Of a stretch of 64,000 nucleotides of DNA, positions 1-64,000 are shown one piece after another. Source of the stretch: an uncultured delta proteobacterium. Lineage in GTDB: Bacteria > Desulfobacterota > Desulfobacteria > Desulfobacterales > Desulfosarcinaceae. The notes under the pieces were generated by a model. That model was not told the DNA's origin and made no database searches. It worked only from the letters and a program-made list of their open reading frames with translations. Location of the stretch: positions 42,847 through 106,846 of the forward strand of contig CAVONY010000029.1 in the NCBI GenBank assembly GCA_963697405.1, in the 5' to 3' direction. The stretch's first letter is position 1; every line of letters begins with the position of its first letter. The translations under genes were made by a program, and so were the position numbers.

Positions 1-1
1 C

Positions 2-106
2 TACAACGAGGCACTCTCCGAAAACAGCTCGATCATCCTGTCAACGGACTCTGAGATCTTCAAGTACATGAAGGGCTACGAAGGGAATGTGGCGGGAAGG
101 CCTTAG
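2..106 (+). CDS. 3' end of a gene running in from the left edge; C-terminus resembles SPFH/band-7 (HflC-like) proteins
   Basis: Frame 2 reads YNEALSENSSIILSTDSEIFKYMKGYEGNVAGRP then TAG at 104-106. The hairpin terminator follows. Family call rests on the short C-terminal motif only. Confidence 0.3.
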   Translation, partial: YNEALSENSSIILSTDSEIFKYMKGYEGNVAGRP

Positions 107-130
107 CGACGATTTAACCAAAGGGACGCA

Positions 131-166
131 AAAGCACCGACGCATGTTGTGCCGGTGCTTTTTTAT
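131..166 (+). terminator. Rho-independent terminator
   Basis: AAAGCACCG (131-139) pairs with CGGTGCTTT (153-161), followed by a T-run. Confidence 0.6.
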
Positions 167-518
167 TGGTGTCCATCACAGAAGTGCGAAGGTATCATTA
201 TTTACCCTTTCTCCTCTGATGCCGCGTGCGGGCCAACAGCTTTCGGTGTTTATGCTTGCGCATCTTTTTTCTTCGTTTCTTGATCACGCTGCCCAACAGA
301 TCACCCCCATTCATAATAAAATATCTGGATAAGCCCATTGTTCTATATCATTGCACTTATCTTGTCCATAATTATTTGACTCCCGTTACCGATCAGCCAT
401 CCGATAGGAGGATGTATCGGTCGACATGACCGGCGCACAAAGCGAGCAGCCCATTCCCACTTCTGGTCTACCCGATTAAGCCATTGCTCCTTGATATGGG
501 GTATGCTACAGGAATTTA

Positions 519-1070
519 ATGGAAAAAATGCTTGGTATCTCCATATTCAAGGACGATGAACTGACCATTGTCAACAATGCCGTGGCCATGGCCGAAGAAG
601 TGGTCAGTAACCACTATAAAATGTCAGCAAGCCAGTGGTTGCACCCAAAATATGATGTCAAAACCCTCGCCGATCTGGCCGAAGATGAAATCGTCACCGG
701 TCCCTTCGCCCAAATCATTCGATATGAAGGCAAACTGAAAGGCGGGGTCTTGGGCTCAAGCGCATATGATTTCTATAAAATATGTATTCAGGATCACTCC
801 ATCCTTGAAATTCTTACGAAGCATCCGGAAATTGGGCTCTCTCCTTTCGCCCTGTATGTGGTCACCCATGAATTGGTCCATATCGTTCGCTTCAGCCGCT
901 TTCAGCAGAACTTCAAAGCCAGCGAGGTTGAAAAGCTGATTGAAGAGCGTCGGGTACACGGCATCACCCACGACATTCTTGACCCCCTGAAGATCCCAGG
1001 ACTGGGTGCCGTACTTGATTTTTACGGCACCTGGCGCCCCCCCTTCGATGGGTTAAAAACCATCCCTTAA
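519..1070 (+). CDS. Hypothetical protein with an HExxH motif (VTHELVHIV), possible metallopeptidase-like fold
   Basis: 183-aa ORF with protein-like composition. The HELVH motif is the only recognisable feature. Confidence 0.5.
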   Translation: MEKMLGISIFKDDELTIVNNAVAMAEEVVSNHYKMSASQWLHPKYDVKTLADLAEDEIVTGPFAQIIRYEGKLKGGVLGSSAYDFYKICIQDHSILEILTKHPEIGLSPFALYVVTHELVHIVRFSRFQQNFKASEVEKLIEERRVHGITHDILDPLKIPGLGAVLDFYGTWRPPFDGLKTIP

Positions 1071-1184
1071 TTTTCGCCGGCAATTTCTTGACAAGCACGG
1101 AAATTGACATATATTAAAGCAGTCATTCAGTCGCGATACATAATTTTACTTAATTTTTGCAATACGTTACTGGAGAATCGAATC

Positions 1185-1469
1185 ATGCCGCTCTACGAAT
1201 ACCAATGTGCGGAGTGCGGAGGAATAGAAGAGGCAATTCAGAAATTTTCAGACGCTCCGTTGACCGTTTGCCGGCATTGCTCGGGAAAGCTGAACAAACT
1301 GATTTCCCAAAGCAGCTTCCATCTGAAGGGAACCGGTTGGTATGTAACGGACTATTCCAAAAAGCCAGCAGCTGCGTCCAGCGGCAAAAATTCTGATCCA
1401 GCCACCACTGACACTAAAACCAGCAGTACCGGCAGCTCTGAATCTAAAGTCACAACAGGTGAGGATTGA
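1185..1469 (+). CDS. FmdB-family zinc-ribbon protein
   Basis: Starts MPLYEYQCAECG and continues to CRHCSG, the typical CxxC...CxxC FmdB N-terminus. GGAGAA RBS 7 nt upstream of the ATG at 1185. The ORF-track start at 1104 is probably too long. Confidence 0.8.
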   Translation: MPLYEYQCAECGGIEEAIQKFSDAPLTVCRHCSGKLNKLISQSSFHLKGTGWYVTDYSKKPAAASSGKNSDPATTDTKTSSTGSSESKVTTGED

Positions 1470-1660
1470 TTTCTGTGGTCCCGATGATGTCCTCCCGGCC
1501 TCATCCACTGATGCTGATCGTCAAAGCGGCTCAATAATAGAAAGAAACTGGCGGTTTCCGCATATAAAAAGGACATCCACTCTTTACAAACCATGACGTG
1601 TGATTAGATTATTGAATCTTTCGTCTTCCTGAAAAAAAATCAGCGTATGCGACGACATTT

Positions 1661-1700
1661 GTTTAAAATAAGGTCAAGCGGATTGACCTAGTTTAAAATA
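1661..1700 (+). promoter_or_regulatory. Candidate operator upstream of groES: direct repeat GTTTAAAATA x2 flanking the inverted repeat AGGTCAA-N5-TTGACCT
   Basis: GTTTAAAATA at 1661-1670 and 1691-1700. AGGTCAA at 1671-1677 and TTGACCT at 1683-1689. Lies about 65 nt upstream of the groES ATG. Confidence 0.3.
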
Positions 1701-1763
1701 GTTGTGCGGCTTTGTTTTTTGGTGATCAACACAAGTTCTAAACTTAAAAGGAGAGAAGGAAAC

Positions 1764-2051
1764 ATGAAACTCAGACCATTGCAGGATCGAATTCTGGTGC
1801 AGCGCGTCGAAGAGGAGACCACGACCAAAGGTGGCATTATCATCCCAGATACCGCAAAGGAAAAACCGGCTGAAGGCAAAGTCAAGGCCGTAGGTAATGG
1901 TAAGGTTGGCGATGACGGCAAGCGTGTGGCACTGGAGATCAAGGTCGGCAACCGGATTCTGTTCGGAAAGTACTCTGGAACCGAGGTGAAAATCGACGGT
2001 GAAGAGTATCTGATCATGCGCGAAGACGACGTGCTCGGCGTCATTGAGTAA
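1764..2051 (+). CDS. groES: Co-chaperonin GroES
   Basis: [35 protein letters not shown] is canonical GroES. AAGGAGAG RBS upstream. Confidence 0.97.
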
Positions 2052-2072
2052 GGATTACCCAATTAACGTTAG

Positions 2073-3752
<1,680 letters not shown>

Positions 3753-3784
3753 CCCATCGCCCCACTCCACAGGTCTCTTGAAAA

Positions 3785-3830
3785 ACAAGAAAGCCCCCGT
3801 ATGGTTAATCATGCGGGGGCTTTCTTGTTT
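3785..3830 (+). terminator. Rho-independent terminator after groEL
   Basis: AACAAGAAAGCCCCCG pairs with CGGGGGCTTTCTTGTT, followed by T residues. Confidence 0.8.
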
Positions 3831-4126
3831 AACCTCGCTGCCGCGTAAGCCCGCCGTTGTATATAATACATGACAGGAAGCTGATAGCTATGGCCTTGAC
3901 AATCCATCAGAAATCAGGTTACTGAAACCCAAACTGAGCGATTCACCTTTCTCGAAGAAGGTTGATTGTTTTTCCTAAAGATTTCTTCATCGCTGGCCGA
4001 TAAGATAGTTGGAGAAACCCATAAGCATATTCAAAGCGTTCAGATCCATAATGGGTTAAATGCTTAATGGAATAAATAAAAAATGGTCTATCATTGCTTT
4101 CATGCCACCTAAAGATGAGGTTTCTG

Positions 4127-5200
4127 ATGAATCGCAGAATTAATTCAATCGCTCTTATTTCCGTTTTTCTGCTCCTGCCCCTGCTGTTTTTATCGCCTTC
4201 AACAGCAGCAGACAAGATCGACGTGGTCGAAAGCGAGACGGGGTTTTACTACACGATCCAGAAAGGTGACACCCTCTGGGATCTGTCAAACCATTTTAAC
4301 GATTCTCCCTGGCTGTGGCCGGAACTGTGGGAAGGCAACGACCAGATCTCCAATCCTCACTGGATATTCCCCGGTGAACGAATCCGCCTTTACAAAAAGT
4401 CTGGTTCTCAGGCCATAACGCAAAGCGAGGCGATCCAGCCCGTTGCTGTAATCCAACCCGAGCCCGTTACGCCTGCAAAAACCGTCGAGGGAAAAAAAGC
4501 GTCTGCACCGTTTTTCGTATATTCTTCCATTGACCGTGTCGGATTTATCCGAAAGCCGCCCGTAGCGCCCTCGGGAACCATTTTCGAGGTTCAGGGGAGA
4601 AAAGTCCTGATCAGTGAAGGGGACATGGTTTATATCCGTCCGGAAAGAGATACCGCCCAAGGCGTGCTCATTCCCGGGAGCCGGCATACCGTTTTCCGGC
4701 AGATGGAACCGACGGACGAACGCGATTCAACAGAAACCATCGGAACCCAGCACTATATCCTGGGCATCGTGGAAGTGACTAAAAAAGAAACGGATATGGT
4801 AATCGCAAAGGTTCTCAAGTCATTTCGGCCAATCCGTGTGGACGACATGTTGATGCCGTTCAGCCAACGGTCTTCAAAAATCGAACTCAAACCGAGCATC
4901 CCCGGTATCGATGGGCAAATTATCATCTCCGAAGATCATTTGGAATTGACCGGTGACTATACGCTGGCGTTTATCGATAAGGGCCGCGCCGACAACATCC
5001 AAGCCGGTCAGCAATACAGCATTTACAGCAAACAGAAAACCGTCCTGGAAAAGAATGAGATCAGCTCAAAAAGCCTGCCCCCGCTTGACTTTGGCACCTT
5101 TCTCGTCCTGCATACAGAGCAGACCACATCCACGGTGGTCATTACCAGTGCGGCAAAAGTCATCTGGCCTGGAGAACGATTCAGAACGCCAATCAATTAA
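4127..5200 (+). CDS. Secreted LysM-domain (peptidoglycan-binding) protein
   Basis: Signal peptide MNRRINSIALISVFLLLPLLFLSPSTAA, then LysM YYTIQKGDTLWDLSNHF...WIFPGERIRL. GAGG lies 6 nt before the ATG at 4127. The ORF-track start at 4094 is less likely. Confidence 0.8.
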   Translation: MNRRINSIALISVFLLLPLLFLSPSTAADKIDVVESETGFYYTIQKGDTLWDLSNHFNDSPWLWPELWEGNDQISNPHWIFPGERIRLYKKSGSQAITQSEAIQPVAVIQPEPVTPAKTVEGKKASAPFFVYSSIDRVGFIRKPPVAPSGTIFEVQGRKVLISEGDMVYIRPERDTAQGVLIPGSRHTVFRQMEPTDERDSTETIGTQHYILGIVEVTKKETDMVIAKVLKSFRPIRVDDMLMPFSQRSSKIELKPSIPGIDGQIIISEDHLELTGDYTLAFIDKGRADNIQAGQQYSIYSKQKTVLEKNEISSKSLPPLDFGTFLVLHTEQTTSTVVITSAAKVIWPGERFRTPIN

Positions 5201-5227
5201 AAAAACTGACGCCTGCATTGCCAGAAC

Positions 5228-5269
5228 AAAGCGCCTGCCCCTCAGAGAGGGGCAGGCGCTTTGTTTTTT
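5228..5269. terminator. Bidirectional hairpin terminator between convergent genes
   Basis: AAAGCGCCTGCCCCT pairs with GAGGGGCAGGCGCTTT. T-run on the + strand and A-run upstream. Confidence 0.75.
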
Positions 5270-5294
5270 GGGTTAAATTGGAACAGTTTGAACG

Positions 5295-7109
5295 CTACCC
5301 ATGCTCGCTGCCAGAGGTGACGCGAAGCACTTCCTGATAAGTGGTGATGCCTTCCATCAGTTTTTCAACGGCGCTCTCCCGCAAACAAGCCATGCCCTCC
5401 ACCCGTGCCGTTTCCGCCAGGGCGGCCAGATCCGCATCCGGAACGGTCTGGGCCTTGATGGCATCGGTATAAGGAAGCACTTCATGGATGGTGGTTCTTC
5501 CCAGATAACCGGTCCCTCGGCATTTCTGGCACCCTTTGCCATGGTAAAGGGACAGGTTGCCGGACTTACCGGTCTCCAGCCCCAGCGCCCGGAGTTTGGC
5601 CGCATCGATTTGGATGGGCACTTTGCAGACATTGCATATTTTTCGAACCAACCGCTGAGAGAGAATACCCCTGAGTGTCGCCTGAATCAGAAAAGCAGGA
5701 ACCCCCAAATCCATCAACCGGACAATCGATGAGGGGGCATCGTTGGTGTGCAGGGTCGACATCACCAAATGCCCGGTGAGCGCCGCCTGGATTGCGTTTT
5801 CCGCCGTTTCCAGATCCCGGAGCTCCCCTATCATGATAATATCGGGATCCTGCCTGAGAATGTTGCGCATGATCGACCCGAAGGTGATTCCCACCTGTGG
5901 CCTGACGGCAATCTGGTTGAAATCTTCATGCACCATTTCAATAGGGTCTTCGACAGTGGTGACATTGACCTTCGTGGTGCTGATTTTCCGGAGTGTGGAG
6001 TACAGGGTGGTGGATTTCCCGCTGCCCGTGGGGCCGCAAACCAGAACCAAGCCGTGGGGGTGGGAAATGATCTGGTTGTACTTTTGCATATCGAGCGATG
6101 AAAAGCCCAGACGCTCGAGATCCTGGAACAATATATCCGGGTCCATGACCCGCATGACCACCTTCTCGCCGAAGGCCACGGGTACGGTGGACACGCGAAT
6201 CTCCACCTCCACGTCTTTCTTGCCGGTCTTGATGCGACCATCCTGAGGCCGCCGTTTTTCGGCCATGTCCAACCCGGATAGGTTTTTGATCCGGCTGATG
6301 ATTGCCGAGTGGACATTTTTGGGCAACTTGTAAACCGTGTGTAGTACACCGTCAATCCGCATTCTGACCAGGCTGACGTCCCGCTTGGGCTCAATATGAA
6401 TGTCACTGGCCTTTTGGTCGAATGCATAAAGGAACAGGTGGTTGACGGCATTGACCACGTGATGGTCATTGGACGGCAGTTCATCTGCGGATTTGAGTTG
6501 GATATACCGCTCAAGATTACCCAGGTCCACGGTCGGTCCGGAAAACTGATGCTCGGCCGCCGCAATGGATCGCTTAAAACCAAAAAACTCGTCGATGAGT
6601 TTGATGATGTCCGACCGGGGGCTCACCACGGCGTGGACCTGCATCTGGCAGGCACGGGTGATATCCTCGAATACGTCAAGGTTAAACGGGTTCGGTGTGG
6701 CTACGGTGAGTTTTCCCTGGCTGACCTCCACCGGCAACACCAGGTGATTTTTTGCAAAGGAGATGGGAATGGTGGTAGTGACGACATTCAGGTCAAGCTT
6801 CAGCGGATCGATCTTGGCAAAAGGAATTCCCCAGCTTTCCGCAAGGGTTTGAAAAATGGTATCCTCGTCCAGAGTCTTCGATGGATCATCTTTGCGCTTC
6901 AGGTTCAAGGCCACCATGGCATCGATGAGGATAAACGGCTTGTCCCGATTTTCATCATAATCGTTGCCGCCCTGTTTAACGCGGCGACGCTCGAACTGTT
7001 TGATCAGTTCAAAACGGTTGCCATAAAAGTCCCGTGCCTGCGCGAAGGATATCAACCCCTTTTTTTCAAGCGCAGAAAGGAGGCGTTTTTCGGACAGCTG
7101 ATCGCCCAC
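5295..7109 (-). CDS. GspE/PilB-family secretion ATPase (type II secretion / type IV pilus assembly ATPase family)
   Basis: Walker A GPTGSGKSTTL, a T2SSE_N-like N-domain and a C-terminal CxxC...CxxC tetracysteine. Preferred start is GTG at 7109, with GGGGGA about 9 nt upstream and just downstream of the stop of the preceding gene. The ORF-track start at 7316 overlaps that gene by 188 nt. Confidence 0.85.
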   Translation of the reverse strand: MGDQLSEKRLLSALEKKGLISFAQARDFYGNRFELIKQFERRRVKQGGNDYDENRDKPFILIDAMVALNLKRKDDPSKTLDEDTIFQTLAESWGIPFAKIDPLKLDLNVVTTTIPISFAKNHLVLPVEVSQGKLTVATPNPFNLDVFEDITRACQMQVHAVVSPRSDIIKLIDEFFGFKRSIAAAEHQFSGPTVDLGNLERYIQLKSADELPSNDHHVVNAVNHLFLYAFDQKASDIHIEPKRDVSLVRMRIDGVLHTVYKLPKNVHSAIISRIKNLSGLDMAEKRRPQDGRIKTGKKDVEVEIRVSTVPVAFGEKVVMRVMDPDILFQDLERLGFSSLDMQKYNQIISHPHGLVLVCGPTGSGKSTTLYSTLRKISTTKVNVTTVEDPIEMVHEDFNQIAVRPQVGITFGSIMRNILRQDPDIIMIGELRDLETAENAIQAALTGHLVMSTLHTNDAPSSIVRLMDLGVPAFLIQATLRGILSQRLVRKICNVCKVPIQIDAAKLRALGLETGKSGNLSLYHGKGCQKCRGTGYLGRTTIHEVLPYTDAIKAQTVPDADLAALAETARVEGMACLRESAVEKLMEGITTYQEVLRVTSGSEHG

Positions 7110-7128
7110 GTTCAATTTCCCCCTGCCC

Positions 7129-8547
7129 TTATGCTGAATGCCAGTTGGCGGTGGTAATGCTCCGGATAACATTTTCGATCCATGCCATGGTTCGAACGAC
7201 GGATCGCTGATTTTCCGGGGTACCACTGATTTCGGACAACTGATAGCCATATTCGCTGATCTGTCTGAGCAGGCCCACATCATCGCGTGTCCCCACTCGT
7301 CCGACGCCGCGAACAATGATTTTCAGGTGCTGCAGAAAAACCGGCAGGTAGGTTGCAGCTCTAAGCGTTCGATAGATGCCCGTTTTCGGATCGCCATATT
7401 CTTTCAATGCGGAGACCAGAATAAGGTGTGCGGTTTTGCCCGACAGCAGGGAAAGAAAGATGAAGATCTCACGCTCAAGAAACAGCAGGTGGCGCACGGA
7501 TGGCGTCTGTTTGCCAGGTTTGGTAGCATTTAAAAGCGCAACCATTTTCTCATGAATGGTAACCACTTTACTGGAGAACCGATACTCCACCGAATCGATC
7601 CGAAACTGTGCATAGTGCACCACGTTCCTATCCAATCCGTTGCGGACGTTGAGGACCTCTTCCGGCGTCATTTCGATATCGACATCAAGCTCCTTGTTGT
7701 ATGTCCTGAGCAGGATGTTGGCCAGCATGATTGCATTCCGATCCGAGGGTTCCACCCGATCGGGATGCCGGCAGAAATCGGCCAGCAAAAAACGCAGCGC
7801 GTGTTTGGGCCGCTTGATGCGGCTGATCAGGTGCTGCAGGGCATTGAGAAAGGAAACCCGATTGGCCCGGCCTTTCAGCACTTTGAAATAACACCATAAT
7901 AATTCAAAGGCATGGTTCCCGTGTCGTGCCAGTTCATCGATCATCGGTTCGAATGTTTTGCGGATGAAGTTACCCTGTCCATCAAACAGCTTCTCGATTA
8001 ACAGCGTTATTTTTTCTGTGTCATGCATAGGGATTTTGAAGGCATGGGAGACGGCCTGAAGGTTTTTTTCATTGCGGCGTTTGACCAACTGATCGATCAC
8101 CATCAACTGCCGCTCCGTGTCACGGCTCTCCTTCCCCAAAGACAAGATGGTGAGAAGTTCAGCATTCACAGTGCCAATCATGGTCGATTTACCATCTACA
8201 TGCACCTGTATGGCATCCCGGCGCACGGTAACAGCATCCAGCGCCTCGCCATCAACTTTGTAAATCCCTGCCCGCAGCATGTTTGCCAGCAGCGGTGCCA
8301 TCTTATGTAAAACAACCTTATTTTCAAGTGCATTCAGGATTAAACTATAGGTATGCAGCTGTTTCAAAAAGGTTTCTGCCCCCATCCCGTCGTAGTCGTT
8401 CAAAATGGCGACTGCCGCATCGTCGTGAAGGTCCTTATCCTCGGTCAACTCCTGATGAATCAGCTGCATCGCCTCTTGCTTCAGGTTGCTCACATTGGTG
8501 TCTTTGGCTGGATCGATGTCAGCGGATAAGAATCTGCGGTCGCTCAT
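7129..8547 (-). CDS. Hypothetical 472-aa protein, probably co-transcribed with the GspE-family ATPase
   Basis: Long ORF with ordinary protein composition. GGAGA RBS 6 nt upstream of the ATG. I recognise no motif. Confidence 0.65.
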   Translation of the reverse strand: MSDRRFLSADIDPAKDTNVSNLKQEAMQLIHQELTEDKDLHDDAAVAILNDYDGMGAETFLKQLHTYSLILNALENKVVLHKMAPLLANMLRAGIYKVDGEALDAVTVRRDAIQVHVDGKSTMIGTVNAELLTILSLGKESRDTERQLMVIDQLVKRRNEKNLQAVSHAFKIPMHDTEKITLLIEKLFDGQGNFIRKTFEPMIDELARHGNHAFELLWCYFKVLKGRANRVSFLNALQHLISRIKRPKHALRFLLADFCRHPDRVEPSDRNAIMLANILLRTYNKELDVDIEMTPEEVLNVRNGLDRNVVHYAQFRIDSVEYRFSSKVVTIHEKMVALLNATKPGKQTPSVRHLLFLEREIFIFLSLLSGKTAHLILVSALKEYGDPKTGIYRTLRAATYLPVFLQHLKIIVRGVGRVGTRDDVGLLRQISEYGYQLSEISGTPENQRSVVRTMAWIENVIRSITTANWHSA

Positions 8548-9103
8548 TCTTTATCTCCATCTGATTGAATTCGATTGGGATTTTCCTGTCTACATGCATT
8601 GGGCATACGACTAAAAAGCAATAATCATTTAAAAAGTAAACCGAGCACGCTGAAAACAGCAATCAATTTTTTCCGGCTCGGCGTCGCCGAAATTCAGGTG
8701 CCTGCGATCGCTTTATACTTTCACGCCCAGCATATCACAGCGCGTCGGAAAAAGCCATTCCCAGTTTCGACCCGTGTTTCTGAGTTAGGCTTTTTTTCCA
8801 GTCAGTTACGGCACCACGATTGGCCTTACGACAAGGAAAGGGACCGATCGAAAACGGGTGTAATCCAAATCACCAGGTAAAGATCATAGTGATAGTATTG
8901 TCCCCTCAACATGTTATTACTCCGCTCATATTGCCTAAGTGCCTCCTCGTGCCAACCCTATTATTTGGAAATTGACTTACACGATTGCAGCTTAATCCCG
9001 GCTAAGCCGCGGAGACGGCTATGGGCATTATGCAAACTTAAGTTTTTTTAAAATTTTGCCAAGTAGGTCCCCTGGCAACACTCAGATGTTTTAAGGAGGC
9101 ACG

Positions 9104-9442
9104 ATGATGAATCGCAACTTGACGGGTTTACTGGATCGAATTGGAGAGGTATACAAGCCAATGATTCTGAAAGGATCTCGCCATTACCTCGAAGTCAGGG
9201 TCGGCGAACAGGCACAGAAGATGGGATTTGCCGACTTAGCGGAAAGATATAGATACAGCTGCGTAATCGTCCCCTTGAAAGTCCCCCAGAAAGGCATGAA
9301 AGTTCGTATCGATGGGCGCACGTTTGTCAACTATGCAGAGCATGCATCCGGTATCGCCCTTCCCGGGCATATAGCCAGAGAGGCCGGGCGATCGTTCAAG
9401 CGCTTTATTCCCAATGACAGCATGATCTGCAATTTTACCTGA
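9104..9442 (+). CDS. Hypothetical protein (112 aa)
   Basis: Strong RBS TAAGGAGGCACG directly before ATGATG. No recognisable domain. Confidence 0.5.
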   Translation: MMNRNLTGLLDRIGEVYKPMILKGSRHYLEVRVGEQAQKMGFADLAERYRYSCVIVPLKVPQKGMKVRIDGRTFVNYAEHASGIALPGHIAREAGRSFKRFIPNDSMICNFT

Positions 9443-9529
9443 TCGAGAACTGGCGGCCATCCGATTTTCATTAACGGATCAGACGGCATCCACGGTGGCA
9501 CCAACGCCGAAGGCAAACCGGACGATTGA

Positions 9530-10093
9530 TCATGGCTGGCCACCCGGAGGGAACTGGGAAAGGATCATGTCCACGATTTTCCGGATCGCCTCGGCGGCTT
9601 CTTCAGGCGTTTTGTGATTTCTCAGCCGGAAAACACCCACCCCCCGCCACATTAAGGCGCGCGTGCCTGCTGAATAAATATCGATGGTCAGGCGGCTCTG
9701 GTCATATTGCCGGATGCGCGTTTCAGTACCGGCGCCACCATACCACGGATGATAGTAGCTTCCCACACCCATGGTCGAATAATAGGTGTCGCTTTGAATT
9801 TTCTGCTCGATGGCCAGATGATAGGTCAGGTATAGAACCGACTGCCCCTGAGATGGGCTGATGTTTCGACTCGCCAGATGAGCCTCGACAGCATGGCGGA
9901 TGCGTTTATCCAGCAGTGGGTTGTCGATGCGGATGTCCCCGGTAGCACCCTGAACCGGGTCTCGCCATTGCCAGGTGCCGTAGCGTGACATATCCGCATG
10001 GGGGTCATAATCCTGGCTCACCTGAACGGTGGCGCAGCCGGCAAAGACCACGACGGCCAAAAACAAGACAGTGCCTGTCGAGATTCTCATCAT
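9530..10093 (-). CDS. Lipoprotein, DUF4136-like
   Basis: MMRISTGTVLFLAVVVFAGC lipobox followed by ATVQVSQDYDP and a conserved layout seen in DUF4136 lipoproteins. Family recalled from memory. Confidence 0.6.
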   Translation of the reverse strand: MMRISTGTVLFLAVVVFAGCATVQVSQDYDPHADMSRYGTWQWRDPVQGATGDIRIDNPLLDKRIRHAVEAHLASRNISPSQGQSVLYLTYHLAIEQKIQSDTYYSTMGVGSYYHPWYGGAGTETRIRQYDQSRLTIDIYSAGTRALMWRGVGVFRLRNHKTPEEAAEAIRKIVDMILSQFPPGGQP

Positions 10094-10333
10094 GTCCTCC
10101 ACAGTTTACGGAGCAACCCTCCTGAATTGACAGCATCATGTTCAACGGGTATTATTTTTTCATCCCATTCTTGCGAGAACGCGGAGTAAAACCGGGTGGC
10201 CGGGCATCTGTTTACCGGCGACAGCCTGTTCATGGGCCATGAAAAAAAGGAGCCCCCGTTTATCACCAATTTTATCATCGATCCCTGAAACGCGGTCACT
10301 CGGTCTTAACCGACAAGAGATGAGGCAGTTGTC

Positions 10334-10624
10334 ATGAAATCCCTTCACGTCAATTTCAATGAAGCGACCCAGGCCGTTGAGCCCATCGACAACGCTTTCC
10401 AGGAGCCCTGGGATGAGGTATGCGACAGGTACAATAACGATGTAAGGCGAATCAAAACGGTATCAGACCCAAAGGGCTACAACGCCATTTATGCCTGTTA
10501 TGATGAAAACAATCAGCCGGTTTACTTTCTGGTGGAAGAAAGCGACGTACTGACAAAATTGCGTCGACGAACATTTCTCCACAAACTTGGCCGGACGCGG
10601 ACGGCAGGGTCTCTGAAAAAATAA
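10334..10624 (+). CDS. Hypothetical protein (96 aa)
   Basis: GAGG about 9 nt upstream of the ATG. No recognisable domain. Confidence 0.4.
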   Translation: MKSLHVNFNEATQAVEPIDNAFQEPWDEVCDRYNNDVRRIKTVSDPKGYNAIYACYDENNQPVYFLVEESDVLTKLRRRTFLHKLGRTRTAGSLKK

Positions 10625-10625
10625 A

Positions 10626-10907
10626 TCAGCTGTCGTTGATCTTGCTTCGCAGCTTCCCCGAGCATTTGAAGGTGACCACCCTGCGCTCCCGCAGGGTCAA
10701 ATCGGAACCGGTGGCCGGGTTTCTGCCCCGTCGCTTCTTTTTTTCCTTCACGCAGAATTTCCCAAAACCGGATACCAATAGATCGTCTCCATCTTCGAGG
10801 GTCCCCTTGACGATCTCGAGCAGGGATTCAACGGTTTCAATGGACTTTTTTTTCGTAAAGCCCAAGTCGTTCACCTTAGCGACGATGTCGTTCTTGGTCA
10901 ATGCCAT
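10626..10907 (-). CDS. HU/IHF-family DNA-binding protein (IHF-like paralogue 1)
   Basis: MALTKNDIV...GFGKFCVKEKKKRRGRNPATGSDLTL...VVTFKCSGKLR is the canonical HU/IHF arm motif. Confidence 0.85.
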   Translation of the reverse strand: MALTKNDIVAKVNDLGFTKKKSIETVESLLEIVKGTLEDGDDLLVSGFGKFCVKEKKKRRGRNPATGSDLTLRERRVVTFKCSGKLRSKINDS

Positions 10908-10985
10908 AGCGCCTCCTGAGAGAAATGGTTGCCGGTTTCCTGGTATTGGGGTTCAAGCTGCATCGGATCATGGAACCCGGATCGG

Positions 10986-11114
10986 TCACTCCTGCCCAGT
11001 GGTTTCTTTCTTATCTTCGGGAATGATCCGGGCGACCTTGTCCATAATCGTATCCACCCTGCTCATTATCTCGTCAATTTCGGCTTTGAGCGCTTCATCA
11101 TCGGTTTCGGTCAT
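10986..11114 (-). CDS. Possible small acidic protein (42 aa), below the ORF-track cutoff
   Basis: My translation: MTETDDEALKAEIDEIMSRVDTIMDKVARIIPEDKKETTGQE. AAGGGA RBS upstream. Lies between two same-strand genes. Confidence 0.25.
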   Translation of the reverse strand: MTETDDEALKAEIDEIMSRVDTIMDKVARIIPEDKKETTGQE

Positions 11115-11168
11115 TTGAGAATTTCCCTTTTTGGATAATCCGGCTTTTGCCACGGGATGCGTGTTGGG

Positions 11169-11501
11169 TCAACGTGGGTAGTTACCGTGTGCATAAAGGT
11201 AATCATAACAGTATTCCTGGTACTCGAGGTCTCGCGTGGCACCCGCCTCCTGATCAGAATCGACGGTTTTCTCCAGACGCGCCAGCCATCGAGTTTTCGC
11301 AAAATGGTAAAGGACATCCCGGATCAGCTCAGGATTGTCGCTGACCTCCGGATTGTTTTTGACAAAGAGGATCACCGAATCGATAACCGCCTTGACATTG
11401 CGGATATATTCACTGTCGTCCATGCGATACTCTGTGGAAACATCCAAAAACTTTCCCAGCAAAGCCTTGGCCATGCCTTCTACGGCATCGATACAATTCA
11501 T
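11169..11501 (-). CDS. Hypothetical protein
   Basis: The ORF-track start at 11546 is a TTG. The first ATG (MNCIDAVEG) is at 11501. No recognisable domain. Confidence 0.4.
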   Translation of the reverse strand: MNCIDAVEGMAKALLGKFLDVSTEYRMDDSEYIRNVKAVIDSVILFVKNNPEVSDNPELIRDVLYHFAKTRWLARLEKTVDSDQEAGATRDLEYQEYCYDYLYAHGNYPR

Positions 11502-11735
11502 CGGTTCTCGATTCTGTGCCTCGCGACACACATCAGGGTATCTCAAGATTTATAGCAAGCGCCGAAATACCGCTTTGTTCAATAATATCATACAGCTATT
11601 AAAAATATACGCAAGACCGGAGGATGTCAAGTTCATAAAATACCATAAACATTTAATCCGGAATCAGCGGACGGGCAATAGAGAACCCAAAAACGCTAAC
11701 CACGTTCGGGATCCCACCTCAACGGAAAGAGGCAG

Positions 11736-13589
11736 CTAACGATTGGCCAATACCGTGTCGATCTCGTCTAAAAAGCGGCTGCGGGGATTGAACTGGCCTT
11801 TGCGAAAATTGGCGGAAGTAATAAAGAGACAGCGCTCTGCCCGGGTCACCGCCACATACATGAGCCGACGCTCCTCCTCCAGGTCATCGGCACTGTCCAT
11901 CGATCGCCAGTGGGGGAACAACTGCTCTTCGCACCCGATCACGAAAACCGTGTGAAACTCCAGGCCCTTGGCCCCGTGCACAGTGGAAAGGTTGACACCG
12001 TTGGATTCCTCCTCATCATCTTTGTCCTCTCGGACCAGTGCGGCTTCTTCCAGGTAGTCAACGATGGTCGCCTTCTGGGAGGCAGCGTGGATCAATTGAT
12101 CGATGTTTTCCTGACGGGCGGTGAAGTCCATGGAATTGGATCGGGTGTAGTTTTCCAGATGGTCCATGTAACCGGTGCGGGCAATCGCCTGACGTATGGC
12201 TTCATCAGGCCGCAGGTCCCGAATCTCGTCCAGAAGTGCCAGTAGATCGTTAAGGGAATGGTAAAGTTTGGGGGTGAGCACGCGTTCGGAAACCGCCACC
12301 CGGGCGGCCTCCTTCAGACTCATGGGTCCCCTGCGCATCTGGGATATCTTTTTTACGGTCCCCGGCCCGATGCCCCGTTTGGGCGTGTTGAGGACCCGTT
12401 CGAAAGCAGTGTCATCCTTGTCGAACACCGCGGCAGTGATGTAACAATTCAGGTCAAGGATCTCCACCCGGTCAAAAAAGCCCTTGCCGCCCATCATGTG
12501 ATAGGGGAGGTGCGCCCGGCGGAAGGCCTGTTCGAAGGGCAGGGAGCAGAACTTGGTGCGGTAGAGTACCGCCATCTTTTCATAGGGAATGCCCATTCTG
12601 ACCATACTGCGTATCTTGTCCGCCACCCAGCGGGCCTCCTCCTGGTCGGTATAGAACTCATGGGTCTCGACCACGCCGCCTTCCTTGTCCGAGAAACAGG
12701 CCTTTTCCATACGGTTTTCATTATGGCCGATAACCCGGTTGCCCAGTTGCACGATTTCATCGGCCGAGCGGTAATTCTGCTCCAACCTGAAGATCCGTGC
12801 GCCCTTGTACTTCCTTTTAAAAGATAGGAAATGACCGACGTTGCTCATCCGGAACGAGTAAATGGACTGCCAGTCGTCACCGACGGCAAAAAGATTCCCG
12901 TCTTTGAGCAGCAGGGCGGTAATCTCCTCGTTTAGGTCGTTGGTGTCCTGGTATTCATCGCAAAGAATATATTGAAATTGGGTCTGGAATCGCTGCCGGA
13001 CGTCTGCATGGTCCCGCAGCAGGTTACGGGTCAACAGCAGGATATTATCGAAATCGACTGCATTGGCCGCTTTAAGGACCCCTTCGTAGCGCTCGTACAC
13101 ATCGGCCAGGCGGATGTTGCCCTTCCGGGGATGGTTGTCAAAATAGGCACCGGGATGTCCGCTGTTTTTGGCATTGGAAATCTGCCCGAGCACGGGCATG
13201 GCATGTTTTTTATCGTAATTCAGGGTTAACAGCACATCCTTGACGGTCTTTAGCTGGTGGTAAGACGTAAAGACCTGGAGGGGCGGATGAAAACCCAGCA
13301 GGTAGCTGTATTCCTTAAGGATCTGGAAGCAGGCGGAATGGTAGGTGCGCACCCAGGGAAAGCGCTGGACACCCATGCCGGTCATACGAATCAGGCGGCC
13401 CTTCATTTCCTCGGCCGCCTTGTTGGTGAAAGTGATGGCCAGAATCTGTTCGGGCGGCAACCCCGATTCCACCAGGTAGGCAAATTTTGCGGTCAGGGTT
13501 CGGGTCTTTCCCGATCCGGCGCCGGCCACAACCAGGGCCGGTGAGCCGGTATATTCGACAGCGACTTGCTGCTCGGGTGAAAGCTGCAT
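11736..13589 (-). CDS. UvrD/PcrA/Rep-family ATP-dependent DNA helicase
   Basis: Walker A AGAGSGKTRTL, DEYQDT motif, and the VHGAKGLEF / YVAVTRA C-terminal helicase motifs. Confidence 0.9.
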   Translation of the reverse strand: MQLSPEQQVAVEYTGSPALVVAGAGSGKTRTLTAKFAYLVESGLPPEQILAITFTNKAAEEMKGRLIRMTGMGVQRFPWVRTYHSACFQILKEYSYLLGFHPPLQVFTSYHQLKTVKDVLLTLNYDKKHAMPVLGQISNAKNSGHPGAYFDNHPRKGNIRLADVYERYEGVLKAANAVDFDNILLLTRNLLRDHADVRQRFQTQFQYILCDEYQDTNDLNEEITALLLKDGNLFAVGDDWQSIYSFRMSNVGHFLSFKRKYKGARIFRLEQNYRSADEIVQLGNRVIGHNENRMEKACFSDKEGGVVETHEFYTDQEEARWVADKIRSMVRMGIPYEKMAVLYRTKFCSLPFEQAFRRAHLPYHMMGGKGFFDRVEILDLNCYITAAVFDKDDTAFERVLNTPKRGIGPGTVKKISQMRRGPMSLKEAARVAVSERVLTPKLYHSLNDLLALLDEIRDLRPDEAIRQAIARTGYMDHLENYTRSNSMDFTARQENIDQLIHAASQKATIVDYLEEAALVREDKDDEEESNGVNLSTVHGAKGLEFHTVFVIGCEEQLFPHWRSMDSADDLEEERRLMYVAVTRAERCLFITSANFRKGQFNPRSRFLDEIDTVLANR

Positions 13590-13610
13590 GGATGATCTTC
13601 TCCATAAACG

Positions 13611-13670
13611 CTTGTTTGGATGTTGTAATTTGAAGTTTATTTGGAACGTGGTGCTTGTGATTTGATCATT
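13611..13670. repeat. G/T-rich tract with 7-nt periodicity (NNNNTTG type)
   Basis: TTGTTTG GATGTTG TAATTTG AAGTTTA TTTGGAA ... CTTGTGA TTTGATC, immediately upstream of the helicase start. Confidence 0.45.
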
Positions 13671-13769
13671 ATGTAAAGTTAAGCAGTTGCCAAAGCAATG
13701 GGTGATGCGCTAATAAGGCGCCCATCGGTGGACTTGTGCCGGTCCGGATGCCGTCGGGTGCCGGGTGTT

Positions 13770-13808
13770 AAAAAAAACGGGTTCCCGCAAGGCAGATGAG
13801 GGAACCCG
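13770..13808 (-). terminator. Rho-independent terminator downstream of tRNA-Thr
   Basis: On the minus strand CGGGTTCCC pairs with GGGAACCCG, followed by T8. Confidence 0.7.
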
Positions 13809-13818
13809 GAACTGGTTT

Positions 13819-13894
13819 TGGAGCCACCGCGCGGAGTCGAACCGCGGACCTACGCATTACGAGTGCGTTGCTCTACCAACTGAGCTACGGTGGC
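13819..13894 (-). tRNA. tRNA-Thr (anticodon CGU)
   Basis: Minus strand reads GCCACCGTAGCTCAGTTGGTAGAGCAACGCACTCGTAATGCGTAGGTCCGCGGTTCGACTCCGCGCGGTGGCTCCA. It has a cloverleaf, a GTTCGA T-loop, an encoded CCA and the anticodon loop CT-CGT-AA. Confidence 0.93.
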
Positions 13895-14020
13895 GTTTAA
13901 CTGTCACGCTGATTCGCAGGCAAGCATTTTATTTCGATTTTTTAGATGCTTATTGGGAATCAGCTGCGCCGCCAGCTGAGCTGCGCCGGCTGAAAAATAG
14001 AAGGATCACGTATAGCGTTT

Positions 14021-17000
14021 ATGAATCAAAAGCAAGAAAAAAGTACATCGGATAGGCTGATCCGTGCCATTGCCGAGCGCACCGGCCCCCTCGTGGTTGC
14101 CGGTATGGGCAGCAGCGCCGGTGCTCGCTTGGCAGCCGGCGTCAGGCAGGTGCTCAAGTCGCCCGTTTTGGTGGTGGCCGCATCAACCAAAGCCGCCGAA
14201 CAGCGGAAGGCGGAAATCGATTTCTTTTCCGGAGAAACGGGCTCCGCCGCAGTTCTCTTTCCCCCTTACAATATTTCCCCGTTCAAATTCATGTCCTACC
14301 ATAACGAAACAGCTGCCCGTCGCATCCGGGCGCTGTATGCCATGATCGAGGGTCAGCAGCCGCAAATCATGGTGACCGCAGCCACCGCCCTGCGTCAACG
14401 ACTGATTCCCAAGTCCGTGTTGGCTGACTTTGCGGAGCTGATCCTCGCCGAAGAGGAGATCGAACCGGATCGCCTGGTAGCCAAACTCGTGGCCGGCGGG
14501 TATACCCGCAGCGTGGTCGTGGAGGAGCCGGGCGATTTTTGCGTCCGCGGCGGTATCATCGACATCTTTTCGCCCCTATATGAAAACCCCCTTCGCATCG
14601 AACTGTTCGGCGACTTTGCCGAAACCATCCGTTTTTTTTCCCCTTCCAGCCAGCGCAGCCTGAAACATGTGCACGAAGCGGTCATTCTGCCGGCCAGAGA
14701 AGTAACCTTGGAGAAAGCCCGACTGGATGTAATCGTCGGCCGCTTCCGGGCACGCGGACTCGAACAGGAACTGCCGCGCACCGCCGTCCGGGACATCGTG
14801 CAGCGCATCAAGGAGCAAGGGGTGTTTCCCGGCATCGAGAATCTCACCCCGATGATTTACGACCACATGGACACGCTTTTCGACTATCTGCCGGAAGGCA
14901 CGGTCATCATCGCCGAAAATCCGGCCGAACTGGCCCAGGTCGCCGCCAAAAGCGAACAGCTTGCCCAGGTTAACTATCGCAAAGCCCGCAGCGAAATGCA
15001 CCTGTGTGTGGAGCCGACGGACCTGTTTTTAAACTGGGAAGAGATCAGTGCCGATCTAACCCGTCGACGGGCCGTCTCGCTGGCGCCGCTGGTGGTGACC
15101 GGTGCTGTCGATCGTCACACCGTATATGCCGAAACTGCAGACAACGGCGAACTGTTGCTGGCCATGGAGCAGGCCAGGAAGACCGACCATCCAGCCGCCC
15201 CGCTGGTGAAGTGGGTTGCAGCGCAACAGGATGCGGGTCACACCATGGTGGTGGCCTGTGAGACCGACCGCCAGGTCGGCCGGCTGGCTTCGATTCTGGC
15301 TCTGCATGGCGTTGAAGCGGTCACCGGCCAACCGTTTCCGCAAAAGCGCCGGCCGGGGGTGCTGTTCATCTGCCGGGGCAGCCTGAGTGCAGGATTTATA
15401 TGGCCGACAGACGGTCTTGCGGTAGCCACGGAGGCCGACGTTTTCGGCCCCCGGGCCAAGCGCCCCAGACGCAGTGCAACGACCGTGCGAACCGAACTGC
15501 TGGCCTTTTCCGACTTGAAGCAGGGGGACCTGGTGGTCCACGACGAGCACGGCATCGGTCAGTACGAAGGGCTAATTAAACTAAGCCTGGAAGGCACCGT
15601 CAATGACTTCCTGCTGGTCGGCTACCGGGATGAGGATCGCCTCTATCTGCCCGTGGATCGCATGGGTCTGATCCAGAAGTACATGGGGGTAGAGGGCATG
15701 ATGCCGGCCCTGGACAAAATGGGCGGCCGGGCCTGGGAGCGGGCCAAAGAGAGGGTGCGCCGGTCAGCGGAAAAAATCGCCGGGGAACTGCTCAAGATCT
15801 ACGCCCAGCGAAAGGTCAACGACGGGCACGGGTACGGCGCAGCCGACAGCCATTTTGCCGACTTCGAGGCAAACTTTCCCTACGAGGAAACCCCGGATCA
15901 GCTCAAGGCCATCGAAGATGTACTCGAGGACATGCACAGCACCACCCCCATGGACCGGTTGGTATGCGGAGACGTGGGTTACGGAAAGACCGAGGTGGCC
16001 CTGCGAGCCTCGTTCCTGGCCGTCAGCGAGGCCAAACAGGTGGCCATGCTGGTTCCAACCACGGTGCTGGCCGAACAGCATTACGCCACCTTTGTCCAGC
16101 GCTTTGACGCCTACCCGGTGAAGGTCGCCTGCCTGAGCCGTTTCCGGTCACGACCCGAGCAGCGCCGGATCGTGGAAGAGATAAAAAAAGGCACCGTAGA
16201 CATCGTCATCGGCACCCACCGGCTGCTTCAAAAGGATGTCACTTTTGCCGACCTGGGACTGTTTATCCTCGACGAGGAGCAACGATTCGGCGTTCGGCAC
16301 AAGGAAAAGCTCAAACGGCTGAGAACCACCGTAGACGTGCTGGCCCTCACCGCCACACCCATCCCCAGGACACTGCATCTCTCCATGATGGGCATCCGGG
16401 ACATCAGTGTGATCTCTACACCGCCGGAGCAACGCCATGCCATCATCACTTACGTGTGCGAGTTTGACGACACCGTGGTCAGCGAGGCCATCCGCAGTGA
16501 ACTGACCCGGGGCGGACAGATCTTTTTCGTACACAACAACGTCAAGGCCATCGACCGGATGGCCGCCTATCTGCAGGAAAGGGTACCCGAGGTCCGCCTG
16601 GCCGTTGCCCATGGGCAGATGGCCGAAGAGGATCTGGAGTCGGTAATGATGCGCTTCATGAACCGAGAGATCGACATGCTCGTGTGCACCACCATCATCG
16701 AGTCTGGCATCGATGTGGCCACGGCCAACACCATCCTGGTCAACCGGGCAGACCGGTTCGGTCTGGCCCAGATCTACCAGCTGCGGGGCCGGGTGGGCCG
16801 GTCCGACGAGCAGGCGTATGCCTACCTCTTCATTCCCGAAGAAACCCGGCTGGGAAAAGATGCCCAAAAACGTCTCAAAGTACTCATGGAACACAGCGAT
16901 CTGGGATCCGGTTTCCAGATTGCCATGAACGATCTGAAAATCCGGGGCGGCGGGGCGATTCTGGGCGCGTCCCAATCCGGCCACATTGCCGCCGTGGGCT

Positions 17001-17518
17001 ATGACATGTTCCTCAAGCTCATGGAAGAGGCCGTGGCCCAGATGAAAGGGGAGCCCATCACCGAAGGCCTGGAGCCGGAAATCAACCTGCCCATGTCCGC
17101 CTATGTGGCCGAGGATTATGTGGTCGATATCGACCAACGGCTGTCCATCTATCGCCGCCTGGCCAAGATGACCGATCTCAAGGAAATCGCCGCCATGAAG
17201 GCTGAACTGGCGGATCGATTCGGCCCACTTCCCGAAGAGACGGAAAATCTGCTGCTGAAGATCATGCTGCGGGTATTGTCGGTGCGTGCCGGGATCAAGC
17301 GCCTGGACCTTTACGGCCAGCAGCTGTGCCTGGCATTCAGCGAGACCCATCAACAGCGACCCTTGGGAATTGTCCAGATGATCACCAACGGTAAACAACC
17401 CTACCAATTCACCCCGGACCACCAGCTCAAAGCCACCCTGGTCAAAGGGACTGCGCGGGCCATGCTTGCTCAGGCGAAAAACATCTTGATCGAAATAGCG
17501 CAACATGTTAATTCCTGA
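14021..17518 (+). CDS. mfd: Transcription-repair coupling factor Mfd
   Basis: 1165 aa. It has a CarD-like region (VVHDEHGIGQY), DEAD-box helicase motifs (GDVGYGKTEVA, DEEQRFG) and a TRG motif region. Confidence 0.95.
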   Translation: MNQKQEKSTSDRLIRAIAERTGPLVVAGMGSSAGARLAAGVRQVLKSPVLVVAASTKAAEQRKAEIDFFSGETGSAAVLFPPYNISPFKFMSYHNETAARRIRALYAMIEGQQPQIMVTAATALRQRLIPKSVLADFAELILAEEEIEPDRLVAKLVAGGYTRSVVVEEPGDFCVRGGIIDIFSPLYENPLRIELFGDFAETIRFFSPSSQRSLKHVHEAVILPAREVTLEKARLDVIVGRFRARGLEQELPRTAVRDIVQRIKEQGVFPGIENLTPMIYDHMDTLFDYLPEGTVIIAENPAELAQVAAKSEQLAQVNYRKARSEMHLCVEPTDLFLNWEEISADLTRRRAVSLAPLVVTGAVDRHTVYAETADNGELLLAMEQARKTDHPAAPLVKWVAAQQDAGHTMVVACETDRQVGRLASILALHGVEAVTGQPFPQKRRPGVLFICRGSLSAGFIWPTDGLAVATEADVFGPRAKRPRRSATTVRTELLAFSDLKQGDLVVHDEHGIGQYEGLIKLSLEGTVNDFLLVGYRDEDRLYLPVDRMGLIQKYMGVEGMMPALDKMGGRAWERAKERVRRSAEKIAGELLKIYAQRKVNDGHGYGAADSHFADFEANFPYEETPDQLKAIEDVLEDMHSTTPMDRLVCGDVGYGKTEVALRASFLAVSEAKQVAMLVPTTVLAEQHYATFVQRFDAYPVKVACLSRFRSRPEQRRIVEEIKKGTVDIVIGTHRLLQKDVTFADLGLFILDEEQRFGVRHKEKLKRLRTTVDVLALTATPIPRTLHLSMMGIRDISVISTPPEQRHAIITYVCEFDDTVVSEAIRSELTRGGQIFFVHNNVKAIDRMAAYLQERVPEVRLAVAHGQMAEEDLESVMMRFMNREIDMLVCTTIIESGIDVATANTILVNRADRFGLAQIYQLRGRVGRSDEQAYAYLFIPEETRLGKDAQKRLKVLMEHSDLGSGFQIAMNDLKIRGGGAILGASQSGHIAAVGYDMFLKLMEEAVAQMKGEPITEGLEPEINLPMSAYVAEDYVVDIDQRLSIYRRLAKMTDLKEIAAMKAELADRFGPLPEETENLLLKIMLRVLSVRAGIKRLDLYGQQLCLAFSETHQQRPLGIVQMITNGKQPYQFTPDHQLKATLVKGTARAMLAQAKNILIEIAQHVNS

Positions 17519-17581
17519 AGGCTTATGAGAACCATATTTAGAAAATTTGCAGTGAGTTATACTCATGACGAAAAATTGGCG

Positions 17582-18319
17582 ATGCGACGCTGTCCGCCGG
17601 TCGTGAGGCATGTGTGTCGCCTCATCTGTTGCGCAGCAATGGTTGCATGGACGGGTTGTTCGGGACCGGACAATTCATCACAGCAGAATGCCGTGCTGAT
17701 CCGCACCGACCAGCAGACCGTGACCCAGGCCCAGTTCGAACGCGCCTTTGAGGCTGCCCGGATTGCCTATAGCGACGACCGATCGGTGAATCCTCAGACG
17801 ATTGAAAATGCGCGGTTGCGCCTGCTGAATCAAATGACCGAAGAGGTGATCGTCGACCGCCGGGCTCACGAACTGGGCATCGTGCTGGATGACACCGAAG
17901 TGGAAGCGGCGATCCAGGCAATAAAAAAGGATTACCCGGAAGACGAATTCGAACAGATGCTGCTGGAAAGTGCCATCCCCTATTCGTTGTGGACGGACCG
18001 GCTGCGGGTTCGCCTGCTTATGGAAAAAGTGGTGGACCGGGAACTGGTTCAACCGGTAAACATAACCGCACAGGATATTGAAGCTTACTATAAAGCCCAC
18101 GAAGAAGACTTTGCCGTCAATGATGAAGGTCCGCCGACGATCGATTTGAAGCATCACATCGTTGAACAGCTCCGGCTCGAGAAGGTGGAAGCGGCTTACC
18201 CGCAATGGATGGACGGGCTGCGGGCGCGGTACGGGGTCGAGATCAACTGGGAGCTGTGGGAGCAGTCCCAACACCCCGGCGCCGGATCCGCCGGCAAGGG
18301 AAAGGAATCGTTGCCTTGA
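17582..18319 (+). CDS. SurA N-terminal-domain chaperone-like lipoprotein
   Basis: MRRCPP...MVAWTGC lipobox, followed by a SurA_N-like helical region. Start uncertain (17525 or 17582). Confidence 0.65.
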   Translation: MRRCPPVVRHVCRLICCAAMVAWTGCSGPDNSSQQNAVLIRTDQQTVTQAQFERAFEAARIAYSDDRSVNPQTIENARLRLLNQMTEEVIVDRRAHELGIVLDDTEVEAAIQAIKKDYPEDEFEQMLLESAIPYSLWTDRLRVRLLMEKVVDRELVQPVNITAQDIEAYYKAHEEDFAVNDEGPPTIDLKHHIVEQLRLEKVEAAYPQWMDGLRARYGVEINWELWEQSQHPGAGSAGKGKESLP

Positions 18320-19302
18320 AGCGAAATTTGTCTTTGGGTATGCTGATCGGGGTGTGGGTATTGGTTTTCACAGCCACGGCCACGGCATCGGCGGCATCCG
18401 AGGTATTGGACCGGATCGTGGCTGTGGTCAATGAAGACATCATTTTGCTGTCCGAACTCGAGGAACGGTTGGAACCCTATGCCCAGCGCATCCGCCAGCA
18501 GGGATTCGACCTGGACAAGGAACGGCAGATGCTGTTCAGCGTTCGCGATGAGATGCTCAATCGCCTGGTGGATGAAAAGCTCACGGATCAGGAGATCAAA
18601 CGCTACGATATCCAGGTGGATGAAGCGGAGATCGACAACACCATCGAACGCATCAAAAGGGCCAACACGTTTACCGATGAAGAACTGCGCCTTTATCTGG
18701 AACAGGATAACATGACCATGGAGCAGTATCGGGAAACAATCAAGGAGCAGGTCCTTCGCACCCGGCTGGTCAATTATCAAGTCAAGTCCAAGATCGTCAT
18801 CACCGAAGAAGAGATCCGGGACTACTACGACAATCACCCTGAGATTTACGGCGGAACGCTTAATTACCATCTAAGAAATATCCTGATGCGGGTTCCGGAT
18901 TTTGCTAACGATACTGACAAACAGGCGGTAAGCCAACAGATGCAACAGATCCAATCACGGTTCGAAGCCGGAGAATCCTTTGCCGATTTGGCCCGTACCT
19001 ACAGCCAGGGCCCGGCCGCTGCGGACGGCGGTGACATCGGCAAGTTTGCCAAAGAGGCCCTTTCTCCAAAAATCCAGGCGGCGCTTGACGGGTTGGCCCC
19101 GGGCCAGTCAACAGCAGTACTGGACACGGATCAGGGGTATCAGCTCTTTTATGTGGAGGCGGTCGACCGGACCGAAGGGAAACCCTTGGATAGCGTAAGG
19201 GAAGAGATCCACCAAAAACTGTTTGCCGAGGTGGTGGATAAAAAATTCCTCTCATGGCTGGAGGATCTGCGCAGTCAGTCACACATCAAAATCATCAATT
19301 AG
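18316..19302 (+). CDS. SurA-like peptidyl-prolyl isomerase/chaperone
   Basis: Signal peptide LKRNLSLGMLIGVWVLVFTATATASA. SurA_N region (LDRIVAVVNEDIILLSELE) and a parvulin-like C-terminus. Start is TTG 18316 (overlapping the upstream stop) or ATG 18340. The ORF-track start at 18205 lies inside the previous gene. Confidence 0.8.
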   Translation: MKRNLSLGMLIGVWVLVFTATATASAASEVLDRIVAVVNEDIILLSELEERLEPYAQRIRQQGFDLDKERQMLFSVRDEMLNRLVDEKLTDQEIKRYDIQVDEAEIDNTIERIKRANTFTDEELRLYLEQDNMTMEQYRETIKEQVLRTRLVNYQVKSKIVITEEEIRDYYDNHPEIYGGTLNYHLRNILMRVPDFANDTDKQAVSQQMQQIQSRFEAGESFADLARTYSQGPAAADGGDIGKFAKEALSPKIQAALDGLAPGQSTAVLDTDQGYQLFYVEAVDRTEGKPLDSVREEIHQKLFAEVVDKKFLSWLEDLRSQSHIKIIN

Positions 19303-19360
19303 GATTGGAATCGAACGCATAAGATTTCAGGATCCTTGGATATAGCGGTTCTCCTATAGG

Positions 19361-19454
19361 CTTTAAGATAATTAATTTGGCAAGACTAGAGGGAGGAAGC
19401 CGTACGGTGATACTGCGACGACCGATAACGCAGTCCAAATTAATTATCTTAAGG
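19361..19454. ncRNA. Candidate structured RNA/repeat, copy 1: 54-nt conserved core closed by an 18-20 bp stem
   Basis: 19363-19380 is the perfect reverse complement of 19435-19452. Core 19381-19434 recurs at 27372-27425 (46/54 identical by hand). Strand unresolved. Confidence 0.5.
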
Positions 19455-19461
19455 CCGAAAT

Positions 19462-20184
19462 ATGGAATCGGAAACGAGTCAGGACACATTTGGCGGCTAT
19501 CTGAAAAACTTCCGGTTGAAACAGGGCCTGGCGATTCAAACGGTTGCCGAAAATACAAAAATCGCCGTCCACTGCCTCAAGGCCATTGAGGAGAATGCCC
19601 ATGAGGGGCTCCCCCCACCGGCCTATGTCAAGAGCTTCATTCGGACCTACGCCGATGCAGTAGGGGCCAATGCGGACGTCGCCGTCGAGTTCTACCTGTC
19701 GGATCTGAAACAGCAGGAACACACCAAGCAGCATCACCTGAGACGTCGAGAAAAACTGTCGGCCTTCCGTCGGGCGATGATGGCAGTGGGTCTAATCGTC
19801 GGCATTTTGTTTCTTCTGCGGTACACCGATTTTTTTATGGCTCCGACACCGCCGCAAAACACAGCGGCGCCGGAAGGCACGGTCTTGTCCGAACCGGTTG
19901 CCTCCGGAGCTGAGACAGTCGGGAACCGCCCCTCCGCTGCAGAGACGCAGGACAAGCTCAAACTCCAGATTATCGCCGTGGAGCGAACCTGGTTGAAGGT
20001 GATTGTGGACGGACAGAATGCCCGGTCGTATGATTTGAAACCCGAGGATCGTCTGGAGTTAGAAGGAACCGACAACTTCAATCTGATGATTGGCAACGCC
20101 ACTGGACTGCAAATTTTTCTGGATGAGCGACCGGTTAAGATCTTCGGAAGCAGCGGTCAGGTGGTAAGCCTGAAGATACCATAA
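19462..20184 (+). CDS. RodZ-like cytoskeleton protein (HTH plus DUF4115-like C-terminus)
   Basis: N-terminal HTH FGGYLKNFRLKQGLAIQTVAENTKI...LPPPAYVKSFIRTYA, one TM segment, and a C-terminal domain with KLKLQIIAVERTWLKVIVDG. Confidence 0.75.
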   Translation: MESETSQDTFGGYLKNFRLKQGLAIQTVAENTKIAVHCLKAIEENAHEGLPPPAYVKSFIRTYADAVGANADVAVEFYLSDLKQQEHTKQHHLRRREKLSAFRRAMMAVGLIVGILFLLRYTDFFMAPTPPQNTAAPEGTVLSEPVASGAETVGNRPSAAETQDKLKLQIIAVERTWLKVIVDGQNARSYDLKPEDRLELEGTDNFNLMIGNATGLQIFLDERPVKIFGSSGQVVSLKIP

Positions 20185-20190
20185 ATCAAA

Positions 20191-20260
20191 GTGTTAAGTG
20201 TTAGGTGTTAAGAATAACCGCACCGATCACACCGGACACTTAACACTTAAAACTTAACAC
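20191..20260. repeat. Hairpin built from heptamer repeats: (GTGTTAA-like)x3, 24-nt loop, inverted (TTAACAC-like)x3
   Basis: GTGTTAAGTGTTAGGTGTTAAG (20191-20212) pairs with CACTTAACACTTAAAACTTAACAC (20237-20260). This gives 22 positions with one mismatch and one G-U. Confidence 0.7.
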
Positions 20261-20269
20261 GTTCATAAA

Positions 20270-21622
20270 ATGCAACAGGATAGACAAAAAATTCTGACCA
20301 TCAGCGTCAAACGCCTGTTGCGGCGGGGCGCCAGCAGCCGGCTTCACAAAATCGTCAACAAAACCCACGGCGCGGATATTTCCATCCTGTTCAGGAGCCT
20401 GCCGCTCCAGGATCAACGGCTGCTGTTCGACATGATTGAAGATGTTGAGCAAAAGGGGATTGTCTTCAGCGAGTTGGATGAAGATCTCTTTGTCGAACTC
20501 ATCGACGGCATGGATCCGGATGAAGTCGTGGCCATCTTGGAAGACATGTCCAACGATGACGTCGCCGACCTGCTGAATCAACTCCCCGATGAGACCGCCA
20601 GCACCCTGCTCAAGCGTATGAAGAAAGAGGGATCCGATGAGGTCGAAGACCTCATGCGATTCGAAGACGATACCGCTGGTGGTATCATGAACCCGGACTT
20701 TATCGCCCTGAACCAGGAGATTACCGCCAAAGAGGCCATCGAGCGAATCCAGAAAGAGTTTGCCGATGTCGAGATGCCCTTTTATCTCTACGCGGTGGAC
20801 GAATACGGCAACCTGGTGGGTGTCTGTTCCCTGCGGCAGCTGGTGGTGGTCAAACCCCAGACGCCCTTGAAATCCTTCATGGCCACCGATGTCCTTTCCG
20901 TGCAGACGCACATGGACCAGGAGGAAGTGGCCAAACTGGTCGCCCGCTACGACATCCTGGCCGTTCCGGTGGTGGACGAGGGCAACCGGCTGGTAGGAAT
21001 CGTCACCGTGGACGATGTCATCGATATTTTCCGCGAGGAGGCGACCGAGGACATCCTCAAGATGGCCGGTGTAGGCGAAGAGTTCGTTGAGACCAAAAGC
21101 ATCCTCAAAAGCACAAGGATCCGCCTGCCCTGGCTCTTTGCCAGCTGCCTGGGCGGGATATTCGCTTTTTACGTCATCGGCCAATTCGAGGAGAGTCTGA
21201 CCAGGGTGACCTACCTGGCCGCCTTCATCCCGGTGATTATGGGCATGGGCGGCAATATCGGCACCCAGTCCTCCACCATCGTGGTGCGTGGACTGGCCAC
21301 CGGCCGGCTCAATATCCGCGACATCGGTTCGGTGGTGGGTAAAGAACTGAGCGTAGGATTGATCCTTGGCCTCGTCTACGGTCTGCTCATCGGGTCGGTG
21401 GCCCAGTTGCAGTACAGCACCATCATGCTGGCGCTGGCGGTCTGCCTGGCGGTCATCTGTTCGATGTCCGTGGCCGCTCTGGTGGGATCATGCGTGCCCA
21501 TGCTGCTGGCACGGATCAATATCGATCCAGCCGTTGCCACCGGTCCATTCGTGACCACCGCCGTCGATATCATCAGCGTCTACTTTTACTTTACCATCGC
21601 AACCAGATTTCTCGGCGTCTGA
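20270..21622 (+). CDS. mgtE: Magnesium transporter MgtE
   Basis: MgtE N-domain, a tandem CBS pair and a C-terminal membrane domain with GMGGNIGTQSS. Confidence 0.93.
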   Translation: MQQDRQKILTISVKRLLRRGASSRLHKIVNKTHGADISILFRSLPLQDQRLLFDMIEDVEQKGIVFSELDEDLFVELIDGMDPDEVVAILEDMSNDDVADLLNQLPDETASTLLKRMKKEGSDEVEDLMRFEDDTAGGIMNPDFIALNQEITAKEAIERIQKEFADVEMPFYLYAVDEYGNLVGVCSLRQLVVVKPQTPLKSFMATDVLSVQTHMDQEEVAKLVARYDILAVPVVDEGNRLVGIVTVDDVIDIFREEATEDILKMAGVGEEFVETKSILKSTRIRLPWLFASCLGGIFAFYVIGQFEESLTRVTYLAAFIPVIMGMGGNIGTQSSTIVVRGLATGRLNIRDIGSVVGKELSVGLILGLVYGLLIGSVAQLQYSTIMLALAVCLAVICSMSVAALVGSCVPMLLARINIDPAVATGPFVTTAVDIISVYFYFTIATRFLGV

Positions 21623-21626
21623 GATC

Positions 21627-22415
21627 ATGGCCAGTCTGAACACACCCGCCATCCTGCTCCGTCGCATCGAGTTTGGCGATTTCGACCTCATCGTCACCCT
21701 GTTCACCCAGGCACAGGGAAAGACCAGTGCCATTGCCAAATCCGCTAAAAAGAGCGTCAAACGATTTTCCGGGGTACTGGAACCCTTTTCCCGGCTCAAC
21801 GTGGTGTTGGCCCAAGGCCGGGGCAAAGGCATGCCGGTGCTCCAGGAGGCCTCTCTGGAAGATCCGTTTTTCAAGATCCGTGAAGATATCATTAAAACCG
21901 TCTATGCCAGCTACTGGTCGGAATTGATTTACCTGTGGATGGCCGAGGGAGAACCCCAGGAGCCACTATACCGACTGATGTCGCATGTGCTGGCCGAACT
22001 CAACCGGGGAGAGACGCCCGTGGAAGTGCTCAGCATCCTGTTTCAGATGCGCTTTTTATCACTGGCTGGATTTCGTCCCAATTTCGACCACTGCCACACC
22101 TGCAAAACCTGCCTGGACCAGATCCGGCATGCGTCGGTGGTCTCGGATCCCTCCAAAGGGGGGATTGCCTGCCCGACTTGCGGGATCCCCACCAACGGCC
22201 GGCTGAAGATCTCCAAAGGCACGTTGAAGCAGCTCATGTGGACCGACACCGGGAACCTGGAGCGGGCCGCCCGGGTCCGGTTTGCGCCCACGGCCATCTC
22301 CGAGGGGATGAAATTTCTGGAAGCCTTCGTTCCCTTTCACATCGGCAAATCCCCCAAAAGCCTTAAGGTACTTCGGGCTATCAGGAAATCAATGGGTGGC
22401 AGGGCAACGACTTAA
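21627..22415 (+). CDS. recO: DNA repair protein RecO
   Basis: N-terminal OB-fold pattern (AILLRRIEFGDFDLIVTLFT) and a C-terminal CxxC...CxxC zinc motif (CHTC...CPTC). Confidence 0.85.
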   Translation: MASLNTPAILLRRIEFGDFDLIVTLFTQAQGKTSAIAKSAKKSVKRFSGVLEPFSRLNVVLAQGRGKGMPVLQEASLEDPFFKIREDIIKTVYASYWSELIYLWMAEGEPQEPLYRLMSHVLAELNRGETPVEVLSILFQMRFLSLAGFRPNFDHCHTCKTCLDQIRHASVVSDPSKGGIACPTCGIPTNGRLKISKGTLKQLMWTDTGNLERAARVRFAPTAISEGMKFLEAFVPFHIGKSPKSLKVLRAIRKSMGGRATT

Positions 22416-22446
22416 CACACTAATTTATCGTTCTAAATGGAAAATC

Positions 22447-23520
22447 ATGGCAACACGGACCAATGCAATGACACTGGGCAATATCGGGCCGCTGCTGGAC
22501 AGCCATCCCATCGACGCATCGGCGCCCTGTCGAATCGATTTCGGGGGGACGTTGGACATCAGCAGCTTTCATTATCCGCTGAGGCACTTGGCCCCATCGA
22601 CGGTTAATATCGCCCTGGATCGACGCACCGCCGTCAACCTGCGCCCGATCACCGGTAATCGGATACAGGTCTCATCAGCGGGCTTCGCCGACGCGGTATT
22701 CAACCCGTCAGACGCCCCCTACGATCATCCCCTGGGCCTCATGTTCGCCGTGGCTGACTATTTCGGCGCCAGGGGGGTTCACATACACATCCATTCCTCA
22801 TCACCGCCCAAAAGCGGGCTGGGGGGCTCGTCGGTGGCTGCCGTGGCCCTGATTGCCGCTTTTTCCAAGGCGCTGATTGCCTTGGGCAAAAAGGGAATCT
22901 CCCGTGACCGGATGGTGCTCCTGGCCCACGCCATCGAACAGAGCGTGGCTGGTGTGCCCTGCGGCCTCCAGGATCAGCTGGCCGCCGCTTTCGGCGGGGT
23001 CAACGCATGGACCTGGCCGGCAGATCCGGGCCAGACGCCGTTCTCCGGAAAACCTCTGTTGGAGGGGCAGGCGCTTCGGCGCCTGGACCGCCACCTGCTG
23101 GTGGCGTATTTAGGTGTCACCCATGTATCCAAGGATGTCAACCGGTCCTGGGTCAGACAGTTCATCAGCGGAAACGGCCGTAAAAACTGGCATGAGATCG
23201 TCCGCCTGACCCAGGATTTTGCCCGAGCGATCATCCGATGGGACATACAGGCAGCCGCCGAAGCCATGAACCAGGAGACGGCCATTCGAAAGGCCATGAC
23301 CCCACTGGTGTTAGACGACATGGGCGACCGGTTAGCGGCAGCCGCTTTCGAAGCCGGATGCGGTGCCCGGTTTACCGGGGCCGGAGGCGGTGGATGCCTG
23401 TGGGCCATCGGTGCAACCGATGCCATGGCAGCCCTGAAGCCGGTATGGGAAAAGGTGCTGTCAGGGCGGCCTACGGCTGGATTGCTCACCTGCGGTGTAG
23501 ACGCCAACGGAGTCATGTAA
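22447..23520 (+). CDS. GHMP-family sugar/small-molecule kinase
   Basis: GHMP motif PPKSGLGGSSVAAVALIAA and a C-terminal GAGGGG motif. The ATG at 22447 is preferred over 22396, which overlaps recO. Confidence 0.8.
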   Translation: MATRTNAMTLGNIGPLLDSHPIDASAPCRIDFGGTLDISSFHYPLRHLAPSTVNIALDRRTAVNLRPITGNRIQVSSAGFADAVFNPSDAPYDHPLGLMFAVADYFGARGVHIHIHSSSPPKSGLGGSSVAAVALIAAFSKALIALGKKGISRDRMVLLAHAIEQSVAGVPCGLQDQLAAAFGGVNAWTWPADPGQTPFSGKPLLEGQALRRLDRHLLVAYLGVTHVSKDVNRSWVRQFISGNGRKNWHEIVRLTQDFARAIIRWDIQAAAEAMNQETAIRKAMTPLVLDDMGDRLAAAAFEAGCGARFTGAGGGGCLWAIGATDAMAALKPVWEKVLSGRPTAGLLTCGVDANGVM

Positions 23521-23536
23521 ACGACCCCATTTGAGT

Positions 23537-23656
23537 GTCAACGGCCAAATTAAAAATGTCCAATGACGGATGTCGGCTTAAAGTAGATGAACCCAGCAAC
23601 TATCAATGACCGCGAAAGCGCGACCACCAGTTGACATTTTTGCTTTGGCCGTTGGC
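23537..23656 (+). other. Long-range inverted repeat (about 23 bp stem, 72-nt interior) in the spacer upstream of glyQ
   Basis: GTCAACGGCCAAATTAAAAATGTC (23537-23560) against GACATTTTTGCTTTGGCCGTTGGC (23633-23656). The imperfections are G-U compatible only on the + strand. Confidence 0.4.
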
Positions 23657-23808
23657 ATTGCCCTGAAGGCAAACCCGGGTCTTGTTAAACGCTATCGATA
23701 ATGCTACGTAGGTCGCTTATCAAACACCGTGTCATATCCGGGAATTTAAATCGATTATTAATTTTATCAACCGTTTGACTATCGATACGGACCGTCGAGG
23801 AAACGCGC

Positions 23809-24684
23809 ATGAATTTTCAGGATGTCATTCTCACATTGGACCGATTTTGGGGCCGTAAGGGTTGCGTGGTGGTTCAGCCCTATGATCAGGAAGTAGGCGC
23901 CGGAACCTTTCACCACCACACCACCTTGAAAGCATTGGGACCCGAGCCGTGGGATGTGGCTTACGTCCAGCCATCCCGGCGGCCCACCGACGGACGCTAC
24001 GGGGATAACCCCAACCGCCTTCAGCATTATTACCAGTACCAGGTGCTGCTCAAACCCTCCCCTACCAATGCTCAGCAGCTCTACCTGCAGAGCATGAAGG
24101 CCTTGGGCGTGGACCCGCTGGCGCACGACATCCGCTTCGTGGAAGACGACTGGGAGTCGCCCACCCTGGGCGCTTCCGGCTTGGGCTGGGAGGTGTGGTT
24201 GGACGGCATGGAGTGCACCCAGTTCACCTATTTTCAGCAGGCCTGCAGCATGGAGCTGTCGCCCATTTCAGTGGAGTTGACCTACGGTCTGGAGCGCATC
24301 GCCATGTACCTTCAGGGTGTCGACAACGTTTACGACCTGATGTGGAACGACACGGTCTCCTATCGACAGGTCCACCACCAGCAGGAGGTGGAGCAATCCA
24401 CCTACAACTTCGAAAAGGCCGACGTGAACATGCTGCTGGACCTGTTCAACCGTTATGAAGCCGAAGCCGGACGGATTATCGAAGCGGGGCTGGTGCTTCC
24501 GGCCTATGAATTCACCCTCAAGTGCAGCCACACCTTCAATCTGCTGGACGCACGCGGCGCCATCAGCGTCACCGAACGGACCGGTTACATCGCCCGGATC
24601 CGAAATCTGGCGCGGGCCTGCGGCATGGGCTACCTGAAGCAACGAGAAGCCATGGGCTTTCCGCTCTTGAAAAAAACAGCATGA
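23809..24684 (+). CDS. glyQ: Glycine--tRNA ligase alpha subunit
   Basis: [26 protein letters not shown]...[23 protein letters not shown] is canonical GlyQ. Confidence 0.97.
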
Positions 24685-24745
24685 TTGATCGCCGGTGAAA
24701 CGGATTTGAACGAATATCGAACGTGAACGCGTGATCGAGGTGAAT

Positions 24746-26821
24746 ATGGATACCCTACTACTTGAAATCGGCGCCGAAGAGATCCCGGCAGGATACATCC
24801 AGCCGGCATTGGACGCCTTGGCCCAAAACCTGCTGAAACGGCTGGACGGGGCCCGCATCGGGCACGGGCAGGCCCGCACCTTTGGCACGCCCAGGCGACT
24901 GACCGTGACCGTCGATCAGGTGGCGCCCAAACAGGAAACCGTTACCGAAAATCTCATGGGCCCGCCGGAAAAAATCGCTTTCGACGATCATGGCAAACCC
25001 AGCGTGGCGGCGGTAAAATTCGCGGAAAAAGCCGGCGTTGCCGTCAAGCGCTTGAAAGTGGTCCAGACAGACAAAGGACGGTACCTGAGCGCCCGCAAAA
25101 CCAACCGCGGGCAGGCCACCGTCAAGCTGCTCAAAACCATCCTGCCCGAGGTAATCCTTGCCACCCCCTTTCCCAAGAGCATGCGCTGGGCAGACCTCTC
25201 GATTCAGTTCGCCCGACCCATCCAGAGCATCGTGGCACTGTATGGCACGCGGCTGGTTTCGTTTACCCTGGGCGGCCGGATCAAAAGTGGCCGCCAGGCA
25301 CTGGGCCACCTGTTCATGAGCCCGGGCAAGGTGACCATCTCCTCCCCGGAGGCCTACGTGCAGACAATGGCCTCGGTGAATGTGGTGGTCAATATCGCCG
25401 AGCGCAGGCAGATGACCGCAGCGGCCGTAATGGCTGCGGCGGCTGACATGGGTGGACGGGTGCTGCCGGATGAAGAACTGCTGGACATCGTCACCAATCT
25501 GGTGGAAACCCCCATCGCCACGGCAGGTCGGTTTGACCACATCTTCCTCGAGGTCCCCAAGGAGATTCTCATCACGGCCATGCGCGAACACCAGAAATAC
25601 TTCGCCGTGATCGACGCGACGAACAGGCTGATGCCCGGATTCATCGCCGTCAACAATACCCGAACCCGGAATATGGACCTGGTGGCCACCGGTCACGAGC
25701 GCGTCCTGCGCGCCCGGCTTTCCGATGCCCGCTATTTCTACACCGCCGACATCAAGGTACCCATGAAAGTCTGGGTGGAGAAACTCAAAGGCGTGCTCTT
25801 TCAAGCCAAGCTGGGCAGCATGTACGACAAGGTGATGCGCGTTAAAAGCATCGCCGGCTGGCTGGCCGATGCCGTCAATCCGGCTGAGAAAGAGAAGGTC
25901 ACCCGCGCGGCTTACCTGTGCAAGGCGGATCTGGTGAGCCAGGTGGTCGGGGAATTTGCCAAACTCCAGGGAATCATGGGGCGGATTTACGCCCAGGCGG
26001 CCGGTGAGGAGCCGGATGTGGCCACTGCCATCGAGGAGCATTACCGGCCCACCCACAGCGGCGGGCAACTGCCGGAGACTGAAACCGGCGCCCTGCTCTC
26101 CATCGCCGAAAAGATCGATTCCATCTGCGGATGCTTCGCCGTCGGCCTGATTCCTACCGGTGCGGCAGATCCCTACGCCCTCCGGCGCCAGGGCATCGGC
26201 ATCCTGCAGATTATGCGCAGCCGGAATATCAACGTGTCGCTTGCCGACCTGGTGGAAAAGGGGATATCCCAGTTCACCGACCAGCGCACCGAACCGACGG
26301 CTCAAATTGCGGACGCCGTCTTGACTTTCCTGAAAAACCGTCTCGCCCGTCTGCTGGCCGACGAGGGACGGTCCAAAGACATCATCGCCGCGGTAACCAG
26401 CGTCTCGTCGGACCGCATCCCCGATGTAGAACGACGGGTGGGTGCCCTGGAAAAACTCAAGGGTCAGCCGGGTTTCGAGCCCCTGGCCGCGGCATTCAAA
26501 CGCGTGGAGAACATCCTAAAAAAAGCCACGGAAACCGGCACCGCACCGGTCGACCCGGCCCTGTTCGCTCACGCCTCGGAAGGTGCTCTGCATGCCGCCT
26601 GCCAGACGGTAACGGCACAGGTGACCCGCCTCATGGGCCAGGGTGACCTGGACAGCGCACTGGACGCCATCGCCACCCTGCGTGATCCGGTGGACACCTT
26701 TTTCGACAAGGTCATGGTCATGGCGGACGAGGAGGTCATTCGCCGCAACCGACTGGCTCTGCTATCATCCATATCGGCCATTTTCGGACAGGTCGCCGAT
26801 TTCTCACAGATATCCACATGA
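24746..26821 (+). CDS. glyS: Glycine--tRNA ligase beta subunit
   Basis: MDTLLLEIGAEEIPAGY is the canonical GlyS N-terminus. GAGGTGAAT RBS before the ATG at 24746. Confidence 0.95.
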   Translation: MDTLLLEIGAEEIPAGYIQPALDALAQNLLKRLDGARIGHGQARTFGTPRRLTVTVDQVAPKQETVTENLMGPPEKIAFDDHGKPSVAAVKFAEKAGVAVKRLKVVQTDKGRYLSARKTNRGQATVKLLKTILPEVILATPFPKSMRWADLSIQFARPIQSIVALYGTRLVSFTLGGRIKSGRQALGHLFMSPGKVTISSPEAYVQTMASVNVVVNIAERRQMTAAAVMAAAADMGGRVLPDEELLDIVTNLVETPIATAGRFDHIFLEVPKEILITAMREHQKYFAVIDATNRLMPGFIAVNNTRTRNMDLVATGHERVLRARLSDARYFYTADIKVPMKVWVEKLKGVLFQAKLGSMYDKVMRVKSIAGWLADAVNPAEKEKVTRAAYLCKADLVSQVVGEFAKLQGIMGRIYAQAAGEEPDVATAIEEHYRPTHSGGQLPETETGALLSIAEKIDSICGCFAVGLIPTGAADPYALRRQGIGILQIMRSRNINVSLADLVEKGISQFTDQRTEPTAQIADAVLTFLKNRLARLLADEGRSKDIIAAVTSVSSDRIPDVERRVGALEKLKGQPGFEPLAAAFKRVENILKKATETGTAPVDPALFAHASEGALHAACQTVTAQVTRLMGQGDLDSALDAIATLRDPVDTFFDKVMVMADEEVIRRNRLALLSSISAIFGQVADFSQIST

Positions 26822-26865
26822 CCCGGACATGCCGGGTCATGTATGGTTTAGATATTGTAACTTGG

Positions 26866-26936
26866 AATTTATTTGAGATTTGGTTTTTGTATTTTGTTAT
26901 TTGTTTATGATTTGTTGTTTGTAATTTGTTATTTCC
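26866..26936. repeat. G/T-rich heptamer-periodic tract (NNNNTTG type)
   Basis: TTATTTG AGATTTG GTTTTTG TATTTTG TTATTTG TTTATGA TTTGTTG TTTGTAA TTTGTTA. Confidence 0.6.
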
Positions 26937-26960
26937 GGTCTATCCGGGTTAGGAGAAAAA

Positions 26961-27215
26961 ATGCCCTTTGATCCAAACAAAGACAAGGTGCTAAAAAAAT
27001 GGAAATGCCCGGAAACCGGGCTGTTGGTTACCATCAACCGCTACGATCAGGGGGAGGCCAAGGTGCAGATCGGCCCCCGTATCCTCAAGAAACAGGACGG
27101 CAGTGACCGAGCCCCGGCCAAGGCCGGCCGCCTGACCACCGAAGACATCCTCTGGCTGTATGACATCATGGATGAAATCAAGGACGAACTGACCGACCTG
27201 CAGCGACCGACCTGA
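26961..27215 (+). CDS. Small conserved-looking protein (84 aa), possibly YdbC/PC4-like
   Basis: AGGAGAAAAA RBS. INRYDQGEAKVQIGPR...AGRLTTEDILWL resembles the YdbC pattern LNRVSWN..PKYDIR...GKGITLSEEE, recalled from memory. Confidence 0.45.
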   Translation: MPFDPNKDKVLKKWKCPETGLLVTINRYDQGEAKVQIGPRILKKQDGSDRAPAKAGRLTTEDILWLYDIMDEIKDELTDLQRPT

Positions 27216-27355
27216 TCCGCTGAACCGCCAACTGCACCGGTCGGTTGGCGTGACTCGCACCGCCGCCGTACGATACATTACATTTCACAACCTCCAGAAC
27301 GAAAGCATATCTGCGGACCATTTCATTCTATATCCGAGGTGGACGTCCATGGTTC

Positions 27356-27441
27356 GAGATCATGCTTATGGCAAGGCCAGAGGGAGGAAGCTGTATAGGC
27401 ATACCGCGACGACCGATAACGCAGTCCACAAACATGATCTC
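27356..27441. ncRNA. Candidate structured RNA/repeat, copy 2: the same 54-nt core closed by a 16-bp stem of unrelated sequence
   Basis: GAGATCATGCTTATGG (27356-27371) against CCACAAACATGATCTC (27426-27441). Core at 27372-27425. Confidence 0.5.
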
Positions 27442-27453
27442 AAATTATAGACT

Positions 27454-28185
27454 ATGCCTGACCGCCGCGCTATCGTTAACCCCGTGAAAGGGAAGAAGCC
27501 GCCCGACACCGGCCCCTTGGCCATTATGGCGGCCACGGAGAGCGATCTGCGTCTGTTGGCGCGCCTGGCGGACACCCCGGTGGTGGCACAGCGCAAGCTT
27601 TACATGAGCAGCCTTCAGGTACATGCGGACGACCAGCGGCGATTCACCGTGGCCGGGCCGATGGTCGGGGCTCCCTATGCTGCCATGATCGTCGAAGCAT
27701 TGGGGGTCTGGGGGGTTGAATCGATCCTCTTTGTCGGCTGGTGTGGCGCCGTATCCCAACAGGTAAAAGCCGGCGACATCATCCTGCCGGACAGCGCCAT
27801 GGTCGACGAAGGCACGTCCGGCCATTACTGCGACCCATCATGCCGGGTGACCCTACCCGCTCGGCCACTGGTGCACCAGGTCCGGTTGGCCCTGCAAAAC
27901 GAGGGGGCCAGGTTCCACGAGGGCGCAGTCTGGACCACCGATGCCATCTTCCGCGAAACGGTTGAGAAGGTAAAACACTACCAGGCCAAAGGTGCCCTGG
28001 CCGTCGAAATGGAGTTGTCCGCCATTTTCACGGTGGCCGGATTTCGCGAAATGCAGGCCGCCGGTATCCTGGTGGTTTCCGATGAACTCTCTGATTATCA
28101 GTGGCGTCCGGGTTTCAACACCCCGGCATTTAAAATCGCCCGTGAGAATGCCTGCCGAGCGGCGTTAACAATTGCAGCCGGATAG
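27454..28185 (+). CDS. Nucleoside phosphorylase, PNP/UDP family 1
   Basis: LAVEMELSAIFTVA motif and a length of 243 aa are typical of DeoD/Udp-type phosphorylases. Substrate not assignable. Confidence 0.7.
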   Translation: MPDRRAIVNPVKGKKPPDTGPLAIMAATESDLRLLARLADTPVVAQRKLYMSSLQVHADDQRRFTVAGPMVGAPYAAMIVEALGVWGVESILFVGWCGAVSQQVKAGDIILPDSAMVDEGTSGHYCDPSCRVTLPARPLVHQVRLALQNEGARFHEGAVWTTDAIFRETVEKVKHYQAKGALAVEMELSAIFTVAGFREMQAAGILVVSDELSDYQWRPGFNTPAFKIARENACRAALTIAAG

Positions 28186-28242
28186 AGATTTCGGCTAAAG
28201 AGATAGATGTTCGCGCACCTTGATAAGATCGCTGGCCAACAA

Positions 28243-28286
28243 CCCCTTGGCCCCTTGAATCTTTGAACCCCGAACCCTGAACCGAG
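28243..28286. repeat. Short heptamer-periodic tract ending in GAACCCC GAACCCT GAACCGA just before the ligA ATG
   Basis: CCCTTGG CCCCTTG AATCTTT GAACCCC GAACCCT GAACCGA. The unit is the reverse complement of the GGGTTCT units at 57674. Confidence 0.45.
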
Positions 28287-28290
28287 AAAT

Positions 28291-30129
28291 ATGAGCCAAG
28301 ATACTGTAGACGAACTGGTCGATCTGCTGATCGCTTACAATAAGGCCTATCGCCAAGGCGCCCCCATTGTCAGTGACGCCGAATACGACACGCTGGTGGA
28401 GCAACTGCGCGAACTCGCACCGGAGCATCCGTTTTTGCAGGCCGTAGAGCCGGAGCCGTTCACCGGCCGGCGGGAGGTCCGCCATCCCACCCCCATGCTC
28501 TCCATCGAAAAAGCCTACACCAGAGAACAATTGGAACGCTTCGTGGCCCGGGTGCAAAAGGAGGCTGAGGTCCTTGGAATCGATTCGGTCACATTCAGAC
28601 TGACGCCCAAATTGGACGGCCTGGCCGGTCGGGATGACGGCAGCGTATTCACCACCCGGGGAAATGGAGAAGTCGGTTACGAAATCTCCAGCGCCTTTGC
28701 CAAAGGGGTTGTTCCCATCGGCGGCCGCGGCCAGGGGATGGGAGAAATTGTGGTGGTGAAAAGCTATTTCGACCAGCACATGGCCGATTTTTTCGAACAC
28801 CCGCGCAACATGGTGGTGGGCATCATCTCCTCGGAGACACTCAACGAAAACGCCACAACCGCATTGAACGACCGTATGGTCCACTTCGTCCCCTACAGCC
28901 AGGCCACTTCGATTATCGTTGACGGACGCCGGTTGGTGGCAGATACCCGACAATTGGTCCGGGACCTGTTGCAGGCGGTGGATTATCCAACAGACGGCGT
29001 GGTGGCCGAGGTGACGGATGACCGGTTAAAAGACCAGATGGGCGCCACCGCCCACCACCACCGCTGGCAGATCGCCGTTAAGACCAAAGGCGATACAGCC
29101 CAGACGACGGTAACCGGCATCCAGTGGCAGGTGGGCCGCACCGGCAAGATCACGCCGGTGTTGGAGGTGGACCCGGTATCGCTGTCGGGCGCCACCATCC
29201 GCCGGGTGACCGCCCACCACGCGGGCAACATCCGCAATTCAGGCATCGGCATCGGCACCCGTATCGAGGTCATTCGCAGCGGCGAGGTCATTCCCAAGTT
29301 GGAAGCCGTCCTGGAGATCCGGGGAGAGGTGGAGCGCCCCGAGACGTGTCCCGCCTGCAGTGGACCACTGGTGTGGAAGAACGATTTTCTCATGTGCACC
29401 AACCAGGCCTGTCGGGCCCAGATCGAGCAGCGCATCAGCCACTGGTTCCGGATTCTGGGCAATGCCGACTGGTTCGGCATCAAGACCATCCGTAAGCTTG
29501 TCGAAAATGGCCATGACAGTCTGGAGGCGATCTATCGGCTCTCTGAGGCAGATTTCTCATCCATGGGGTTCGGACCGGTGCAATCAAAGAATCTGGCCGA
29601 AGCCATCACCATCAGCCGCACCAAGCCGGTTGAAGACTGGCGGTTCCTGGCCGCTTTCGGCATCGCGGATCTGGGCACCGGTGACAGCCGCAAACTGCTG
29701 GCCCATGTGCGCCTGGAGAATGTTGTGGCGCTGGATCCCGAAGCGATCGCCCAAATCAAAGGGTTTGGCGACAAGACCAGCCAGAGTATCGTCACCAGCA
29801 TTGGCGCCATGGAGGGAACCATCCGCCACATGCTCGACCTGGGCTTCAATCTGAGACGCACGCCCTTTGCATCGGAGCAGGCGGCCGTCGACAGTCCCGT
29901 TGCAGGCAAAGGCATCGTGTTTACCGGAAAAATGATTCACGGCACCCGGGAAGCGATGCAGAGAGAAGCCAGGGCGCTGGGCGCCACCGTGCAGACAGCT
30001 GTCAGCGGGAAGACCGACTATCTGGTTTGCGGTGAGAACGTCGGTGCTGCGAAGATCGACAAGGCCAGCCGGTTGGGTGTAACGGTCCTCACCGAAAGCC
30101 AGTACATGGCCATGGTCACCGGCAAGTGA
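28291..30129 (+). CDS. ligA: NAD-dependent DNA ligase
   Basis: Adenylation motif TPKLDGLA, Zn finger CPACSGPL...CTNQAC, HhH region and a C-terminal BRCT domain. Confidence 0.95.
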   Translation: MSQDTVDELVDLLIAYNKAYRQGAPIVSDAEYDTLVEQLRELAPEHPFLQAVEPEPFTGRREVRHPTPMLSIEKAYTREQLERFVARVQKEAEVLGIDSVTFRLTPKLDGLAGRDDGSVFTTRGNGEVGYEISSAFAKGVVPIGGRGQGMGEIVVVKSYFDQHMADFFEHPRNMVVGIISSETLNENATTALNDRMVHFVPYSQATSIIVDGRRLVADTRQLVRDLLQAVDYPTDGVVAEVTDDRLKDQMGATAHHHRWQIAVKTKGDTAQTTVTGIQWQVGRTGKITPVLEVDPVSLSGATIRRVTAHHAGNIRNSGIGIGTRIEVIRSGEVIPKLEAVLEIRGEVERPETCPACSGPLVWKNDFLMCTNQACRAQIEQRISHWFRILGNADWFGIKTIRKLVENGHDSLEAIYRLSEADFSSMGFGPVQSKNLAEAITISRTKPVEDWRFLAAFGIADLGTGDSRKLLAHVRLENVVALDPEAIAQIKGFGDKTSQSIVTSIGAMEGTIRHMLDLGFNLRRTPFASEQAAVDSPVAGKGIVFTGKMIHGTREAMQREARALGATVQTAVSGKTDYLVCGENVGAAKIDKASRLGVTVLTESQYMAMVTGK

Positions 30130-30154
30130 ACCGCGCCAGGAGAAGACGGCTTTC

Positions 30155-31303
30155 ATGACCCGCCAGCGCCGACCATCCGCCATCATTCTTGCCGCCGGCT
30201 ACTCCCGTCGGATGCGACGATTCAAGCCATTGTTGACCTTGGGCGGGCGAACGGTGCTGGAACGCGTCGTATCCCTTTACCGCAGCGCCGGCGTGACAGA
30301 CATCCGGGTGGTGACCGGCTTTCGTTCCCAGACTATTCGGTCTGCGCTGACCTCCCTGCCGGTGGCCGTGGTCCACAATCCGGCACATGATGGAGGCATG
30401 TTCGCTTCCGTGCTGGCCGGCATCAACACACTTGCGTCAGGCGTTTCATCCTTTTTCGTTCATCCGGTCGATATTCCCCTGGTTCGCCCGCACACCCTGG
30501 CCATGCTGATGGATGCTTTCGATCGGCTCCCGTCACCCGTGGCCTATCCGGTGTTTGATGATAAGCGGGGACACCCGCCGCTGGTCGACGGCGCGCTGAA
30601 AGCGGCCATCTCATCCCATGGCGGCGACGGCGGGCTCGGTGCGCTGCTTCGTCGTTTCGACGCAACGGCCCTGGACGTCCAGGTGGCCGATGAAGGTGTG
30701 CTGCTGGATGCGGACACACCGGATGACTTTCAGCGTCTTGAAACCCGGCTGGCGACGTCCGACCGGCTCACCGAAGATGAGTGCCGGGTGCTCATGGAAA
30801 AGGTTTGCAAGTTGCCCAGGCCGCTGATCCACCACTGCCATCGGGTGGCTTGCGTGGCCACGGCGCTGGCCAGGGCCGTCAATGAAAGGGGTGGCGCCCT
30901 TGACGTCCACCTGGTTCAATCCGCCGCCCGGGTTCACGATGTGGCACGAATGGAGACAGACCATGCTGCCGCCGGGGCCCATCTGCTGCATGCAATGGGG
31001 TTTCCCGCCATGGCCGCCCTCGTCGCAGTTCATATGGATATCCGCCCGTCTCAAGACTCCCCCTTGGACGAGGCGCAGATCGTTTACCTGGCAGACAAGC
31101 TGGTGGCCGGGACCACGCCGGTAAGCCTGAAGCAGCGGTTCGAGGCGAAGCTGAAAAAATACGGCCACGACCCGAAAGCCTCAGCGGAAATTGACCAGCG
31201 CCAGCGTGCTGCGCTCACGATCCAAAGCAAAGTGGAACACCTATCAGGTCAGACGATGGGTCAATTGTTGAACACCGCCGGGATCATCAGGCGGCAACCA
31301 TGA
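30155..31303 (+). CDS. MobA-like nucleotidyltransferase fused to an HD-domain
   Basis: N-terminus AIILAAGYSRRMRRFKPL (MobA/MocA-type NTP transferase). C-terminus has H...HD (RVHDVARME) and other HD-domain residues. Confidence 0.7.
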   Translation: MTRQRRPSAIILAAGYSRRMRRFKPLLTLGGRTVLERVVSLYRSAGVTDIRVVTGFRSQTIRSALTSLPVAVVHNPAHDGGMFASVLAGINTLASGVSSFFVHPVDIPLVRPHTLAMLMDAFDRLPSPVAYPVFDDKRGHPPLVDGALKAAISSHGGDGGLGALLRRFDATALDVQVADEGVLLDADTPDDFQRLETRLATSDRLTEDECRVLMEKVCKLPRPLIHHCHRVACVATALARAVNERGGALDVHLVQSAARVHDVARMETDHAAAGAHLLHAMGFPAMAALVAVHMDIRPSQDSPLDEAQIVYLADKLVAGTTPVSLKQRFEAKLKKYGHDPKASAEIDQRQRAALTIQSKVEHLSGQTMGQLLNTAGIIRRQP

Positions 31304-31941
31304 AAAATAGTCTGAGGTCCTGGCTGGTGTCAGGTCCGGAAAAAAAGATTCTACTGCTTCGCCATGGTGAACACCTGTGTCAAACCAATCAAAAACGTTT
31401 CATTGGTCAGACGGATCTCCCGCTGAGTCAAATGGGACGCCGACAGGCGCAATGCTGGCAGGAATGGCTCTCCGACGTACCGATCGCACGCATCATTTGC
31501 AGTGATCTGTCCCGCTGCAAGGAAACCGCCCGCATCCTTTGCGCCGACCGTCCCCTCATCGTCGAGCCGCTCGCCAGCCTGAGAGAAATCAACCTGGGTG
31601 GCTGGGACGGAATGACCTTCCGACGGGTCAGGGAGGGCTGGCCCATTGCCTTTCGACAACGCGGGGTGGAGATGGCCCGGTTCCGGCCGCCGGGGGGAGG
31701 TGAAAGCTTCCTGGACCTTCAGCGGCGCGTGGTCCCGGTCTTTGAACAGGCGGTCGATCAAGCCGTCGGCAACCTGTTGATGGTGGCTCATGCCGGCGTC
31801 AACCGGATGATTCTCTGCCACCTGTTGGGCATGCCACCGCAAAACCTCTTTCGCATTGCCCAGGACTACGGGGCAATGAATCTCGTTGGCCGGCAGTCCA
31901 GTGGGTATCGCATTCAGGCCATCAACCTGATTCCGGATTAG
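31300..31941 (+). CDS. Histidine phosphatase family protein (CobC/alpha-ribazole phosphatase-like)
   Basis: LLLRHGE catalytic motif and QTDLPLSQMGRRQA. ATGA overlap with the upstream gene. Confidence 0.75.
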   Translation: MKNSLRSWLVSGPEKKILLLRHGEHLCQTNQKRFIGQTDLPLSQMGRRQAQCWQEWLSDVPIARIICSDLSRCKETARILCADRPLIVEPLASLREINLGGWDGMTFRRVREGWPIAFRQRGVEMARFRPPGGGESFLDLQRRVVPVFEQAVDQAVGNLLMVAHAGVNRMILCHLLGMPPQNLFRIAQDYGAMNLVGRQSSGYRIQAINLIPD

Positions 31942-32115
31942 GGTGGCGACGGTCCAGCCACCCGATGGTCACCGCCCGCCGACCCGTTTTCATTTATCCA
32001 CCGACGCCATTTGACCGCTTCCCGTTCCTGCCTTACATTGAATTTCACTTCCACTGGAGAACGAACAGCCAACACAGATCAGACAAGCCTTCGTTCACCC
32101 TGCAAATGAGGACCG

Positions 32116-33852
32116 ATGAAATCCTTCAAGCTTATACAGCCCTACCTGATCGCCAACCGAAACAGCATCCTGTTCGGCCTGCTGTGTCTGATTGTGGTGG
32201 ATCTGCTCCAGCTGTTCATCCCCCGCGTCATCAAGCGGGTGGTCGACGACCTGACCCTCTTGCAGGTGGATCGCAGCGGTCTGCTGAGTTATGCCGTGAT
32301 CATCCTGGCGCTGGGCCTGTGCATCGGCCTTTTCCGCTTTTTCTGGCGCCGCTGCCTCCTGGGCACCGCCCGCAAAACCGAAGAGGCCCTGCGAAACCGG
32401 CTTTTCGCCCATATTCAGACCCTGTCGCCGGCCTACTTCGACCGGGTGCGTACCGGCGACCTTATGGCCCACGCCACCAACGACATCCAGCAGGTACGCA
32501 TGGCATCCGGAATGGGGCTGGTGGCCTTGAATGACGCCCTGTTTTTAGGATCGGCAGCCATCGGTTTCATGATCTACATCAACCTGGAACTGACCCTGTA
32601 CGTGCTGATTCCCATGCCCCTGATCGTTTTGGGCGCCCGTTATTTCAGCAGACGGATGCACCGTCGCTACAAACGGGTGCAGGGTGCCTTCAGCGAACTC
32701 ACCGAAGCGGTCCGGGAACGTTTTGCCGGTGTCCGCGTCGTCATGGCCCATAACGCCCAGGCCGCCGAGGCCCGCGAAATCACCCGGATCTCCAATGCCT
32801 ATGTGCGCGAAAATATCGACCTGGTGAAGATCACCGGGGCGTTTTTCCCGCTGATGATGCTGCTCACCAACCTGAGTCTGGCCATCGTCCTGTTTCAGGG
32901 CGGTCGCCAGACTATTTTCGCCCGGATCACCCCGGGTGATTTCGTGGCTTTCATCAGTTATCTGGGTCTGCTCACCTGGCCCATGATGGCCCTGGGCTGG
33001 GTGACCAATCTCATCCAGCGCGGCAGGGCCTCCCTGGACCGGCTGGACGACATCTTCAGTACCCATCCCGAAATGGTCGAAGCGCCGGACGCCCTTTCCA
33101 TCTCCGGGTTTGGACAGAACCTGGCGTTCGAGAATGTCCGGTTTACCTACGACACGAATCGGGGTAATGTTCTCGACCGGATTGATTTAAAGCTGGAAAA
33201 AGGCCGGACCCTGGGCATCGTGGGACCCCCGGGCGCCGGGAAAACCACGCTGATGCTACTATTGATGCGGCTTTACGATGTGAATTCAGGCAGCATTCAC
33301 ATCGATGGGACGGACATCCGCCAGTTGAAGATCGAAGCGTTGCGATCACTCATGTCCATTTCACCCCAGGAACCTTTTCTGTTTGCGGGCACGGTACGGG
33401 AGAATATCACCTTCGGCGGCAAAGGCGTAAGTGAAGCGGACCTGCAACGGGCAACGCGCCTGGCAGCGCTGGACGACACCATCGACGAATTGCCCCATGG
33501 ATTCGACACGGTGGTGGGCGAAAAGGGGGTGATCCTGTCCGGCGGACAGAAACAGCGCGTGGCCCTGGCCCGGGCCTTTCTCAATGACGCACCCATCCTG
33601 GTTCTCGACGACCCGGTAAGCCAGGTGGATACGCGCACGGCCGCCCGCATCGTGGAGACCCTGCAGACCATGGCAGGAGACAAAACCCTGATCATCATCT
33701 CCCACCGTTTGTCGGCAGTGCGCCATGCGGATCGGATTGTGGTGATGGAAAAGGGGCGGATCGTTACCGCCGGCAGCCACGCGCAATTGATGACCGCCGG
33801 TGGATATTATGCCCGGGCTCACCAGTTCCAGGAGCTCGAAGATGCGATTTGA
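32116..33852 (+). CDS. ABC exporter, fused permease/ATPase (half-transporter 1)
   Basis: Six-TM region, Walker A GPPGAGKTT, signature LSGGQKQR and Walker B ILVLDD. Confidence 0.9.
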   Translation: MKSFKLIQPYLIANRNSILFGLLCLIVVDLLQLFIPRVIKRVVDDLTLLQVDRSGLLSYAVIILALGLCIGLFRFFWRRCLLGTARKTEEALRNRLFAHIQTLSPAYFDRVRTGDLMAHATNDIQQVRMASGMGLVALNDALFLGSAAIGFMIYINLELTLYVLIPMPLIVLGARYFSRRMHRRYKRVQGAFSELTEAVRERFAGVRVVMAHNAQAAEAREITRISNAYVRENIDLVKITGAFFPLMMLLTNLSLAIVLFQGGRQTIFARITPGDFVAFISYLGLLTWPMMALGWVTNLIQRGRASLDRLDDIFSTHPEMVEAPDALSISGFGQNLAFENVRFTYDTNRGNVLDRIDLKLEKGRTLGIVGPPGAGKTTLMLLLMRLYDVNSGSIHIDGTDIRQLKIEALRSLMSISPQEPFLFAGTVRENITFGGKGVSEADLQRATRLAALDDTIDELPHGFDTVVGEKGVILSGGQKQRVALARAFLNDAPILVLDDPVSQVDTRTAARIVETLQTMAGDKTLIIISHRLSAVRHADRIVVMEKGRIVTAGSHAQLMTAGGYYARAHQFQELEDAI

Positions 33853-35839
33853 CTACGGCTACGACGAAGAGCAGCGGCTTGGAAAACGCTATGACCTGAA
33901 ATTGCTGCGCCGCATCCTTCCCTTTGCCGCCCCCCACCGGTTCAAGCTGGCCTTATCCGTGGCCCTGGTAGTGGCCATCACCCTGCTGGAGCTGTCCGTC
34001 CCCTACATCACCAAAGAAATCATTGACCGCCATATTCTTCCCCGAGACCGTATCACCGTCAACACTGACGATGCGGACAAGGCTCATCGGCGGTGGCTGT
34101 CCGTTGACCTGAATGATCCTGATGTCGCCGCAGTGGTCGACCGACAACAGCATCTGTTTCAGATCCGGGGAGAACGGGCAGCAATCCAGCTGGAAGACCT
34201 CGGCCGCCTCGACCGGACCACCTTGGGCCGGTTGCGGCACACGGACCTGTCCGGTCTGCTGCGCATCGCCGGTTTGTTCCTGGGCGTGGTAATAGCCATT
34301 TTCATTTTCACTTTTGCCCAGAACCTGATCATGGAACTTGCCGGCCACCGGATCATGCACGACCTGCGCGTTGGCCTGTACCGTCATATCCAGGACATGC
34401 CCCTGCGCTTTTTCACCCGCAATCCCGTGGCTCGACTGGTGACCCGGGTAACCAACGACATCCAGAACATGCACGACATGTTTACCTCCTTCATCTCCAT
34501 GGTGTTCAAGGACATATTTTTACTGGTGGGCATCGCAGTGGTCCTGCTTAGTATGGACTGGCGTCTGGCACTGCTCACCTTTCTGGTATTGCCGCTGGTT
34601 GTGGCAACGGCCTTCATATTTTCCAGAAAAGTGCGCGACGTGTTTCGAGAGTTGCGCATCAAGGTGGCCGAAATCAATACCCGTTTTTCCGAAACCATCG
34701 CCGGTATCAAGGTAATCCAGACCTTCCGCAGGGAGCGGGAGAACTTCGATGCCTTCGCCCGACTCAATCACGACAACTACCTGGCGGGCATGCGCCAGAT
34801 CAACATCTTTGCCGTGTTCATGCCCATCATTGAAATACTGGGCATTACCGCCATCGCCATCGTCATCTATTTCGGAGGTGCCCACGTGCTGGGCCAGACA
34901 GTGAGCATCGGCGTGCTGGCTGCCTTCATCGCCTATATGAAGATGTTTTTCCGCCCCATCCGGGACCTGGCGGAAAAATACAACATTTTGCAAAATGCCA
35001 TGGCTTCCGCCGAACGGATTTTCCTGCTCATGGATACCCCGTCCGGTAGCAAGTCCGAGCAGCACGACTCTCCAAGTCCCGGGCCGCTGGAACAAATCCG
35101 TTTCGCGTCAGTATCCCTGGCCTACAACGAAGGCAACTCCGTCCTTAAAAACATTGACTTGACGATCAATGCCGGCGAAACCATCGCCATTGTCGGCGCC
35201 ACCGGTTCGGGTAAAACCTCGCTGGTGAATCTGCTGGTGCGCTTTTATGACCCCACCAGCGGGTCGGTAAACTTCAACGGCATCGACTGTACACAAATTC
35301 CGCCGGAGGTGCTGAGGAAACGGATCGCGCTGGTCATGCAGGATCCGTTTCTGTTTACCGGCACCTTACGAACGAATATTTTCTTTGCTGCCAACGGCCT
35401 TTCCCTTGAACAGCAGGCGAATATCCTTGACGCCTCTCGATGCCGGAATCTGGTCGGCCGCTTCCCGGATGGCCTGGACACCCGTATCTCGGAAGGAGGC
35501 GCCTCCCTGTCCAGCGGTGAACGCCAGTTGATCTCGGTAGCCCGTGCCTTTTCAGCAGATCCGGAGATGATCATCCTGGATGAAGCCACCTCCTACGTGG
35601 ACTCCCAAACGGAAGTCCACTTGCAGGATGCCATCGCCAACCTGATGCGCGGTCGCACCTGTGTGGTGGTGGCCCACCGTCTCACCACCGCCCGGACGGC
35701 TGACCGAATTGTGGTGATCAACAACGGCGTGATAATGGAAACCGGCAATCACGAGTCGCTGATGGCCGTACAAGGGTTTTATTACCGGCTCTATCATCTT
35801 CAGAACAACGGTTCCCAGGGGGTAACCGACGGTTGCTAA
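33842..35839 (+). CDS. ABC exporter, fused permease/ATPase (half-transporter 2)
   Basis: Walker A GATGSGKTS, signature LSSGERQL and Walker B IIILDEAT. The ATG at 33842 overlaps the upstream stop. Confidence 0.9.
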   Translation: MRFDYGYDEEQRLGKRYDLKLLRRILPFAAPHRFKLALSVALVVAITLLELSVPYITKEIIDRHILPRDRITVNTDDADKAHRRWLSVDLNDPDVAAVVDRQQHLFQIRGERAAIQLEDLGRLDRTTLGRLRHTDLSGLLRIAGLFLGVVIAIFIFTFAQNLIMELAGHRIMHDLRVGLYRHIQDMPLRFFTRNPVARLVTRVTNDIQNMHDMFTSFISMVFKDIFLLVGIAVVLLSMDWRLALLTFLVLPLVVATAFIFSRKVRDVFRELRIKVAEINTRFSETIAGIKVIQTFRRERENFDAFARLNHDNYLAGMRQINIFAVFMPIIEILGITAIAIVIYFGGAHVLGQTVSIGVLAAFIAYMKMFFRPIRDLAEKYNILQNAMASAERIFLLMDTPSGSKSEQHDSPSPGPLEQIRFASVSLAYNEGNSVLKNIDLTINAGETIAIVGATGSGKTSLVNLLVRFYDPTSGSVNFNGIDCTQIPPEVLRKRIALVMQDPFLFTGTLRTNIFFAANGLSLEQQANILDASRCRNLVGRFPDGLDTRISEGGASLSSGERQLISVARAFSADPEMIILDEATSYVDSQTEVHLQDAIANLMRGRTCVVVAHRLTTARTADRIVVINNGVIMETGNHESLMAVQGFYYRLYHLQNNGSQGVTDGC

Positions 35840-36107
35840 TGCCGGGTTCAAAATCATGTTTTTTCTAATTTTTTCTGTACTTTATAATTCTTTTCAATCC
35901 GGTTTTCATCAACCATATAAGTCTTGCCAAAATCGGATAGGCGTGTTAGATTGAGCGCGTTTTTCTGGTTCCCGGAAAAATTTCGATCATTCTAATCTTA
36001 TATCAATTCGATTGCGTTTTTCATGCGACCCTACGGTGCAGCGGCACCTGGTGATGGGCCATCAGGGCCCCCCATTGATAATCATTAACTAAAGGAGGAT
36101 TGGATAG

Positions 36108-37871
36108 ATGGCTTACGATGCGGTTAATATGGCAGACTGGCAGATTTCCGAAGAAGCGGAAAAAAACATGCCGACACCGGAAGAATGGGCCGAAAAACTG
36201 GGCCTGGCCGCGGGGGAAGTGCTCCCCATGGGCCGGCTGGCCAAACTGGACTTTCTCAAAATCATCGATCGCCTTAAAGACAAACCCGACGGCAAGTACA
36301 TTGAAGTCACCGCCATCACCCCGACCCCGCTGGGTGAAGGCAAATCCACCACCTCCTGCGGCCTGATGGAAGGTCTGGGCAAGCGTGGCAAAAATGTGGG
36401 CGGCGCCCTGCGCCAGCCTTCCGGCGGCCCCACCATGAACGTCAAGGGCACCGCGGCCGGCGGCGGCAACTCGCTGCTGATCCCCATGACCGAATTCTCT
36501 CTGGGCCTCACCGGCGACATCAACGACATCATGAACGCCCACAACCTGGCCATGGTGGCCATGACCTCGCGCATGCAGCACGAACGCAACTACAACGACG
36601 AGCAGTTGGCACGCCTCACCGGCATGCGACGCCTGGACATCGATCCCACCCGCGTGGAAATGGGCTGGATCATCGACTTCTGCGCCCAGTCCCTGCGCAA
36701 CATCATCATCGGCTTAGGCGGCCGCATGGACGGCTTCACCATGCAGTCCAAGTTCGGCATCGCGGTGGGTTCCGAGTGTATGGCCATCCTGTCGGTGATC
36801 CGCGACCTGGCCGACCTGAAAGAGCGCCTCAACAACATCACCGTGGCTTTCGACAAATCCGGCAACCCGGTCACCACCGGCGACCTGGAAGTGGGCAACG
36901 CCATGACGGCCTTCATGCGCAACACCATCAACCCGACCATGATGTGCACCGCCGAGTACAACCCCTGCCTGGTGCACGCCGGACCGTTCGCCAATATCGC
37001 CGTGGGCCAGAGCTCCATCATCGCCGACCGCGTCGGCCTGAAACTCTTCGACTACCATGTCACCGAGTCCGGGTTCGGCGCCGACATCGGCTTCGAGAAA
37101 TTCTGGAACGTCAAGAGCCGCTTCTCCGGCCTCAAGCCGCACGTCTCGGTTCTGACCACCACCATCCGCGCCCTGAAGATGCACGGCGGCGGCCCCACGG
37201 TCGTGACCGGCAAAGCCCTGCCAGACGAGTACACCAAGGAGAACCTGGAGTGGGTGGAAAAGGGCTGCGCGAACATGGTGCATCACATCAACACCATCCG
37301 CAAGGCCGGCATCAACCCGGTGGTCTGCATCAACCGGTTCTACACCGACACCGACGCCGAGTGCGACGTCATACGCAAGGCCGCCGAGGCTGCCGGTGCA
37401 CGCTGCGCCGAGTCCAAACATTGGGAAAAAGGCGGCGACGGCGCTCTGGAATTCGCCGATGCCGTCATCGACGCCTGTAATGAAGAGAACGATTTCAAAT
37501 TCCTCTACCCGCTGGAGACGAAGCTGCGCGACCGCGTCGAACTCATCGCCAAGGAAGTTTACGGCGCCGACGGCGTTTCCTGGGATGCCGCGGCCGAGGC
37601 CAAGGCCAAGATGCTGGAAGGTAATTCCAAGTACGACGACTTCGCCACCATGATGGTCAAGACGCATGAGAGCCTCAGCCACGATAAAACCATCAAAGGG
37701 GCGCCCAAGGGCTGGACGCTGCCCATCCGCGACGTGCTGATTTACTCCGGCGCTAAGTTCCTCTGCCCCTGCGCCGGGCCCATCAGCCTGATGCCGGGTA
37801 CCGGCTCAAACCCGGCCTACCGCCGGATCGACGTCGATCCGGTAGACGGTAAGGTAACCGGCCTGTTCTAA
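36108..37871 (+). CDS. fhs: Formate--tetrahydrofolate ligase
   Basis: [16 protein letters not shown]-loop, [11 protein letters not shown] and 587 aa. AAAGGAGG RBS. Confidence 0.96.
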
Positions 37872-37899
37872 ACCAACCGACAATAACATATCCAACTGT

Positions 37900-37929
37900 G
37901 GCCCGGGCGTTCCGCCCGGGCCTTTTTTA
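37900..37929 (+). terminator. Rho-independent terminator after fhs
   Basis: GGCCCGGGCG-TTC-CGCCCGGGCC followed by T6. Confidence 0.85.
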
Positions 37930-37939
37930 TTGCAAATCA

Positions 37940-37969
37940 TTGACAAAAATAGAAAAACGCCTTTAAGAT
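37940..37969 (+). promoter_or_regulatory. Candidate sigma70-type promoter
   Basis: TTGACA (37940-37945), an 18-nt spacer, then TAAGAT (37964-37969), about 35 nt before the ATG at 38006. Confidence 0.4.
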
Positions 37970-38005
37970 AACAGCGATTATCAACCGCCATACCACGGGG
38001 AACCG

Positions 38006-39373
38006 ATGGAAAAAATCACCGACGACGCCATACGCCAGACGATCACCTCCACGCTCATCGAGACTTTCAAGACCATGATGTCCATGGCTTTGGAAGCGGT
38101 CGAGGAGAGTGCGGTCCCCGGTCTCGAAGATCGCCGCATGGTGGGAACGATCCATTTCGGCGGCGAAGTGGCAGGGGTGATGAGTGTCAATCTCTCCGAG
38201 GCGTTCGCCCGGAAAGTGACTTCCGCCATGCGGGGCATCGAGGCCGATGAAATAAAGAGTGATGAGGTCGTCACCGATGTGATCGGCGAGTTGGCCAATA
38301 TCGTGGCCGGAAATCTTAAAACGGAATTTCTCGATGTCGGACTCACCTGTGTTATATCGACGCCATCCATCACCTCGGGAAGTGATTTCAAGATCGACCC
38401 CATAGATATCGCCCCACCGGTAACACTCGCGTTCCGGGAAAAAGATGAATATGTACATGTAGAATTATGCGCCAAGGAGGAAATCGGCGCCAAAGAAGAT
38501 ATGATGAGCGACCTGTCCAGCGAAGTCGTCATGGAGCGGATCGCCGGTGTGGACATTAAGACGGCCATCGTCAACTCAGTCATCGACGTCTTTTACACCA
38601 TGCTGGACATGCAGGTGGAAGCCATTCAGCAGGTCCCTGAGTCCTTTGTCGAAGAGATGCGAACCGTAGGATCGGTCACCTTCGCCGGTGACCTGGATGG
38701 GGTGCTCAATATCCAGGTCAATGACGATTTCGGCAGACAAATGACAGCGGCCATGCTGGGCGTGGAAGTCGAGAAAGTCGAAAGCGAGCAAGAAGTTTAC
38801 GATGTCATCCGCGAAGTGAGCAACATCATCGGAGGCAATCTCAAATCCAACTTTGTGGATGCGGGGCTTTCCTGCATATTATCCACCCCCTCCATCACCA
38901 ACGGTCGGGACTTCAAAGTGAACCCCACCCACCTTGATAAGCCCACCCGATTTCTCTTTTCCCATAAAGATAGCACCATCATCGTTGAAGCCGGCGTCAA
39001 GCGGGAGCAATCAACTGCCGTTGAAGGCTCGGATGAGGCCGCAGAAAAAAGTGAGCAGGCGGAAAACGTCCAAACAGTGGTATCGGATAGCACTGACCGC
39101 GACGTCGATCAGTTCAAAAACCTCGGTCTTGTAATGGACATCCCCCTGCAGGTTACCGTTGAACTGGGACGCTCGCGAAAGCGGATTAACGATGTCCTTA
39201 AAATGGGGCCGGGCTCGGTGGTTGAACTGGAGCAGATGGAAGGAGAGCCGGTTGACATTCTGATTAACCAGACACTGATCGCCAAAGGTTTTGTGGTGGT
39301 GGAAAAGGAGAAGTACGGCATTCGTATCAGCGAAATTGTCAGTCGCAAAGAACGGATGAAAAGTATTCGCTGA
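38006..39373 (+). CDS. FliY-like fusion: two CheX/CheC-type CheY-P phosphatase domains plus a C-terminal FliN (SpoA) domain
   Basis: Two copies of the D-x3-E-x2-N-x21-P motif (DVIGELANIVAGNL...STP and DVIREVSNIIGGNL...STP). C-terminus DIPLQVTVELGRSRKRINDVLKMGPGSVVELEQ...VDILINQTLIAKGFVVV is a FliN/SpoA domain. Confidence 0.75.
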   Translation: MEKITDDAIRQTITSTLIETFKTMMSMALEAVEESAVPGLEDRRMVGTIHFGGEVAGVMSVNLSEAFARKVTSAMRGIEADEIKSDEVVTDVIGELANIVAGNLKTEFLDVGLTCVISTPSITSGSDFKIDPIDIAPPVTLAFREKDEYVHVELCAKEEIGAKEDMMSDLSSEVVMERIAGVDIKTAIVNSVIDVFYTMLDMQVEAIQQVPESFVEEMRTVGSVTFAGDLDGVLNIQVNDDFGRQMTAAMLGVEVEKVESEQEVYDVIREVSNIIGGNLKSNFVDAGLSCILSTPSITNGRDFKVNPTHLDKPTRFLFSHKDSTIIVEAGVKREQSTAVEGSDEAAEKSEQAENVQTVVSDSTDRDVDQFKNLGLVMDIPLQVTVELGRSRKRINDVLKMGPGSVVELEQMEGEPVDILINQTLIAKGFVVVEKEKYGIRISEIVSRKERMKSIR

Positions 39374-39513
39374 TACATCCCACACAAAACGACTGTTTGC
39401 TTGACAGATGGTCTTAAACGTGTTTTTGACAGTTTTCACTGCCCTCAATAACTCAGATTCAGGCATCATGACCTGCCGTGCATGATGCCACCGCAACAGA
39501 AAAGGAGAGACGA

Positions 39514-39906
39514 ATGAAAATCCTGGTCGGTTATGACGGGTCCAATTCTGCCAAGGATGCCTTGGCTCTGGCAAAAAAACACGCCACCGCTTTCGATGCG
39601 ACAGTAATCATTGTATCATCGCTGACCGGCGGAAGCGTCACTCACGCAGTCGAAGTGGAACATGCCACCGAAAATCTGGAAACGGCCAAGAAGATGATTG
39701 ACGAGGACGGTATCCAGTGTGAAACCAAGCTTCTCGTGCGCGGCATGACACCGGGAGAGGATATTGTCGACTACGCCAAGGAAAAGGCGATTGATGAAAT
39801 CATCATCGGCATTAAACGCCGCTCCAAGGTAGGCAAACTGCTTTTCGGATCCAACGCACAATATATCATCATAAAAGCCCCCTGCCCCGTCGTCACCGTA
39901 AAATAA
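39514..39906 (+). CDS. Universal stress protein (UspA family)
   Basis: MKILVGYDGSNSAKDAL...IIIGIKRRSKVGKLLFGSNAQYIIIKAPCPVVTV. AAAGGAGAG RBS. Confidence 0.85.
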   Translation: MKILVGYDGSNSAKDALALAKKHATAFDATVIIVSSLTGGSVTHAVEVEHATENLETAKKMIDEDGIQCETKLLVRGMTPGEDIVDYAKEKAIDEIIIGIKRRSKVGKLLFGSNAQYIIIKAPCPVVTVK

Positions 39907-39942
39907 CCGAGATCGGGGCGAAACCCCTTACGCCCCGATCCA

Positions 39943-40596
39943 ATGGTTAATACCCATTCGTATTCAAAAGGACGCCCCGTGATCATCGCCGGTCTCACCG
40001 GAGGCATTGCCAGCGGTAAATCGACGGTATCCGGATTTCTTTCCGATGCCGGCGCCCAAGTCATCGATGCCGACCAAATCGCCCGGGAGGTCGTCAAACC
40101 GGGCACCCCTGGCTACGATGCGATTCTCGCCTTTTTTGGCCGGACGATTCTTATGCCCGGAGGGGATATTGACCGCAAGCGGTTGGGTGAGATTATCTTC
40201 AACGACCCGGATAAAAAAGCACGCCTGGACGCCATCGTTCACCCGTTGATCTTTGAACGTTCAGCGGAAAAGATCGCCCAAATCGCCGCCCAGAATCCCG
40301 ACGCGGTGGTGATCATGGACATCCCGCTGCTTTTTGAGGCAGGCATGGAAAGCGATCTTGCAGAAGTAATCGTCGTTTATGTACCCGAAAAGCTTCAGTT
40401 GGAGCGACTCATGAACCGGGATGGTATCGATGAACAGGCCGCCATGGCCCGGATCCGGTCCCAGATGTCCATCGAGGAGAAACGCAGGCGAGCCAAGGTT
40501 GTCATCGACAACAGCGGCACCACGTTCGATAGTCGGAGACAGGCGCTGGTGGCATTTAAGCGACTGAAGCAACGATCCAAACCCGGCACGAAATGA
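39943..40596 (+). CDS. coaE: Dephospho-CoA kinase
   Basis: IAGLTGGIASGKSTVS P-loop and typical length. The exact start is uncertain. Confidence 0.88.
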   Translation: MVNTHSYSKGRPVIIAGLTGGIASGKSTVSGFLSDAGAQVIDADQIAREVVKPGTPGYDAILAFFGRTILMPGGDIDRKRLGEIIFNDPDKKARLDAIVHPLIFERSAEKIAQIAAQNPDAVVIMDIPLLFEAGMESDLAEVIVVYVPEKLQLERLMNRDGIDEQAAMARIRSQMSIEEKRRRAKVVIDNSGTTFDSRRQALVAFKRLKQRSKPGTK

Positions 40597-40690
40597 GAAC
40601 GCATAGCCGTTGCAGCCTTGCCCCGAATCGATCAACTCGGTGGCGTCATGGCCGGACCCGCCACCATCCGGTTTAACCGTCCGTTTTCGT

Positions 40691-40719
40691 TTGACACGCT
40701 TTCTGTGCTGCCTTATATT
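40691..40719 (+). promoter_or_regulatory. Candidate sigma70-type promoter about 210 nt upstream of the HD-GYP gene
   Basis: TTGACA (40691-40696), a 17-nt spacer, then TATATT (40714-40719). Confidence 0.4.
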
Positions 40720-40928
40720 AACGCCGTTTGAAGACCTGATTCAGATTGAGATCTGAACACGACCCCGCCTGAGGCGAGACGACGCGCTTGACACCGCCCG
40801 ATGGTCGTTCCATCTTGCCATATTGATCTATCCGCGTTTCGGCAAACTGGAAGTAATGCCCAAGGCATAAGCAATAAACTGGTTATCTCAGCACTTACGC
40901 AGATTGACCCGGAGGCTGTCTGGCATCT

Positions 40929-41603
40929 ATGCGACAAAGAATGAAGGTCCGGAAACGGCTTTGTGAGCAGCACCTGCAGACATTGAGTGAAATTTCGCGC
41001 GCCCTTGGGGAAAAAGACCGGTATACCCAGACCCACGGCTACCGGGTTTCCCTTTATGCCATGCGCCTCGCCCGGCGATTGGGATTTTCCCCTGAAGAAA
41101 TCCGGAATGTGGGTATCGGCGGTTTGTTTCACGATGTTGGCAAGTTGGCCCTGAGCGATCGTATTTTCACCAATCGTGAAACCCATCTGCCCAGTGATCT
41201 TCAGCAGGAGGTGCGCTGCCACCCGCTGATTGGTGCCGCCCTGCTCAAGGATATCGACTTTATTAAACCGGCGGTGGATTTCGTGCTGTTTCACCACGAG
41301 CAGGAGGACGGGAACGGCTACCCCTTCGGTCTCAGGGCCGGTGAAATTCCGCCAGGCGCCAAAATTGTTAGCATTGCGGACTGCTTTGATGCGGTGACCA
41401 CAGACCGGCCCTATCAAAAAGGGCAATCGGTAGTTTCGGCCTATGAAATCCTTCGTGAAGGCTGCCGCCGTTTTTTCTGTGAAGAGTACGTAGAGACATT
41501 CATCGAAGAGGTCGAGGAGAACGGAATCATTCAAGACACCCGCTTCGATCCGCTACTTGCCGATGAACTGGTTCGATCGGCCGCCGGATGCAGTGCCAGG
41601 TAG
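40929..41603 (+). CDS. HD-GYP domain phosphodiesterase (stand-alone)
   Basis: HD (LFHDVGKLAL) and HHEQEDGNGYPFGL, the diagnostic HD-GYP signature. Confidence 0.85.
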   Translation: MRQRMKVRKRLCEQHLQTLSEISRALGEKDRYTQTHGYRVSLYAMRLARRLGFSPEEIRNVGIGGLFHDVGKLALSDRIFTNRETHLPSDLQQEVRCHPLIGAALLKDIDFIKPAVDFVLFHHEQEDGNGYPFGLRAGEIPPGAKIVSIADCFDAVTTDRPYQKGQSVVSAYEILREGCRRFFCEEYVETFIEEVEENGIIQDTRFDPLLADELVRSAAGCSAR

Positions 41604-41696
41604 TCCACAACCAAAACGATCACCATGGGCAAGAAAACCGTTAACGGGCCGCATTCGGCCTGTTTTTTTTGGCAAACGAATAAAGACGAATCGCAT

Positions 41697-43286
41697 ATGG
41701 ATCGACATTTCTTAGAAGAAATCAGAAAACGACGAACGTTCGGCATCATCAGCCATCCGGATGCCGGTAAGACCACATTAACGGAGAAGCTGCTCATGTT
41801 CGGCGGTGCTATCCAGATGGCCGGTGCCGTAAAGGCCAAACGGGCAGGACGCTATGCCACCAGCGACTGGATGGCCATCGAAAAAGAACGCGGTATTTCA
41901 GTGACGACATCGGTCATGAAATTCAATTACAGCGGCTTTGAGGTAAATCTGCTGGACACACCCGGCCACCAGGATTTTTCCGAGGATACCTACCGGGTGC
42001 TCACCGCCGTTGACAGCGCGCTCATGGTAATCGACAGCGCCAAGGGAGTGGAAACTCAGACCGAAAAACTCATGGAGGTGTGCCGTATGCGCAACACCCC
42101 CATCATGACCTTCATCAACAAACTGGACCGTGACGGGTTGTCTCCCCTGGACATCCTTTCGGATATCGAGGAAAAACTCCAAATCGAATGTGCTCCCCTA
42201 TCCTGGCCTATCGGAATGGGCAAGCGGTTTCGAGGGGTCTACAACCGGTACCACCGGCAGCTTCACCTGTTCAGCCCCGGCGGGCAAACGCGCCACCAGG
42301 AAGGAATCCTGATCACTGACCTGGCCGATCCCCGACTGGACGAGATGCTGGGCAGCCAGGCAAGGGAACTGCGCGACGATGTGGAACTGCTGGAGGGTGC
42401 CGCCAATCCCTTCGAATTGAACCAGTACCTCAAGGGCAGCCAGACGCCGGTATTCTTCGGCAGTGCCATCAACAACTTCGGCGTGCGGGAACTATTGAAT
42501 GCCTTTGTGGAGATGGCGCCATCCCCCAGGGCTCGGGCGACCACGACCCGCCAGGTCTTGCCCGAAGAGGATGCCTTTTCCGGCTTCGCCTTTAAAATTC
42601 AGGCCAACATGGACCCGGCCCATCGTGATCGTATCGCCTTTGTACGCATCTGTTCAGGCAAGTTCACCCGTGGTATGAAGGTGTTCCAGACCCGCATAGG
42701 CAAACAGGTCGCCTTGTCCAGCGCCACTATCTTCATGGCCCAGGATCGCGCCCATGTAGATGAGGCCTACCCCGGTGACATTATTGGCATTCACAACCAC
42801 GGCACCATCAGCATCGGGGACACCTTTTACGAAAAAGAGCCGCTCAGTTTCACCGGCATTCCCAATTTCGCACCCGACCACTTCCGCCGGGTCCGCCTGA
42901 AAAACCCCTTAAAGGCCAAGCAGCTCCTCAAGGGGCTCACGCAACTGGCCGAGGAGGGAGCGGTTCAATTCTTCCGCCCCCTGCTCGGAAACAACTATAT
43001 CCTTGGCGCCGTCGGCATTCTTCAGTTCGACGTGACAATGGCACGACTAAAAGCCGAGTACACGGTCGATGCCGACTATGAACCGGTGACCTTTGCCGCC
43101 GCCCGGTGGGTAACCAGCAAGGACAAAAAGAAACTGGACGCCTTTGAAAAGGAAAAGTATGCGAGCCTGGCCCTTGATTCCCAGGGGAAGCTGACTTACC
43201 TGGCCGCCAGCTTGTGGCGCCTTGAAAATGCCATGGAGGAGTGGCCGACGATCCGTTTTCATAAATCCCGCGAGCTGGCAGCTTGA
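41697..43286 (+). CDS. prfC: Peptide chain release factor 3
   Basis: [30 protein letters not shown] and NKLDR GTPase motifs. 529 aa counted from the ATG at 41697. Confidence 0.95.
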
Positions 43287-43345
43287 TGGCATCGCCAGAC
43301 CGGATGGGAATTGAACCGCGGTCGCCACAAAACAATTGCGCAAGG

Positions 43346-45028
43346 CTAACGAATCCGGCCGCTGCCATCGGGAATGGTGTCCGAACCATCAATGGCCAGC
43401 AGGTAAGATCTGAGGTTGGACCGCTTTTTCTTGATGCCCAGTTTCCTTCGAATGGTGTAGCGGACGGCCTCGATGGTTCGGGTGGACAGCCCCAGGATAC
43501 GTGCGACATCTTTGGTGGTCTTTCCCTGTTTGACCAGATTGGCCACCTGGATTTCAGCGGGTGTGAAATTCAGGTAGTGCCTTGACATGCGCCGGGACAG
43601 GGGCGAGATGATTTCGTTGAGATTGGCTTCCACCAGGTTGAGATAGACCCGCTGGTGCTCATCCATACGACTGGCATTGAGCTTTTCCAGGTAGGGCAGA
43701 ATCAGGCTCTTGGTGTTGGTCAGCATCTTCTCTTCCATTTCCATGCGATCCGCTTCACGCTTTTGCAGAAGCACCTCCAAGGCCGTATTGACCTCGGACA
43801 GGCTTTCAGTTCTCTCCTTTAGCTCCTTTTCCCTGGATTTCAATGCCGCAGTGGCTTCCATCTCTTTGGTAATATCCAGAACGATCCCGTTGAAAAACAA
43901 GCTGTTGTCGGTTTCTTCAGGTACCGCGACGGAAATGATGTGCAGCCATCGCCACCCGCTGCCCGAGCGGTCGCGAATCCGAACCGTTTCATCTAGCCGG
44001 TGGGTGTCGAGCATCTTCAGTCCAGCGGCCAGCAGGCGTTCCCGGTCATCCGGGCGGAGCATATCGAGCCAGGACTGAAAGTCGGTTACCCTGCTCAGGT
44101 CGACGATCTCCCCTATGGACGGGCTGATAAAAATACGCCTTGGCCGGTATGGGGTCTCTGGCCGGTGACACAAGCGGAACAGGATGAAGTTGGAGGCGCT
44201 TTCCATCAAGGAACGCAGGTGGCGCTCATTTTCTCTAAGCGCCGCTTCCGCCGTGACCTGTGCGTCGATATCGCGCAGCACCGTCACCCGAACCTCGCGT
44301 CCGTCGATCCGGATCATCTTCCCCTGGATCATCACATGAAACCGGGTGCCGTCCTTTTTCACGGCTACTGCATGGTAAGGCTTTTCGTAACCGGAAAGCA
44401 TGTTTTCCCTGACCCGCGACTGGTAGTCCGGTGCAATGATGTCGGTACCGAAAATGCCGATCAACGCTTCGCGAGGTTTATCGAACATGATGGATGCCGC
44501 GCGATTGGTGTCAATGCAGATCCCTTTTTTGGAAATGAACACCGCTTCAAAGGTCGCATCGGCCAGCGCACGGTATCGCTGCCGGCTCTCTTCCAATTCG
44601 CTTTCCATACGGTTCAGATTGCTGATGTCCTGGATCTGGACAATCAAATGGCGGGCAGCGCCCGCCTGGTCAGCGACAACGGCGAGGTTCAACAGCCCCC
44701 GGACCGCTTTTCCAGCCTTGTGCCGGCATTTGAGAGTGAGCTGTTTGTGGCCTGGTTTGCCGGTCAACATGTCCCGGGATAGTTCGGACAGCTGGCGCCA
44801 CTGGTCCGGCGCCATGATGTCTTCCAGGCGTCGGTCCAGAAGTGTTTCTTCCGAATAGCCAAGCAGGGTGCACAGGGCTGAATTGACCCTGATGAAGCGG
44901 CCGTCGAGATGCGTAATGGCCATCCCTGTGCCCGCCTGGTCAAAGAGGGCACGGATTAGTGCGTCCTTGTCCTGAAACGGGTCGTTCGAAATAGGTTTCG
45001 GCGGGTCATGCCGGGGAGATCTTTTCAT
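43346..45028 (-). CDS. Multi-PAS-domain LuxR-family transcriptional regulator
   Basis: C-terminal HTH FTPAEIQVANLVKQGKTTKDVARILGLSTRTIEAVRYTIRRKLG with several PAS-like repeats upstream. Start at MKRSPRH with an AGGGGA RBS. Confidence 0.8.
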   Translation of the reverse strand: MKRSPRHDPPKPISNDPFQDKDALIRALFDQAGTGMAITHLDGRFIRVNSALCTLLGYSEETLLDRRLEDIMAPDQWRQLSELSRDMLTGKPGHKQLTLKCRHKAGKAVRGLLNLAVVADQAGAARHLIVQIQDISNLNRMESELEESRQRYRALADATFEAVFISKKGICIDTNRAASIMFDKPREALIGIFGTDIIAPDYQSRVRENMLSGYEKPYHAVAVKKDGTRFHVMIQGKMIRIDGREVRVTVLRDIDAQVTAEAALRENERHLRSLMESASNFILFRLCHRPETPYRPRRIFISPSIGEIVDLSRVTDFQSWLDMLRPDDRERLLAAGLKMLDTHRLDETVRIRDRSGSGWRWLHIISVAVPEETDNSLFFNGIVLDITKEMEATAALKSREKELKERTESLSEVNTALEVLLQKREADRMEMEEKMLTNTKSLILPYLEKLNASRMDEHQRVYLNLVEANLNEIISPLSRRMSRHYLNFTPAEIQVANLVKQGKTTKDVARILGLSTRTIEAVRYTIRRKLGIKKKRSNLRSYLLAIDGSDTIPDGSGRIR

Positions 45029-45172
45029 TTTCCCCTGTTTCCGCGGGTTGGTTTTAGAAATGGTCGTAGTGTGCGAACACATGGGGTTCGCGGCGTTTGG
45101 GCGCACTCCCCATCTTAGCGGCTTACCCCAACGGAACCAGGGTGACCCGTTCATATCTGTCTGGAACGGTGA

Positions 45173-45889
45173 TCAACCGATATTGAATTGGCCCGACTCG
45201 ATATAGGGCACATCCTCGACATCGATGGCCTGGACGATGGCTTGATTCAGCCGTTTCTTCATCTCCGCGACCACTGGACGTCTTTTGTTGATGGCCAGGG
45301 CGAAGGCCATGGTTTCTTCCATGAGTGTGCCGATGGGGCAGGCCTTGTGCACAATATGATGGTCCACACATTGATCGGCAGTCAGCCGGACACCAGTGAA
45401 CTCCATGTACTCCACCATGTACATGGGCATGGCCTTTTTCAGCAGTTCGTTCATGCCCGGTAAAAAAGGGATCCCCAGGTCCACTTCGGGGAAACAGAAA
45501 AACCCGCGGTCTGATCGCATAAAACGGAAATCAAACGCACAGCACATAATGGCACCGCCGGCGAAGGCGTGACCGGAGATTGCGGCCACGGTCACTAGCG
45601 GATAGGTAACGATGCGTTTGAACATGCGGTTTAGCAGGTAAAAGTAATCTTTGGCCAAAGCGAGGTCATTTTTTTCTATAACCGGCACCAGCCACTCCAG
45701 ATCGATGCCGTTGGAAAATATCTTTTCATGGGATGCGGTCACCACCAGGGTGGTGACATCGGTGGTATTCTCGATCTCATCGAGAACGCCTAAATAGGCG
45801 TTGATAAAATCCGGATTAAACCGATTCTCCCCATCGTTCAGGGTAATTGTGGCAACATGCTCATTTACCGCGTACGTCACCATTGTCAT
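45173..45889 (-). CDS. Enoyl-CoA hydratase/isomerase (crotonase) family protein
   Basis: VVTASHEKIFSNGIDL and AISGHAFAGG oxyanion-hole-type motifs. Confidence 0.85.
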   Translation of the reverse strand: MTMVTYAVNEHVATITLNDGENRFNPDFINAYLGVLDEIENTTDVTTLVVTASHEKIFSNGIDLEWLVPVIEKNDLALAKDYFYLLNRMFKRIVTYPLVTVAAISGHAFAGGAIMCCAFDFRFMRSDRGFFCFPEVDLGIPFLPGMNELLKKAMPMYMVEYMEFTGVRLTADQCVDHHIVHKACPIGTLMEETMAFALAINKRRPVVAEMKKRLNQAIVQAIDVEDVPYIESGQFNIG

Positions 45890-46063
45890 GGTCTGCTCCT
45901 AATAATGCGTCGATGGTTGGTCATGGATGGGATTCAAATTGCGGCAACCGCAATAGCCGCCTGGCGGCGCTTATGCTTATCGCCTGCGATTGGGGTTCAC
46001 TGCGTTATAGCAAGGCAGCGCTGGAGCTGCAAGTAAAAGAATGCCGCCGATGGGGAACCAACC

Positions 46064-46230
46064 AGTGCCCATCCAGAAATGGTAGATTTTGGTTCAGGCC
46101 AAGGCCGCAGCGAAATTGAAACCGCAGGCGCAGTGGCACTACGTCGAGGATAGCGCTGAAGCTTCACGACGTGCTCAATCGAGCGAGAACGCAGGCATGG
46201 GCCGAAAGATGCCGTTTCTGGATGGGCACT
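46064..46230. other. About 167-nt element closed by a 19-bp near-perfect inverted repeat (ncRNA or MITE-like)
   Basis: AGTGCCCATCCAGAAATGG (46064-46082) against CCGTTTCTGGATGGGCACT (46212-46230). One position is G-U compatible on the + strand only. Internal hairpins ACGTCG...CGACGT and GGCAT...ATGCC. Confidence 0.4.
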
Positions 46231-46234
46231 AACT

Positions 46235-46262
46235 AAAAAAGGCGACCTGCAGCAGGTCGCCT
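46235..46262 (-). terminator. Rho-independent terminator of the selenoprotein gene
   Basis: On the minus strand AGGCGACCTGC pairs with GCAGGTCGCCT, followed by T6. Confidence 0.75.
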
Positions 46263-46288
46263 TTCAGAAATAGTTTGGTCCGGGTCGA

Positions 46289-46603
46289 TCAGGAGCAGCA
46301 GGAGCCCTTGGTACCGCAGCTGGTGCAGCCGGCGCCGAAGTCCATCCCACTGTCCAGCTTGAAACCGTACTGTTGGAAATCTACCTTGATTGGCTGTGCT
46401 TTTTCAAGAAATTCCGTGTTGACGATGAATTGAAAACCGTCGATGTCAAACGCTTTGTCCGTATCGGCAAGCTCATCCAGAGCCATGGCCAGGCCGGGGC
46501 CCCCTCAGCCGCCTTCGTTGAGGAAAATCCGGATCGGTTTGACATCTTTTCCTTTGAAATATTCGGCAATTTGTTCAACTGCCGGCTGTGTGACCTCAAG
46601 CAT
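46289..46603 (-). CDS. HesB/IscA-like selenoprotein (in-frame UGA read as Sec at 46505-46507)
   Basis: Joined reading: MLEVTQPAVEQIAEYFKGKDVKPIRIFLNEGG-U-GGPGLAMALDELADTDKAFDIDGFQFIV... The TGA sits where HesB/IscA proteins have the GGCxG cysteine. AAGGAGGG RBS before the ATG at 46603. The ORF track reports only the part after the TGA. Confidence 0.75.
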
Positions 46604-46821
46604 AATACCCTCCTTGAAAATAAAAAAAACCGGCCCGAGACGCCTAAGGACCGGAAACCCTTAATTGGCTTCAGACGAGGAACTTAACCATGTCCATCGG
46701 GTTTGTCAATCCCAATTCCAACGGGTATCGACAAGGGATATAATAACACCGGTTTCATCGCTTTCCGGCAGAAAGGGATTCCCATGGAATCCATATGCAT
46801 GCGCAGTCGGCCGCAACCCCC

Positions 46822-47343
46822 CTATCCCAACCGATGAGACAGATATCGGGCGTATAGGTCAAGATCGGCTGGCGAAAAGAGCATAAAGATCACCCTCGCA
46901 GGAATTTCATGGGTGTCCATAAACGTGGCGCAGGTGTCCACGGCAATTTTACCGGCGTCGGTAATGGGATAACCATAAACCCCGCAACTGATGGCGGGAA
47001 ATGCCAGGGTTCGGATCCCGTGGGCCATGGCCAGCGCCAGGCTGTTGGTGTAACAGCCGGCCAGCAGGCGGCTGTCCTCAGGCCGACCCCGGTAAACCGG
47101 CCCCACGGTGTGAATCACATATCGGGCCGGCAGTCGGTATCCTTGGGTTAAACGGGCTTCGCCGGTGGGGCAACCGCCGATGGTTCGGCACTCGGCAAGC
47201 AGTTCGGGTCCAGCGGCCCGGTGGATGGCCCCGTCCACCCCGCCGCCGCCCAGCAGCGAGGAGTTGGCCGCATTGACGATGGCGTCCACGGCCAATTGGG
47301 TGATGTCTCCCTGCCGGGCTTCCAGTCGTTCTTTCAGGATCAT
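46822..47343 (-). CDS. Macro-domain protein (O-acetyl-ADP-ribose deacetylase, YmdB-like)
   Basis: GDITQLAVDAIVNAANSSLLGGGGVDGAIHRAAG is the canonical macro domain. The start at 47343 avoids overlap with the upstream gene. Confidence 0.85.
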   Translation of the reverse strand: MILKERLEARQGDITQLAVDAIVNAANSSLLGGGGVDGAIHRAAGPELLAECRTIGGCPTGEARLTQGYRLPARYVIHTVGPVYRGRPEDSRLLAGCYTNSLALAMAHGIRTLAFPAISCGVYGYPITDAGKIAVDTCATFMDTHEIPARVIFMLFSPADLDLYARYLSHRLG

Positions 47344-47350
47344 GGGTGGC

Positions 47351-47845
47351 CTACAGATCATAAAGGGTTTCATCCCGCATGGGAGCCTGTCTGGCGGCTG
47401 CGGTCCCCTTACCTTTTTTTTCCGGCAACACAAACGGATCTTCCCCTTCCAACAGGTCCCCCATCTCCGCCTCGACCTGCTCCGGATCCTCGCCGCGCTC
47501 CATGCGCCGCAAGGCTTCTTCCATGCCCGCACCCATTTCCATACCGGTCATGTCGGTGAGTTTTCGCATGAGATCGGCGGCCTGGCGCGGGTCATCTTCG
47601 TTGATCCGGTCGGCTTCGCCGGCCAGCATCTGCATGGCCTTTTCCATCTTGCCCTCGTCAAAGGGCAAGTCGTCGCCATCACCGGCCTCCTTAGCCTTCC
47701 CGGTAAAAGCGAAGGCAGACATCTGCCGATCCAGGGTGCGGGTCTGGCATTGCGGGCATTTGGGTTTTTTGGAGGTGTTGATGGTTTTGGAAAAAAAATT
47801 GAAAAGCGTATTGCAATCCGGACAGTAAAACTCATAGATCGGCAT
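47351..47845 (-). CDS. FmdB-family zinc-ribbon protein with an acidic C-terminal tail
   Basis: MPIYEFYCPDCN...CPQCQ. Confidence 0.75.
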   Translation of the reverse strand: MPIYEFYCPDCNTLFNFFSKTINTSKKPKCPQCQTRTLDRQMSAFAFTGKAKEAGDGDDLPFDEGKMEKAMQMLAGEADRINEDDPRQAADLMRKLTDMTGMEMGAGMEEALRRMERGEDPEQVEAEMGDLLEGEDPFVLPEKKGKGTAAARQAPMRDETLYDL

Positions 47846-48118
47846 ATTTTCTCCACATTTCGCTTGTTATTGGATGCTAACGGCTTGTTTATGCAATGAA
47901 AGAATCAAATCTGGGCAATCAAAATAATAGACCGCCAACCGCATGATGTCAACGGGTACAACGGATGTGGCAAAGGGTTGTCGCTTACCATTAATATCAA
48001 GATATCAGTTTGTTGAAACATAAAAAATAGATATGGGCATCCAGTGGAACCGGTTGACTTGATATCGGCCTTCTGTTATGGCAGCGTCGAACCAAAACCC
48101 GATGAAAGGAAACCCAAT

Positions 48119-48538
48119 ATGGAAAGAACATTGTCAATCATCAAGCCCGATGGCGTGGCCCGGGGCGTGATCGGCGAAGTGGTCAGACGGCTGGAGGCCA
48201 ATCGTCTAGATATCATGGCCATGAAGATGATCCATATGACCAAGGCCCAGGCCGAAGGCTTTTACGCCGTGCATCGCCAGCGGCCCTTTTTCGACAGCCT
48301 CACCGACTTCATGTCTTCCGGCCCGGCGGTGGTCATGGTTCTTGAGGGGGATAATGCCATTGCCCGCTATCGTGAGCTCATGGGTGCCACCAATTACAAG
48401 GAAGCGGCCGAAGGCACTATCCGGAGCGATTTTGCCACCGATATCGAAAAAAACGTGGTCCACGGTTCAGACGCCCCGGAAACCGCGGCGTTTGAGATCG
48501 GCTACTTTTTCAATGCCTTTGAAATCAATGCCCGATGA
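48119..48538 (+). CDS. ndk: Nucleoside diphosphate kinase
   Basis: [13 protein letters not shown]...NVVHGSD is canonical Ndk. Confidence 0.96.
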
Positions 48539-49302
48539 CCATCGGTGTCACCCGTGACAACATCACCATCGTCCTGCAGCGGCCCCGATATCCGGAAAAT
48601 ATCGGGGCCGCTGCACGGGCCATGTGCAACATGGGGTTGACCCGCCTGATCGTGGTTGACCCGGACCGCTGGGACGACGCACGCATCCGGCGGCTGGCCA
48701 CCCATGAGGCCGGATCCGTGGTTGACGGGATCCGGCGCGTCGATTCGCTTGATGAAGCCCTGGCGCCATTCGGTCATGTGGTCGGAACCACCGCTCGGCT
48801 GGGAGGCCAGCGTCCGGTGATCAAGTCTCCTGAAGTTCTGGCCCGACGCCTGATTCCCATTTCCAGAAACAATCCCGTGGCCATCCTCTTCGGCCCCGAA
48901 GATCGCGGACTCACCAACGACGATCTGAAACGCTGCCACCAGCTGGTCAATATCCCCACGGTGGACTTCACCTCCCTGAACCTGGCCCAGGCCGTCATGG
49001 TGGTCTGCTACTGCCTTTCTACAGCCGCCCAGACTGGTCCTGCCGACTTCACGCCCCGTCTGGCCAAACGCATCGAACTGGACCAGATGTACGAGGAACT
49101 GACCGCGTCACTGGTTCAAATCGGGTACATGAACCCGGAAAACCCGGACTATTGGATGATCCGCATCCGCCGGTTTTTCTCCCGGATGTCACTGCGTGCC
49201 GCTGAAACCAGCATCATCCGCGGTATCTGCCGGCAGATTCACTGGTACGGGGGCAAGCGCTATAACGACGGGTTGAAAGACGGCAGCAAGGGCGAATCCT
49301 GA
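48535..49302 (+). CDS. SpoU/TrmH-family RNA 2'-O-methyltransferase (TrmJ-like)
   Basis: [32 protein letters not shown] and SLNLAQAV SpoU motifs. ATGA overlap with ndk. Confidence 0.85.
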
Positions 49303-50807
49303 GGACTAATGGCCCCGCTGTGCTGGACGATTCCCTGATCCAAAAATAAGCGATGGGTAATACAAGCTGGGATTTCTTTCTCATGGTGAGAGACAACGAT
49401 CAAACCGGTGGTAGCACTGCTGCCGATCCGCTCCAGCAGCCTGAGGACGGTATGGCGGTTTTCAGGGTCCAAACCGGCGCACGGTTCATCCAGAATCAGC
49501 AGATTCGGATTTTTTACCATCGCCCGGGCAATGAGGACCATCTGCCGCTGACCTTGGGAAAGCTGGTCGAACAGGGTCCCGGAGAGCGCTGAAATGTCCA
49601 TCTGCGCCAGCCACCGTCTGGCGGTTGTTATCTGCACGGTATCACAGTGACGATACAGTCCCACCGAGTCGAAAAATCCTGAGCAGACCACATCCATGGC
49701 GGACATTCGCTTCTGATAGGCGCTGGACAGATCGTGGCTCACCACCCCCAGCCGTTCCCGGGTCTCCCACAAGGTTTGTCCGACGCCGCGATCCTTGCCG
49801 AACAGGCGGATTCGGTTGGCGTACACCTGCAGGCAGTCACCGGTGATCAGTTTCAGGATGGTGGATTTACCGGCGCCGTTGGGGCCGGTGATGGCCCAAT
49901 GCTGCCCCTCCTCCACCGCCCAGGTGAACCGGTTCAGCACCATGGTATCGCCATAGCGAACCGTTACCGCTTTCATGTCGATCAACGGTTCCGAGGAGAC
50001 GCGCCGGCCGGCTTCAGGATGCGCCGGGTGATGGTTGGGGCGGGACCGTTTGCTTTCCTTTGTCGCGACGGCCGAGGCAGTATCAAACATCTGGAAAGCA
50101 TCGTCAACGGCGCCGGCATCTGCAATCCGACCGCCTTCGATGGTGAGGACATGGGTGGTGGCAGAAAGCATCTCCTCGGTGCGGTGGGTGACCAGTATGA
50201 TCGGCAGCCCTGATGTCGCCAGCCGGTCGAGCATCGCCATCAATTCCTGCCGGCCAGGACGATCGAGGCCGTCAAAGGGTTCATCGAGGATCAGCATCTT
50301 GGGGCGGCGGATCAGTTCACGGGCTATCAGCACCCGGCTCATCTCTCCGGTGGAGACGGCCAAGGCCGGTTTGTCCAGCAAGGCTTTCAGATTGAAGCGC
50401 CCGGCAACATCGGCCAGCCGCGTTTCCATGTCGAATGGCGCCGGAAGGTCGGCACGCTGACGAGAAATCAGCCCACGGACGGTGGTCGCGTCATTGAACC
50501 GGCCGGCAAAGCCTCGTGCAAAATCCAGGTCTCTTTCCCGACGCCAAAGATCCCGGCGGCCATCGCTGGTCACATAGGCAATCGCATCGAGGGGTGACAT
50601 GCCGCCAAAGGCATGGTAATGGATTTTTCCCTGAACGACAGGCAACAGGCCGGCGATAGCCTTGGCCAGTGTCGTCTTTCCCGCCCCGTTGGGGCCAATC
50701 ACCGTCCACTGCTCGCCGGCGTTGATCCGCCACGACGAGCCGTCGAGCAGCCACCGGCTGCCCTGCCTGACGGCGATACGATCGAGGGTGATTAACGGTA
50801 GGGACAT
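49260..50807 (-). CDS. Duplicated ABC ATPase without a membrane domain (ModF-like)
   Basis: Two Walker A motifs (GPNGAGKTTL, GPNGAGKSTI) and two signature/Walker B sets. The 3' end overlaps the trmJ-like gene by 43 nt (convergent). Confidence 0.85.
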   Translation of the reverse strand: MSLPLITLDRIAVRQGSRWLLDGSSWRINAGEQWTVIGPNGAGKTTLAKAIAGLLPVVQGKIHYHAFGGMSPLDAIAYVTSDGRRDLWRRERDLDFARGFAGRFNDATTVRGLISRQRADLPAPFDMETRLADVAGRFNLKALLDKPALAVSTGEMSRVLIARELIRRPKMLILDEPFDGLDRPGRQELMAMLDRLATSGLPIILVTHRTEEMLSATTHVLTIEGGRIADAGAVDDAFQMFDTASAVATKESKRSRPNHHPAHPEAGRRVSSEPLIDMKAVTVRYGDTMVLNRFTWAVEEGQHWAITGPNGAGKSTILKLITGDCLQVYANRIRLFGKDRGVGQTLWETRERLGVVSHDLSSAYQKRMSAMDVVCSGFFDSVGLYRHCDTVQITTARRWLAQMDISALSGTLFDQLSQGQRQMVLIARAMVKNPNLLILDEPCAGLDPENRHTVLRLLERIGSSATTGLIVVSHHEKEIPACITHRLFLDQGIVQHSGAISPQDSPLLPSFNPSL

Positions 50808-50865
50808 AATATGATCTGGAAAAACCGGAAATAACGAATGGAGAGCACCAACTGTTTAGTAAACT

Positions 50866-51026
50866 AACAAATTACAAGTACCAAATGACAAACCAATTCC
50901 AAATTACAATATCAAAAAGACAAATCATTGATAGTTGGAATGTTCACGCTTCAAGATCATGAGGTTTGGAATTTTGAATCTGACTGTTGTGATTTATTTG
51001 TCATCTTTTTTGATTATTGTGATTTA

Positions 51027-51028
<2 letters not shown>
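50866..51028. repeat. Heptamer-periodic A/C-rich tract (CAANNNN) followed by a G/T-rich tract (NNNNTTG)
   Basis: CAAATTA CAAGTAC CAAATGA CAAACCA ATTCCAA ATTACAA ..., then GGTTTGG AATTTTG ... GATTTAT TTGTCAT. Partial complementarity between blocks. Confidence 0.5.
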
Positions 51029-52127
<1,099 letters not shown>

Positions 52128-52234
52128 TTAATTTAAAGTGTAAAGAACCCAATCATCCGAACATGATGGAGTCGAAAAAGCCGACAATTTCTATTTTGTC
52201 TTCAATGAATGCAAGAACCCCCATACTGTTAAAC

Positions 52235-53596
52235 CTATTGGCCAGTCTCCTGCTTGCGTTTATGTAAGAGCCAGTCGATGGCATCAGCCGGGTCGGGCAG
52301 CTTCGCTGCAGAGGTCGTCACGGCGGCAGCAGGCGGCTCGGAGTTGGCAACGCTTTGCGCGGCCGGCACGGATGCCCGGGGGAGATCGTCGATGGCTTCC
52401 GCTAAGTTGAAGTCCGGGGGCCGATTGGGCATGCGCAACAGCGGTTCGAGGGCAAGGGTCGTTTTCACCGCCTGCTGAGACGCGTCGGGAACAATCGTTG
52501 CAACGTCAGCATGGCCTGATGTGGAAGCATTGACACCCGGCTGCTCCACTCCGGAGGACTTGCCGGAAACAGGGAAATAGATCTGATAGGCTTCACGGGC
52601 CCACCGCCTGGCGCGGTCTTTCATTGGATCCGGTGTAAAATAGACGCCGCTGCCCAGCACCAGCAATACCAACGCGACACCCAGTGCACGCCCTGCGGTA
52701 AACCATGGCCGGCGCTCTTTCTGCACAGGCTGATAATAGCTCTTGGGCGCCGGCGTCCGGGAATTGTTTTTCGTTTCCGCCGGCAGTTCATCGACGGTAA
52801 ACGATATTCGCTCGCGGCATTGGCTGACAATCTTCCGGCTGACGGTCCGCCGAGACACTTGGGAGGAAAAAAACATGGCCAGGTCGCAGATGATATTGAT
52901 CTGCCGGGGATACCCTCTGGAGAAATCGAAGACCGCTTCCATGGCCGCAGTGGAGAAAATTTCGTAACCGGCACCGGCGGTTTTCAGCCGGTGGCGGATA
53001 TACTCGCAGGTTTCTGACTGGTCCAGCGGATCGATGTTGTAGGTAATGGTAATCCGTCGCATCAAAGCTCGGTTTTCCGGTTGAAGCAGGATGCTGTTGA
53101 ATTCGTTCTGACCCACGAAAAAAATATTGAGCAGTTTGGCATCCTGCCGTTCAAGATTGGAAAGCAGGCGGATCTCCTCCATCAGGTCGTGCTTGAGCCG
53201 CTGGGCTTCGTCAATGAGAAGCAGGACCGATTTTTTTTCTTCATGGGCATCATTGAGAAACCGACTGAAGGGCTCAAGGAAGTCACTCTTGGTTCGCACT
53301 TCAATAGGCAGCCCGAAGTATTGGGAAACCATTCGGTAAAAATCGTACTTGCTGAGCCCCGGATCGGGAATTTTGGCGGTGTAGGCTTTGCCATGGATAT
53401 CTTCCACCAGCCGGTTGATCAATGTGGTTTTGCCGGTGCCTACCTCGCCGGTCAACAGCAAAAATCCCTTGTTGTCCATCACCCCATATTTAAGGGTCGA
53501 GAGGGCCTCGCGGTGCTTTTTACCCATCCACAGGAAACTGGGATCCGTGGTGATCTGAAAGGGTTTTTTTTTCAGGCCATAAAAGGATTCATACAT
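52235..53596 (-). CDS. ExeA/GspA-like AAA ATPase (PEP-CTERM-locus-type secretion ATPase family) with a TM segment and a Pro/Ala-rich C-terminus
   Basis: MYESFYGLKKKPFQITTDPSFLWMGKKHREAL...LLTGEVGTGKTTL is the typical ExeA-family N-terminus. Confidence 0.8.
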   Translation of the reverse strand: MYESFYGLKKKPFQITTDPSFLWMGKKHREALSTLKYGVMDNKGFLLLTGEVGTGKTTLINRLVEDIHGKAYTAKIPDPGLSKYDFYRMVSQYFGLPIEVRTKSDFLEPFSRFLNDAHEEKKSVLLLIDEAQRLKHDLMEEIRLLSNLERQDAKLLNIFFVGQNEFNSILLQPENRALMRRITITYNIDPLDQSETCEYIRHRLKTAGAGYEIFSTAAMEAVFDFSRGYPRQINIICDLAMFFSSQVSRRTVSRKIVSQCRERISFTVDELPAETKNNSRTPAPKSYYQPVQKERRPWFTAGRALGVALVLLVLGSGVYFTPDPMKDRARRWAREAYQIYFPVSGKSSGVEQPGVNASTSGHADVATIVPDASQQAVKTTLALEPLLRMPNRPPDFNLAEAIDDLPRASVPAAQSVANSEPPAAAVTTSAAKLPDPADAIDWLLHKRKQETGQ

Positions 53597-53617
53597 GGTT
53601 GTTTCCGTTTCGAGGTG

Positions 53618-54625
53618 TCAGGGGCGAAACACCGCCTCGATGGCATCGGCCACCGGGTTTGGTTTCCGGACAGGCGATGATTCGGTTTCCGCTTCAATGG
53701 CGGTTGGAGTGAAATCCTCCACACACGGGTGTTGCTCCCACCCATTCACGGGTTCACTCAAATCCACCGATTTCCATTTGGGATGACCGTTGAGTCGAAG
53801 CCAGTCCAGGTTTTCCTTCATCAGCCAGGCGAACTTCCCGATGGTGTTGCAATGGTGGTTACGAAAATCGTAGGCCACCAGCAGGGCCATGACCGACACG
53901 GTATCCACATCGGCCACCTGCCAAGGGTAGGTGCCAGCAGGAATCCGGGATGTCGGGTAGAAGGAGCGGATGCCGTCATGGGTGATCGGAATCAAGTGAA
54001 ACCCGTCTGCCGGGGCAACCTCCAGTGCCAGACGTTCCACCGGGGCCCCGTCTACAGTTACCATGGCATCGATGCTGCCGGCTTTAAGCGCGGCCAGTGC
54101 CTGGGAATTACCGATGGCCACCATCTGCCGGGGCTGAACACCCGCGATCTCAAAAATCAGCCGGCTGGTCAAATAGGTGCCGCTCTCCACGTGGCCAATG
54201 GCCACCCGCTTGTCGTCGAGGTCACCAAGGCTGTGGATCTCCCCTTTGCAGAGGATGTGGATCTCCTGGTTGTACAACGGGTAGACCCATTTGATTTTAT
54301 CTGCGATCAGCTTAAGCCGCGGGTCGCTCTTAACCTTGGCCACAAAGGCCAGCGCGTCGGACTGCACCAGTCCCATGTGATTGCCGGGGCGCTGGTAAAC
54401 GGCGTAGATGTTTTCCACAGACCCACTTGAACTGAACACCGCCAGATGAATGTTGCCGCGCGTGACCAGGGCTTTTAGATCCATGCCGATCTGGTGGGCG
54501 GTGCTTTTCATGTCCCCGGTAATGATGCCCAGATAACCCTGCTCATGGTCTGCAGCCATGGCGGGCAGGAAGCCAGCCAATACCATCATGGTCACCCACA
54601 CTATCACGATTAAGCGTTTGTCCAT
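53618..54625 (-). CDS. TAXI-family periplasmic solute-binding protein (TRAP-associated type)
   Basis: Signal peptide MDKRLIVIVWVTMMVLAGFLPAMA. SSSGSVENIYAV...GLVQSDALAF matches the TAXI pattern. No TRAP permease gene adjacent. Confidence 0.7.
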   Translation of the reverse strand: MDKRLIVIVWVTMMVLAGFLPAMAADHEQGYLGIITGDMKSTAHQIGMDLKALVTRGNIHLAVFSSSGSVENIYAVYQRPGNHMGLVQSDALAFVAKVKSDPRLKLIADKIKWVYPLYNQEIHILCKGEIHSLGDLDDKRVAIGHVESGTYLTSRLIFEIAGVQPRQMVAIGNSQALAALKAGSIDAMVTVDGAPVERLALEVAPADGFHLIPITHDGIRSFYPTSRIPAGTYPWQVADVDTVSVMALLVAYDFRNHHCNTIGKFAWLMKENLDWLRLNGHPKWKSVDLSEPVNGWEQHPCVEDFTPTAIEAETESSPVRKPNPVADAIEAVFRP

Positions 54626-54816
54626 GGACCAGGCCTCTTTGCCGGGAGCGCTTTGCCGGCGGAAAGATCGCACCTCATTTCAGGTTCGGCTCCGGTGGTG
54701 CAGCCACCGCCGGGATGTCGATGTGCTGGATATTGAGTTGCTGATGATAGAAGAGTCAAAATCCGGAGTCAATATTAAAACCAGGTGACCCACGGCATTA
54801 ACCGGTAAACGGGTAG

Positions 54817-55005
54817 TTAACGATCTTCCTCGACCGGGGCAGGTTCACGGGTGTTACCGGCCGCCGGCTGGCTACATGAATCGGAAACGCTACAGCAGGT
54901 GCAGCCGCATGCACAACCATCCTTCTGCTTAAATCCCTTGTAGAAGATCCGCCCCACATAAACTGCGGCAGCCGCGACTATCAAAATAACAATCAGTGTT
55001 TCCAT
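54817..55005 (-). CDS. FeoB-associated Cys-rich membrane protein
   Basis: One TM helix followed by GCACGCTCCSVSDSC. Located directly downstream of feoB. Confidence 0.75.
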   Translation of the reverse strand: METLIVILIVAAAAVYVGRIFYKGFKQKDGCACGCTCCSVSDSCSQPAAGNTREPAPVEEDR

Positions 55006-55066
55006 CGTTCAAGACCTTGGTATCGGTTTGCGTTGCCATCGCCGGACAAGGACGGGTGCCCGGGCA

Positions 55067-57274
55067 TCAGTATCCGAGGGCGGCGCCGGCCTGGTATACC
55101 ATCACGGCCAATAAAAAGGCCAGGGAAGTGTTGAAAACCATTGAAAATGCGCCCCATTTCCATGAGGATTCCCTGGCGATACAGACCACCGCGACAAAAC
55201 AGGGGGCGTAAAACATGACAAAGATAATCAGGCTCCAGGCGGTAAGCGTGCGCCATCCCGGTTCGGCGACCAGTTTGACGGCCAGGCTATCAGCGGCTTC
55301 GGTGTCCACCGTACCCAGTGAATAGGCTGTCCCCAGGGTGGAGACAATCACCTCCTTGGCGGCAAACCCGCCCAGCAGGGCGATGTTCGTGCGCCAGTCA
55401 AAGCCGGCCCAGCGGGTGACGGATTCCAAACGGGTGCCGACACGGCCTGCCAGAGAGTGGCGCAGGGCGGCACCGGCCTGACGGGCATCCACGGCCAGCA
55501 GAACGTCTTTCAACTCAGCAGCGGGAGTGGAGAGAGGCCGGGACGTCGAAGCAGCCTCCAGTTCTTCAACCACCTGGGGTGCCGCCGTCGACACAATTCC
55601 AACCCGCTGGTTGGCATAGGTTTCAACCTGCGCAGCGGGCAGGCGGGGAAAGGTCATGGCCGCCCACAGCAGCACGGAAATGCCCAGGATCACCGTCCCG
55701 GCCTTTTTCGCATACTGCCAGGTCCGTTCCCAGGTATGGATCATCAATCCCCTGAAGGTCGGCAGTCGATAGGGAGGCAGTTCCATGACAAAGGGTGTGG
55801 ACGCACCTCTGACCACGGTCATCCGCAGGAACTTGGCTGCCAGCAGGGCCCCGGCCCAGGAGATCAGGGTGAGAATGAACATCATTCGGGCACGGCTGTG
55901 GGGGAAAAAAGCAGCGATGAGCAGGGCGAATACGGGCAGTTTGGCTCCGCAATTCATGAACGGCGCAGTCAACAGGGTGGCGATGCGCTCTTTGGGCGAC
56001 CGCAGGGTCCGGGTGGCCATCACGCCGGGGACGGCGCAACCGCCGGCAATCCCACCGGAGACGATGTAGGCCATCACCGAGCTGCCATGCAGCCCGAATA
56101 TCTGGAACACCCGATCGAGCATGAAGGCCACCCGCGCCAGGTATCCCGAGTCTTCCAGCAGGGCGATGCCGAAGAACATAAACATAATCAGCGGCACGAA
56201 ACCGAGAACACCGCCCACCCCGTCGATAATGCCTGAGACGATCAGGGACTTGAGCAGCCCGTCGGGCAGGGTGGCGGACACCATGTCCGAAAGCCATTCA
56301 AAGGCCATCTCGCACCAGGCAACAGGCAATTCGCTATAGGTGAATACAAATTGGTAAAGTCCCATGAGCACCAGCAGCATGATGATGGGGCCGGCAAATC
56401 GGTTCACTAAAATCTTGTCGATGCGGTCGGATAGAAAAAGCCGGTTCCTGTCATGGCGCTCCTTGATCACCCCCTGCTTGAGCATGGAACTGATAAACCC
56501 GTAGCGATGGTCGGCGATCATGGCTTCCGGATAAGTTTCCAGGGTCTCTTCGATATGTGCCCCCACGTTGCGGGTGATGGCCTCCAAACCATCGGCGATC
56601 TGCGGGTCCGTTTCCCTTCCCTTATCAAGAATCTGCTCGTCGTTTTCCAGATACTTGATTGCAATCCAGCGCGACGGGTACAGGTCCGTGAGAAAATTGC
56701 TCCTGGTGATGATTTTTTCCATCTCCAAGATGGCGGTTTCCAGGTCCCGGCCATAAGAAACCCGCAGGGGCTGAAGAAGGGGTGCTTCGGCCACCGTTTC
56801 CACGGCATCCATCAGGGCCTTTTTCCCGAACCCGCTGCGGGCAACGATGGGAACGACCGGCACACCGAGCAGGCGGGAGAGTTTTTTATCATCGACCTCG
56901 ATGCCCCGCCCTCTGGCAACGTCAATCATGTTCAGGGCCACGCAGGTGGGGATTCCCAGCTCCAGAAACTGGATGGTCAGGTATAGGTTGCGTTCCAGAT
57001 TGGATGCGTCGACGATGTTGATCGTCACCCGGGGGCGCTCGTTGACCAGAAAATCCCGGGCCACCACCTCTTCGACACTGTAGGCGGTGAGTGAATACGT
57101 GCCGGGAAGATCCACGATGTGCATTTCGTGGCCGTTTTGCACATAGCGACCCTCTTTGCGGTCCACCGTCACCCCGGGATAGTTGCCCACGTGCTGCCGC
57201 GAACCGGTTAGGGAATTAAAAAGGGTGGTCTTCCCGGCGTTGGGATTACCACCCAGTGCAACGCAATAATTCAT
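55067..57274 (-). CDS. feoB: Ferrous iron transporter FeoB
   Basis: N-terminal G-domain GNPNAGKTTLFN, DLPGTYSL and a polytopic membrane domain. Confidence 0.96.
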   Translation of the reverse strand: MNYCVALGGNPNAGKTTLFNSLTGSRQHVGNYPGVTVDRKEGRYVQNGHEMHIVDLPGTYSLTAYSVEEVVARDFLVNERPRVTINIVDASNLERNLYLTIQFLELGIPTCVALNMIDVARGRGIEVDDKKLSRLLGVPVVPIVARSGFGKKALMDAVETVAEAPLLQPLRVSYGRDLETAILEMEKIITRSNFLTDLYPSRWIAIKYLENDEQILDKGRETDPQIADGLEAITRNVGAHIEETLETYPEAMIADHRYGFISSMLKQGVIKERHDRNRLFLSDRIDKILVNRFAGPIIMLLVLMGLYQFVFTYSELPVAWCEMAFEWLSDMVSATLPDGLLKSLIVSGIIDGVGGVLGFVPLIMFMFFGIALLEDSGYLARVAFMLDRVFQIFGLHGSSVMAYIVSGGIAGGCAVPGVMATRTLRSPKERIATLLTAPFMNCGAKLPVFALLIAAFFPHSRARMMFILTLISWAGALLAAKFLRMTVVRGASTPFVMELPPYRLPTFRGLMIHTWERTWQYAKKAGTVILGISVLLWAAMTFPRLPAAQVETYANQRVGIVSTAAPQVVEELEAASTSRPLSTPAAELKDVLLAVDARQAGAALRHSLAGRVGTRLESVTRWAGFDWRTNIALLGGFAAKEVIVSTLGTAYSLGTVDTEAADSLAVKLVAEPGWRTLTAWSLIIFVMFYAPCFVAVVCIARESSWKWGAFSMVFNTSLAFLLAVMVYQAGAALGY

Positions 57275-57276
57275 TG

Positions 57277-57525
57277 TTATCCGTTTACCTCGACGTCGAT
57301 GAGATCGGCTTCGTTGTTGCGAAGGGTCAGGGTAAATCCCTTGAGCCGCAAGGCCACCGGATCGTAAAGCGGTGCCCGGCCCTGGATCTTGATGGCAGTT
57401 CCCGGCACCAGCCCCATATCCCGGAGCCGACGTCCCAGTTCACCGCCAACCTTGACGCTGGCGATGGTTCCTTCCTGGTTGACCCGCATGTTACGAATGT
57501 TGATCGTCGCCATTGGCAACTCCAT
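57277..57525 (-). CDS. feoA: FeoA
   Basis: SH3-like FeoA pattern: RLRDMGLVPGTAIKIQGRAPLYDPVALRLKGFTLTLR. Confidence 0.85.
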   Translation of the reverse strand: MELPMATINIRNMRVNQEGTIASVKVGGELGRRLRDMGLVPGTAIKIQGRAPLYDPVALRLKGFTLTLRNNEADLIDVEVNG

Positions 57526-57558
57526 GAAACATGAAAAATTTCGAACCTCTTAAAAAGT

Positions 57559-57587
57559 TAGCTATGCCAAACTTTCAAAGGTGTCAA
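57559..57587 (-). promoter_or_regulatory. Candidate sigma70-type promoter for feoAB
   Basis: On the minus strand: TTGACA, a 17-nt spacer, then TAGCTA. Confidence 0.35.
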
Positions 57588-57673
57588 TAGAAAAATATGG
57601 AATGCTGATGTCGGATGTCCGACGTCGAGAATTGTGATGGCCCCACAGATTCCGGTATCCTATATATGAATTT

Positions 57674-57785
<112 letters not shown>

Positions 57786-57813
57786 CTGGCCCCACGGGTC
57801 AGTGACTGCATCC

Positions 57814-58959
57814 TCATGTTCTGCCAACGCTGGGTTCAGGCGCGTTGGCGGTTGTGGTATTTGTGGCCAACGATGCACCGGTCGGTCCTGGTTTGAAAAT
57901 GCGGCTGCGCATGAACCGCCACACCGGTTTTACCGACAGAGCCAAGATGAGGATGGCACCGGTCAGTTCGACAGCATGCGGGATGGCTTCCCCGGCCTGT
58001 CCCACCACGGCCTGAGCCGAGACGCCCATGGCCGCATAGATCCAGTCCACCAGCAGGCCGAAGCCCACCGCGCAAATCGCGATGGCTGCCAGATAGATGC
58101 CCGTGGCCCGTTTGCCCAGCACCCGGATCAGCACGGTCAGGGAGGTGACATTGGTGGCCGGCCCGGTCATCAGAAAGACCAGGGCCGCACCGGGGCTGAC
58201 CCCTTGCAGGATCAGGGTGGCGGCAATGGGTGTCGAAGCTGTGGCACAGATATAAATCGGAATGCCCACCCCCAGCATGATCAGCATGGACCCGAATCCG
58301 CCGCCCATGTATCGGCTGAAAACCGATTCGGGGATCATCACCGTGATGATGCCGGACAGCAGCAGGCCGAACAGGAACCACACCGCCAGGTCCCCCCACA
58401 CATCGGTGAAGGCGAAGCGGAATCCGGCCGATATTTTTTCAGTAAAGCTGTGGTGGTTGCGGTGCACTTCCGGTGAGCAGTTTTTTCCGTCACAGCAGCC
58501 GTCCACGGGACAGGAGAGGTCCGGGACGATGGGGTTGTCCGTATCCGGTTTTCCCAGCAGATTCTCGGTGCTGCCGGCGGCAAAGGCGGTGACAAATGCA
58601 GCCACCGGCCTCACCACGGTCATAATGGGGTCCATCAGGGCGTATGTGATGGCGATGGAATCTACGCCGGACTCCGGCGTGGAGATGAGAAATGACGTCA
58701 CGGCGCCGTTGTTGGCCCCCTGCTTTTTCAGGGCCGCCGCAGCCGGAAGCACGCCGCAGGAGCACAACGGAATGGGGATTCCCATGAGCGAGGCCTTGAA
58801 CACCGACTTGAAGCGCCCTTGGCCCAAGTGGCGGGAGACCACTCCGGGATTGAGAAATACCCGCAGCAATCCGCTGACGAGCAAGCCAAATATAATGAAG
58901 ACCGATGATTCGAGCAGGATGTTCCAGGATTGAAGCAGGATGTTGAGCAGCAGATTCAT
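57814..58959 (-). CDS. DUF318/ArsP-YraQ-family permease (putative metal or metalloid efflux; SO_0444-like)
   Basis: Polytopic membrane protein with the PLCSCGVLP motif and a Cys-rich loop CPVDGCCDGKNC. Confidence 0.8.
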   Translation of the reverse strand: MNLLLNILLQSWNILLESSVFIIFGLLVSGLLRVFLNPGVVSRHLGQGRFKSVFKASLMGIPIPLCSCGVLPAAAALKKQGANNGAVTSFLISTPESGVDSIAITYALMDPIMTVVRPVAAFVTAFAAGSTENLLGKPDTDNPIVPDLSCPVDGCCDGKNCSPEVHRNHHSFTEKISAGFRFAFTDVWGDLAVWFLFGLLLSGIITVMIPESVFSRYMGGGFGSMLIMLGVGIPIYICATASTPIAATLILQGVSPGAALVFLMTGPATNVTSLTVLIRVLGKRATGIYLAAIAICAVGFGLLVDWIYAAMGVSAQAVVGQAGEAIPHAVELTGAILILALSVKPVWRFMRSRIFKPGPTGASLATNTTTANAPEPSVGRT

Positions 58960-59118
58960 TGGTTATCGTTCCTCTTGGTCGGCGCATTGAAAAATCGATC
59001 GCGGCAAAAAGCCGCTCCGGCAATTCCCAAATGCCGTAATTCCTTAATTCGCAATCCTGGTCGCTGTGATCAAGTGCGATCAGGACGAAAATGATAACGG
59101 TTTACCAGACCTGATCAC

Positions 59119-59499
59119 TCACCCTTCCTCAATGTGGTGCAAACCGACGGTGACCAGGTCCAGCACATGGTCGTCGTCGAGTGAGTAGTATAGAATCTGC
59201 CCGTCTCGGCGGGAGCGAGCCAGCGAAGACTCCCGCAGGCGCCTGAGTTGATGGGAGACGGCCGATTCGCTCAGTCCTAAAAACGCGGCGATGTCACATA
59301 CACACATCTCACCACCCCGCAGGGCCATGATGATCTTAAGCCGGGTGGGATCGCCCATGATCTTGTAGGTCAGCGCCAGCCGATGAATGTCATTTTGAGC
59401 AATGGCCTCCGCTTTAGCCCGGGCAACCCGATCCAAATGAACCACCCGGATATCGCAGGTGCCCGGCGTACATGCGGCTAGGGCATTATTACTGGCCAC
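59119..59499 (-). CDS. ArsR/SmtB-family metalloregulator
   Basis: EMCVCDIAAFLGLSESAVSHQLRRL HTH with the CVC (alpha3) motif and a C-terminal D-x-H-x10-H-x2-E alpha5-type site (DDDHVLDLVTVGLHHIEE). Confidence 0.88.
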   Translation of the reverse strand: MASNNALAACTPGTCDIRVVHLDRVARAKAEAIAQNDIHRLALTYKIMGDPTRLKIIMALRGGEMCVCDIAAFLGLSESAVSHQLRRLRESSLARSRRDGQILYYSLDDDHVLDLVTVGLHHIEEG

Positions 59500-59517
59500 G
59501 TCGACCTCCTGTGGGGA

Positions 59518-59545
59518 ATATATATGAACGTCTGTTCAAATATAA
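59518..59545. promoter_or_regulatory. Candidate ArsR/SmtB operator (TGAAC-N4-GTTCA inverted repeat)
   Basis: ATATATGAAC gtct GTTCAAATAT at 59521-59544, about 20 nt upstream of the arsR-like start. Confidence 0.55.
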
Positions 59546-59843
59546 AAATGACTCCCTCATTGTCAAGTGACAATCGCCTTTTATTATGATTCCTATTTTT
59601 TCAGAGTTGACGGATTGTCGATGTCCTGGTTAGTTTTACCCATCCATGACGAGAAACGATGATTGCCCGCGAGTCTCGGGGGGGGAAAATTTATTTGCTA
59701 ACGGTTCCAGGTCAACGGCTTTGGCTTCATGGATAAAATATGCAGGAAATGAGTGGGTGACAGGTTGAAGTCATGTGGTGAATAAGGCCCAGATTGGGTT
59801 ACTACGCCAATGATATTAATTGGCTGAATAGCGATGCCAGGAT

Positions 59844-60428
59844 TTAATTCGTTATCTTTATTTGTAATTTTAATTGATGCGTAGCTATTTTCTGCGCTTT
59901 CAAGTCTTCAATTTCGAGAATTCTGAAACGGATTCCGCCATCTGCATGTTGTTGGATTGCGAATTCTAATTTCAATGTAAAGCCTTCCATTTGAAAACTC
60001 GGAGGCGTATTGTAAGCTTTTTTCAATGAAGACTTAACTCTTTTTATGGGCTCAACCAGGCCGCGGGAAATTTCAGGGGAAAAGCCGGATGAGTCGCTTG
60101 GCTGAAATGAAAAACTGAGATTATGATATGATTTAGATGTCGACGGTTCTTCTTCAAACCCATTGCTCAATCCGACAATTTTCACAGCTATTGCACCCTT
60201 TTCTGTTTCTGTTGAATCAACAGTTAAGGTCACTTTGACTGTCTCGATGGTAAACTTGGGGCTTCCCAATTCAGAAATATTGGCTGTATTGATTTCATTT
60301 TTAATGGCGGTGATTATTTCATCGATTTCAAACTCACCAGCTTGAGCGATGCGGATAGGCGACAGGTTAACTGCGACCAGAAACAATATGATAAAAACGA
60401 TGAATGGTATACCGCGTGGCTTGATCAT
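59844..60428 (-). CDS. Signal-anchored protein with two trypco2-like (trypsin-co-occurring domain 2) repeats
   Basis: N-terminal hydrophobic segment, then two units each with a helix followed by beta strands: IITAIKNEINTA...PKFTIETVKVTLTV...GAIAVKIV...YHNLSFSFQP and IKRVKSSLKKA...FTLKLEFAI...GGIRFRIL...THQLKLQIK. Domain recalled from memory. The gene is visibly AT-rich. Confidence 0.45.
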   Translation of the reverse strand: MIKPRGIPFIVFIILFLVAVNLSPIRIAQAGEFEIDEIITAIKNEINTANISELGSPKFTIETVKVTLTVDSTETEKGAIAVKIVGLSNGFEEEPSTSKSYHNLSFSFQPSDSSGFSPEISRGLVEPIKRVKSSLKKAYNTPPSFQMEGFTLKLEFAIQQHADGGIRFRILEIEDLKAQKIATHQLKLQIKITN

Positions 60429-60643
60429 TTTAACTATTATCCTGAATGCTTAAATGGATCTTAACCCGTTTATTATCCGGATGCGTGGTAGCGCCTACTA
60501 ACAGGATGACATACTATAGTTAATCCGGCAGCGTCCTGATTGTCAACAACGCAGCAACTCCTTGACAAGAATAGGAATCTCTGCAAACTTGTAGACGTCT
60601 TGCCGTCGGTAGGACCATTCAACAACCAAAGGAGTCGGTGACC

Positions 60644-61012
60644 ATGAAAGGGATCGTCTATCTGCTCGGCTTCGGGCACATTGCCATCTGTTCTTATTGG
60701 GTTCTGTATACCAGGCAGACCGTCGCTGCACTCAAGGGCGGGTTCCAGACATACTCGCTTAAATACCTGGCAGCCATCCCAGCCGTTTTTGGACTCCTGT
60801 TCCTCGTCTCCGCATCATCCACCACCTACCCATGGGTATTCCGTATCATCGCCCTGCTGGCCTTTTGTGAAGCGGCCGTGGCGTTTGCAGACCCGCAACA
60901 AATCTACAGCCGAATGCTCGCCTGGTACTTTCAGAATGTATCTGATCAGACGAACCGATTGTTTGGAATCATCGGCATCGTCTTTGGAACCGTCATTCTG
61001 ACCTGGATATAA
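60644..61012 (+). CDS. Hypothetical small membrane protein (4 predicted TM segments)
   Basis: AGGAG lies 9 nt upstream of the ATG at 60644. Hydrophobic throughout. Confidence 0.5.
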   Translation: MKGIVYLLGFGHIAICSYWVLYTRQTVAALKGGFQTYSLKYLAAIPAVFGLLFLVSASSTTYPWVFRIIALLAFCEAAVAFADPQQIYSRMLAWYFQNVSDQTNRLFGIIGIVFGTVILTWI

Positions 61013-61030
61013 CAGATTGGAGATTGATGC

Positions 61031-61315
61031 ATGGCACTGACAAAAAAAGACATCGTCGATCGGATGCAGGCGGAACTCGGATTTCTCAGAAATCAATCCG
61101 TTGAGATCACCGAATCCCTTCTTGAACTCATCAAGGCAACCCTGGAATCCGGTGAAGATGTCCTTGTTTCCGGCTTCGGCAAATTCTGTGTGAAGGAAAA
61201 AAAAGAACGAAAAGGCCGCAATCCCGCTACCGGTGAAGATCTGATGTTGAAACCAAGGCGGGTGGTAACGTTCAAGTGGTCAGGCAAATTAAGGGAAATG
61301 GTGGACGGGAAATGA
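61031..61315 (+). CDS. HU/IHF-family DNA-binding protein (IHF-like paralogue 2)
   Basis: MALTKKDIV...GFGKFCVKEKKERKGRNPATGEDLML...VVTFKWSGKLR. Close paralogue of the gene at 10626-10907. Confidence 0.85.
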   Translation: MALTKKDIVDRMQAELGFLRNQSVEITESLLELIKATLESGEDVLVSGFGKFCVKEKKERKGRNPATGEDLMLKPRRVVTFKWSGKLREMVDGK

Positions 61316-61659
61316 ATACTGCACGCAATCGCCGCCGATATCCTCGCCACAAGGCGCTATTCAGTGCTAAATATACAGCCAAAGAGGGAACGTATCGGGA
61401 TTTAATCCAAGATGTTGGTCCCGGCGGTGTGTTTGTATGCACCAGGCGGAAGATCGTCCAGGGCCGCGCCATTAATGTCCAATTCCCGATTTTAGTGTTC
61501 AATAAAAGGCTTAGTTTGATGGGCAAAGTGGTGCGGTGCAATGCCACGGGCTTTGCGGTAAAGTTCGACAAACCGATTGACGAGAATATTTTCAATGCAG
61601 GTGACTGGGGAGTGACATGTGCGGAAGATTCGTTGGATTCAGAAGACTTGAAGAATTGA
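61312..61659 (+). CDS. PilZ-like domain protein
   Basis: RNRRRYPRH (RxxxR) and DVGPGGVFV, a near match to D-x-S-x-x-G with G in place of S. ATGA overlap with the IHF-like stop. Confidence 0.65.
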   Translation: MNTARNRRRYPRHKALFSAKYTAKEGTYRDLIQDVGPGGVFVCTRRKIVQGRAINVQFPILVFNKRLSLMGKVVRCNATGFAVKFDKPIDENIFNAGDWGVTCAEDSLDSEDLKN

Positions 61660-62306
61660 TTGAACACTTCCCCATTGATGTAGCAAACGTCAATGTTTCG
61701 CCCAGCTACAACGTCGCTCCCACCCAGGAGATACTCGCCATTGTCCGGCATGACGACCGGAACCACCTGGAGAGACTTCACTGGGGACTGGTTCCGTTCT
61801 GGGCGAAGGATACCACCAACGGCAGCCGGATGATCAACGCCCGGTCTGAAACCGTAGCTGCCAAACCCAGCTTTCGAACGGCATTCAAGTGGCGCAGATG
61901 CCTGATCCTCGCCGATGGATTCTACGAGTGGAAGGGGGAAAAAGGAAATAAGCAGCCAATGTTCCTGACGCTGCCCGACAGCCGCCCGTTCGCATTTGCA
62001 GGCCTGTGGGAGGCTTGGGATGACAGGGGAAAAGAGCCAACCGCCTATCGTTCCGGCAGCATCCTTACCAGAGAAGCCAGTGAATCGGTCATGCCGATAC
62101 ACAACCGAATGCCGGTGATTTTAAAACCGGGAGCTTTTGATGTCTGGCTCAGTCGCGACAACCAGGACGTCCGGTTGCTCCAGGATATCATCCAGAACAA
62201 GGTCTATACCGAACTCAAAAGTGTTCGCGTGTCCAAACAGGTCAACTCGGCAAAGGTTAACCGGCCGGGCAACATACGGCCATTGGAACCGAGCGCCAGT
62301 GGTTAG
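61617..62306 (+). CDS. SOS-response-associated peptidase (SRAP/YedK) abasic-site processing protein
   Basis: MCGRF N-terminus with catalytic Cys2, plus INARSET and HNRMPVIL motifs. Confidence 0.9.
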   Translation: MCGRFVGFRRLEELIEHFPIDVANVNVSPSYNVAPTQEILAIVRHDDRNHLERLHWGLVPFWAKDTTNGSRMINARSETVAAKPSFRTAFKWRRCLILADGFYEWKGEKGNKQPMFLTLPDSRPFAFAGLWEAWDDRGKEPTAYRSGSILTREASESVMPIHNRMPVILKPGAFDVWLSRDNQDVRLLQDIIQNKVYTELKSVRVSKQVNSAKVNRPGNIRPLEPSASG

Positions 62307-62419
62307 GACGGTTCGCCTGATTCAATGACCGCGGCGTGATGGCGATCCCCCGACAGTCATCTTTACGATCTTTCCAACGATTAACCCTTTGCCCGGTTTG
62401 CCTTACTCACCCCATCCGA

Positions 62420-62659
62420 TCACCGACACTCGGGGGGTGTCTGGGTGCAGTGGGTCTTTTTCAGACGATCGGTGTATTTCGCCCAGAACCCCTTTTTGGT
62501 TTTTGCGTCCGCAGCGTCAAATTTGCGCCGGCACTCGTCCGAGCAGAAATAATGGATGCCCTTGTCGTCATCGACGGTAAATTGCACCTTGCGCGGATCA
62601 AAGGTCTTACCGCAGACGGGATCCACGGCGGTTTCCGGAATGGTATTGGTTTGGCTCAT
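62420..62659 (-). CDS. YHS/TRASH-type zinc-ribbon domain protein
   Basis: DPVCGKTFD...HYFCSDECRRKF. Confidence 0.7.
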   Translation of the reverse strand: MSQTNTIPETAVDPVCGKTFDPRKVQFTVDDDKGIHYFCSDECRRKFDAADAKTKKGFWAKYTDRLKKTHCTQTPPECR

Positions 62660-62828
62660 AAAACAACCTCCTTGCTCGTTTATGGTTACCGGACGTCTGG
62701 CAGTGGCCGCTTTTATTGACAGTCTAACTATAATACCATTTTTTCATTTCGCACGTCCAGACCTGCTCAGGTCAGGGCAACCTGCCTATCGTGACGTACC
62801 TGATCGTCAAGTAATACTCACTTCTCAT

Positions 62829-64000
62829 TTATTGATGCGCGGTTACCCTGCAGGCAGTCAGCTTGAAGGGTGCAATCTTCGAGTCCGGATCCAGTTCATC
62901 GCGGGTCAGCTCGTTCACCGGCGATTCGCCAAAGTGAAACGGCATGAAGAGTTCGCCCGGCAGGACATCATTGCTGGCTTTTATCCGCGTTGAGATCTCG
63001 CCTTGTCGGGAAGCGACCTTTACCCGCGCACCATTTTTCAGGCCGATCCTTTTAACATCATCGGGATGAATGAGGACGTATGACCGGTTGGAAAAATCCG
63101 TCAGCGCCTGGTTACGCCTGGACATGGTACAGGTATGATAGTGGTAAAGGATGCGGCCGGTGTTAAGCAAAAAAGGGTAGTCGGCATCTGCCTTTTCCGT
63201 TTGTGGAACGTAGGCCACCGGGTGCAGGATCGCCCGACCGCTGGCGGTGTTGAACTGTTTCAGGAACAGGGTGGGCGTCCCTGGATGGCCTTGGGTCGGA
63301 CATGGCCACTGGATGCCTTCCCGGTCGATCCGATGGTAGGCGATGCCGGCCATGAAGGGTGCCACGGCTGCAATTTCATCGAAGATTTCCGTTTCGTCCG
63401 CATACGGCTTCATCGGACAGCCCATCCGTTGGGCAACCTCCCAGATTATTTTCCAGTCCTGGCGAGCACCCCCGGGAGGATCGACCGCTTTTCTCACTCG
63501 GCTTACCCGTCTGTCGCTGTTCACGAAGGTGCCGTTTTTTTCTGCAAAAGTCACCCCCGGGAGAATGACATCGGCATAGGCGGTGGTCTCGGTTGGAAAA
63601 ATATCCTGCACCACCAGAAACTCCAGCCGTTGGATGGATTCACGGGTATGATTCAAGTTGGGATCGGTCAGCATCGGATTTTCGCCCATGATGTACATCC
63701 CTTTGATGCTCCCGGCATGAGCGGCCTGCATGATCTCGACGGTGGTAAGCCCAGCTTTCCCGGAAAGTGCCTCATGAGGAACGTTCCATACGGCGGCTAC
63801 TTTTTTTCGATTGGCATCATCGGTCACCGGTATGTATCCCGGATAGGACATGGGCATGCAGCCCACATCGGAAGCGCCCTGGACGTTGTTTTGCCCACGC
63901 GGCGGATTCAATCCTGAACCGATCTTCCCGATCTGTCCGCTGATCAGGCACATATTGATCAGCGAAAACACAAGGTGGGTTCCGGTTACTTGCTGGCTGC
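62829..64000 (-). CDS. Formate dehydrogenase alpha-subunit-like molybdopterin oxidoreductase, C-terminal part (gene continues past the window edge)
   Basis: NPPRGQNNVQGASDVGCMP and a C-terminal molybdopterin-dinucleotide-binding domain. The frame stays open upstream of the GTG at 63971 through to 64000 (..SQQVTGTHL..). Confidence 0.85.
   Translation of the reverse strand, partial: SQQVTGTHLVFSLINMCLISGQIGKIGSGLNPPRGQNNVQGASDVGCMPMSYPGYIPVTDDANRKKVAAVWNVPHEALSGKAGLTTVEIMQAAHAGSIKGMYIMGENPMLTDPNLNHTRESIQRLEFLVVQDIFPTETTAYADVILPGVTFAEKNGTFVNSDRRVSRVRKAVDPPGGARQDWKIIWEVAQRMGCPMKPYADETEIFDEIAAVAPFMAGIAYHRIDREGIQWPCPTQGHPGTPTLFLKQFNTASGRAILHPVAYVPQTEKADADYPFLLNTGRILYHYHTCTMSRRNQALTDFSNRSYVLIHPDDVKRIGLKNGARVKVASRQGEISTRIKASNDVLPGELFMPFHFGESPVNELTRDELDPDSKIAPFKLTACRVTAHQ

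Follow-up and report, generated by a model that had tools for sequence, protein, structure and literature searches.

A probable family of Correia- and RUP-like MITEs in Desulfosarcina and its relatives, first seen as a hairpin at the start of rodZ

The stretch of DNA analyzed here (64,000 nucleotides from an uncultured delta proteobacterium, referred to below as the window) carries a rodZ gene whose surroundings follow a gene order shared with relatives: mfd - surA-like - surA - rodZ - mgtE - recO. At the start of rodZ lies a long hairpin, and the 18-bp stem reported in the initial annotation is exact, with 19435-19452 being the perfect reverse complement of 19363-19380 (TTAAGATAATTAATTTGG). 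The helix actually reaches 22 bp (19359-19380 / 19435-19456), with ends GGCTTTAAG.../...CTTAAGGCC and a single G-U, and the hairpin is much more stable than shuffled sequences on the plus strand (z -6.3) and on the other strand (z -6.1). The 54-nt core enclosed by the stem (19381-19434) was said to occur a second time, and it does, at 27372-27425, with 46 of 54 positions identical and with AGAGGGAGGAAGC and the final 20 nt as the blocks that are invariant between the two cores. A degenerate 46-nt core pattern matches exactly two sites in the 64-kb window, where shuffled sequences would be expected to give none. The hairpin is a real, non-random feature that was correctly seen but misread. The features of the two copies are as follows, with column numbers taken from a family alignment (A1) of 127 copies:

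19355..19356, plus strand: left TA of the duplicated target of copy 1, placed by comparison of empty and filled sites.
19357..19380, plus strand: left terminal inverted repeat of copy 1, the 5' arm of helix P1, TAGGCTTTAAGATAATTAATTTGG (alignment A1 columns 8-31).
19381..19434, plus strand: interior of copy 1, 54 nt, made up of the loop side AAGRCYAGA, helix P2 and then GAUAACGCAGU (from per-column conservation, RNAalifold and the minimum free energy, or MFE, fold).
19435..19460, plus strand: right terminal inverted repeat of copy 1, the 3' arm of helix P1, CCAAATTAATTATCTTAAGGCCGAAA (from the family alignment).
19461..19462, plus strand: right TA of the duplicated target of copy 1; the rodZ ATG begins with A19462.
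19462..20184, plus strand: rodZ, with PF13413 and PF13464; the RodZ name comes from several sources.
27348..27371, plus strand: left arm of copy 2, CATGGTTCGAGATCATGCTTATGG; its terminus and the left TA are degenerate.
27372..27425, plus strand: interior of copy 2, 54 nt, identical to the family consensus except in the P2 loop.
27426..27447, plus strand: right arm of copy 2, CCACAAACATGATCTCAAATTA; orthologous copies occur in loci L105 and L212/L213/L217.
27448..27449, plus strand: right TA of copy 2, four bases 5' of the ATG at 27454.

Copy 1 thus occupies 19357-19460, between the TA at 19355-56 and the TA at 19461-62, and the stem segment 19363-19380 becomes the inner part of its left terminal inverted repeat. 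The last bases of its right arm are degenerate relative to the consensus ...AAAGCCTA. Two of the original descriptions do not survive these boundaries. First, the elements had been placed 7 and 12 nt before the ATGs of their genes, whereas the right TA of copy 1 overlaps the ATG and that of copy 2 lies 4 bases upstream. Second, the closing stems had been called completely different in sequence, whereas the arms of the two copies match in register at 10 of 18 and 12 of 18 positions. A repeat search of the window recovers copies 1 and 2 as a single 87-nt repeat at 78% identity, and the stems are therefore homologous.

Both features of the window belong to a much larger family. The prediction that further copies or homologs would exist in Desulfobacterales was borne out by a scan of a species-representative genome collection, in which a pattern of two core blocks found at least 117 loci. 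Among the matches listed, all come from Desulfosarcina, Desulfobacteraceae, Desulfosarcinaceae, Desulfobacterales or “Deltaproteobacteria” metagenome-assembled genomes (MAGs); the Desulfosarcina species represented are D. cetonica, D. widdelii, and D. variabilis, two source MAGs carry the SEEP-SRB2 label, and at least 25 loci lie in one MAG and at least 18 in another. An nhmmer profile built from the listed loci detected 169 copies in 876 kb, including 135 of full length; once later loci had been added, bringing the fetched DNA to 1.5 Mb, the number rose to 228. No copies of the element were found in the viral contigs and plasmids searched, and a literature search returned no paper on a Desulfosarcina MITE or repeat family. 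The family seems to be undescribed, while the kind of element is itself ordinary. Were only the 64-kb window considered, its mere two copies would suit a recent local duplication inside one genome with no wider family behind it, but the hundreds of copies in many genomes, and the fact that copies 1 and 2 belong to different arm subfamilies inserted at different times, dispose of that explanation altogether.

Near-identical subfamilies occur inside single genomes, and head-to-tail arrays are found in the family, both of which are typical of recent bursts. The arrays consist of 2-3 units with a 99-nt period (L046:2739-3051, L033:23-217, and L001:1426-1615; fetched loci are designated L), and their units have a right arm lacking its last ~12 nt. 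One further copy, at L055:5168-5906, is split in its left arm by ~630 nt that include a masked run of N, and it may represent a nested insertion.

The limits of the element were defined by adding 25 nt of flank to the copies. Conservation starts sharply at TATAG and drops to background just past CTATA. The termini TAG and CTA are 90-95% conserved in the 127 copies and the adjoining TA dinucleotides 80-85%, with an intact TA at both sides of 76 of the 127. The base outside the TA shows a weak [C/A]TA[G/T] preference that resembles the palindrome CTAG. Between the TAs, the element is 104-105 bp long and without coding capacity; its loop ranges from 4 to 7 nt across copies, and hence there is no conserved reading frame. 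A mini-ORF following GGGAGG was considered as a candidate and rejected, as the same variation in loop length destroys its frame. The arms read TAGGCTTTAAGATAAT-nnnn-TTTGG plus the complement, giving a terminal inverted repeat of ~25 bp, and the outer 16-18 nt of both (TAGGCTTTAAGATAAT / ATTATCTTAAAGCCTA) are conserved in sequence at 70-95% per column in the 127 copies.

An independent second scan of metagenome contigs was anchored on the arms alone (TTTAAGATAAT-N60-90-ATTATCTTAAA). Matches flanked by TATAG/CTATA always contained the same interior, in either orientation, and in the 46 copies retrieved through their arms this interior was 80-99% conserved per column. Arms and interior therefore constitute one coherent element. 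Three unrelated long palindromes from other metagenomes (L129:4825-4914, L209:1490-1572, and L136:2289-2399, the last being a near-perfect palindrome of 110 nt) also possess the ends TTTAAGATAAT...ATTATCTTAAA, which they may share by chance or by distant relation.

The initial annotation held that the reverse pattern is to be expected of a MITE defined by terminal inverted repeats. With the outer arms conserved, the element bounded by TA on both sides and a filled/empty pair of sites at rodZ (described below), the anatomy is in fact that of a MITE: a non-coding sequence of less than 300 bp, with conserved terminal inverted repeats, a TA duplication, and dispersed, polymorphic copies. Both features in the window are accordingly read as copies of one non-autonomous bacterial MITE of ~105 bp that targets TA and duplicates it, a reading to which a probability of roughly 85% is assigned. 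The family membership, the boundaries, the TA/TA flanks, the one filled/empty pair, the intergenic dispersal, and the covariation of the hairpin are all directly observed.

The filled/empty pair is found at rodZ itself. In one lineage of relatives, represented by six assemblies that are 96% identical to the window in nucleotide sequence over 8.7 kb, the spacer between surA and rodZ is 54 nt long and reads ...GTTCTTCTC-TA-TGGAATCGG, with a single TA (L120/L121/L212-L217). The filled site, ...GTTCTCC-TA-[TAGGCTTTAAG...CTTAAGGCCGAnA]-TA-TGGAATCGG, is present in the window, in L118/L119 (97%), and in L122/L123 (90%). Aligned at the junction, ...CTC-TA-TGG... of the empty allele corresponds to TA-[element]-TA-TGG of the window, and filled and empty sites differ by precisely the element and one TA. 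The site of copy 1 is thereby polymorphic, with three lineages filled and one empty. The empty allele resides in a lineage nearer to the window (96%) than is the filled L122 (90%), and this distribution implies either a precise loss of copy 1 or a replacement of the allele through recombination. A second candidate for an empty site, L180 compared with L161, is too diverged to be clean. It weighs against the MITE reading that there is one clean empty site only and that it needs a precise loss or an allele replacement, which is not typical of excision by cut-and-paste.

If the MITE reading holds, copy 1 would have inserted at a TA overlapping the rodZ ATG, and its right arm would have taken the place of the native leader. 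Within a surA-rodZ transcript, should the two genes be co-transcribed, the insertion would place a hairpin of ~24 bp that ends at the rodZ start codon. In the window, the right arm has changed from TTAAAG to TTAAGG at 19453-19454, leaving AAGG 8-9 nt before the rodZ ATG. This single variant accounts for both the “weak AAGG” and the lone G-U, seemingly in favor of the plus strand, that had been remarked upon originally. The AAGG could serve as a makeshift ribosome-binding site for rodZ; the variant need not be adaptive, since it also occurs in copies elsewhere (L098 and L081). Copy 1 is evidently dispensable at rodZ, given that close relatives do without the element there. As for copy 2 (about 27348-27447), orthologs are present in all lineages examined and its termini are degenerate, which marks it as the older insertion.

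The proposal that the closing helix keeps its complementarity through compensatory change held up well at the level of the family. In P1, 25 of the 26 pairs are doubly changed, and 94.9% of cells are paired versus 37-42% (about 39%) with the partners slid; none of 500 shuffles reached the observed values, and RNAalifold also supports the helix. Inner arm variants that coexist in one genome include GTTTTT/AAAAAC, TAATTT/AAATTA, TCATTT/AAATGA, GATTTT/AAAATC, and ATTTCAC/GTGAAAT, and the left arm of copy 2 is itself a variant with compensated changes, from A-T to G-C at column 16:104 and from A-T to C-G at 21:99.

A second helix, P2, occupies the interior, where RNAalifold and the MFE fold give the same Watson-Crick pairs. 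It can be written GG[GA]G[GA]A-GC.GUA-loop-UAC.GC-[GA]C[GA]CC and contains two G·A tandems, each flanked by G-C, that were read in by hand beyond the RNAalifold and MFE pairs. Pair 51:69 covaries (CG 67, GC 18, GU 24). In one subfamily the register of P2 is shifted but the helix is kept, and in two divergent copies (L114:1487-1610 and L042:899-1022) the G·A pairs are replaced by Watson-Crick pairs, both as a real fold predicts. The core is nonetheless no more stable than its shuffles when taken alone (54 nt; z +0.10 and +0.59), whereas the whole element has a z of -8.55 on either strand; its stability thus comes entirely from the arms.

Family-wide invariance of the interior does not extend to orthologous loci. 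When the copy 1 ortholog in L122/L123 is compared with the window, there are 7 substitutions, of which 6 fall in the 54-nt interior and none in the arms, and 3 of the 6 hit the supposedly invariant block GACGACCGATAACGC. The copy 2 ortholog in L212 has likewise changed GGGAGG to GGAAGG and has two changes in the P2 hairpin. Since the interior decays in orthologs, its invariance is a property of the copies that propagate and not a constraint imposed by the host at each locus. Presumably, the interior stays invariant because propagation of the element depends on it, or because it rides along with that propagation, and not because it is needed at each host locus.

These data bear heavily on the idea that the feature is a structured, cis-acting RNA, which would work like a riboswitch or supply a Shine-Dalgarno sequence to downstream genes that lack a ribosome-binding site of their own. 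The window alone would encourage such a view, in that both of its copies are in the sense orientation, end at or near a start codon, and carry a strong GGGAGG, with P1 and P2 both kept by compensatory change. Furthermore, the statement that the core matches no Rfam family was upheld by a check of the whole window at gathering score and of both copies at E<=10; in Rfam 15, the latter search gave only spurious miRNA hairpin models that respond to the long stem. The sole Rfam match in the window at the gathering threshold is a tRNA gene at 13822-13894 on the minus strand. Against this, the gene contexts of the family, which were obtained with a simple and crude home-made codon-likelihood caller that reproduces the obvious genes of the window, fail to show a constant orientation and position ahead of any coherent group of genes. 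With orientation read from the GGGAGG strand, 28 copies are sense and 50 antisense to their genes, while another 28 lie between convergent (16) or divergent (12) genes. The neighboring genes are unrelated, and only 10 of the 135 full-length copies overlap an ORF by >30 nt. Neither a sigma-70-like promoter nor an intrinsic terminator was found in either window copy. The GGGAGG is ~65 nt from the 3' end and so beyond Shine-Dalgarno range, the rodZ locus of a close relative works without the element, and the core is neither self-structured nor under purifying selection at orthologous loci, having decayed in L122. The suggested Shine-Dalgarno or cis-regulatory role is not supported by these data. 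Mixed orientation, unrelated neighbors, and the lack of a promoter or terminator exclude a leader-RNA or Shine-Dalgarno function as the family's raison d'être, and the cis-acting explanation as a whole is now exceedingly improbable.

The folds themselves also weigh against the MITE reading. Compensatory change in P1 among subfamilies that coexist in one genome, together with the covariation in P2, hints at a folded single strand; neither would be needed by a protein that binds duplex ends. It could be supposed that the element is a REPIN-like hairpin moved as single-stranded DNA by an HUH enzyme (Y1, of the RAYT or IS200 type) and that the apparent TA duplication is a coincidence. The TTAC of IS608 provides a precedent for such a coincidence of target plus end. 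In keeping with this, the whole element is one fold-back hairpin whose internal helix covaries too, and its loss in one lineage was apparently precise. Mismatches read on the GGGAGG strand also lean toward G·U over A·C (144 versus 40 cells, or 77 versus 28 when lineage consensus states are counted), but a single lineage (TAGTGTTTAAG.../...CTTGAATGCTA) contributes 41 of the 77 G·U states through three columns, and the truly private mismatches number 13 versus 11. The use of this G·U excess to assign a folding strand was abandoned, as the excess disappears when the one lineage that has three G·U pairs is left out of the count. The G·U ratio is equal in sense and antisense gene contexts, and transitions are symmetric overall (80 versus 82), with no mutational asymmetry. 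The strand evidence, described as conflicting from the start, stays so after this family-wide count, and individual loci show no trace of selection on an RNA.

A possible enzyme for single-stranded mobilization was encountered in an IS200-like Y1_Tnp gene at L057:164-1171, which has an arm-like fragment 29 nt upstream. Homologs of this gene are flanked by inverted repeats of their own GGGACGTCC type; nhmmer at E<=10 detected no copy of the element alongside any of nine Y1 loci, and the Y1 homologs in L043 and L110 are also without it. The RAYT/Y1 link suggested by L057 was rejected, given that the nine homologous loci carry their own repeats and never the element. In these bacteria the Y1_Tnp family is very abundant, with proteins of ~335 aa that are named “RayT” by JGI and with flanking repeats that contain GGGACGTCC (GGGGACGTCCATTGGA... 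/ ...TCCAATGGACGTCCC), as seen at L218-L226 (e.g., L218:1440-1500 and 2506-2535) and at L043:6900-7190. The Y1_Tnp/“RayT” genes are a separate REP/RAYT-like system, unrelated to the MITE. Present family and REPIN/RAYT systems do share a hairpin of ~100 nt built of two inverted arms and a within-genome population, but the RAYT gene flanked by the repeats, which was sought at the nine Y1 loci, was not found. Moreover, the palindromic TA/TA and the CTAG-like preference fit IS630 better, and transfer by an HUH enzyme is judged to be quite unlikely.

The TA target, its duplication, and arms of ~24 bp instead point to an enzyme of the IS630/Tc1-mariner type as the putative mobilizer of the MITE, since insertion at TA with a 2-bp TA duplication is what characterizes this group. 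About even odds are given to the proposal that a cut-and-paste DDE transposase of this type, specific for TA, binds both arms and mobilizes the element in trans. No autonomous IS with these ends, and no IS630-type transposase, was detected within the 1.5 Mb of fetched loci. A hunt for a partner in the same loci through orphan termini, long inverted repeats, half-element matches, and multi-copy proteins was equally negative: the orphan termini proved to belong either to truncated copies or to different small elements that share these ends (e.g., L088:810-890, with a different small hairpin), no pair of half-elements encloses a gene, and the proteins found repeatedly in the loci are regulators and transporters. 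Short elements with the terminus TATAGG(C/T)TTT(A/C)AGA and a different interior occur not only at L088:810-890 but also at L002:370-487 and L089:2758-2875; one such element, 78 nt long, forms a CCCGCTTTCAGCGGG hairpin and retains only ACGCAG of the usual core.

Several known systems resemble the present family to different degrees. The Correia (NEMIS) elements of Neisseria share with it a length of about 107 bp (in their short form), terminal repeats of ~24 bp, TA at the termini, a TA duplication, and an intergenic location, although they belong to a different phylum, the likeness drawn here is one of description, and no invariant GGGAGG...GACGACCGATAAC interior has been reported for them. 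Correia ends also read TATAG, and both an IHF site and RNase III processing are known for these elements. They are 107 or 155 bp in length, with a 24-bp terminal inverted repeat and insertion at TA, and occur as hundreds of intergenic copies whose transcripts fold into a long hairpin (PMC2229807). RUP is another element of 107 bp that inserts at TA and is linked to IS630-Spn1 (PMC2229807). It too is non-coding, with an IS630-family mover presumed to act in trans, but a partner IS whose ends match is known for it, whereas none was found for the present family in the fetched loci, and its arms have ~9 contiguous pairs versus ~25 here. For ISY100 of the IS630 family, which targets and duplicates TA, the 24-bp terminal inverted repeat is the only requirement in cis (PMC2170065). 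IS630/ISY100 elements have the same TA target and duplication and the same CTAG-like preference as the present family, but they are autonomous, ~1 kb in length, and encode a transposase, whereas the present element encodes nothing. Finally, ERIC (IRU) sequences of enterobacteria are palindromic and intergenic, ~127 bp long, with a hairpin kept by compensatory changes (PMC2229807). In these respects they are like the present family, from which they differ by their short 7-bp terminal repeats and low mobility.

An additional peculiarity of the family concerns the ends of neighboring genes. Among 72 antisense genes running into the right end of the element, 43 have a stop codon <=10 nt from that end, as compared with 9 of 46 for genes that approach the left end (odds ratio 6.1, p=2e-5). 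At 19 independent loci the terminal TAG of the element itself serves as the stop codon, in the frame xTA|TAG, and the gene is always antisense to GGGAGG; examples of right ends located at gene ends are L065:7222-7344, L075:3459-3581, and L026:1720-1841. When the empty sites were reconstructed, 11 of the 19 had their natural stop 0-4 codons downstream. Selection at the protein level would account for the frame of the TAG stops but does not explain the orientation, and because the termini are symmetric, a symmetric transposase cannot easily cause the bias toward the right end, which is a further point against the MITE reading.

It could be suggested that the MITE has additionally been co-opted by its hosts and acts in mRNA in an orientation-dependent manner, for instance by providing a 3' hairpin or a site of processing just after stop codons. 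The right-end bias and the symmetry of the termini would both be in line with such a role, as would the precedent of ERIC in Yersinia, where a 3' hairpin or processing site follows stop codons and the effect on mRNA depends on orientation (PMC2229807). On the other hand, the gene calls come from the crude caller described above, the bias holds for two genome groups out of three and is absent from CSMAG_456, it could reflect counter-selection against one orientation, and the G·U statistics are alike in sense and antisense contexts. Co-option by the host is, on present evidence, unlikely.

Slightly less doubtful, but still improbable, is the notion that the interior of the MITE constitutes a functional single-stranded module, in which P2, with its two G·A/A·G tandems, sits beside a conserved 9x9 internal loop. 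Such a module might be required in cis for mobilization by way of a folded single strand. It might also be the host that uses the interior instead, in an orientation-dependent fashion at the 3' ends of genes, and this usage would explain why the element so frequently supplies a stop codon to antisense genes.

Taken at the strength given above, the hairpin at rodZ belongs to an apparently undescribed family of Correia/RUP-type MITEs and should not be taken for a private structured RNA or for a regulatory leader. In genomes of Desulfosarcinaceae and SEEP-SRB, such hairpins should be masked as mobile repeats and not be annotated as small RNAs, riboswitches, or terminators. Assemblies of MAGs are broken by copies of the family, many of which are situated at contig ends. 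The MITE has also rewritten gene boundaries, replacing the start region and leader of rodZ in the case of copy 1 and contributing its terminal TAG as the host's stop codon at no fewer than 19 other loci. What retains interest beyond this is the G·A-tandem interior, the covariation that preserves the hairpin, and the orientation bias at stop codons; the bias and the invariant interior are leads on what a MITE may need beyond its terminal repeats. Finally, as the family is common to Desulfosarcina- and SEEP-SRB2-labeled MAGs, it may serve as a marker of strain history, and perhaps of gene flow, among the sulfate reducers of sediments.

What the first reader, a model, noticed from the sequence alone, without database searches (positions are those of the whole stretch)
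27356..27441. Conserved 54-nt core, copy 2, with an unrelated 16-bp clamp stem, ending 12 nt before the nucleoside phosphorylase start codon
GAGATCATGCTTATGG (27356-27371) pairs with CCACAAACATGATCTC (27426-27441). The two imperfect positions become G-U pairs only if the minus strand is transcribed. The interior (27372-27425) is the second copy of the core seen at 19381-19434. The inner hairpin ACYGCG-ACGACCGATAA-CGCAGT is kept in both copies; the C/T difference is G-U compatible on the minus strand. The downstream gene has no recognisable SD in the 12 nt (AAATTATAGACT) between the stem and its ATG. If the gene start is right, translation initiation must involve the element or be leaderless or atypical.
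Basis: seen in the sequence. Interest (0 to 1): 0.65.

Follow-up and report, generated by a model that had tools for sequence, protein, structure and literature searches.

The report
Correia-like hairpin repeat (MITE) copy
The hairpin in front of the nucleoside phosphorylase gene is one old copy of a roughly 105-base palindromic mobile repeat that occurs in dozens of copies per genome in Desulfosarcina-type sulfate reducers; it is not a switch built for this gene, although its central core is kept unusually constant.

Summary
Window 27346-27449 (copy 2) and 19355-19460 (copy 1) are two members of a family of about 105-nt repeats. At least 183 copies were recovered from at least 32 Desulfosarcinaceae and related assemblies, dispersed and in tandem arrays.

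- **Anatomy.** Each copy is a rod-like hairpin. It has a 25-29-bp terminal stem (TATAGGCTTTAAGATAAT...), a conserved purine-rich internal region, and a 7-bp apical hairpin.
- **The "unrelated clamps".** These are diverged versions of the same terminal inverted repeat. 24 of its 25 pairs show compensatory changes.
- **Mobility.** A clean empty/filled pair at the surA-rodZ locus shows insertion at a TA with TA (or TATA) duplication. Orientation is random relative to flanking genes. There is no Rfam match.
- **Closest analogue.** The Neisseria Correia element, a MITE.
Family-wide G·U counts favour the + strand. The proposed inner hairpin has no comparative support. ATG 27454 is the true start, and orthologues without the element also lack a Shine-Dalgarno sequence.
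- **Notable.** Across 11-12 orthologous copies upstream of the phosphorylase gene, the 54-nt core is 91-96% identical while four-fold sites (63%) and flank (56%) are near saturation. The core is therefore under constraint in situ.

The mobilising enzyme and the function of the core are unknown.

The parts
27346..27449 (+). Copy 2 of the repeat, whole element including degenerate terminal dinucleotides (TC...TA in place of TA...TA)
   Evidence: nhmmer profile hit 27351-27451, E=9e-26. Ends were placed by alignment to the family consensus. Orthologous copies occur in L113, L118-L120, L122, L124-L126, L130, L132, L133 and L135.
27348..27372 (+). 5' arm of the terminal stem P1.
27424..27447 (+). 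3' arm of P1. G27424 pairs with C27372, and T27425 is bulged.
27379..27388 (+). 5' strand AGAGGGAGGA of the proposed non-canonical helix: A-U, then three tandem G·A/A·G pairs separated by G-C pairs
   Evidence: Inferred from sequence. The register is supported by long natural variants that place a Watson-Crick helix (AAATCC/GGATTT) exactly after G14, and by mismatch-to-Watson-Crick changes in L150/L151. It has not been tested by probing.
27408..27417 (+). 3' strand GACGACCGAT of the proposed G·A-rich helix
   Evidence: This is the most deeply shared block of the family in metagenomes (depth profile).
27390..27407 (+). Apical hairpin P2: GCTGTAT, loop AGGC, ATACCGC. The third pair is T·C.
   Evidence: Pair 50:68 of alignment A3 is CG in 40 copies, GC in 8, GU in 4, UG in 1 and AU in 1. 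The loop varies from 4 to 8 nt.
19355..19460 (+). Copy 1 of the repeat (ATTAATTT subfamily). TA 19355-19356, body TAGGC...GCCGA 19357-19458, right dinucleotide AA 19459-19460 (TA in relatives). It ends 1 nt before the rodZ ATG at 19462.
   Evidence: nhmmer hit 19354-19459, E=1.7e-29. Empty alleles in L148, L149 and L152 and filled alleles in L146, L150 and L151. An empty-allele contig was seen in run X4.
27454..28185 (+). PNP_UDP_1-family nucleoside phosphorylase gene; the start codon at 27454 is confirmed
   Evidence: Pfam PF01048, E=3.5e-36. In 28 orthologues, conservation begins exactly at the ATG.
26961..27215 (+). Upstream 84-aa ORF with no Pfam family. In some relatives its stop lies only 5 nt before the phosphorylase ATG.

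Best explanation
The finding is copy 2 of a family of about 105-nt non-coding, palindromic, dispersed repeats found in Desulfosarcinaceae and relatives. [quoted passage not shown]

**Shown.**
- The unit has sharp ends (TATAG...CTATA) and about 26-bp terminal inverted repeats.
- It occurs dozens of times per genome at unrelated intergenic sites, in either orientation, and also in about 99-bp tandem arrays.
- It has genome-specific subfamilies of near-identical copies.
- It is present or absent at orthologous sites.
- One clean empty/filled pair shows insertion at the TA of TCTATATGG, with TA (or TATA) on both sides.

**Inferred.**
- It is mobilised in trans by an enzyme not encoded in it.
- The active or selected form is the folded + strand (the GAGGGAGG strand). 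That strand forms a continuous rod: P1, a small internal loop, a 10-bp helix held by three tandem G·A pairs, a bulged A, then P2.

**Copy 2 specifically.** It is an old insertion 4 nt upstream of the phosphorylase ATG and is inherited by many lineages. Its arms drift but remain paired. Its 54-nt core is held almost constant, so the core is bound or used by something, either a host protein or the mobilising enzyme. If the region is co-transcribed from upstream, the element would place a long double-stranded RNA rod in the mRNA. By analogy with Correia elements this is a likely RNase III or stability determinant.

The element is not the gene's ribosome-binding device. The gene lacks a Shine-Dalgarno sequence whether or not the element is present.
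For: **Abundance and distribution.**
Almost all are Desulfosarcina, SEEP-SRB2 or Desulfobacteraceae.
- 131 pattern instances and 183 profile hits were found. None occur in viral contigs.
- In salt-marsh metagenomes, element depth is 40-80 times flank depth.

**Boundaries and stems.**
- The left boundary is sharp at TATAG.
- P1 and P2 are 94.1% paired. 26 of 30 pairs change on both sides, 0 of 500 shuffles reach this, and slid controls give about 40% pairing.
- G·U on the + strand outnumbers G·U on the - strand by 138 to 46 and by 68 to 19.

**Genomic setting.**
- Orientation relative to neighbours is 23, 27, 27 and 7 for ++, --, convergent and divergent.
- Arrays lie between ordinary genes with no transposase nearby.

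**Insertion polymorphism.**
- Empty versus filled alleles at surA-rodZ: L152 reads GTTCTTCTATATGGAATCGG, while the filled forms read ...CCTATAGGC...GGCCGATATATGG.
- An empty allele appears in run X4.
- The orthologous phosphorylase locus has filled, half-deleted (L134), decayed (L137, L141) and element-free forms.

**Constraint in situ.**
- Mean pairwise identity is 0.96 and 0.91 for the two core blocks, 0.73 and 0.69 for the arms, 0.56 for the left flank, and 0.63 for phosphorylase four-fold sites.
- Variable columns number 16 of 54 in the core and 35 of 46 in the arms (Fisher p=3.7e-6).

**Other.**
- No Rfam family matches.
- Correia elements share these properties: 104-108 bp, termini TATAG[CT]GG..., a TA target, a characteristic core, and no known transposase (PMC2649163; PMC5039591).
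Against: - No autonomous element or transposase with matching ends was found. Only about 1 Mb of flanking DNA could be inspected.
- The TA duplication rests on one locus whose target (TATAT) is itself palindromic. A TATA duplication or an insertion without duplication cannot be excluded. No duplication is seen outside the hairpin.
- In a few copies the terminal TATA has changed in a complementary rather than direct way, for example L052 with CCCAG...CTGGG. That fits a stem better than a target duplication.
- Classical MITEs conserve their terminal repeats and let the interior drift. Here the reverse is true.
- Strong conservation of an old copy's core is not expected for purely selfish DNA.
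- The strand-specific G·U bias is more typical of single-strand (HUH-type) mobilisation or RNA function than of double-strand cut-and-paste.
- Presence at the rodZ locus is patchy with respect to relatedness: filled at four-fold identity 0.94 and 0.71, empty at 0.87 and 0.77. This needs precise loss, recombination or repeated insertion to explain.
- No strand-resolved RNA data were available.
Confidence: 0.72

Rival explanations
1. The element is mobilised as single-stranded DNA by an HUH (Y1) enzyme, in the manner of REP/REPIN-RAYT or IS200/IS605-derived palindromic elements. The folded + strand is the substrate, and the conserved G·A-rich internal region is the recognition site. The apparent TA duplication is then a target preference rather than a duplication.
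For: - There is a strand-specific G·U (G·T) bias, 138 to 46 and 68 to 19.
- Pairing extends to the very last bases, with complementary changes at the termini.
- No duplication is seen outside the hairpin.
- The core is conserved more than the stems, and loop length is free.
- Tandem G·A pairs are also stable in DNA (established knowledge).
Against: - The empty/filled pair is most simply read as a TA duplication with symmetric ends TAGGC...GCCTA.
- There is no conserved flanking tetranucleotide.
- The orientation test against local GC skew is weak: 41 versus 62, p=0.048.
- No Y1 transposase gene was seen in the flanks.
- REP units are 20-40 nt with a GTAG-type head, which is absent here.
Confidence: 0.15
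2. The unit is primarily a functional structured RNA module that has been spread by transposition and is now kept by the host. It would act as a protein-binding or RNase-processing rod placed in many untranslated regions.
For: - The core is held at 91-96% identity at an orthologous site where neutral sites are saturated.
- The arms evolve by compensatory change.
- Variation in loop length is tolerated, which argues for a folded single strand rather than a duplex site.
- Metatranscriptome contigs cover the element.
- Copies sit close to gene starts and ends and avoid divergent promoter regions.
Against: - Half of the co-directional copies are antisense to both neighbours (27 versus 23), yet the G·U bias says only the + strand folds well.
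- No promoter-like or terminator-like sites are found in either window copy.
- RNA depth over the element in isolate-like runs is no more than the summed low depth of many copies.
- The copy 1 orthologue in L150/L151 has 5 core changes.
Confidence: 0.3
3. One reading: a cis-regulatory RNA, or an antisense RNA transcribed from the minus strand, that controls translation initiation of the adjacent nucleoside phosphorylase gene.
For: - Copy 2 folds better on the minus strand (-36.0 vs -28.6 kcal/mol).
- The element ends 4 nt from an ATG that has no Shine-Dalgarno sequence.
- The copy is retained at this locus in many lineages.
Against: - The family is dispersed next to unrelated genes in both orientations.
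- Family G·U statistics favour the + strand.
- Orthologues without the element keep the same start and also lack a Shine-Dalgarno sequence.
- The proposed inner hairpin has no covariation.
- The alternative start is not conserved.
Confidence: 0.05
4. The core is a double-stranded DNA binding site for a nucleoid or regulatory protein, as with the IHF site in long Correia elements or gyrase and IHF at REP/BIME. The inverted repeats would then only be transposon ends.
For: The core sequence is conserved in both orientations relative to genes. Other bacterial repeats provide a precedent (PMC10969869).
Against: - The two conserved blocks are separated by a hairpin whose loop varies from 4 to 8 nt, and in one subfamily by an added helix of about 20 nt. 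This would change spacing and helical phase in duplex DNA.
- The G·U strand bias and the compensatory changes indicate selection on a folded single strand.
Confidence: 0.1

Closest known systems
Correia repeat-enclosed elements (CREE / NEMIS) of Neisseria
   Same: - Size class: 104-108 bp for the short CREE form (PMC2649163) and about 105 nt here.
- About 26-bp terminal inverted repeats beginning TATAG.
- A TA target with duplication.
- A "characteristic core" between the repeats.
- A hundred or more intergenic copies per genome, often just upstream of genes.
- Strain-to-strain presence and absence, truncated fragments and tandem-duplication variants.
- No encoded protein and no known transposase.
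- When transcribed, both form long hairpins. In Neisseria these are RNase III substrates.
   Different: - There is no sequence similarity beyond the TATAG termini. The arms here read GGCTTTAAGATAAT, against TGGATTAACAAAAA in Correia elements.
- The phylum is different (Desulfobacterota).
- The core here is a purine-rich block (AGAGGGAGGAAG) facing GACGACCGATAACGC, with a proposed triple tandem G·A helix.
- The arms vary by subfamily with compensation while the core is nearly invariant.
- There is a strand-specific G·U bias.
- About 99-bp head-to-tail arrays with a truncated 3' arm are common.
- Promoter, IHF and RNase III properties are untested here, and no sigma-70-like promoter match was found in either window copy.
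REP / REPIN elements with RAYT transposases
   Same: - Abundant extragenic palindromes that persist vertically for long periods.
- They fold as single strands.
- They are enriched at gene ends.
- They occur in clusters.
   Different: - REP units are 20-40 nt with a conserved GTAG-type head, and REPINs are inverted doublets of such units.
- The unit here is a single about 105-nt hairpin with a conserved asymmetric core.
- The arrays here are direct repeats, not alternating ones.
- There is an apparent TA duplication.
- No RAYT gene was seen, though whole genomes could not be searched.
ERIC / IRU and other enterobacterial or Gram-positive MITE-like repeats (RUP, BOX, bcr1, RPE)
   Same: These are non-coding intergenic imperfect palindromes of about 100-130 bp that are co-transcribed with neighbouring genes and affect mRNA stability (PMC10969869).
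   Different: There is no sequence relationship. Those families do not show the conserved core, variable compensated arms and G·A-rich helix described here.

Membership tests
MITE (miniature inverted-repeat transposable element) | Short (under about 300 bp) with no coding capacity | tested here: met
   The unit is 104-107 nt, or 125-130 nt in a long variant. It has no ORF.
MITE (miniature inverted-repeat transposable element) | Terminal inverted repeats that reach the ends of the unit | tested here: met
   The stem has 25-29 paired positions from TATAG to CTATA, with 93% of cells paired.
MITE (miniature inverted-repeat transposable element) | Many dispersed copies at non-homologous sites | tested here: met
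   183 profile hits in 118+ loci from at least 32 assemblies. The family is multi-copy in metagenomes.
MITE (miniature inverted-repeat transposable element) | Presence/absence polymorphism at orthologous sites | tested here: met
   At surA-rodZ: filled in the window, L146 and L150/151; empty in L148/149 and L152. The phosphorylase locus also has forms with and without the element.
MITE (miniature inverted-repeat transposable element) | Target-site duplication | tested here: inconclusive
   One clean pair fits a TA (or TATA) duplication, but the target TATAT is palindromic. No duplication is seen outside the hairpin. Some termini changed in a complementary way.
MITE (miniature inverted-repeat transposable element) | A cognate autonomous IS with the same ends, or another trans-acting transposase | not tested
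   Only the fetched flanks (about 1 Mb) could be scanned, and no such element was seen.
Correia element (CREE/NEMIS) sequence family | Correia 26-bp repeat TATAG[CT]GGATTAA(CAAAAA/ATTTAAA)... | tested here: not met
   Only TATAG is shared. The arms here are GGCTTTAAGATAAT... (versus the sequences quoted). The element works like a Correia element but is not a member of that family.
Correia element (CREE/NEMIS) sequence family | RNase III cleavage of the transcribed hairpin, outward promoters, an IHF site | not testable with these tools
   There is no sigma-70-like match in either window copy. No strand-resolved or end-resolved RNA data were available.
Any Rfam 15 RNA family (riboswitch, ribozyme, sRNA, leader) | Covariance-model match at or near the gathering score | tested here: not met
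   The only hit at gathering threshold in the window is a tRNA. At E up to 10, only spurious microRNA-precursor matches to the long stem appear.
Gene-specific cis-regulatory RNA (riboswitch or leader) | Consistent association with one gene family, and sense orientation upstream of it | tested here: not met
   Neighbours are unrelated housekeeping genes. Co-directional copies are 23 sense and 27 antisense.
REP/REPIN-RAYT | A 20-40-nt palindrome with a conserved 5' tetranucleotide, inverted doublets, and a flanked RAYT gene | tested here: not met
   The unit is one 105-nt hairpin. Arrays are direct repeats with a period of about 99 bp. The RAYT gene itself was not searched for.
IS200/IS605-derived palindromic elements | No terminal inverted repeats, subterminal hairpins, and insertion 3' of a fixed tetra- or pentanucleotide without duplication | tested here: inconclusive
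   Against membership: the inverted repeat reaches both ends, and no fixed flanking motif exists (position -35 is C 36%, A 33%). Consistent with membership: the strand-specific G·T bias.
Integron attC site | R''/R' boxes (RYYYAAC...GTTRRRY) and location in cassette arrays | tested here: not met
   The termini are TATAG/CTATA, and the copies lie between housekeeping genes.

The most novel reading that the evidence does not exclude
The repeat is a domesticated mobile hairpin. Its invariant core would fold into a rod stiffened by three tandem G·A pairs (5'-AGAGGGAGGA / 5'-GACGACCGAU) and serve as a specific docking site for a conserved host factor on RNA or single-stranded DNA. Transposition would then have wired up to hundreds of intergenic sites per genome into one post-transcriptional or replication-linked network in Desulfosarcina-type sulfate reducers. 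That would make it a new structured nucleic-acid motif class not yet in Rfam.
Probability: 0.25. Interest if true: 0.7.

Novelty: new member of a known kind. Interest (0 to 1): 0.4.

Why it matters
**For annotation.** The finding removes a tempting false lead. The hairpin before the phosphorylase gene is not a riboswitch or a special initiation device, and the same repeat explains the hairpin before rodZ.

**For biology.** It documents an apparently undescribed, very abundant Correia-like repeat family in an environmentally dominant clade of marine sulfate reducers. No match was found in Rfam, and two literature searches plus term look-ups in two Desulfobacteraceae genome papers found no mention of it. 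In salt-marsh metagenomes its core is 40-80 times deeper than single-copy flanks.

The family has two unusual properties: a core kept nearly invariant at an orthologous site where synonymous sites are saturated, and a strand-specific pairing bias. Together these make it a good system for asking how a mobile hairpin becomes a host-maintained module, and which enzyme moves such elements. That enzyme is still unknown even for the Neisseria Correia elements.

**Practical note.** These repeats break assemblies and can be mistaken for small-RNA genes.

Tried and rejected
- **Rfam.** I searched at gathering threshold and at E up to 10. Nothing was found except spurious microRNA matches to the long stem.
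- **Known ribozymes.** I compared the core by eye with hammerhead, twister, pistol and hairpin ribozymes (recalled consensus sequences). No match was seen, and Rfam agrees.
- **Sigma-70 promoter and intrinsic terminator scans.** Both window copies gave none.
- **Strand-resolved RNA evidence.** Only direction-less Logan contigs were available. They show that the element is present in metatranscriptomes and isolate-like runs but give no strand or ends.
- **Empty sites by joined-flank BLAST among the fetched loci.** The search was swamped by extra copies and arrays and gave only one distant pair. Retrieval through the flanking proteins solved the problem.
- **Nucleotide-level junction from a metagenome contig lacking copy 1.** The contig is only 87% identical, which is too diverged.
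- **Replication-orientation test by local GC skew.** The result was weak: 41 versus 62, p=0.048.
- **A transposase beside arrays, or orphan arms flanking a larger element.** Neighbours are ordinary genes. The one interrupted copy (L059) holds an unrelated IS-like insertion.
- **Excess of start codons abutting the right end.** The apparent asymmetry came largely from counting orthologous phosphorylase loci several times.
- **Viral contigs.** No copies were found.
- **Literature.** Two searches and term look-ups in two Desulfobacteraceae genome papers found no description of the family.
- **Rejected readings.** Integron attC site, retron ncRNA, SRP-like motif and small ORF were all rejected on sequence grounds.
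Full report
**1. The observation**

GAGATCATGCTTATGG (27356-27371) pairs with CCACAAACATGATCTC (27426-27441), giving 14 Watson-Crick pairs and two C·A mismatches on the + strand. The 54 nt between them match 19381-19434 at 46 of 54 positions. The two conserved blocks occur only at these two places in the 64-kb window, against 0.2 and 0.0 matches expected by chance. ATG 27454 follows 12 nt later with no Shine-Dalgarno sequence. Copy 1 shows the reverse. No Rfam family matches either copy.

**2. It is one member of a large repeat family**

- Apart from one chance hit in an Akkermansia MAG, the hits come from 32 assemblies of Desulfosarcina (D. cetonica, D. variabilis, D. widdelii and MAGs), SEEP-SRB2, Desulfococcus-like and other Desulfobacteraceae genomes.
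- Several genomes contribute dozens of loci each.
- Some loci hold head-to-tail arrays with a period of about 99 bp.

No copy occurs in IMG/VR viral contigs. In salt-marsh metagenomes, depth over the element is 40-80 times that of the single-copy flanks.

*Caveat.* The two blocks used as the search pattern are invariant in the genome-scan set by construction. Conclusions about core conservation below therefore rest on copies found independently through neighbouring proteins.

**3. Anatomy**

Conservation starts abruptly 34 nt before GAGGG, at TATAG, and ends at CTATA. The consensus is:

TATAGGCTTTAAGATAATGTTTTTGG-CAAGGCYAGAGGGAGGAAG-CTGTAT-(loop 4-8)-ATACCG-CGACGACCGATAACGCAGT-CCAAAAACATTATCTTAAAGCCTATA

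The "clamp" stems of the two window copies are therefore not unrelated. Copy 1 belongs to the ATTAATTT subfamily. Copy 2 is a decayed member of a GATCATG-type subfamily (compare L101), and its full extent is 27346-27449.

On an alignment of 54 diverse copies (A3):
- the terminal stem P1 (25 pairs) and the apical hairpin P2 are 94.1% paired;
- 26 of 30 pairs change on both sides;
- none of 500 shuffles reaches any of the five measures;
- slid registers give about 40% pairing.

It is paired in only 72% of cells, which 380 of 500 shuffles equal, and it shows no covariation.

The two conserved single-stranded-looking blocks can be laid against each other as a continuous helix, 5'-AGAGGGAGGA-3' with 5'-GACGACCGAU-3'. 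This gives one A-U pair, three tandem G·A/A·G pairs and three G-C pairs. The helix is an inference, but its register has three supports:
- a long subfamily (125-130 nt) places a Watson-Crick helix AAATCC/GGATTT exactly after G14 and before CGACCGAT;
- in the L150/L151 orthologue of copy 1, two mismatches have become C-G and G-C in that register;
- in another subfamily, the bulged A17 becomes a G paired with a shifted C.

The whole unit is thus a rod-like hairpin.

**4. Which strand**

The family shows the opposite.
- In P1 of 126 distinct copies there are 138 G·U cells on the + strand against 46 on the - strand.
- In the 54 diverse copies the counts are 68 against 19.
- The + strand G·U states are shared by whole subfamilies, whereas the A·C states are mostly singletons.

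The folded form that is propagated or selected is therefore the GAGGGAGG strand. Full-length folds agree:

| Copy | + strand (kcal/mol) | - strand (kcal/mol) |
|---|---|---|
| Copy 1 | -38.6 | -34.7 |
| Copy 2 (drifting) | -28.6 | -36.0 |

(DNA parameters)

**5. Mobility**

*Genomic setting.* Copies lie almost always between genes and show no preference for the sense of their neighbours. Counts are 23 sense, 27 antisense, 27 between convergent genes and 7 between divergent genes. Gene calls here were crude. Arrays are flanked by ordinary genes, not transposases.

*The rodZ locus.* RodZ homologues and their contigs gave a clean comparison:
- empty alleles read GTTCTTCTATATGGAATCGG (L152) or GTTCTTCTCTATGGAATCGG (L148/149);
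- filled alleles read GTTCTCCTATAGGCTTT...AAGGCCGATATATGGAATCGG (L150/151), with GAAATATGG in the window.

The simplest reading is insertion of TAGGC...GCC(T>G)A at a TA, with TA on both sides. Because the target is TATAT, a TATA duplication or an insertion without duplication cannot be excluded. No duplication exists outside the hairpin. In a few copies the terminal bases have changed in a complementary rather than direct way, for example CCCAG...CTGGG in L052.

*Patchy presence.* Occupancy of this site does not follow relatedness. It is filled at four-fold identity 0.94 and 0.71, and empty at 0.87 and 0.77. A metagenome contig lacking the 107 nt was also seen.

**6. The phosphorylase locus**

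Twenty-eight related loci were retrieved through the protein alone.

*Start codon.* In all 28, similarity begins exactly at ATGCCTGACCGC, and residues 1-24 are conserved as protein. Met25 (27526) is Leu, Val or Ile in several orthologues. The annotated start is therefore right and the alternative is refuted.

*Shine-Dalgarno sequence.* Loci without the element (L121, L123, L143, L129/L142, L131, L136, L138, L139) also lack one. In L136 only 5 nt separate the upstream stop from the ATG. The atypical initiation belongs to the gene, not to the element.

*Occupied loci.* Twelve sequences (the window, L113 and ten metagenome loci, L124 being identical to L113 over this stretch) carry the element at the same distance from the ATG, with homologous left flanks. 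They descend from one old insertion. Other loci hold a half copy (L134) or decayed remnants (L137, L141).

*Conservation among the occupied loci* (the window and ten loci):

| Region | Mean pairwise identity |
|---|---|
| Phosphorylase four-fold degenerate sites | 0.63 (down to 0.47) |
| Left flank | 0.56 |
| Arms | 0.73 and 0.69 |
| Core blocks | 0.96 and 0.91 |

Variable columns number 16 of 54 in the core against 35 of 46 in the arms (p=3.7e-6) and 83 of 92 in the flank (p=4e-14). The arms stay complementary through changes such as GATCATG/CATGATC to GAGCATG/CATGCTC.

An old individual copy is thus under purifying selection on its core and on the pairing of its stem. Purely selfish DNA is not expected to behave this way. 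Gene conversion is an unlikely substitute, because it would scramble the locus-specific complementary arms.

At the rodZ locus the picture is less extreme. The arms are 98% identical and the core 91%, against about 75% at four-fold sites.

**7. Expression**

Only direction-less contigs were available. Metatranscriptome contigs cover copy 2 at low depth. Isolate-like runs show element depth consistent with many weakly expressed copies rather than one abundant small RNA. No sigma-70-like promoter or intrinsic terminator is predicted in either copy.

**8. Interpretation**

The best-supported account is a Correia-like MITE family. The units are short, non-coding and bounded by about 26-bp inverted repeats beginning TATAG. 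They insert at TA, are abundant and polymorphic, form subfamilies that imply bursts of amplification, and are mobilised in trans by an unknown enzyme.

Correia elements of Neisseria share the following (PMC2649163; PMC5039591; review PMC10969869):
- the size class (104-108 bp);
- the TATAG termini;
- the TA target;
- a "characteristic core";
- the lack of a known transposase.

They act on neighbouring genes through RNase III cleavage of the transcribed hairpin, outward promoters and an IHF site. The element here works like a Correia element but is not a member of that sequence family.

Three features do not fit a plain cut-and-paste MITE:
- the core rather than the ends is invariant;
- the pairing bias is strand-specific;
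- an old copy is under constraint.

These keep two rivals alive. One is single-strand (HUH-type) mobilisation. The other is exaptation as a protein-binding or processing module on RNA or single-stranded DNA.

*For copy 2 specifically.* If the region is co-transcribed from upstream, the mRNA carries a long double-stranded rod of roughly 40-45 bp ending 4 nt before the AUG. Its most likely effect is on processing or stability of the transcript, by analogy only. It is not the ribosome-binding determinant.

*Tandem arrays.* A head-to-tail dimer creates a long perfect palindrome from the 3' arm of one unit and the 5' arm of the next. The arrays, which always show a truncated 3' arm between units, are most simply explained by partial deletion of that palindrome followed by unit amplification. 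This is inference.

**9. Verdict**

The gene-specific interpretation is not supported. The feature is a new member of a known kind, a bacterial MITE. It carries an unusually constrained core, which is the part worth following up.

Noticed in passing
window 26822-26960 (also 50818-50925, - strand): A 139-nt T/G-rich stretch (…GTTATTTGTTTATGATTTGTTGTTTGTAATTTGTTATTTCC…) lies between the glyS stop and the 84-aa ORF. Relatives lack it: contigs join 26821 to 26961 with only TTTTACAGGAGGAACTG in between. Positions 26900-26950 have very high depth in DNA contigs (2413 in X3) and RNA contigs (3204 in X25), with divergent flanks. This points to another widespread repeat or a highly expressed leader motif. 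A 75%-identical copy lies at 50818-50925.
   Followed up: partly
L113 about 2954-3092 (- strand) and L124; insertion point corresponds to window 27279/27280: Close relatives carry an unrelated 135-nt insertion rich in GC hairpins (CCCCGCGGCAAGCCGCGGGG, CCCCGCCGCAAGCGGCGAG) about 70 nt upstream of copy 2. It is probably a second MITE-like family.
   Followed up: no
window 27454 and orthologues L118-L145: The PNP_UDP_1 gene has no Shine-Dalgarno sequence in any of 28 orthologues, and conservation starts exactly at the ATG. In L136 the upstream stop is 5 nt away. Several element-free loci have a TGAAAT or GATAAA -10-like hexamer 4-8 nt before the ATG. A leaderless mRNA or translational coupling is possible but untested.
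   Followed up: partly
L027 5795-5921, L109 623-746, L016 4524-4649, L034 7768-7895: A longer (125-130 nt) subfamily of the same element replaces GAAG-P2-GA with an extra helix (AAATCC...GGATTT) carrying its own hairpin.
   Followed up: partly
L059 5240-5906 (- strand): One family copy in a SEEP-SRB2 genome is split by another IS-like insertion. That insertion has terminal repeats CTGAAGTTCC.../...GGAACTTCAG and a duplicated TTTAAT, and it contains a scaffold gap. It sits next to a 359-aa transposase-like ORF at 4087-5166.
   Followed up: partly
L001 1314-1616, L052 2739-3036, L063 3318-3620, L021, L100, L110, L035, L028: Head-to-tail arrays of 2-3 or more units have a period of about 99 bp. 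Every internal junction keeps a full 5' arm but only 12-16 nt of the preceding 3' arm, plus a short linker. Linkers are similar within a subfamily.
   Followed up: partly
window 19462 (rodZ) and 19355-19460: Copy 1 ends 1 nt before the rodZ start codon. Its A-to-G change in the 3' arm creates AAGG 10-13 nt upstream of the ATG. The empty alleles have no clear Shine-Dalgarno sequence there either.
   Followed up: no
window 13822-13894 (- strand): A tRNA gene, the only Rfam hit in the window at gathering threshold.
   Followed up: no
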